In this document: positions 1 to 19,154 of the stretch, one piece after another
Layout of the letters: each line of letters opens with the position of its first letter
Numbering within the stretch: the first letter of the stretch is position 1
DNA from: a virus
IMG/VR virus record: IMGVR_UViG_3300045988_078088
Location: 1-19,154 of that record
Strand: one strand, 5' to 3'
Length of the DNA: 19,154 nucleotides
Translations under genes and position numbers: made by a program
The notes under the pieces: model-generated
Databases searched by the model: none
What the model was told of the DNA's origin: nothing
The model's input: the letters and a program-made list of their open reading frames with translations, nothing else

Positions 1-107
1 GAGGGGTGTGGGTTTGTGTGAAGATTTTCCCTTGTGGTTTTTTTTATTTGTGTATTATTTTTTTTTGTTCTGCGTCTTCGTTGTCACTTTGTTTTGTTTA
101 TAGTCCT

Positions 108-136
108 ATTGTATTTTTTTTACGCCCACCTGTCAA
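108..136 (-). promoter_or_regulatory. Outward-facing sigma70/sigmaA-like promoter inside left ITR (TTGACA-17 nt-TACAAT)
   Basis: The minus strand reads TTGACA (136-131), then ggtgggcgtaaaaaaaa (17 nt), then TACAAT (113-108). The predicted start is near position 100, running off the genome end. Confidence 0.4.
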
Positions 137-170
137 GTTTTTTTATTTTCGGGCGTGTCGTTTTTTTTTA

Positions 171-185
171 TTGACACTGTGTCAA
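171..185. promoter_or_regulatory. 15-bp perfect palindrome TTGACACtGTGTCAA carrying TTGACA on both strands (operator and/or -35 element)
   Basis: ttgacac t gtgtcaa at 171-185. TTGACA at 171-176 is followed by weak -10-like TATATG (192-197, 15-nt spacer) or TATGCA (194-199, 17-nt spacer). A mirror copy lies in the right ITR at 18970-18984. Confidence 0.35.
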
Positions 186-218
186 TGGTTGTATATGCAA
201 CAATCCGTGTCCCGCTAA

Positions 219-259
219 GTTACGGTAACGTAACCGTAACCTACCGACCGGTAGGTAGG
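219..259. promoter_or_regulatory. Two adjacent dyad-symmetry elements in the ITR; the second is terminator-like on the inward strand
   Basis: The first dyad pairs GTTACGG (219-225) with CCGTAAC (234-240) around an 8-nt loop. The second pairs CCTACC (240-245) with GGTAGG (254-259), with ACCGGT at its centre. The second is followed by tgtttttattatttt. Confidence 0.4.
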
Positions 260-312
260 TGTTTTTATTATTTTGCTTTGTTTTGTTTTCGGACGTGTCG
301 TGTTTTTGTTTG

Positions 313-321
313 TGTTATGCT
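313..321 (+). promoter_or_regulatory. Extended -10-like element TGtTATGCT in ITR, upstream of the first gene at each end
   Basis: TG-t-TATGCT at 313-321 lies about 33 nt upstream of ATG 354, with a GGAAAGGAAA purine-rich RBS at 340-349. The mirror copy at 18834-18842 (-) lies upstream of ATG 18801. Confidence 0.3.
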
Positions 322-353
322 GTAGTTATCGGTTTCAAGGGAAAGGAAATAAA

Positions 354-473
354 ATGAACACCGTTGTTTCGTTTGATTGGTGGAACAAGTCCATCACAGT
401 GGCATTCACTGACTACAATACCGTGCACTATTTTTCGATGGGCAATTACGTTTTTGCTTGCCAAGCGTGTTGA
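354..473 (+). CDS. Hypothetical early protein, 39 aa (MNTVVSFDWWNK...)
   Basis: The ATG falls exactly at the ITR boundary and is preceded by a purine-rich RBS inside the ITR. The longer track ORF from 273 only adds translation of the T-rich ITR. I recognised no homology. Confidence 0.4.
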   Translation: MNTVVSFDWWNKSITVAFTDYNTVHYFSMGNYVFACQAC

Positions 474-487
474 AAAGGAGAATTGAT

Positions 488-556
488 ATGCTTGCTTCTG
501 TCCTTGTTGTCTGCGCGTGTGTTGTTGGTGTTGTTGTCGTTTTTGGTATGATATAG
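488..556 (+). CDS. 22-aa hydrophobic peptide (MLASVLVVCACVVGVVVVFGMI)
   Basis: A strong RBS, AAAGGAG (474-480), lies 7 nt before ATG 488. The peptide is entirely hydrophobic. It is below the ORF-track cutoff, so I translated it by hand. Confidence 0.3.
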   Translation: MLASVLVVCACVVGVVVVFGMI

Positions 557-570
557 GAGTGGTTGCTTTG

Positions 571-759
571 ATGGTCTTCCGGTTCGTTGGGTGTGCGATT
601 TTGTTTTTCGCGCTCGTGGTGGGTATTTCTCTCGCTGTTGTCGGCTTGAGTGATTCCACGCATGATGATTTTCGTGACGTGATGTTGCTTATTGCCATCA
701 CGGTGACATTGTGTTTGGTTGCCGCCGCCCTACTGATTTTTCTTTTGACATGTGATTAG
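571..759 (+). CDS. Small membrane protein, 62 aa, two predicted TM helices
   Basis: AGGAG at 555-559 precedes ATG 571, which is in frame with track ORF 517..759. Two hydrophobic stretches (FVGCAILFFALVVGISLAVVGL and VMLLIAITVTLCLVAAALLIFLL) flank a short acidic loop. Confidence 0.45.
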   Translation: MVFRFVGCAILFFALVVGISLAVVGLSDSTHDDFRDVMLLIAITVTLCLVAAALLIFLLTCD

Positions 760-773
760 GAAGGATGATTGAA

Positions 774-995
774 ATGCGTTATGGCGATATTCGTGTTGGA
801 AAGTTCAATAGCCCTCATATGGGTGGTGATGTGTGTATTGAATACTGCACGCACCAACATCTGTTTTACTTGGCGTACGGCTTGACTGCGGGAACCGCAC
901 GATGTGGTTATGATCCGACGAAGGCTAATGAAATGCGTGCTATGGTGTTGGATGCTATGGATATTGCGTCCACGCCACTCATGGATAGGAGTTGA
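774..995 (+). CDS. Hypothetical early protein, 73 aa
   Basis: This is track ORF 765..995. ATG 765 abuts the GGAAGG RBS (759-764), so ATG 774 with a 9-nt spacer is more plausible. I recognised no homology. Confidence 0.4.
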   Translation: MRYGDIRVGKFNSPHMGGDVCIEYCTHQHLFYLAYGLTAGTARCGYDPTKANEMRAMVLDAMDIASTPLMDRS

Positions 996-998
996 GCC

Positions 999-1202
999 AT
1001 GTATTTTCGTGGTTGGATACATTCATGGACATGCGGCACGTGCCCGGACGCTGACAGTTATTGGCGATTGCGAGCGTTTTGGGCCGGAAGACAACATAAG
1101 CGGAGCGCCACTAATCCGCCGAAACGGTGCCCCCGTCCTGACGTGTGGCTGAACATGTGGCTGTATGGTGACAGTGATTTCGTGGACGAATTGGAGTTTT
1201 GA
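999..1202 (+). CDS. Hypothetical early protein, 67 aa
   Basis: AGGAG (987-991) lies 7 nt before ATG 999. The protein has an acidic C-terminus (GDSDFVDELEF). The overlapping alternative frame 904..1152 also looks codon-like but lacks a credible start after 995. Confidence 0.3.
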   Translation: MYFRGWIHSWTCGTCPDADSYWRLRAFWAGRQHKRSATNPPKRCPRPDVWLNMWLYGDSDFVDELEF

Positions 1203-1205
1203 AAC

Positions 1206-1382
1206 ATGTATAGCACTTTCGTGGCTCTCGCATATTTGAGGGATGCGCGCAAACCGCCTATCGAAGTTGGCTACGCCCCCTCGTACAAGGATGCGGCAGA
1301 CTTGATTAAAAAGTGGGCGGCTATCCGCTCTCATACGGAGAATATCAGCTATTTCCGCGTTGAGGAGCGGTATTATGTTTAG
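1206..1382 (+). CDS. Hypothetical early protein, 58 aa (MYSTFVALAYLRDARKPP...)
   Basis: Hand-translated, since it is below the track cutoff. GGAG lies 9 nt upstream. The 3' end overlaps the next gene's start by 8 nt. Confidence 0.4.
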   Translation: MYSTFVALAYLRDARKPPIEVGYAPSYKDAADLIKKWAAIRSHTENISYFRVEERYYV

Positions 1383-1890
1383 GCGCGGTGATGACAGGCG
1401 GCCTATCTACCGCATGCGTGACTTCGATGACGCGATCATGGAAAGCAAACGTATTGCCCGTGCTACGAAAGGCCATAAGCGTGAGCTGAACTTGAAGCGG
1501 TTTGATATGGGGTACGGCGATTTTGAAACGTGCTGCCGTGCCGTGAACATGCTATGCGAACTGTGGCGTGACACGCCTAGTGAATGGTTTTCGCAAGCGA
1601 TTGTTACCGTGTCACAGATCGCGGGCAGTCTGGGCACTTGGGACAGTTTGGCGACTGCATTGTCTAGGACGTTCGATGTCGAATATCTTGACGGCTTCAT
1701 CAATCCGCCTAACCTGATCGCATGGTGCGCCGTCTGCGCCGTCAAGGGCGGCACCTCATACGACTGCTGCACGATTTTCGATACTCCGCAAGCGCAAAAC
1801 TTGATTATCGCAGTGTTCAAAAATTTTGACAGACTGGACACGAAACGATATAATGACAATGAATTGCAAAAAATCTTACAAGGAGTGTGA
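1375..1890 (+). CDS. Hypothetical early protein, 171 aa, Cys-rich
   Basis: This is track ORF 1360..1890. GAGGAG (1362-1367) lies 7 nt before ATG 1375. I recognised no homology. Confidence 0.6.
   Translation: MFRRGDDRRPIYRMRDFDDAIMESKRIARATKGHKRELNLKRFDMGYGDFETCCRAVNMLCELWRDTPSEWFSQAIVTVSQIAGSLGTWDSLATALSRTFDVEYLDGFINPPNLIAWCAVCAVKGGTSYDCCTIFDTPQAQNLIIAVFKNFDRLDTKRYNDNELQKILQGV
1826..1854 (+). promoter_or_regulatory. Perfect-consensus sigma70/sigmaA promoter TTGACA-17 nt-TATAAT driving the replication module
   Basis: TTGACA at 1826-1831, a 17-nt spacer at 1832-1848, and TATAAT at 1849-1854. It sits inside the 3' end of CDS 1375..1890, about 40 nt upstream of the AAGGAG RBS and ATG 1895. Confidence 0.6.
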
Positions 1891-1894
1891 ACAC

Positions 1895-2209
1895 ATGGCT
1901 AGGACTAAAACCGATATCTTCCGCACGCGCGTCTATGCCGTGCTCAAGGGCATGGAATTGGCGGACGGCGATTTCATGGAAGCCGAACACGTTATCGACG
2001 GACGCTTGAAGGATGCACGCGCGTATTCGATTCGTGCGAAGAGACTGTTTCCGAATTTCATTCCGCGTTCCATTGAAATTTTTTCGCAAAAAGTCTCTAT
2101 GAACGAGGAAACTTTCTACAAGTATGCAACCTTTGAGGAACCGCAGAAGTGGAACCCTGAAGAGCATACAAAACGACACGCCGACGTTGAAAATAACGAA
2201 GACGTGTGA
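1895..2209 (+). CDS. Putative phi29 p6-like dsDNA-binding (histone-like) protein, 104 aa
   Basis: AGGAG lies 9 nt before ATG 1895, which is in frame with track ORF 1826..2209. Size, acidic C-tail and position immediately upstream of the SSB match phi29 gene 6. Loose collinear similarity by eye: IFRTRVYAV...DG...RAKRLF...SMNEETFYKYAT. Confidence 0.4.
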   Translation: MARTKTDIFRTRVYAVLKGMELADGDFMEAEHVIDGRLKDARAYSIRAKRLFPNFIPRSIEIFSQKVSMNEETFYKYATFEEPQKWNPEEHTKRHADVENNEDV

Positions 2210-2215
2210 TATAAA
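2207..2215 (+). promoter_or_regulatory. Extended -10-like element TGaTATAAA overlapping the stop codon of the p6-like gene
   Basis: TG-a-TATAAA at 2207-2215. It is followed by a small GCAA-loop hairpin (2219-2226 pairing with 2231-2238) and then the SSB RBS. Confidence 0.3.
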
Positions 2216-2270
2216 AGATTTTAGGCGCAAGCCTGAAAACAAATAACAACAATCTAGGAAAGGTTAAACA

Positions 2271-2708
2271 ATGGAAAACAACAGCAACACCGCACTCGTC
2301 GCATTCAATACCGAAAACACCGAACTCGGCACTGTCCAGCACTTCATCGACACTTCCACTCGTGAAGGCAAAATCAAGCTTTACAGTGCATTGCAGAACG
2401 CGGAAAAGCTTGACGAACATCTTAACGAGCCGTTGAACATGACAAACGCCGTCGCTCAGGCGGTGCAGGTGACGGACGACCAGACGGGAGAAATCTCCAA
2501 CACCGTGCGCGTCATCATCGTGACCGATGATAACAAGGCGTACGCGGCCACCTCACCGACTCTCGCCGCCGGACTCAACACCATGTTTGGCATCTTCGGC
2601 ACTCCGAACACTTGGACGGAACCGCTGTGCATCAAGGTGGTCGAACGCCGTTCTCGCCGTGGCTTCAAGTTTTTCAGCATTGAGCCGGTGGACGAAGAAG
2701 CGAAGTAA
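2271..2708 (+). CDS. phi29 p5-like single-stranded DNA-binding protein, 145 aa
   Basis: Collinear matches by eye to phi29 p5. EGKIKLYSA matches EGQIKIFNA, NAVAQAVQVTD matches NAIAQYKQVSD, and IKVVERRSRRGFKFFSIEP matches VKVVQGTSSKGNVFFSLQL. The RBS is AGGAAAGG. The gene sits between the p6-like gene and the TP candidate, as in phi29. Confidence 0.6.
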   Translation: MENNSNTALVAFNTENTELGTVQHFIDTSTREGKIKLYSALQNAEKLDEHLNEPLNMTNAVAQAVQVTDDQTGEISNTVRVIIVTDDNKAYAATSPTLAAGLNTMFGIFGTPNTWTEPLCIKVVERRSRRGFKFFSIEPVDEEAK

Positions 2709-2711
2709 ACT

Positions 2712-2720
2712 TGCTATAAT
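2712..2720 (+). promoter_or_regulatory. Extended -10 promoter element TGcTATAAT
   Basis: TG-c-TATAAT at 2712-2720, 4 nt after the SSB stop codon and upstream of the TP candidate. Confidence 0.35.
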
Positions 2721-2740
2721 CGCAATGTGAGTTCACCATG

Positions 2741-2763
2741 AGAGCACCCTTGTCGGGTGCTCT
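2741..2763 (+). promoter_or_regulatory. 9-bp stem-loop in the leader of the TP-polymerase message
   Basis: AGAGCACCC (2741-2749) pairs with GGGTGCTCT (2755-2763) around the loop ttgtc. There is no clear U-tract, only tctctctatc. It lies between the 2712 promoter element and the RBS AAAGGA at 2773-2778. Confidence 0.4.
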
Positions 2764-2786
2764 CTCTATCTGAAAGGACTGCAACC

Positions 2787-3848
2787 ATGTCACGGAAGAG
2801 GAAGAAGCCAGCACCCCGCGCAGTCGTATCACAGAACTATCGCACACACCAAAAGCCGGATACCAGCAATGTCGCCATCAAAGCCGATAGGCAACAACGC
2901 AAGCACATCAAGAAAATTCAAGCCGCGCGAGCCCGCGCCGCACGCGACATTAAACAACTCGGCTCGTACTCACACTCGAATCTCGCCAAAACCGCAGACA
3001 AACAACTAGTCAACATTGCCAAAACGTTAGGCAAAGAGTGGGAGCGGCAGAAGAAACAGGCCATAGCGGAAGCGAAAGCAACACCATACCATGCCACCGC
3101 CGTGGAGAAGCCGACGAAAAAAGACTACATGTTCGCCCAACGCACGCCCATCACGGACGCGCAGATCGAAGCGGAACCGGTGGCGAAACGACGTAAACTG
3201 CTCAGACAGCAGCAGCGGAAAATCAATGCGGCACGACGGAAAATCAACGAATGGAACAAAGCTCAGGCCATGCCCGCAAAAAGCGTGTACGAGCAACGCG
3301 TGGCCGAAATCACCGGAACCACCGGCGAGGGATTCGGACGCAATCAGATCATTCCATCAAAACTCACCGATTTTCTGCAAATGGCGAACGTGTTGAGCGA
3401 TGAAGCGTTTGTGCGCTCACAACTGGAAAGCGGACACCGTAACGAACTGCTTGAGCAGATGCATGACGCCGCTGAAATACTGGGATTGCGCACCGAACAG
3501 AAACACGAACCATCCAAAAAGCGGGGAACGGGCAAGCGGGATAAAGACTTGTATGGCGAGCATGAATGGCCATCATACATGTCACGCGGACGCTATGAGG
3601 TTTTCGAGAAAATCTTGGCCACCACGCTCGGCTCGAAACGATTGAAACGATTCCGTCAACTATCGGCCGCGCAAAAGAGGGTTTTTATCGAACAGACGGA
3701 CGCCCCCCGTATTGTGTTCGACTGGACGGTATACGATCCAGTTCGGCACGGTTTCACATCGATATTCCGAAACAATGGTGAGGGTTATCAGCGTTCCCGC
3801 AAGCAGTTCGACAGGTGGATGACGGAAGCGGGCGCACTGGAAAAGTAG
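2787..3848 (+). CDS. Candidate terminal (priming) protein, 353 aa, highly basic
   Basis: The gene lies immediately upstream of the protein-primed DNA polymerase, the position of phi29 gene 3. It has a Lys/Arg-rich N-terminus (MSRKRKKPAPR...) and multiple basic helical stretches. AAAGGA lies 8 nt before ATG 2787. I saw no direct sequence similarity to phi29 TP. Confidence 0.5.
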   Translation: MSRKRKKPAPRAVVSQNYRTHQKPDTSNVAIKADRQQRKHIKKIQAARARAARDIKQLGSYSHSNLAKTADKQLVNIAKTLGKEWERQKKQAIAEAKATPYHATAVEKPTKKDYMFAQRTPITDAQIEAEPVAKRRKLLRQQQRKINAARRKINEWNKAQAMPAKSVYEQRVAEITGTTGEGFGRNQIIPSKLTDFLQMANVLSDEAFVRSQLESGHRNELLEQMHDAAEILGLRTEQKHEPSKKRGTGKRDKDLYGEHEWPSYMSRGRYEVFEKILATTLGSKRLKRFRQLSAAQKRVFIEQTDAPRIVFDWTVYDPVRHGFTSIFRNNGEGYQRSRKQFDRWMTEAGALEK

Positions 3849-3875
3849 TAGACGGCAAACAAGGGAAGTTATACC

Positions 3876-5327
3876 ATGACCACGCAAGAAAAAAGGGTTG
3901 GATTATGGTGCGCTGATGACGTCATACGCTTTACGGACGGCACCGTCCTGCGTGACATCACCGCGCCCAATCGCCTTTTGGCGTCCATCATGTCAGGCGG
4001 CAAACTCACCGTCTACGTGACTAATCCAGAATTGCTTGAACCGTTTATGGCTCACGTCGTACATTCTCTCCCGCACAACGAGCATAATGCTAACCTGAGC
4101 TGGGATGCGATAGTGTCGAAAAAAGGCAAATTTTTCAGTTTTAGCGTGCGTATCGACCGCGAAAATTCCGCACGATTTTTCGACATATCGAATCTTCTGC
4201 GGGAGAATTGCCGTCTCACCATGACCGATACGCAATTGCTCAACATTCTGCGTGAGTATGACAACCGTGGCTTGTGCAAAATCACGGCGGGCGGGGCAAG
4301 TATGGAGGCGTTCGCGTCCGGCGAGTGGAAATGGTATTACGACAAATTTCCACAACTCGAAACCGACGTCAAAAAGTCATTGCATGACGCTTATATCGGC
4401 GGTTTAATGTTGGTCAAGGAAGGGACGTATGGCAAGGCCATCGACGTGGACTGCAACAGCATGTATCCGAGCATTCTGCGTGACGAATGGCTGCCGTGGG
4501 GGGAGCCGGAACCATACAACGGCGAGTACGAGGAAGATAGCGATATGCCGTTGCATTGTGATGAACTCACGTTTCGCGCGGAACTCAAACCGGACGGATA
4601 CCCCTTTCTGCTCGACAACCGCAGCGTGTACGGCCTCAACCGTCTCACCTCTACACGCGGTTACGTCACGCGCGTGCTCACCGACATTGACCAAGAACTG
4701 CTCTATAAGAATTATGAAGTGAGTGTCTACAAGTATGTTAGGGGGTGGAAATTCCGCCGCTCCAAGGGTTTCTTCCGTTCGTTTATCGACGAATGGGGGG
4801 ACTTGAAGCAGAAGGCGACTGGCGAGAAACGGCAAATGGCGAAACTCATCATGAACGCACTCGTCGGCAAAATGGCGAGTCTGCCGAAAGGCGCCGTCAT
4901 GCTCCCACTATCAAAAGACGGCATAACATTGGATTGGGATGTCGCACAACGTGAAGAATCGAATCTGAAAACCGACTACTTGCCCGTGCCTATTTGGGTC
5001 AACACCTACGCCCGCCGAAAGCTTATGGACGTGTGCCACGCGAACGCCGACCGGCTACTGTATGCGAACACGGACGGGTGCATCCTATCCGGCTGGGAAC
5101 CCGTGAAGTCGTGCGAGATACACTCGACCGAACTCGGCAAGTGGAAGATCGCCGCACGATACGAAAAACTTACCGTCCTTGGAATGAACCGTTATCAAGG
5201 ATGGCGAGATGACGGCGAAGTGGATGTCTGCATGGCCGGAAACATGTTTTCGGAACCCATTCCGTACGAGCGATTCCGGCATGGCGCGCAAGTCATGGAT
5301 GATTACGGAACCGTGATTATGTTATAA
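3876..5327 (+). CDS. Family-B protein-primed DNA polymerase (phi29 gp2-like), 483 aa
   Basis: Collinear with phi29 DNAP from residue ~136 to the C-terminus. ITAGGASMEAF matches MTAGSDSLKGF. Motif A is DVDCNSMYPS (nt 4443-4472). LPWGEPEPYNGEY matches LPYGEPIVFEGKY. FFRSFIDEW matches LFKDFIDKW. Motif B is KLIMNALVGK (4842-4871) and motif C is YANTDG (5061-5078). Confidence 0.93.
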   Translation: MTTQEKRVGLWCADDVIRFTDGTVLRDITAPNRLLASIMSGGKLTVYVTNPELLEPFMAHVVHSLPHNEHNANLSWDAIVSKKGKFFSFSVRIDRENSARFFDISNLLRENCRLTMTDTQLLNILREYDNRGLCKITAGGASMEAFASGEWKWYYDKFPQLETDVKKSLHDAYIGGLMLVKEGTYGKAIDVDCNSMYPSILRDEWLPWGEPEPYNGEYEEDSDMPLHCDELTFRAELKPDGYPFLLDNRSVYGLNRLTSTRGYVTRVLTDIDQELLYKNYEVSVYKYVRGWKFRRSKGFFRSFIDEWGDLKQKATGEKRQMAKLIMNALVGKMASLPKGAVMLPLSKDGITLDWDVAQREESNLKTDYLPVPIWVNTYARRKLMDVCHANADRLLYANTDGCILSGWEPVKSCEIHSTELGKWKIAARYEKLTVLGMNRYQGWRDDGEVDVCMAGNMFSEPIPYERFRHGAQVMDDYGTVIML

Positions 5328-5328
5328 T
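5320..5328 (+). promoter_or_regulatory. Extended -10 promoter element TGtTATAAT overlapping the polymerase stop codon
   Basis: TG-t-TATAAT at 5320-5328. The polymerase TAA stop is at 5325-5327. Confidence 0.35.
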
Positions 5329-5334
5329 CGTCAT

Positions 5335-5503
5335 GTCTTGTGAGCGTCGATTTTCGACTGGGAGCAACATGAGTCGGATTGCCACGGCTGAAAACGCCGC
5401 CGAACATGAAATCACTATCGTGGCGGTAGTGCCCTACGATTTTCGACTCGCGCTCTGATAGGACAGTTAGACCCCCGCGTGATTGCGGGGGTCATTTTAT
5501 TTT
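5335..5503 (+). ncRNA. Candidate small structured RNA (possible pRNA analogue), or alternatively a 30-42 codon micro-ORF
   Basis: The unit is bounded by the promoter element at 5320-5328 and the intrinsic terminator at 5470-5503. No + strand ORF reaches 60 aa. Long-range complementarity exists between 5342-5350 and 5443-5455, and between 5378-5387 and 5418-5427. See findings. Confidence 0.25.
5470..5503 (+). terminator. Rho-independent terminator ending the early region
   Basis: GACCCCCGC (5470-5478) pairs with GCGGGGGTC (5485-5493) around a 6-nt loop, followed by ATTTTATTTT. Confidence 0.8.
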
Positions 5504-5511
5504 CCGCCGCA

Positions 5512-5520
5512 TGATATAAT
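5512..5520 (+). promoter_or_regulatory. Extended -10 promoter TGaTATAAT: candidate late promoter
   Basis: TG-a-TATAAT at 5512-5520 lies directly after the early terminator and about 37 nt upstream of the scaffold ATG, whose RBS AAGGAG is at 5545-5550. Confidence 0.5.
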
Positions 5521-5556
5521 TTTAGTGAAAACATTGCTAATCGTAAGGAGTTTTGC

Positions 5557-5844
5557 ATGGCAGACACAAATACCGACGGAGAGGAAACCACTACTCCGCC
5601 GCCGACCGAAGAGGAACAGCAGACGGAAACTGTGGACGACGAGGTTAAGCCGAAAGAGGAGCCGGAACCGGAACCGAAGCAGGAACCGGACGTTTCCGCA
5701 CGACTTGACGCGATTGAAAAGGAATTGGCCGCATTGAAAGCCATGATGGATACGCTCGGCTACAACGACCCCGCACCGTCTGATAACGACAATGACGGCG
5801 ACAACGACAATGATGGCGAGTCCATCGAAGATTTGTTTGACTAA
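5557..5844 (+). CDS. Putative scaffolding protein, 95 aa, strongly acidic
   Basis: The gene lies immediately upstream of the capsid gene, as phi29 gp7 does, and is of similar size. It has a central helical segment (ARLDAIEKELAALKAMMD) flanked by D/E/P-rich tails, and a strong RBS. Confidence 0.55.
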   Translation: MADTNTDGEETTTPPPTEEEQQTETVDDEVKPKEEPEPEPKQEPDVSARLDAIEKELAALKAMMDTLGYNDPAPSDNDNDGDNDNDGESIEDLFD

Positions 5845-5865
5845 AATAGGTTAGGAGATAACATA

Positions 5866-7584
5866 ATGTCTAATGTTCGACCGCTGGCCGGTAAAGGTGA
5901 CGTTGAGATTTTCAACGCCGTGCGTTCCGCCACTTCACCGCAGTTCCAGACCCGTATTCCGTCCGCGACGCAAGGCAATATCCGCAACGCGGTGGACACC
6001 ATGCGCAACTTCCCCTACCTGCGAGACGAGTTTACGGGGGTGTTAATCCAGAGACTGATTGGTCTTTACGTCCAACATGCGGACTGGGATGACCCACTGA
6101 AGCTGATTGGTTCGCCGCGCACCCTCAAGCGCTATGGCAGTACCTACGAGCAGGCCGCAGTCGGCTTGGTCAAGGCACGCACTCGTAACTTCAACGAAGA
6201 ATATTTGGGCGATGACGTGTATGGCCGCTACTCGCTGCCGACCGCTTCGGTGTTCCACCCTCTGACTTTCGACCACTATTACCCCGTCACCATTCCGGAA
6301 GACGCTTTGCTTACTGCATTCGACGGCGAAAGCGGCATGTCGGATTACATCGCTGAAATCATGAACGCGCCTATCCTCTCGGATAGAAACGACATGTACC
6401 TGATGAAGACGCAGACGTTTGCCGAATACGCTCGTAAGGGTGGCTTCTACCGCGTGCATACCCCCGACGTTGGTAAGGCCGACTCGACCGAAGCGGACGC
6501 GAAGGGCCTGCTACGTCTTATTCAGCAGGTGGCGAACGAATTGAAGGCGTCGCCAATGAGCGCCATGCCGCGCTACAACGCAATGAGCTGGGTGACTCCG
6601 TGGCGCAATAACGAAGCCATCCTCTTCGCCACTCCGCAGGTTATCGCCGCGCTTAACGTCGAAGCCCTCGCCGCAGCGTTCAACATCGACAGGATCAACG
6701 TACCGTATCGCATTATCCCGATTCCAGAGGATATGTTCGGTATCGGCGGTGCGGCTGGTAAGGTTCAGGCGATTCTGACCACAGAAGACTTCTTCTTCTG
6801 CTGGGACGAGATGTTGGAAACGACGAACAGCCCAGTGAACCCGATTGACGGCACGCGCAACATTTTCTACAAGCATCGTGGCAGCATCACCCCTAATCCT
6901 TTTGCTAACGCCATCCTCTTTTGGACGGGCGAAGGCTCCAACGAGTCCGTGACTCCGCCGAACACGCTCACCACCTCTACGCCTAAGTTCGAACTGCGTG
7001 TGAAGAAGTATGGTCAGCCTGCCATCACTCCGCAAGACGTGTCGCGTGGTGACTTGGTGCAGGTGGTTTCCACTATCACGAGCGCCAACGAGGAGACGGC
7101 TACGTTCCAGCCAACCGGCATCAAGTATGCTGTCGAGGGTGCCACCTCGCAGTTTACGACCATCGACAACGACGGTATTCTGCGTTGCGGCCTTGACGAA
7201 ACCGCCGAAGTGCTGAAAGTCACGGCTCAGGCAACCTACATCAATCCGGCCACGCCTGAAATCGACCAGACGGTTTCCGCCGCACTGTCCGTGCCGGTGG
7301 TTGGCGCTTGGCTTGGTGGTTGGAAAGCCGGAGCCATCGAGTCTATTAAGATTCAGGGCGAAAAGACGGTCAAGGTCAAGGGGTATGTAGCGCTTAAGGC
7401 CATTGCCACCAAGACGGACGGCAACACCGCGGACGTGACCAACCTCGCCATGTGGACTGTGGACGATAAAGCGACCATCACGCCTAACGGCGTGCTGACC
7501 GGAACCACTGCCGGTACCGCTAACGTTTCCGTGAAGTTTGCGGGAGCCACCGGAACGGCACAAGTCACCGTCACCGCACAGTGA
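5866..7584 (+). CDS. Major capsid protein (phi29 gp8-like) with C-terminal Ig-like (Big_2-type) domain(s), 572 aa
   Basis: Collinear matches by eye to phi29 gp8. EIFNAVRSA matches [30 protein letters not shown] matches [31 protein letters not shown] matches VLAKAFNMNR, and [10 protein letters not shown] matches VSRFANAVAF. The C-terminus ...[28 protein letters not shown] is typical of Big_2. Confidence 0.93.
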   Translation: [572 protein letters not shown]

Positions 7585-7601
7585 TGACAGCTAGCCGGTA
7601 A

Positions 7602-7642
7602 AATAGGTGTGGATAGACTTTTATCCACACCTATTATTTTTT
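7602..7642 (+). terminator. Rho-independent terminator/attenuator after the capsid gene
   Basis: AATAGGTGTGGATA (7602-7615) pairs with TATCCACACCTATT (7622-7635) around a 6-nt loop, followed by ATTTTTT. The next gene's RBS follows directly with no promoter in between. Confidence 0.8.
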
Positions 7643-7653
7643 AGGAGGACCTT

Positions 7654-9882
7654 ATGAGCGCGAACGACTTGCCGATTAATTTCTCGTACGCCAAGTGGAC
7701 ACCGAACACCAAATTCAAGCTTTGTAACGTGCCGTGGGATATGGGTTACAGGGATATTGTCAAATGGAATAGGCAAGCCCAGAAAGAGTATTTCGACGGT
7801 TTGGATGGCATCGAGTTCACGGACTGCACGATGGCGAAATACGGACTGCCGGTGCGACTGCCGGTGCCGTTCGTGCAAGCGTCGCGATACAATTATTTAA
7901 TTGCAACGAATGATTATGACTTCGATACACCCCGTTCATGGTATTACTTTATTCAGACGTGCGATTACGTCAACGCCCACACCACACAATTGAACATCCA
8001 ACTTGATGTGTGGCAGAGTTTCCAACATGACATCCAACTTGGCAACGCCTATGTGGAACGGGGGCATATCGGGGTTGCGAACGAGAACGCTTGGAAAGAT
8101 TACGGACGCACCTATCTGGACTTGCCTGAAGGACTCGATACCGGCAAGGCCATGGTGGTTACCGGACAGCAGTATAAAAGTCTGATTGGCGAAACGAACG
8201 GGTACACCACCTTCGGCGTGATCGTGGCGTCAACCACAAAACTGGACACTGACCCCGGCACGGCGACCGCGCCGAAAACCACGTGCGCGGACGGAAGCGC
8301 CTTTGAAAATCATACGAACGGGACTGCTTTATACTATTTCTCGGACGCTTTGGACTTCCTCGCCGTGATGGGCGCTGGCGCGGAATATCCTTGGGTGACA
8401 CAGGGTATTTGCGGAATCTACGCCATACCACAGCTCCCCGACTCATTGCTGGAAAACCAGCAGAAGCCGGGCGTGTTCTTTAATCACATGATCGATTGGC
8501 GCGGCGACTGCTACCGGCTTGAGATACGGCATAATGACGCCAGAAGTCGCTACGCCGACATCATCCATATTGCAAATTTTCGTGATAATTTCAAGCTACC
8601 GGAACGATACAAGTATCTCCAAAAATTCCGCACTGCACCATATGCGATACTGGAGTGTTCTTGTCTTAACGGCACTGTGATTACCTACAATCCTGAGCAG
8701 ATTCCGAGTGCTGACCTGACTATCCGGGAGTCGTGGGACTATGCCCCCCCTTCTCCGCGACTTAATTTTTATCCGCGCGGATACAACGCAGGTGATGTCA
8801 GCGAACAGTCGCCGTTGCCGAACGATTCCGGATTGCCGATTGATTCCGGCGAAATGCTCAACGCGAGTTTCGGTATCACCAATTTTCCAACCTTTATGAC
8901 GGTTAACAACGGTAGCGCCTTGGCCTTGGCTAATAGTGCCTACACGAGGGCGTATGCGCAACAGTCGGCCGATTGGGCACAGCAGAAAACGCAAATGGGC
9001 ATCAACAACGCCTACGCTCAAGCGCAACTCGGCACCCAGTACGCGAGTGCGCAGAACCAGCTTGGCACCAGCAACCGTAACGCAATGATGTCTATCAACA
9101 ATCAAGCCGCGCAGATGTCGGCCGACCTGACGCTGAAAAACCTGAGCTTCGGCAACCGAATGAACCAACTCAATACCATTGGCTCCGGTGTGGCGAACGC
9201 AGTCGGTTCCGCAGTCGCCGGCAGCGTTGGCGGCGTAGTCGGCGCCGTGGCGGGCACGGCCATCGGCGCGGTGGCGAACCAAATGTCGTACAACAATGCC
9301 GTAGACTCCAACAGTCAGCAATTGTCTAACACGTTGGCAACGAACGGCGCAACCACCTCACAGTCGAATGCCTACAGCCTTGCACAAACAAACCTCAGCA
9401 ATCAGCAGACTATGCAGTTTGCGGACATGAACCGGCAACTCGCGCAGGCCACCGCGCAAGGCGATTATGAAAACACTATCGCCGGTATCAACGCGCAAGT
9501 GCAACAGACTCAAACCATACCCCCTACCACGTCCGGCGCGTTGGGTGGCGACGCGTTCAATCTTGCGAACGGACTAATCGGCGTCATGGTACGGTTCAGG
9601 CAGATACCACCGGCCGCCATGCGCTCCATTGGCGAAGTGTGGCTAAGGTTCGGGTATTACGTGCAGCGATTTATGCAACTGCCGGAAAATCTCATGGCAA
9701 TGAGTAATTTCACTTACTGGAAACTCCACGAACTGTACATTCGTAGCTCGACGTGTCCGGAAGAGTACCGATTGACAGTCAAAGGTATTTTTGAGTCCGG
9801 TGTGACGGTGTGGAATGACCCTGACAAAATCGGCGTGACCGATTACGCGGATAATACGCCGCTATCAGGTATCGCATACTAG
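7654..9882 (+). CDS. Tail knob protein (phi29 gp9-like), 742 aa
   Basis: At the N-terminus, WYYFIQTCDYVNAHTTQLNIQLDVWQSF matches phi29 [29 protein letters not shown]. At the C-terminus, IPPTTSGALGGDAFN...FGYYVQRF...GVTVWN matches IPPQLTKMGGNTAFD...YGYKINRV...GITLWH. A central Gly/Ala-rich hydrophobic stretch lies at the position of the gp9 membrane-active loop. Confidence 0.85.
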   Translation: MSANDLPINFSYAKWTPNTKFKLCNVPWDMGYRDIVKWNRQAQKEYFDGLDGIEFTDCTMAKYGLPVRLPVPFVQASRYNYLIATNDYDFDTPRSWYYFIQTCDYVNAHTTQLNIQLDVWQSFQHDIQLGNAYVERGHIGVANENAWKDYGRTYLDLPEGLDTGKAMVVTGQQYKSLIGETNGYTTFGVIVASTTKLDTDPGTATAPKTTCADGSAFENHTNGTALYYFSDALDFLAVMGAGAEYPWVTQGICGIYAIPQLPDSLLENQQKPGVFFNHMIDWRGDCYRLEIRHNDARSRYADIIHIANFRDNFKLPERYKYLQKFRTAPYAILECSCLNGTVITYNPEQIPSADLTIRESWDYAPPSPRLNFYPRGYNAGDVSEQSPLPNDSGLPIDSGEMLNASFGITNFPTFMTVNNGSALALANSAYTRAYAQQSADWAQQKTQMGINNAYAQAQLGTQYASAQNQLGTSNRNAMMSINNQAAQMSADLTLKNLSFGNRMNQLNTIGSGVANAVGSAVAGSVGGVVGAVAGTAIGAVANQMSYNNAVDSNSQQLSNTLATNGATTSQSNAYSLAQTNLSNQQTMQFADMNRQLAQATAQGDYENTIAGINAQVQQTQTIPPTTSGALGGDAFNLANGLIGVMVRFRQIPPAAMRSIGEVWLRFGYYVQRFMQLPENLMAMSNFTYWKLHELYIRSSTCPEEYRLTVKGIFESGVTVWNDPDKIGVTDYADNTPLSGIAY

Positions 9883-9884
9883 AT

Positions 9885-9924
9885 ATAATGGAGAGAGCAT
9901 ATTAAGCTCTCTCCATTATTTTTA
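9885..9924 (+). terminator. Rho-independent terminator/attenuator after the tail knob gene
   Basis: A 14-bp stem pairs 9885-9898 (ATAATGGAGAGAGC) with 9906-9919 (GCTCTCTCCATTAT) around the 7-nt loop atattaa, followed by TTTTT. Confidence 0.7.
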
Positions 9925-9936
9925 AGGACGGTGATT

Positions 9937-10881
9937 ATGGGTAAGCGCAATAACGCGCGTAAAGCCGCGCATTGGGATAACCAGAGCGTGCTTGGCTCAA
10001 TGTGGGGCAACCTCAATCTCCCTGAAATGCGCCAAAGTCTCCGCATCAACCAGTACATGAAACTGATTGAAATGTTGGCGGTGTCGCGTTTCAAATGGAT
10101 TAACCTGCCCCCCTATATCGATGAAAGATATTTGGAACTAACCCTATTCGAGAATGGCTTGGCCCTCTTCTTCCCTGATGAACGTAAGGGAGTACGCCGT
10201 TTTATGGTCACGTCGGGCAATATCGGCGGAGTCAACAACTACAATAATCCAACATCATTCCAGCCGGTAGCCACGAATTACTCTCACCCGCAAATCGGCT
10301 CAAAAGAATGTGTTCCTATTTGGGACAATCAGCTGCGTTGCACCATGATCGATGTCATGTGGAATTACGCCACGCGTTTAGCCATCGCGGACAGAGCACT
10401 GGACGTCAACTTGGATAACATTTCGGTGCCGTTGATTATCGCCACGTCCGAAGCCAACAAACTCACCGCACAGAATCTTATTAAGGCGCGTGAAGACGGA
10501 GACCCTTATATCTACGCGTATGACAGCGCGGATATCACCGGAATGTTTCAAACCTTTCCAAACATGACGCCCTTTATGGCGGATAAAATCATTACGACGA
10601 AAACGCAGATTTGGAACGAGCTTGTGAACTACCTCGGTATCGACAACAGTACGACGGAAAAGAAAGAACGTCTGCTTGAGTCGGAAGTGACGGCTGGGAA
10701 CAGTCGTACGAACGTGTTCCGCCTGAGCTATCTTAAGGCGCGTCAACAGGCGTGCGATACGATTAACCGGTTGTGGCCGCAAATGGCGGACTTAGGCAAA
10801 CCAATAAGCATTGAATGGAACGACACTACTTCGGGCGGTTTGCTGGATGTTGACGGAAACAAGGAGGAAGACGAACGATGA
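9937..10881 (+). CDS. Head-tail connector / portal (phi29 gp10-like), 314 aa
   Basis: [16 protein letters not shown] matches phi29 [46 protein letters not shown] matches [46 protein letters not shown] matches FLKSREEACEKINELY. AAGGA lies 8 nt before ATG 9937. Size is close to gp10. Confidence 0.93.
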   Translation: [314 protein letters not shown]

Positions 10882-11690
10882 CGCAGGACTTGAGCATGTA
10901 TGCCGTCAAAGACAGCATGGCGGATTACACTTTGACCCTTGGCAATCTTATTGACCGAGGGCTTGACACGGACGAAAAACTGCACCTATCCTCGCAGTAT
11001 TACCCGATTTTCGACGAAAACTATCGTGCGAAATTGAATGAAAAAATCGTGGCGCACTACGCACTACGCGAGATTGGTTCGGAAACACCACAAATGTTCG
11101 TGTTTTATCTAGGCAGGACAATGCGCGAGCAGATGGACTATTTCAATCAACTGTATTTGTCCGCTCAACATAAGTTTGACCCATTTATCACTTCCGATAT
11201 CAAGCAAACTATGGACTCTACCAGCACGAACGAGTCCAGCGGAAAATCGAGCGGCACACAGTCGAACGAGTCTACGGCAAACAGCACGTCCGACACCACC
11301 GCCGACAATTCGTCAATGACGTTTAATTCTGAGTTTCCGCAGACACGTATTGACGATTTCAAGCAATTCGCCACCAGCGCATCGCAGACGGACTCTACCG
11401 GCAACACGCATACATCCTCCAAGCAGGACAGTAGCACCACCGCGTCCAGTATCAGCAACACCGATTACGCGCATTCGTCCGACAAAGGCAATAGTATGTC
11501 GCATACGATCGGCACCAGCGGTTCGCAATCACAGCTGTTGCAGGACTGGCGTAATACCATGATCAATATTGACATGATGGTTATAAACTCGCTCGAAGAT
11601 CTGTTTTTAGGCATGTGGGGTAGTGGCGACAACATGACCAACGTGCCGCAGCTTTACAGCACCTCGTTAGCCTACAATCTCGGTCACTAG
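10878..11690 (+). CDS. Lower collar protein (phi29 gp11-like), 270 aa
   Basis: The ATGA overlap with the connector stop suggests translational coupling. The motif YYPIFDENYRAKLNEKIVAHYALREIGSET...YFNQLY matches what I recall for gp11-family lower collar proteins. There is a central Ser/Thr-rich stretch. Position matches phi29 gene 11. Confidence 0.7.
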   Translation: MTQDLSMYAVKDSMADYTLTLGNLIDRGLDTDEKLHLSSQYYPIFDENYRAKLNEKIVAHYALREIGSETPQMFVFYLGRTMREQMDYFNQLYLSAQHKFDPFITSDIKQTMDSTSTNESSGKSSGTQSNESTANSTSDTTADNSSMTFNSEFPQTRIDDFKQFATSASQTDSTGNTHTSSKQDSSTTASSISNTDYAHSSDKGNSMSHTIGTSGSQSQLLQDWRNTMINIDMMVINSLEDLFLGMWGSGDNMTNVPQLYSTSLAYNLGH

Positions 11691-11721
11691 AGTATACTTG
11701 ACATTGACAGATTGGAGGATT

Positions 11722-12321
11722 ATGAACGGGATAAACCTATGCGCCGCACCGCTCGACATTGACCCGCGACAGCGGTATTTCACTACCGTGCAACCGTTCT
11801 CGTACCGTGACACGCTTACCGTGCTCGGTTACGTGCAGGAAGTGGCCGAACATGTGGACGAATTACGCGAACAGCTCGACAACCTCGCCAAGGACGAAAA
11901 CGCGGACATCGAAGCCATCAAACAGCTGATAGCCGGTTTCAACGAACAGTTCGAGCGCATCAACAAAACCTTGGACGATCTGGAAAAACAAGTCGGACAA
12001 TATGAAGACTCTGCCTTAACCTATAATCCGACTCGTGGCAAGTATGAAGACTCGAAAAACACGAATCGAGACATGTACCGTGAGCTTGCCGTTTTCGGCG
12101 CACGCGTCAACCAAATGGCCCAACTATCCACGCCAATGGCCGCAGCGCACACGTGTCTTGAGTTCGCCGTGCTCGGCAACAAAACCATTTTCCACAACGA
12201 TGAGCCACGTATCACGCCACGCGACGTACACGTGGATGACGGCGAACCCGTCAATCCGCTATCGGTTGAAAATCTCGCCAATGGCGTCGTGGTCAATAAT
12301 TTTATGAAAACCGCAAAATAA
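11722..12321 (+). CDS. Structural protein with central coiled coil, 199 aa (function unknown)
   Basis: This is track ORF 11698..12321. ATG 11722 follows GGAGGA, though the spacer is short. There is a heptad-like acidic helix (VAEHVDELREQLDNLAKDENADIEAIKQLIAGFNEQFERINKTLDDLEKQ). It lies in the tail/appendage block. Confidence 0.6.
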   Translation: MNGINLCAAPLDIDPRQRYFTTVQPFSYRDTLTVLGYVQEVAEHVDELREQLDNLAKDENADIEAIKQLIAGFNEQFERINKTLDDLEKQVGQYEDSALTYNPTRGKYEDSKNTNRDMYRELAVFGARVNQMAQLSTPMAAAHTCLEFAVLGNKTIFHNDEPRITPRDVHVDDGEPVNPLSVENLANGVVVNNFMKTAK

Positions 12322-12339
12322 TAGGAAGGATTACGGCAA

Positions 12340-12693
12340 ATGACCAGCAAAACCCCAAATTATAATCTTGAAAAGTATGATGCGACGGACGCGCCCAACC
12401 TTGAGGGGCAATACAATCGCTCAATGGACATCCTCGATACGACGCTGAAAACGCAGTCGGATAAGATTGACGCCATTCCGACGCCGGAGTCACTGCCGGA
12501 AGGATTGAGCGAGTTCGCCACCGCTCTCGGATTGAGCACCGCTAACGCCAACGCGCTCGGCACCGCGCTTAATCATCTCCTCAACCGTGTCCCCGCAACC
12601 GGTGGCGGACAGTTCACCGTCAAAAACCTTAATGACACAAAGGTCACTGCGGAGGGTCTGCCGTTCGTTTCCACCACTGCTTCAGGAGATTGA
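12340..12693 (+). CDS. Appendage/fibre-related protein, 117 aa, carrying the shared N-terminal motif
   Basis: The RBS is AGGAAGGA. N-terminal NYNLEKYDATDAPNLEGQYNRSMDILD is paralogous to the N-termini of the next two ORFs. Confidence 0.65.
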   Translation: MTSKTPNYNLEKYDATDAPNLEGQYNRSMDILDTTLKTQSDKIDAIPTPESLPEGLSEFATALGLSTANANALGTALNHLLNRVPATGGGQFTVKNLNDTKVTAEGLPFVSTTASGD

Positions 12694-12698
12694 CGGTT

Positions 12699-12881
12699 AT
12701 GAAAGACAGTCAGCAGACCACGCCCGTGGACTCCGCCGCATACGATGTGACGCGACATTTTGGACTGCCGCTCTATAACGACGTAACACCAATGGACATG
12801 CGCGACGGCTACAACCGCGCCATGCGCATGATCGACCAAATTCTCAACCAACTGCAAACTCAGATTCGAGAAAAGGACTAA
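12699..12881 (+). CDS. Appendage/fibre-related miniprotein, 60 aa, consisting almost only of the shared N-terminal motif
   Basis: CAGGAG lies 10 nt before ATG 12699, in frame with track ORF 12690. It contains FGLPLYNDVTPMDMRDGYNRAMRMIDQ. Confidence 0.5.
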   Translation: MKDSQQTTPVDSAAYDVTRHFGLPLYNDVTPMDMRDGYNRAMRMIDQILNQLQTQIREKD

Positions 12882-12886
12882 CGGCA

Positions 12887-14800
12887 ATGGCTACCGTGTA
12901 CAATAAAACCGACAATTACGCGCTTAACTTGTATGGCGACAATGACCCCGCTGACCTGCGTGACGGATACAACGGCTCCATGCGCACCATTGACACGACA
13001 ATGGAACAACATTTAAGCCGTATCGAATCGGTGGAAAAGCGTGAAACCCATGATGAGGAAGTGGTCAAAGCGCTGATTGGCGACAATACCGTCGACAGCG
13101 CCACCGCCGCGAAAACCAAGTGGAACAAGGCGGAGTCGGACGCCGCCGCCGCCGCAAGCAAGGCCGACAGCAACACGGCGATTCTCGCCGCGTTGGGAGC
13201 CGACACCACGACGAGCGCCGCCGCCAATAAAACCAAATGGGATAAAGCGGGAGCGGACGCGGCGACCGCCATAGGCAAGGCCGACAACAATAAAACAATC
13301 CTTACCGCACTTGGAGCAGGCTCAACCGTTGACGCCACGGCGCAAAAAAACAAACTGGACAACACCGCCACCAAGGTGGATGAGCTTGCGGACGCACGTG
13401 TGGATAGCAAGCTTGACTCGCACTTCATCACTCATGCGCACCGTGGCTCCTACCGTTTCCCCGAAAACACCATGGAAGGGATTATGTGGGCGGTACGTCA
13501 TGGGTACGTGCCTGAAATCGACGTGCAGCTCACGTCGGACGGCGTGCCCGTAATCCTGCACGACACCTCCACCGCCCGCACCATGACGGGAACCGCCGCT
13601 AACGTGTCCTCTATTACCTATGCGGACTTTATGAGTCGTGAGGTTAAAGCGAAAGTGCATGGTGGCAACACCGGTAAGCCGGTGAGCATGGAACAGGTGC
13701 TGCAGGCCGTGGGGGATAGTCCCGTCGATTTTGAGATCAAGTCATTAACCAACGAAACTACGGACGCAATGCTGGAACTGCTACGCAAGTATAATGCAAC
13801 CGCAATCCACGAACTGACTTCGTTCAGTTGGGAACAGTGCGTCCGCGCCGTGCAAGGGGGTGTAAAATACGTTTCATGGACATGGGATGTAGACGCCATG
13901 CCGCACTCTTGGACTGATATGAAGAATGCCGGTATTTTCTGCGGCAATCCGCGTGAAGACAAACTCACCTCTTCGATGGTCAGCGCCGCGCACTCGGCTG
14001 GGGTCAAAATCAATCCGTGGCTTATCAATGATCCAGTGGCCTACGAGCGCGTCACCGCGCTTGGAGTGGATGGCATTACCTCCAATTGGCCGGATTACGC
14101 GACAAAGCAGATGTGTCGCAACTTCACGCCGTTCAGCACCGGCGAAAATACTTTTATCCGTCCAACACGGTTTCAGGTGTACGGCCAGCAAGCGTATGTC
14201 GACGTTTCGGACGCGGACAGAGCTAAAAGCACGTATCTCGCACCGGACGGACTGTTCCAGCTCGGCGACGCTGACGGACAGATGGCTGTTGAACTCGTCG
14301 AGGTTGGACAGGTGACTTTGCCGGTGTCAATCGATCTCGAAGGCTTCATGTCCCGCGTGCAGACTGGAACGGCTGGAGAGACGCGCAATATTGCAGTAGT
14401 GGCCGTCAAAGAAAGCACGGATATTGAACCGTGGGAGGATAACAAGAAGGCCGGACAGATTGGCATTATCGCGGGCGTACGACGTAACGGCGCCACCTTC
14501 GGCGGTTTCTATCAAGACAATAGAGACACGGTGCCGTTTGACTCGACCGACGCCAAGACGCCCGCTGTAGGCAATAACGATAGTGTCGCCGTGCATGCGT
14601 CCTTCGTGCTTGACAAAGACCATGCACGAATCATTTGGGCCTACTCCAATGGGCAGAATGGCGACATAATCACGGGCGAAAACAAAAACGTCACGCTGCC
14701 GGACGAAAAGTACCGGCTCTACTTGCGTGTCAACCGCAATTTCAAGAGCGCATGGAAAATCAGGGTACGTTCCACTGACGGTTATCTCTATGAAAGCTGA
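12887..14800 (+). CDS. Tail appendage protein with glycerophosphodiester phosphodiesterase (GDPD) domain, 637 aa
   Basis: The N-terminal anchor motif is NYALNLYGDNDPADLRDGYNGSMRTID. Two 39-aa Ala-rich repeats follow. The GDPD signature is HAHRGSYRFPENTMEGIMWAVRHGYVPEIDVQLTSDGVPVILHD ... GVDGITSNWPDYA. About 230 aa at the C-terminus are of unknown fold. The gene sits at the position of phi29 gene 12. Confidence 0.85.
   Translation: MATVYNKTDNYALNLYGDNDPADLRDGYNGSMRTIDTTMEQHLSRIESVEKRETHDEEVVKALIGDNTVDSATAAKTKWNKAESDAAAAASKADSNTAILAALGADTTTSAAANKTKWDKAGADAATAIGKADNNKTILTALGAGSTVDATAQKNKLDNTATKVDELADARVDSKLDSHFITHAHRGSYRFPENTMEGIMWAVRHGYVPEIDVQLTSDGVPVILHDTSTARTMTGTAANVSSITYADFMSREVKAKVHGGNTGKPVSMEQVLQAVGDSPVDFEIKSLTNETTDAMLELLRKYNATAIHELTSFSWEQCVRAVQGGVKYVSWTWDVDAMPHSWTDMKNAGIFCGNPREDKLTSSMVSAAHSAGVKINPWLINDPVAYERVTALGVDGITSNWPDYATKQMCRNFTPFSTGENTFIRPTRFQVYGQQAYVDVSDADRAKSTYLAPDGLFQLGDADGQMAVELVEVGQVTLPVSIDLEGFMSRVQTGTAGETRNIAVVAVKESTDIEPWEDNKKAGQIGIIAGVRRNGATFGGFYQDNRDTVPFDSTDAKTPAVGNNDSVAVHASFVLDKDHARIIWAYSNGQNGDIITGENKNVTLPDEKYRLYLRVNRNFKSAWKIRVRSTDGYLYES
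13091..13324 (+). repeat. In-frame tandem repeat, 2 x 117 nt (39 aa) plus a degenerate third copy to about 13400
   Basis: aaaaccaagtgg at 13112 and aaaaccaaatgg at 13229 give a period of 117 nt. The peptides are DSATAAKTKWNKAESDAAAAASKADSNTAILAALGADTT and TSAAANKTKWDKAGADAATAIGKADNNKTILTALGAGST. Confidence 0.85.
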
Positions 14801-14814
14801 CAGACTATCCTGAG

Positions 14815-14852
14815 TAATAGCCATGCCACTATAATTGGCGGCATGGCTATTA
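14815..14852 (+). promoter_or_regulatory. 13-bp perfect stem-loop whose 3' arm contains the start codon of the tail lysin
   Basis: TAATAGCCATGCC (14815-14827) pairs with GGCATGGCTATTA (14840-14852) around the 12-nt loop actataattggc, followed by cttttg. ATG 14843-14845 lies inside the right arm. Confidence 0.55.
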
Positions 14853-16066
14853 CTTTTGACGATTGGATTAGGCAGACACAAGGCCGCTACTGGGATATGG
14901 ACGGGGCGTATGGCGCCCAGTGCTGGGACCTGTGGGCCAAGTATTGTATGGACTTGTACGGTGCGTCCGTAAGCGATTGCATCACGCCAACCGGATACGC
15001 GGAAGGCAACTACACGCGCTTCCCCACGAACGCGAAGATGGCGCAGATTTTCGAAAAGAAACCCGCCGACTACAGCCCCGTCAAAGGTGACGTGGCGTTT
15101 TGGAATTTCTCAAGCCAACACACCGGCTCACACGTGAGCATTGTCATGGAAGACGGCGTGCATAACGGCCGCATCACCGTATTATCTCAAAACCCGAACC
15201 CCGCGCAGCGCATGACGTTCGACTTGACAGCGTTCCTAGGCTATCTGCACCCCAAGGCACTAGGCGAAGGGGGCGGCACGACCTCCACCGAAAAGAACCC
15301 CACCGGAGATAATAGTTACGGTTCGGCCGACTCCGCACGTGGTGGAGCGTGGATACATTGGCAAGGCGACAACCTCTACTTACGCGAAACCGACAACACC
15401 GGAACGCGAACCCGCATCTTTTACAAAACCACCGCCAACAATTTTTCGGAAAAGGCGTCACAATCGCAGCCGTCCAGTGACAACGGGCAGGCGCACCCCT
15501 CCACCTCAATATCACCGGAAAACTCGTACGCCCTCTATGTGGTCGGAACAGTCGAAGCGGGGCTTAGATGGGATGCAGTCGAAGCCGCGAACCTCCAAGG
15601 CATTGGCATTGCTCAATGGAGTTTCGAACGACGCTTGCAAGTGCTCAACGCGATGAAAGCCGCCGACCCAGCCGGATACGATGCGTTCAAGGCCGCCGCG
15701 CCTGAAATAGCCGCACTTATGGAGTCGGGCGGCACGTTCAAACGTTCGCTCACCTCTGCGGAAGCGGCCGCGTTCCGCACGTGGGCCGGACGGAATGAGT
15801 CAAAAGAGGGACAGCGAAAGCAGTTCGCGGAAGACTATCAGGGCTATCCGAAAGAATACAGTGATACCAAACTACAAATTTTGTGGGTGACGGCGTATCA
15901 TCAATCGCCCGCGAACGCGCTGAAAGTGCCGAAAGCGTCGAACCTCGCACAACTCAAAAACAACATTTTAAACACGTTCCCGTTCGGCCCGTATACGACA
16001 CGATACAATCAGGCGTATTCGTTGCTATCTGTGTGGGATGGCAAGTCTAATCCTCCAGCGTTCTAA
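14843..16066 (+). CDS. Virion-associated peptidoglycan hydrolase: N-terminal CHAP plus C-terminal phi29 gp13-type lysozyme-like domain, 407 aa
   Basis: The CHAP Cys/His motifs are GAYGAQCWDLW and GSHVSIVMED. In the C-terminal half, VGTVEAG...GIGIAQWSFERRLQVL resembles the phage tail lysozyme (gp13 N-terminal) pattern E...GLGLAQWT. The gene sits at the position of phi29 gene 13. Confidence 0.8.
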   Translation: MAITFDDWIRQTQGRYWDMDGAYGAQCWDLWAKYCMDLYGASVSDCITPTGYAEGNYTRFPTNAKMAQIFEKKPADYSPVKGDVAFWNFSSQHTGSHVSIVMEDGVHNGRITVLSQNPNPAQRMTFDLTAFLGYLHPKALGEGGGTTSTEKNPTGDNSYGSADSARGGAWIHWQGDNLYLRETDNTGTRTRIFYKTTANNFSEKASQSQPSSDNGQAHPSTSISPENSYALYVVGTVEAGLRWDAVEAANLQGIGIAQWSFERRLQVLNAMKAADPAGYDAFKAAAPEIAALMESGGTFKRSLTSAEAAAFRTWAGRNESKEGQRKQFAEDYQGYPKEYSDTKLQILWVTAYHQSPANALKVPKASNLAQLKNNILNTFPFGPYTTRYNQAYSLLSVWDGKSNPPAF

Positions 16067-16142
16067 AAGTGTGGTATACTTGACAATGGCAGTGGTTATG
16101 TGATGACCTTTCCTCTTAAACGGCTGCCATATTGATAGGTTG

Positions 16143-16178
16143 GTGGAGGGCGTGCGAGTCATGGCGCACGCCCTCCAC
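16143..16178 (+). promoter_or_regulatory. 14-bp GC-rich perfect stem-loop just upstream of the ATPase RBS
   Basis: GTGGAGGGCGTGCG (16143-16156) pairs with CGCACGCCCTCCAC (16165-16178) around an 8-nt loop. There is no U-tract. The RBS AGGAGG (16186-16191) and ATG 16201 follow. Confidence 0.5.
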
Positions 16179-16200
16179 TAGTTCTAGGAGGGTTGCAAAC

Positions 16201-17268
16201 ATGACATTGCAAACGCTTGACGAAAACGATTATTACGACTTGCACAATCTTTTGACGCGAAACGCGCCGTGGAATTTCGTGATCGGCGCGCGCGGTTTAG
16301 GTAAGACGTTCGCCGCAAAACGATACGGTATTAAAGAGTTCATTAAAAACGGCCATGAGTTCATTTATCTGCGCCGAACCGACGTCGAACAGCATAGAAA
16401 AGAGACCTTTTTCAAGGACATTCAGGAATTTTTTCCGTCCTACGAATTTCGCGTGAACGGCGAAAAAGGGCAGATTCATAAGACGGCGTGGGACGAGAAG
16501 GATTGGCGTACCTGCTGTTATTTCGTAGCTCTCTCGCAAGCGGGCGGACTCAAGTCAGTCGCCTATCCCAAAGTCCACTTGATTATTTTCGACGAGATCT
16601 TCCCCGACAATCTGCGTTTTTTGAGTAACGAAGTAAATTCGTTTTCCGAATTTTACAACACCGTAGACAGGTGGCAGGATAGAACAAAAGTACTATTCCT
16701 ATCGAACGCGGTTCAAAAAGCCAACCCGTATTTCGCCAAATACCGACTGGACATCGGAGCACAACAAGCCAACCAACAACAATACAGGCTTTACTGCGGT
16801 GGGTTTATCTGTCTCGAACTGGCCGACTATGGCGGTTTCTCGGCAAAAGTCGCACAATCCAAGTTCGGCAGATTCTTGGAGCGGTATGACGGCGACTATG
16901 CGGACTACGCCATACGCAATAAATTCCGTGACGAGTCGGACACTTTGATAGCGCCAATACCCTCAGACGGCGAGCTGTCCTACATTTTGGACACTGCCGG
17001 CTATGCGCAGTTCGGCATATGGATTTCCGTGTCCGAACGCAACGGGCATGTTTCACAATATGTTTCACGACGCATTCCAAAAGACAACAACCGCCCCGCC
17101 TACACGCTCGACCCGAACCACGTTGACGAAAAAACATGGTATGTCAAAAAGTCGGACGATATAATAAGGCGACTCACTACCGGCTATCGGCTTGGCAAAA
17201 TAAGATTCGATGACTCACAAGTCAAAGCAGATTTTGGTTTGATAATCGGAGAACTGCTAGGGAAATAG
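16201..17268 (+). CDS. DNA packaging (encapsidation) ATPase, phi29 gp16-like, 355 aa
   Basis: Walker A NFVIGARGLGKTFA matches phi29 NFVIGARGIGKSYA. FIKNGHEFIYLRR matches FIKYGEQFIYVRR. Walker B is HLIIFDEIF. FLSNAVQKANPYF matches CLSNAVSVVNPYF. AGGAGG lies 9 nt before ATG 16201, so the track start at 16132 is rejected. Confidence 0.93.
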   Translation: MTLQTLDENDYYDLHNLLTRNAPWNFVIGARGLGKTFAAKRYGIKEFIKNGHEFIYLRRTDVEQHRKETFFKDIQEFFPSYEFRVNGEKGQIHKTAWDEKDWRTCCYFVALSQAGGLKSVAYPKVHLIIFDEIFPDNLRFLSNEVNSFSEFYNTVDRWQDRTKVLFLSNAVQKANPYFAKYRLDIGAQQANQQQYRLYCGGFICLELADYGGFSAKVAQSKFGRFLERYDGDYADYAIRNKFRDESDTLIAPIPSDGELSYILDTAGYAQFGIWISVSERNGHVSQYVSRRIPKDNNRPAYTLDPNHVDEKTWYVKKSDDIIRRLTTGYRLGKIRFDDSQVKADFGLIIGELLGK

Positions 17269-17283
17269 GAAGGAATAGCAACA

Positions 17284-17646
17284 ATGACAACAGCGGACGT
17301 ATGGTGTACCATCGCAGTCACGTTCTTCACCACCACCGATTACGTAACCGGCGTGGCGAAAGCCATCATACAAGATAATCTGAGTTCAAAAAAAATGCGG
17401 GAGGGGCTAGGCCACAAGTTCGCCTACTTCATCCTCGTACTGACAGCATGGTTTATCGATGAAGTTAACCTGCATGTTGATTTGGGGCTGCCGGTGTCCG
17501 TATTCGTTTGTACGGTTGGCGGAATATGCTTAATCGAACTCACATCGATTTTGGAAAATATCACCGTAATTAATCCAGAATTGGCGGACGCGCCATTCAT
17601 GAAAATCTTCGCACAGAACGCGCCTAACGCTAAGCACGGAAAATGA
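17284..17646 (+). CDS. Holin (phage_holin_4_1 / phi29 gp14-like family), 120 aa
   Basis: Hydrophobic helices are present, together with the family pattern DYVTGVAKAI...SSKKMREGLGHKF...ELTSILENI. Compare phi29 gp14 DTVLGVLFAK...SSFKIKTGVLIKV...EIYSIFGHL. The gene lies next to the endolysin. Confidence 0.8.
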   Translation: MTTADVWCTIAVTFFTTTDYVTGVAKAIIQDNLSSKKMREGLGHKFAYFILVLTAWFIDEVNLHVDLGLPVSVFVCTVGGICLIELTSILENITVINPELADAPFMKIFAQNAPNAKHGK

Positions 17647-17819
17647 ACACAATCATCTCATATTTGATACTGACCGGGCTTACGGCGATTGGAATTGCGA
17701 TGTGGTTCGCATCCTTCGCCGTCCAATATCCGCAGTTCCGTCGTGCCGCATTCATCTTCATGCTTATCACGGCAACGCCGTGGGTGACGGCAACATTATA
17801 TCTGACACAAACCATGTAA
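17643..17819 (+). CDS. Small 2-TM membrane protein, 58 aa (possible holin partner/antiholin)
   Basis: Hand-translated: MNTIISYLILTGLTAIGIAMWFASFAVQYPQFRRAAFIFMLITATPWVTATLYLTQTM. The ATGA overlap with the holin stop suggests coupling. It ends 9 nt before the endolysin ATG. Confidence 0.5.
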   Translation: MNTIISYLILTGLTAIGIAMWFASFAVQYPQFRRAAFIFMLITATPWVTATLYLTQTM

Positions 17820-17828
17820 GGAGCGAAA

Positions 17829-18494
17829 ATGAATATCCAAGAGTGGATCAACTCAGTCAACGGCAAAACCATCGACATGGACGGAGCCTACGGCGGCCAA
17901 TGTTGGGACTTGTGGAGCAGCTACGCGCACAACGTGTACGGCATTCCAGTCGCTGACACCAACACCGTAGACGGATACGCCGCAAGCGTGTACACGGCGC
18001 GGTACGAACGCTCCCGCGCACTGCAAAACGCTTTCACCAAAGAGTCAGCCAACTATACGCCCGTTTACGGTGACGTGGCGTTTTGGAAACGCAGCGGGAT
18101 GAACCACGTCGCCATCGTGGTTCGAGACAATGGCAACGGCACTTTACAGACCATCAGCCAAAACCCCAACCGTGCCGGATATGTTAACATCGGCAAAAAC
18201 GGTATCATAGGCTACTTTCACCCCCGAAATAACAACGGCGGCAGTGACAACCCCAATAGCGTCGCAATCACCGCGCGCACCTATCATGTCAACGTGCCAG
18301 TGCTTAACGTGCGCTCGGCACCCAGTATCCACGGCGCAGTTGTGGCGCAATACCGCAAAGGACAGACTGTCAACCTCATGAGCGGTGGCATAATCGCAGA
18401 CGGCTACATTTGGGCGCACTACGTAGGCGGTTCAGGCAAGACACGATATGTCGCACTAAAAGCCGTGAACGGCACGACACAGTACCTCGCATGA
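17829..18494 (+). CDS. Endolysin: N-terminal CHAP amidase/peptidase plus C-terminal SH3b-like wall-binding domain, 221 aa
   Basis: AAGGAG lies 5 nt before the ATG. The CHAP motifs are GAYGGQCWDLW and MNHVAIVVRD. The C-terminus YHVNVPVLNVRSAPSIHGAVVAQYRKGQTVNL...DGYIWAHY is typical of SH3b. Confidence 0.9.
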   Translation: MNIQEWINSVNGKTIDMDGAYGGQCWDLWSSYAHNVYGIPVADTNTVDGYAASVYTARYERSRALQNAFTKESANYTPVYGDVAFWKRSGMNHVAIVVRDNGNGTLQTISQNPNRAGYVNIGKNGIIGYFHPRNNNGGSDNPNSVAITARTYHVNVPVLNVRSAPSIHGAVVAQYRKGQTVNLMSGGIIADGYIWAHYVGGSGKTRYVALKAVNGTTQYLA

Positions 18495-18502
18495 CATAAA
18501 GA

Positions 18503-18531
18503 AAGCCCCTAGGCTGTCAGTCTAGGGGCTT
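18503..18531. terminator. Bidirectional rho-independent terminator between convergent endolysin and right-end genes
   Basis: AAGCCCCTAG (18503-18512) pairs with CTAGGGGCTT (18522-18531) around a 9-nt loop. T-rich flanks occur on both strands (tattggtt on +, tctttatgtc on -). Confidence 0.8.
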
Positions 18532-18543
18532 ATTGGTTATATA

Positions 18544-18801
18544 TCAGTCGCAGTCATTAATCGAAACGAAGTACTCGCGGCACGGGCGCCCTTCCTTGGA
18601 ACGGCTTTTAGCGACCATGTTAATATCGTAGTTGTCGCTCAAGAAGACCTCTACGATACCTGCAAGCGCCCGATGGAACGAAAGAGTAGAATCATCTTCC
18701 AGTCCATCGATGGAAGTAAAGCCACTCCAAACCCCCTCAATAGTCACCTTGTATCGAATGTCCTTCTCGAACTCGACAACATGTGCAGTAAGATTAGTCA
18801 T
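18544..18801 (-). CDS. Right-end early protein, 85 aa, function unknown
   Basis: This is the only minus-strand gene. ATG at 18801-18799 is the last triplet-plus-one of the ITR, so the promoter and RBS are supplied by the ITR. The position is analogous to the phi29 right-early genes. The track's longer N-terminus (from 18882) is ITR read-through. Confidence 0.6.
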   Translation of the reverse strand: MTNLTAHVVEFEKDIRYKVTIEGVWSGFTSIDGLEDDSTLSFHRALAGIVEVFLSDNYDINMVAKSRSKEGRPCREYFVSINDCD

Positions 18802-19154
18802 TTTATTTCCTTTCCCTTGAAACCGATAACTACAGCATAACACAAACAAAAACACGACACGTCCGAAAACAAAACAAAGCAAAATAATAAAAACACCTAC
18901 CTACCGGTCGGTAGGTTACGGTTACGTTACCGTAACTTAGCGGGACACGGATTGTTGCATATACAACCATTGACACAGTGTCAATAAAAAAAAACGACAC
19001 GCCCGAAAATAAAAAAACTTGACAGGTGGGCGTAAAAAAAATACAATAGGACTATAAACAAAACAAAGTGACAACGAAGACGCAGAACAAAAAAAAATAA
19101 TACACAAATAAAAAAAACCACAAGGGAAAATCTTCACACAAACCCACACCCCTC
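18798..19154. repeat. Right inverted terminal repeat (357 bp)
   Basis: Exact reverse complement of 1-357. It ends at the last base of the window, and its inner boundary is TCAT at 18798-18801, the complement of ATGA. Confidence 0.95.
19019..19047 (+). promoter_or_regulatory. Outward-facing promoter inside right ITR (mirror copy)
   Basis: The + strand reads TTGACA (19019-19024), a 17-nt spacer, then TACAAT (19042-19047). It is the mirror image of 108-136. Confidence 0.4.

Follow-up and report, generated by a model that had tools for sequence, protein, structure and literature searches.

The window, i.e., the whole 19,154-nt stretch of DNA analysed here (IMG/VR record IMGVR_UViG_3300045988_078088), comes from a small, phi29-like Bifidobacterium phage. 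Its genome is flanked by inverted terminal repeats of 357 bp and, as in phages with a packaging RNA (pRNA), encodes a gp16-type packaging ATPase and a gp10-type connector. The initial annotation, made from the letters alone, had proposed such a motor, and the ATPase and portal are indeed homologous over their full length to gp16 and gp10. The ATPase has a Pfam match to Podovirus_Gp16 (E = 8e-45, covering positions 2-319 of 331) and shares 30% identity with PZA gp16, C-terminal domain included (BLASTP 6e-45), while the portal matches Phage_connector (1.3e-39; BLASTP against PZA gp10 8e-34) and starts with a basic N-terminus, MGKRNNARK, resembling the MGRKRSN of phi29/PZA. The capsid protein matches Phi29_MCP (8.6e-57). 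Relatives of the locus were recovered as 92-109 distinct sequences from gut metagenomes, and the ORF and promoter counts were made on 84 relatives. Bifidobacterium phages are abundant in human gut metagenomes.

The polymerase gene is followed, on its own strand, by a discrete unit (5320-5503, + strand) that we consider real: a conserved extended -10 promoter is followed by a structured core of ~131 nt and by a strong intrinsic terminator, i.e., the separate promoter and terminator, here predicted in silico, that are expected of a pRNA gene. The promoter, TGTTATAAT, is located at 5320-5328, as initially annotated, and overlaps the end of the polymerase gene, i.e., its last two codons and its stop. 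The form TGNTAT(A/G)AT is present at this site in 83 of 84 relatives, the final Leu codon of the polymerase is always YTA (CTA and TTA make up only 13.5% of the genome's Leu codons), and TGNTATAAT occurs three times in the whole window, always on the + strand, against 0.3 expected copies. The 6 nt from the -10 element to P0, the outermost helix of the RNA, are poorly conserved (57%), and the transcript start is predicted at ~5334-5336, i.e., 1-2 nt upstream of P0. At the other end, the terminator (5470-5503, + strand) consists of a 10-bp G+C-rich stem with the loop UGAU (hairpin 5470-5493, then ATTTTATTTT) and the tail AUUUUAUUUU, and it is the top-scoring terminator of the window, in agreement with the first reading. 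Its stem covaries among relatives (CCCCGCG/CGCGGGG versus CCCTCC/GGAGGG) around a constant GUGAUU loop; a CRISPR-repeat mimic, considered for the stem CCCCGCG/CGCGGGG, was rejected given that the stem sequence varies so freely. The late-operon promoter TGATATAAT (5512-5520, + strand) lies outside the RNA and forms the downstream boundary of the unit, its -10 element sitting 186-206 nt past the first one in all relatives, and a second terminator follows the capsid gene (7602-7635). Taken as a whole, the unit has a better fold than its shuffled versions (z = -3.7).

The RNA core is more conserved than the DNA of the polymerase gene (87.1% vs 81.7%), and this holds in 103 of 109 loci. In an unbiased MAFFT alignment, 96.9% of cells are paired, compared with 34-50% in slid controls; among 92 distinct sequences the figure is 98.3%. 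Covariation across the homologous regions of relatives also supports a conserved structure, with compensatory changes at 20 of 42 pairs (3-7 in slid controls), at least one in each helix, and values that were attained by none of 500 shuffles. As G-U pairs are frequent in it, the fold is specific to the + strand, on which all of the following elements are placed.

The 5' and 3' ends of the RNA form a long bulged helix, comparable to the closing (A) helix of pRNA. Its outer end is P0, in which GUCUU (5335-5339) pairs with AGGAC (5460-5464; 97.6% of cells paired, compensatory changes at 2 of 5 pairs), followed by the covariation-supported P1, GAGCGU (5342-5347) with GCGCUC (5450-5455), which is paired in 100% of cells and changes from G-C to A-U in eight rows and from C-G to U-A in one. 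The 5' strand of the inner A-like helix (5349-5362, >99% paired) contributes GA 5349-50 with UC 5443-44, UCG 5354-56 with CGA 5437-39, and P2, GGG 5360-62 with CCC 5432-34; divergent relatives show A-U to G-C, U-A to C-G and G-C to A-U replacements here. The 3' strands of P2, the inner helix, P1 and P0 occupy 5432-5464, on the same evidence as their 5' partners. Altogether P0, P1, the inner helix and P2 comprise 19 bp with internal loops, 97.6-100% paired and with compensatory pairs throughout, and the internal loops themselves (CGAUUUUCGACUGGGA and GUGCCCUACGAU) are very strongly conserved in sequence.

This helix opens into a three-way junction with two unpaired strands (5363-5367 and 5409-5412). 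One branch is a C-helix-like arm, P3a/P3b, whose 5' strand (5368-5377) pairs with 5400-5408 (94-95% paired, compensatory changes at 6 of 8 pairs), interrupted by the one-sided, CE-loop-like 7-nt bulge AUUGCCA (5378-5384, 0 nt unpaired opposite) and capped by the E-like hairpin P3c (5385-5399), a 4-bp CGGC/GCCG stem with a loop of 7 nt that reads UGAAAAC here and UGAGAAU in most relatives (99.7% paired, one compensatory pair). The other branch is the D-like hairpin P4 (5413-5431), a 7-bp CACUAUC/GGUAGUG stem with the 5-nt loop GUGGC (99.8% paired, compensatory changes at 5 of 7 pairs); both arms and P3c rest on covariation. The last base of P4 (5431) is followed directly by the 3' strand of P2 (from 5432), with zero linker.

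The relatives redraw part of the pairing originally proposed. Of the closing helix, the outer GAGC/GCTC was right, but conservation does not extend to the inner GTCGA (5346-5350)/TCGAC (5443-5447), whose specific pairs are retained in only 27-78% of relatives, no better than in shuffles, and covariation favours G5346-C5451 and U5347-G5450, plus the further outer helix 5335-5339/5460-5464. Likewise, the proposed helix 5378-5387/5418-5427 is no secondary-structure helix, as its flanks fall in the covariation-supported hairpins P3c and P4, but its core, GCCA 5381-5384/UGGC 5421-5424, survives as a contact between bulge and loop. Both the inner closing helix and the 10-bp internal helix were thus rejected as conserved secondary structure on the relatives' alignment. 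The 12-mer CGATTTTCGACT is present twice, as first noticed (5348-5359 and 5437-5448); its second copy is not conserved among relatives, only CGAU..UC being kept. On the window's own sequence the comparative fold scores -31.5 kcal/mol and the minimum-free-energy fold -44.5 kcal/mol, and we rejected the latter as misleading for the core, with a z of only -1.65 and pairings specific to the window.

The initial annotation had also suggested a search for complementary loop pairs that might support ring formation, and one was found: GCCA (5381-5384), the last four bases of the bulge, is complementary to UGGC (5421-5424), the last four bases of the P4 loop. Among 109 distinct sequences, the first pair of this contact is GC in 88, GU in 15 and AU in 6, with zero mismatches, the second is CG in all 109, the third is CG in 103 and UG in 6, and the fourth is AU in 99 and mismatched in 10 (9%). 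Within the Bifidobacterium clade the contact is therefore nearly invariant, with covariation at just one of its four pairs. More divergent members were sought in IMG/VR, in ENA/Logan contigs and by a metagenome pattern scan, by which diversity was gained, and all of them keep [G/A]CC[A/U]:UGG[C/U] except two with the loop CGGC. This pattern of sequence suggests that GCCA and UGGC make a tertiary or kissing contact; as an alternative to intermolecular pairing, it could be an intramolecular pseudoknot.

Unannotated RNAs were found at the equivalent genomic position in two further groups of actinobacterial phi29-like phages, those of Curtobacterium (Ayka, Prophecy, Pize and Reje among others) and of Arthrobacter (Mendel, Anjali, Tillums and Swim). 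They lie between the polymerase gene, from which a small ribbon-helix-helix-type ORF separates them, and the scaffold gene, with a matching terminator arrangement, and RNAalifold gives them the same architecture as the RNA of the window, hereafter the Bifidobacterium RNA. The Curtobacterium RNAs are 94.9% paired with 15 compensatory pairs and have the loop pairs UGCA:UGCA or CGC:GCG, and the Arthrobacter RNAs have 12 compensatory pairs and the loop pair AGCU:AGCU; some of these are palindromic, unlike GCCA:UGGC. Given that the complementary loop pairs differ between phage groups, the loop contact covaries between groups. The bulges also start similarly (GGAUUGCA against GGAUUGCCA), and a covariance model of the Bifidobacterium RNA (R1) gives weak, marginal matches to the counterparts at the correct site (~10.7 bits, E ~0.3).

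The nearest outgroup, the BadAztec phages (ATPase 44% identical), has a structured element at the equivalent position with compensatory changes between its two sequences; judged on these two only, it does not obviously adopt a pRNA-like fold, and it differs in continuing into the late genes without a U-tract terminator or a second promoter. In Av-1-like phages no such RNA was found downstream of the polymerase gene, which is followed in Av-1 by a genuinely coding small ORF7 and then by a short promoter-hairpin-ribosome-binding-site unit that we rejected as a counterpart, as it is different from the Bifidobacterium RNA. The record of Actinomyces phage Av-1 annotates a "packaging RNA" (misc_RNA 16295-16402), which overlaps three minus-strand ORFs near the right genome end, a position unlike that of the Bifidobacterium RNA, and no comparative support for it was found. 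A pRNA has also been proposed for Cp-1, where the candidate was not recovered with a pRNA covariance model (PMC6266182). The remark that pRNAs are documented only in the Bacillus group needs qualification to this extent, i.e., that unverified non-Bacillus predictions exist already (the Av-1 record; Cp-1, PMC6266182). The pattern scan returned 37 matches, all on metagenome contigs of <=20 kb mostly labelled human gut, and zero in the bacterial and archaeal genomes of 185,579 species, on which basis a host-RNA mimic or a prophage origin was rejected.

The Rfam model of phi29 pRNA, RF00044, which finds the PZA pRNA at 144.7 bits, has no match in the window at the gathering threshold and none on 5250-5600 at E <= 10, nor does it match the Curtobacterium and Arthrobacter counterparts. 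No credible family of any kind emerged from Rfam under either cut-off, the gathering threshold or E <= 10, the weak matches being driven by the terminator, and model R1 gave nothing significant against the phi29/PZA pRNA, Av-1 or BadAztec4. The missing sequence match is not decisive, because genuine pRNAs have only ~12% sequence similarity among them (PMC5340915).

The core idea of the initial annotation stands up to every computational test applied, i.e., that a phage with a gp16/gp10-type motor encodes an autonomous, non-coding, pRNA-like RNA 3' of its polymerase gene. The RNA combines the bulged helix with which its 5' and 3' ends close the molecule, the three-way junction in which the D-like hairpin abuts the A-like 3' strand and the other two strands are unpaired, the C/E arm with its one-sided 5' bulge and short terminal E-like stem-loop, and Watson-Crick complementarity, with covariation, between bulge and D loop, a feature weakened by its near-invariance within the Bifidobacterium clade. 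From these sequence comparisons, we consider that the ~165-nt stand-alone non-coding RNA probably represents a new, divergent pRNA-like family and is most likely a packaging RNA, which suggests that this rare, RNA-dependent type of packaging machine extends beyond the phages of Bacillus. With rather less assurance, we lean towards the view that RNA-scaffolded motors are an ancestral or a widespread trait of phi29-like phages as a whole, beyond the Bacillus group, and that the Bifidobacterium, Curtobacterium and Arthrobacter RNAs are true pRNA homologues with lineage-specific ring-forming loops. RNA polymerase would start at the promoter 5320-5328 (~5334-5336) and stop at the terminator 5470-5503. 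Covariation shows the fold of the RNA, i.e., a long bulged A-like helix, a three-way junction, a C/E-like arm and a D-like hairpin stacked on the closing helix. By analogy with phi29, GCCA:UGGC may then link neighbouring molecules into a ring at the prohead's portal vertex, with the E-like and junction region touching portal and capsid, and with the A-like helices projecting outward to dock the gp16-type ATPase. The docked ATPase would translocate the terminal-protein-capped genome, and the RNA would presumably depart once packaging is done. The basic N-terminus of the portal and the conserved C-terminal domain of the gp16 homologue lend such a role indirect support.

Other readings of the unit have to be weighed against a packaging RNA. 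As first noted, it contains no + strand ORF of at least 60 aa, and the possibility raised then, a micro-protein of 30 aa from ATG 5369, with GGGAG 4 nt 5' of that codon, or of 42 aa from ATG 5333, is refuted by the relatives and is extremely improbable. The ATG is conserved in just 40 of 84 and lost in the other 44, which have ATA, ACG, ACA, GGT etc., the reading frames stop after 1-47 aa, length differences that are not multiples of three shift the frame in 64 of 84, and 27 of 84 have no + strand ORF of at least 25 aa whatsoever. Substitutions that spare the peptide and break the helices would have argued for translation, but the opposite is seen, helices being preserved and the peptide not, and the conserved start, frame and stop and the synonymous bias of a small protein-coding gene are lacking.

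A structured phage small RNA with a role other than packaging, e.g., a regulator, a decoy for a host or phage protein or an anti-defence RNA whose pRNA topology is convergent, would equally come as an autonomous promoter-to-terminator unit and leave RF00044 without a match, and the conserved internal loops of the closing helix (CGAUUUUCGACUGGGA, GUGCCCUACGAU) do resemble a protein-binding site. We regard it as unlikely, as convergence would have had to arrive at six or more specific features of pRNA in three groups of phages that all bear gp16/gp10 motors, no Rfam family of any sort matches, and the absence of the RNA from bacterial genomes speaks against a host-RNA mimic. The position of the unit, exactly at the border of the early and late operons, through which early-operon transcripts must pass too, raises the further prospect of a cis-acting early-to-late switch: either a stabiliser of the 3' end of early mRNA or a processive antitermination RNA in the manner of HK022 put or Bacillus EAR, which would let polymerases from 5320 read through the terminators at 5470-5503 and after the capsid gene (7602-7635). 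Like put and EAR, the Bifidobacterium RNA is structured and lies shortly after a promoter and shortly before a terminator, and the BadAztec element, running on into late genes, fits such a role. Unlike them, it is followed by a second promoter right after the terminator, conserved in all relatives, which makes read-through unnecessary; neither EAR nor another Rfam family matches, and the RNA does not appear to act as the leader of such an operon. Neither put nor EAR is known to have a three-way junction with complementary loops, and both the put and the stabiliser models leave unexplained a junction whose bulge-loop complementarity covaries between phage groups. Such a switch thus appears quite unlikely.

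The pRNA is the textbook example of RNA serving as an essential structural component of the motor that packages viral DNA, and a workhorse of RNA nanotechnology. A 2024 review describes it as unique to phi29 and related Bacillus phages (PMC11476376), and until recently it was the sole natural RNA shown to form homo-oligomers beyond dimers (PMC12990946). If the RNAs described here are packaging RNAs, the RNA-dependent motor would be far commoner than thought, extending to phages of Bifidobacterium, Curtobacterium and Arthrobacter, and the old question of the origin and the necessity of pRNA would become directly testable in culture, given that BP1, BD811P1-3, Ayka and Mendel are all isolated. 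They would also provide new three-way junctions and sets of interlocking loops, G+C-rich and palindromic ones included, and would justify a new Rfam family, with annotation for the ~230 nt that are now blank in these genomes. Were they homologues of pRNA, actinophages of gut, soil and plant-associated habitats would offer a whole new set of natural RNAs that assemble by themselves.

The comparison with the phi29 group (in RF00044, the Bacillus phages phi29/PZA, B103, M2/Nf, SF5 and GA-1) shows a number of differences within a common plan. Both the group and the phage described here have terminal-protein-primed replication, a gp16 ATPase and a gp10 portal, although the hosts here are Actinobacteria and those of the phi29 group Bacillus. 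In both, the terminal-protein and polymerase genes precede the RNA gene on a common strand (in PZA, pRNA 4883-5000 and polymerase gene 2306-4024); the genome here is collinear, so that the RNA gene is found mid-genome by the late promoter, whereas that of phi29 is at the left end. The two RNAs are similar in size (~165 nt vs 174 nt for phi29 pRNA) and share a 3' hairpin domain after a short linker, the terminator hairpin (5470-5503) being one that may correspond to pRNA domain II. Where phi29 has a CCA bulge in the closing helix, the RNA here has internal loops that are highly conserved, its junction linkers are longer (5 + 4 nt vs 1 + 3 nt), and the G+C-rich loop pair has a predicted duplex energy of -4.4 kcal/mol against -2.1 kcal/mol in phi29.

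The topology nevertheless agrees element by element with the RF00044 consensus of phi29 pRNA, as read on PZA. In phi29, the A helix is followed by 1 nt, a 9-bp C helix, a 9-nt 5'-side bulge ending in AACC, a 4-bp E stem with a 6-nt loop, 0 nt, UUU, a 6-bp D stem with a 5-nt loop ending in GGUU, 0 nt and the A helix again; in the Bifidobacterium RNA, the A-like helix is followed by 5 nt, 8 bp, a 5'-side bulge of 7 nt whose last bases are GCCA, a 4-bp stem carrying a loop of 7 nt, 0 nt, 4 nt, a 7-bp stem with a 5-nt loop ending in UGGC, 0 nt and the A-like helix. Crystal structures of the phi29 RNA show A stacked on D (PMC5340915). The E element of phi29, CUGA-UUGAGU-UCAG, has the motif UGA(A/G) in its hairpin loop in common with the E-like hairpin here, and GCCA:UGGC lies in the same register as the AACC:GGUU of phi29.

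The window is bounded by perfect 357-bp inverted terminal repeats (1-357 and 18798-19154), far longer than the 6-bp repeats of phi29, and we therefore regard it as a complete, linear, protein-primed-type genome. Inside each repeat are the hairpin ACCTACCGACCGGTAGGT and a promoter-like TTGACA-17-TACAAT site. Among cultured phages, Bifidobacterium phages BP1 and BD811P1-3 are the nearest (76-79% nucleotide identity). The + strand encodes a type-B, protein-primed-type DNA polymerase (3876-5327), a Phi29-type major capsid protein and a gp9-like tail knob protein, and the presence of a gp16/gp10-type packaging motor is borne out by a gp10-type connector (Pfam Phage_connector, E = 1.3e-39) and a gp16-type encapsidation ATPase that is full-length (Pfam Podovirus_Gp16, matched over positions 2-319 of the 331 in the profile; 30% identity to gp16 of the phi29-group phage PZA), whose alignment to gp16 reaches through the C-terminal domain. 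The portal begins with a basic cluster, MGKRNNARK (the same or almost so in BP1 and BD811P3), that resembles MGRKRSN of PZA; the N-terminal basic segment of the phi29 connector is implicated in binding the prohead (packaging) RNA, pRNA. The mechanical ORF of the ATPase (16132-17268) has a TTG start and 378 aa, and its true start is probably an internal ATG (MTLQTLDE...), as homology to gp16 and the BP1 protein begins only at about residue 19-30. A 363-aa ORF without a Pfam match (2757-3848) occupies the place expected for the terminal protein. Within the late operon, a strong terminator-like hairpin with a U-run (7602-7635) lies between the major capsid and tail knob genes and probably sets the ratio of capsid to downstream transcripts.

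The only sizeable mid-genome non-coding gap, from the polymerase stop at 5327 to a scaffold-like gene at 5557, holds the RNA unit under study (5320-5503), and the matching ca. 230 nt are unannotated in the BP1 and BD811P3 records. The initial annotation had described a self-contained promoter-to-terminator unit free of + strand ORFs of at least 60 aa, and so it proved: an extended -10 element, TGTTATAAT (5320-5328), shares bases with the polymerase stop codon, and the best terminator of the whole window is formed by the hairpin at 5470-5493 and the ATTTTATTTT after it. The motif TGNTATAAT occurs just three times in the genome, always on the + strand (0.3 occurrences expected), and these copies appear to serve as its extended -10 promoters: one upstream of the 363-aa ORF (2712-2720), one driving the RNA (5320-5328) and one driving the late operon (5512-5520). 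A perfect TTGACA-17-TATAAT promoter occurs once, at 1826-1854. The first -10 element is kept as TGNTAT(A/G)AT in 83 of 84 distinct relatives, and the polymerase gene invariably has YTA as its final Leu codon even though CTA and TTA make up just 13.5% of Leu codons in the window genome, which argues for selection on the promoter itself. The 6 nt separating the -10 element from the first helix are weakly conserved (57%). The terminator and the second (late) promoter were found in all relatives, 186-206 nt past the first -10 element. The terminator loop GUGAUU (5480-5485) is constant across relatives while the stem covaries freely (CCCCGCG vs CCCTCC), which, if pRNA domain II is taken as an analogue, suggests an extra role for the terminator, e.g., in contacting protein or RNA.

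Homologues came from 80 IMG/VR contigs, five GenBank phage records, 14 ENA/Logan contigs picked for polymerases just 76-80% identical to anything already collected, and 37 metagenome contigs retrieved with a pattern derived from the RNA itself. The element lies directly downstream of the polymerase gene in all of them, and its core is more conserved than polymerase gene DNA (87.1% vs 81.7%; higher in 103 of 109 loci). A fold was derived by RNAalifold from a plain MAFFT alignment. When this fold was scored on a second MAFFT alignment, which was trimmed and had not been fitted to it, 96.9% of cells were paired (34-50% with partners slid), with 14 compensatory pairs against 2-6 in the slid controls. 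After realignment of 92 distinct sequences with a covariance model, 98.3% are paired and compensatory changes occur at 20 of 42 pairs (3-7 when slid), at least one in every helix; none of these values was reached in 500 shuffles. Covariation across relatives, put forward earlier as a check, thus supports the structure, and the numerous G-U pairs make the fold specific to the + strand. Judged from these alignments, the unit is a conserved RNA with a predicted structure. The alternative that it encodes a micro-ORF of 30 or 42 aa is refuted by comparison of 84 distinct homologous regions. The proposed ATG at 5369 is present in only 40 of them (otherwise ATA, ACG, ACA, GGT, etc.), frames from that position stop after 1-47 aa, length differences in 64 regions are not multiples of three, and 27 lack any + strand ORF of at least 25 aa; the 42-aa frame from ATG 5333 fares no better.

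In the predicted fold, a composite closing helix is formed by P0 (5335-5339 with 5460-5464), P1 (5342-5347 with 5450-5455), an inner helix (5349-50 with 5443-44; 5354-56 with 5437-39) and P2 (5360-62 with 5432-34). Junction strand 1 (5363-67) leads into a bulged arm comprising P3a/b (5368-70 and 5373-77 with 5400-5408), a one-sided 7-nt bulge, AUUGCCA (5378-84), and P3c (5385-88 with 5396-99; loop UGAAAAC). Junction strand 2 (5409-12) precedes a second hairpin, P4 (5413-19 with 5425-31; loop GUGGC, 5420-24), after which the P2 3' strand resumes at 5432 with zero linker, and the terminator hairpin follows a 5-nt linker beyond the closing helix. The initial annotation had drawn other helices. 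The outer GAGC/GCTC part of its closing helix stands as part of P1; the pairs specific to the inner GTCGA/TCGAC part, and those specific to its 10-bp internal helix, are kept no better than in shuffles, one of them in just 27% of relatives. The 12-mer CGATTTTCGACT does occur twice (5348-5359 and 5437-5448), an exact repeat that is peculiar to the window genome (the second copy reads UCAAC or AUCAC in most relatives) and gives its RNA a more stable alternative fold. A nearest-neighbour model assigns the window sequence a minimum free energy of -44.5 kcal/mol vs -31.5 kcal/mol for the comparative fold. Single-sequence folding is misleading here, since the energy model prefers the idiosyncratic pairings of the window, a modelled preference that is also a caveat for the comparative fold.

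The search for complementary loops proposed earlier was fruitful: the bulge and the P4 loop could pair as GCCA:UGGC. Among 109 distinct Bifidobacterium-clade sequences, pair 1 is G-C in 88, G-U in 15 and A-U in 6 (never A-C), pair 2 is C-G in all 109, pair 3 is C-G in 103 and U-G in 6, and pair 4 is A-U in 99 and mismatched in 10. The A-U forms of pair 1 belong to several separate lineages, with the loop base invariably U. By themselves, these counts are modest evidence for a selected contact; stronger evidence comes from outside the clade. Different complementary pairs are seen in Curtobacterium phages Ayka and Prophecy (UGCA:UGCA) and Reje and Trapezoid (CGC:GCG, with both bases of the first pair changed, U-A to C-G), and in Arthrobacter phages Mendel, Swim and Anjali (AGCU:AGCU) and Tillums (GCU:AGC). 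As the sequences differ by group and the complementary bases are always the final ones of bulge and loop, the contact covaries between groups, resembling the interlocking loops of Bacillus pRNAs. The contact could also be an intramolecular pseudoknot. In Mendel, complementarity reaches 6 nt (GCAGCU:AGCUGC), and its single-sequence minimum-free-energy fold pairs both loops within one molecule for that reason.

The Curtobacterium (Ayka and six others) and Arthrobacter (Mendel, Swim, Tillums, Anjali) phages share the collinear genome plan, each with a gap of ca. 170-195 nt immediately upstream of the scaffold gene. RNAalifold, applied to each group independently, recovered the same architecture: a long closing helix and a bulged arm, in which a 6-7-nt 5'-side bulge is followed by a 4-bp G/C stem capped by UUGAAA or UUGAAU; the second hairpin again abuts the closing helix, and a terminator follows after a linker. 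Compensatory pairs number 14 of 52 in Curtobacterium and 12 of 51 in Arthrobacter; with the loop contact added, 94.9% of Curtobacterium cells are paired (34-47% slid), with 15 compensatory pairs. Weak full-length matches of the Bifidobacterium-RNA model to the Curtobacterium RNAs, in the correct place (10.7 bits, E about 0.3), are suggestive of common descent. The unannotated pRNA-like RNA of Ayka (4205-4365), with a palindromic loop pair and a strong terminator, lies between a 78-aa ORF and the scaffold gene and is kept with compensatory changes in six further Curtobacterium phages; that of Mendel (4934-5090) is downstream of a ribbon-helix-helix gene. In Tillums, an annotated ORF covers part of the RNA. 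At the same post-polymerase position, the BadAztec phages of B. asteroides, which are the closest outgroup, carry a structured element that comes after TGCTATAGT or TGCTATAAT (located at the polymerase stop). Like the window RNA, the element in BadAztec4 (15925-16047, minus strand) opens with GUGAGCG and closes with CGCUCAC; it shows compensatory changes relative to BadAargau2, and from these two sequences no fit to the window fold was obtained. It has neither a U-tract terminator nor a second promoter; downstream of it come a G+C-rich hairpin that lacks a U-tract and, immediately afterwards, the next gene's ribosome-binding site. In Av-1-like phages, this position is instead occupied by a genuine small ORF together with a short hairpin unit. 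The Actinomyces phage Av-1 record annotates a 'packaging RNA' at 16295-16402, overlapping three minus-strand ORFs; a unit upstream of ORF8 (4471-4611: promoter, ca. 65 nt, hairpin GGUAGGCUAGGAAC-GUAA-GUUCCUAGCCUACC with U-run, ribosome-binding site) is conserved across Av-1-like oral phages.

The RNA pattern was found only on phage-sized metagenome contigs, mostly labelled human gut, and in none of the genomes of 185,579 bacterial and archaeal species scanned, so it is neither a host RNA nor a prophage relic. Two main rivals concern its role: a structured small RNA without a part in packaging, which we consider unlikely, and a cis-acting element that serves the switch from early to late transcription, which seems slightly less likely still. 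We think it probable, from comparative sequence evidence, that the window RNA functions as a packaging RNA. The unit first noticed is real, its helices needed correction, and its pRNA-like interpretation is supported to the limit of sequence analysis. That pRNAs are documented only in the Bacillus phi29 group agrees with a 2024 review of phi29-like phages, which regards pRNA as unique, on current knowledge, to phi29 and related Bacillus phages (PMC11476376); unverified proposals nevertheless exist for Av-1 and Cp-1, and the Cp-1 candidate was not recoverable with a covariance model (PMC6266182). Published descriptions of BP1 and Ayka do not mention a pRNA.

The Rfam pRNA model RF00044 finds PZA pRNA at 144.7 bits and gave no match to the window or other actinophage RNAs, even at E <= 10; nor did the covariance model of the Bifidobacterium RNA find PZA pRNA. 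Genuine pRNAs share only ca. 12% sequence similarity with structure and function retained (PMC5340915), so the missing match lowers the case for membership of RF00044, not for working like a pRNA. We class the window RNA as a putative prohead-RNA variant, new and divergent, rather than as an RF00044 member. In both pRNA crystal structures, helices A and D are coaxially stacked (PMC5340915). The size and position noted initially do match: ca. 165 nt vs 174 nt in phi29, on the same strand as and downstream of the terminal-protein and polymerase genes, as in phi29/PZA. PZA pRNA seems to lie mid-record beside the scaffold gene because RefSeq NC_001423 carries the left early arm (1-5200) inverted with respect to the true genome, an assembly artefact that is already known (PMC6266182).

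We took the RF00044 consensus as the phi29/PZA reference structure. Its A helix (22 bp, 3-nt bulge) is followed, after 1 unpaired nt, by a 9-bp C helix, a 9-nt bulge on the 5' side only that ends in AACC, and a 4-bp E stem with the 6-nt loop UUGAGU and zero unpaired nt before the C helix 3' strand; UUU then joins the 6-bp D stem, whose 5-nt loop UGGUU ends in GGUU, with zero unpaired nt before the A helix 3' strand. In phi29, neighbouring pRNAs pair through the 'interlocking loops' AACC (45-48) and GGUU (82-85). The window RNA shares the order of elements, the one-sidedness of the bulge, the 4-bp apical stem on the bulged arm, the 5-nt loop of the second hairpin and two zero-length junction strands, and its arms measure 8 and 7 bp from the junction (9 and 6 bp in phi29). 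The motif UGA(A/G) recurs in the loop that caps the bulged arm of every group compared: phi29 has UUGAGU (printed in upper case in the Rfam consensus, which marks high conservation), Ayka UUGAAA, Mendel UUGAAU and the window UGAAAAC, with UGAGAAU in most of its relatives. The complementarity lies in the same register as in phi29, the last four bases of the bulge (GCCA) with the last four of the loop (UGGC), and a 4-bp Watson-Crick match has an estimated chance of ca. 0.4% in that exact register and ca. 3% in any register.
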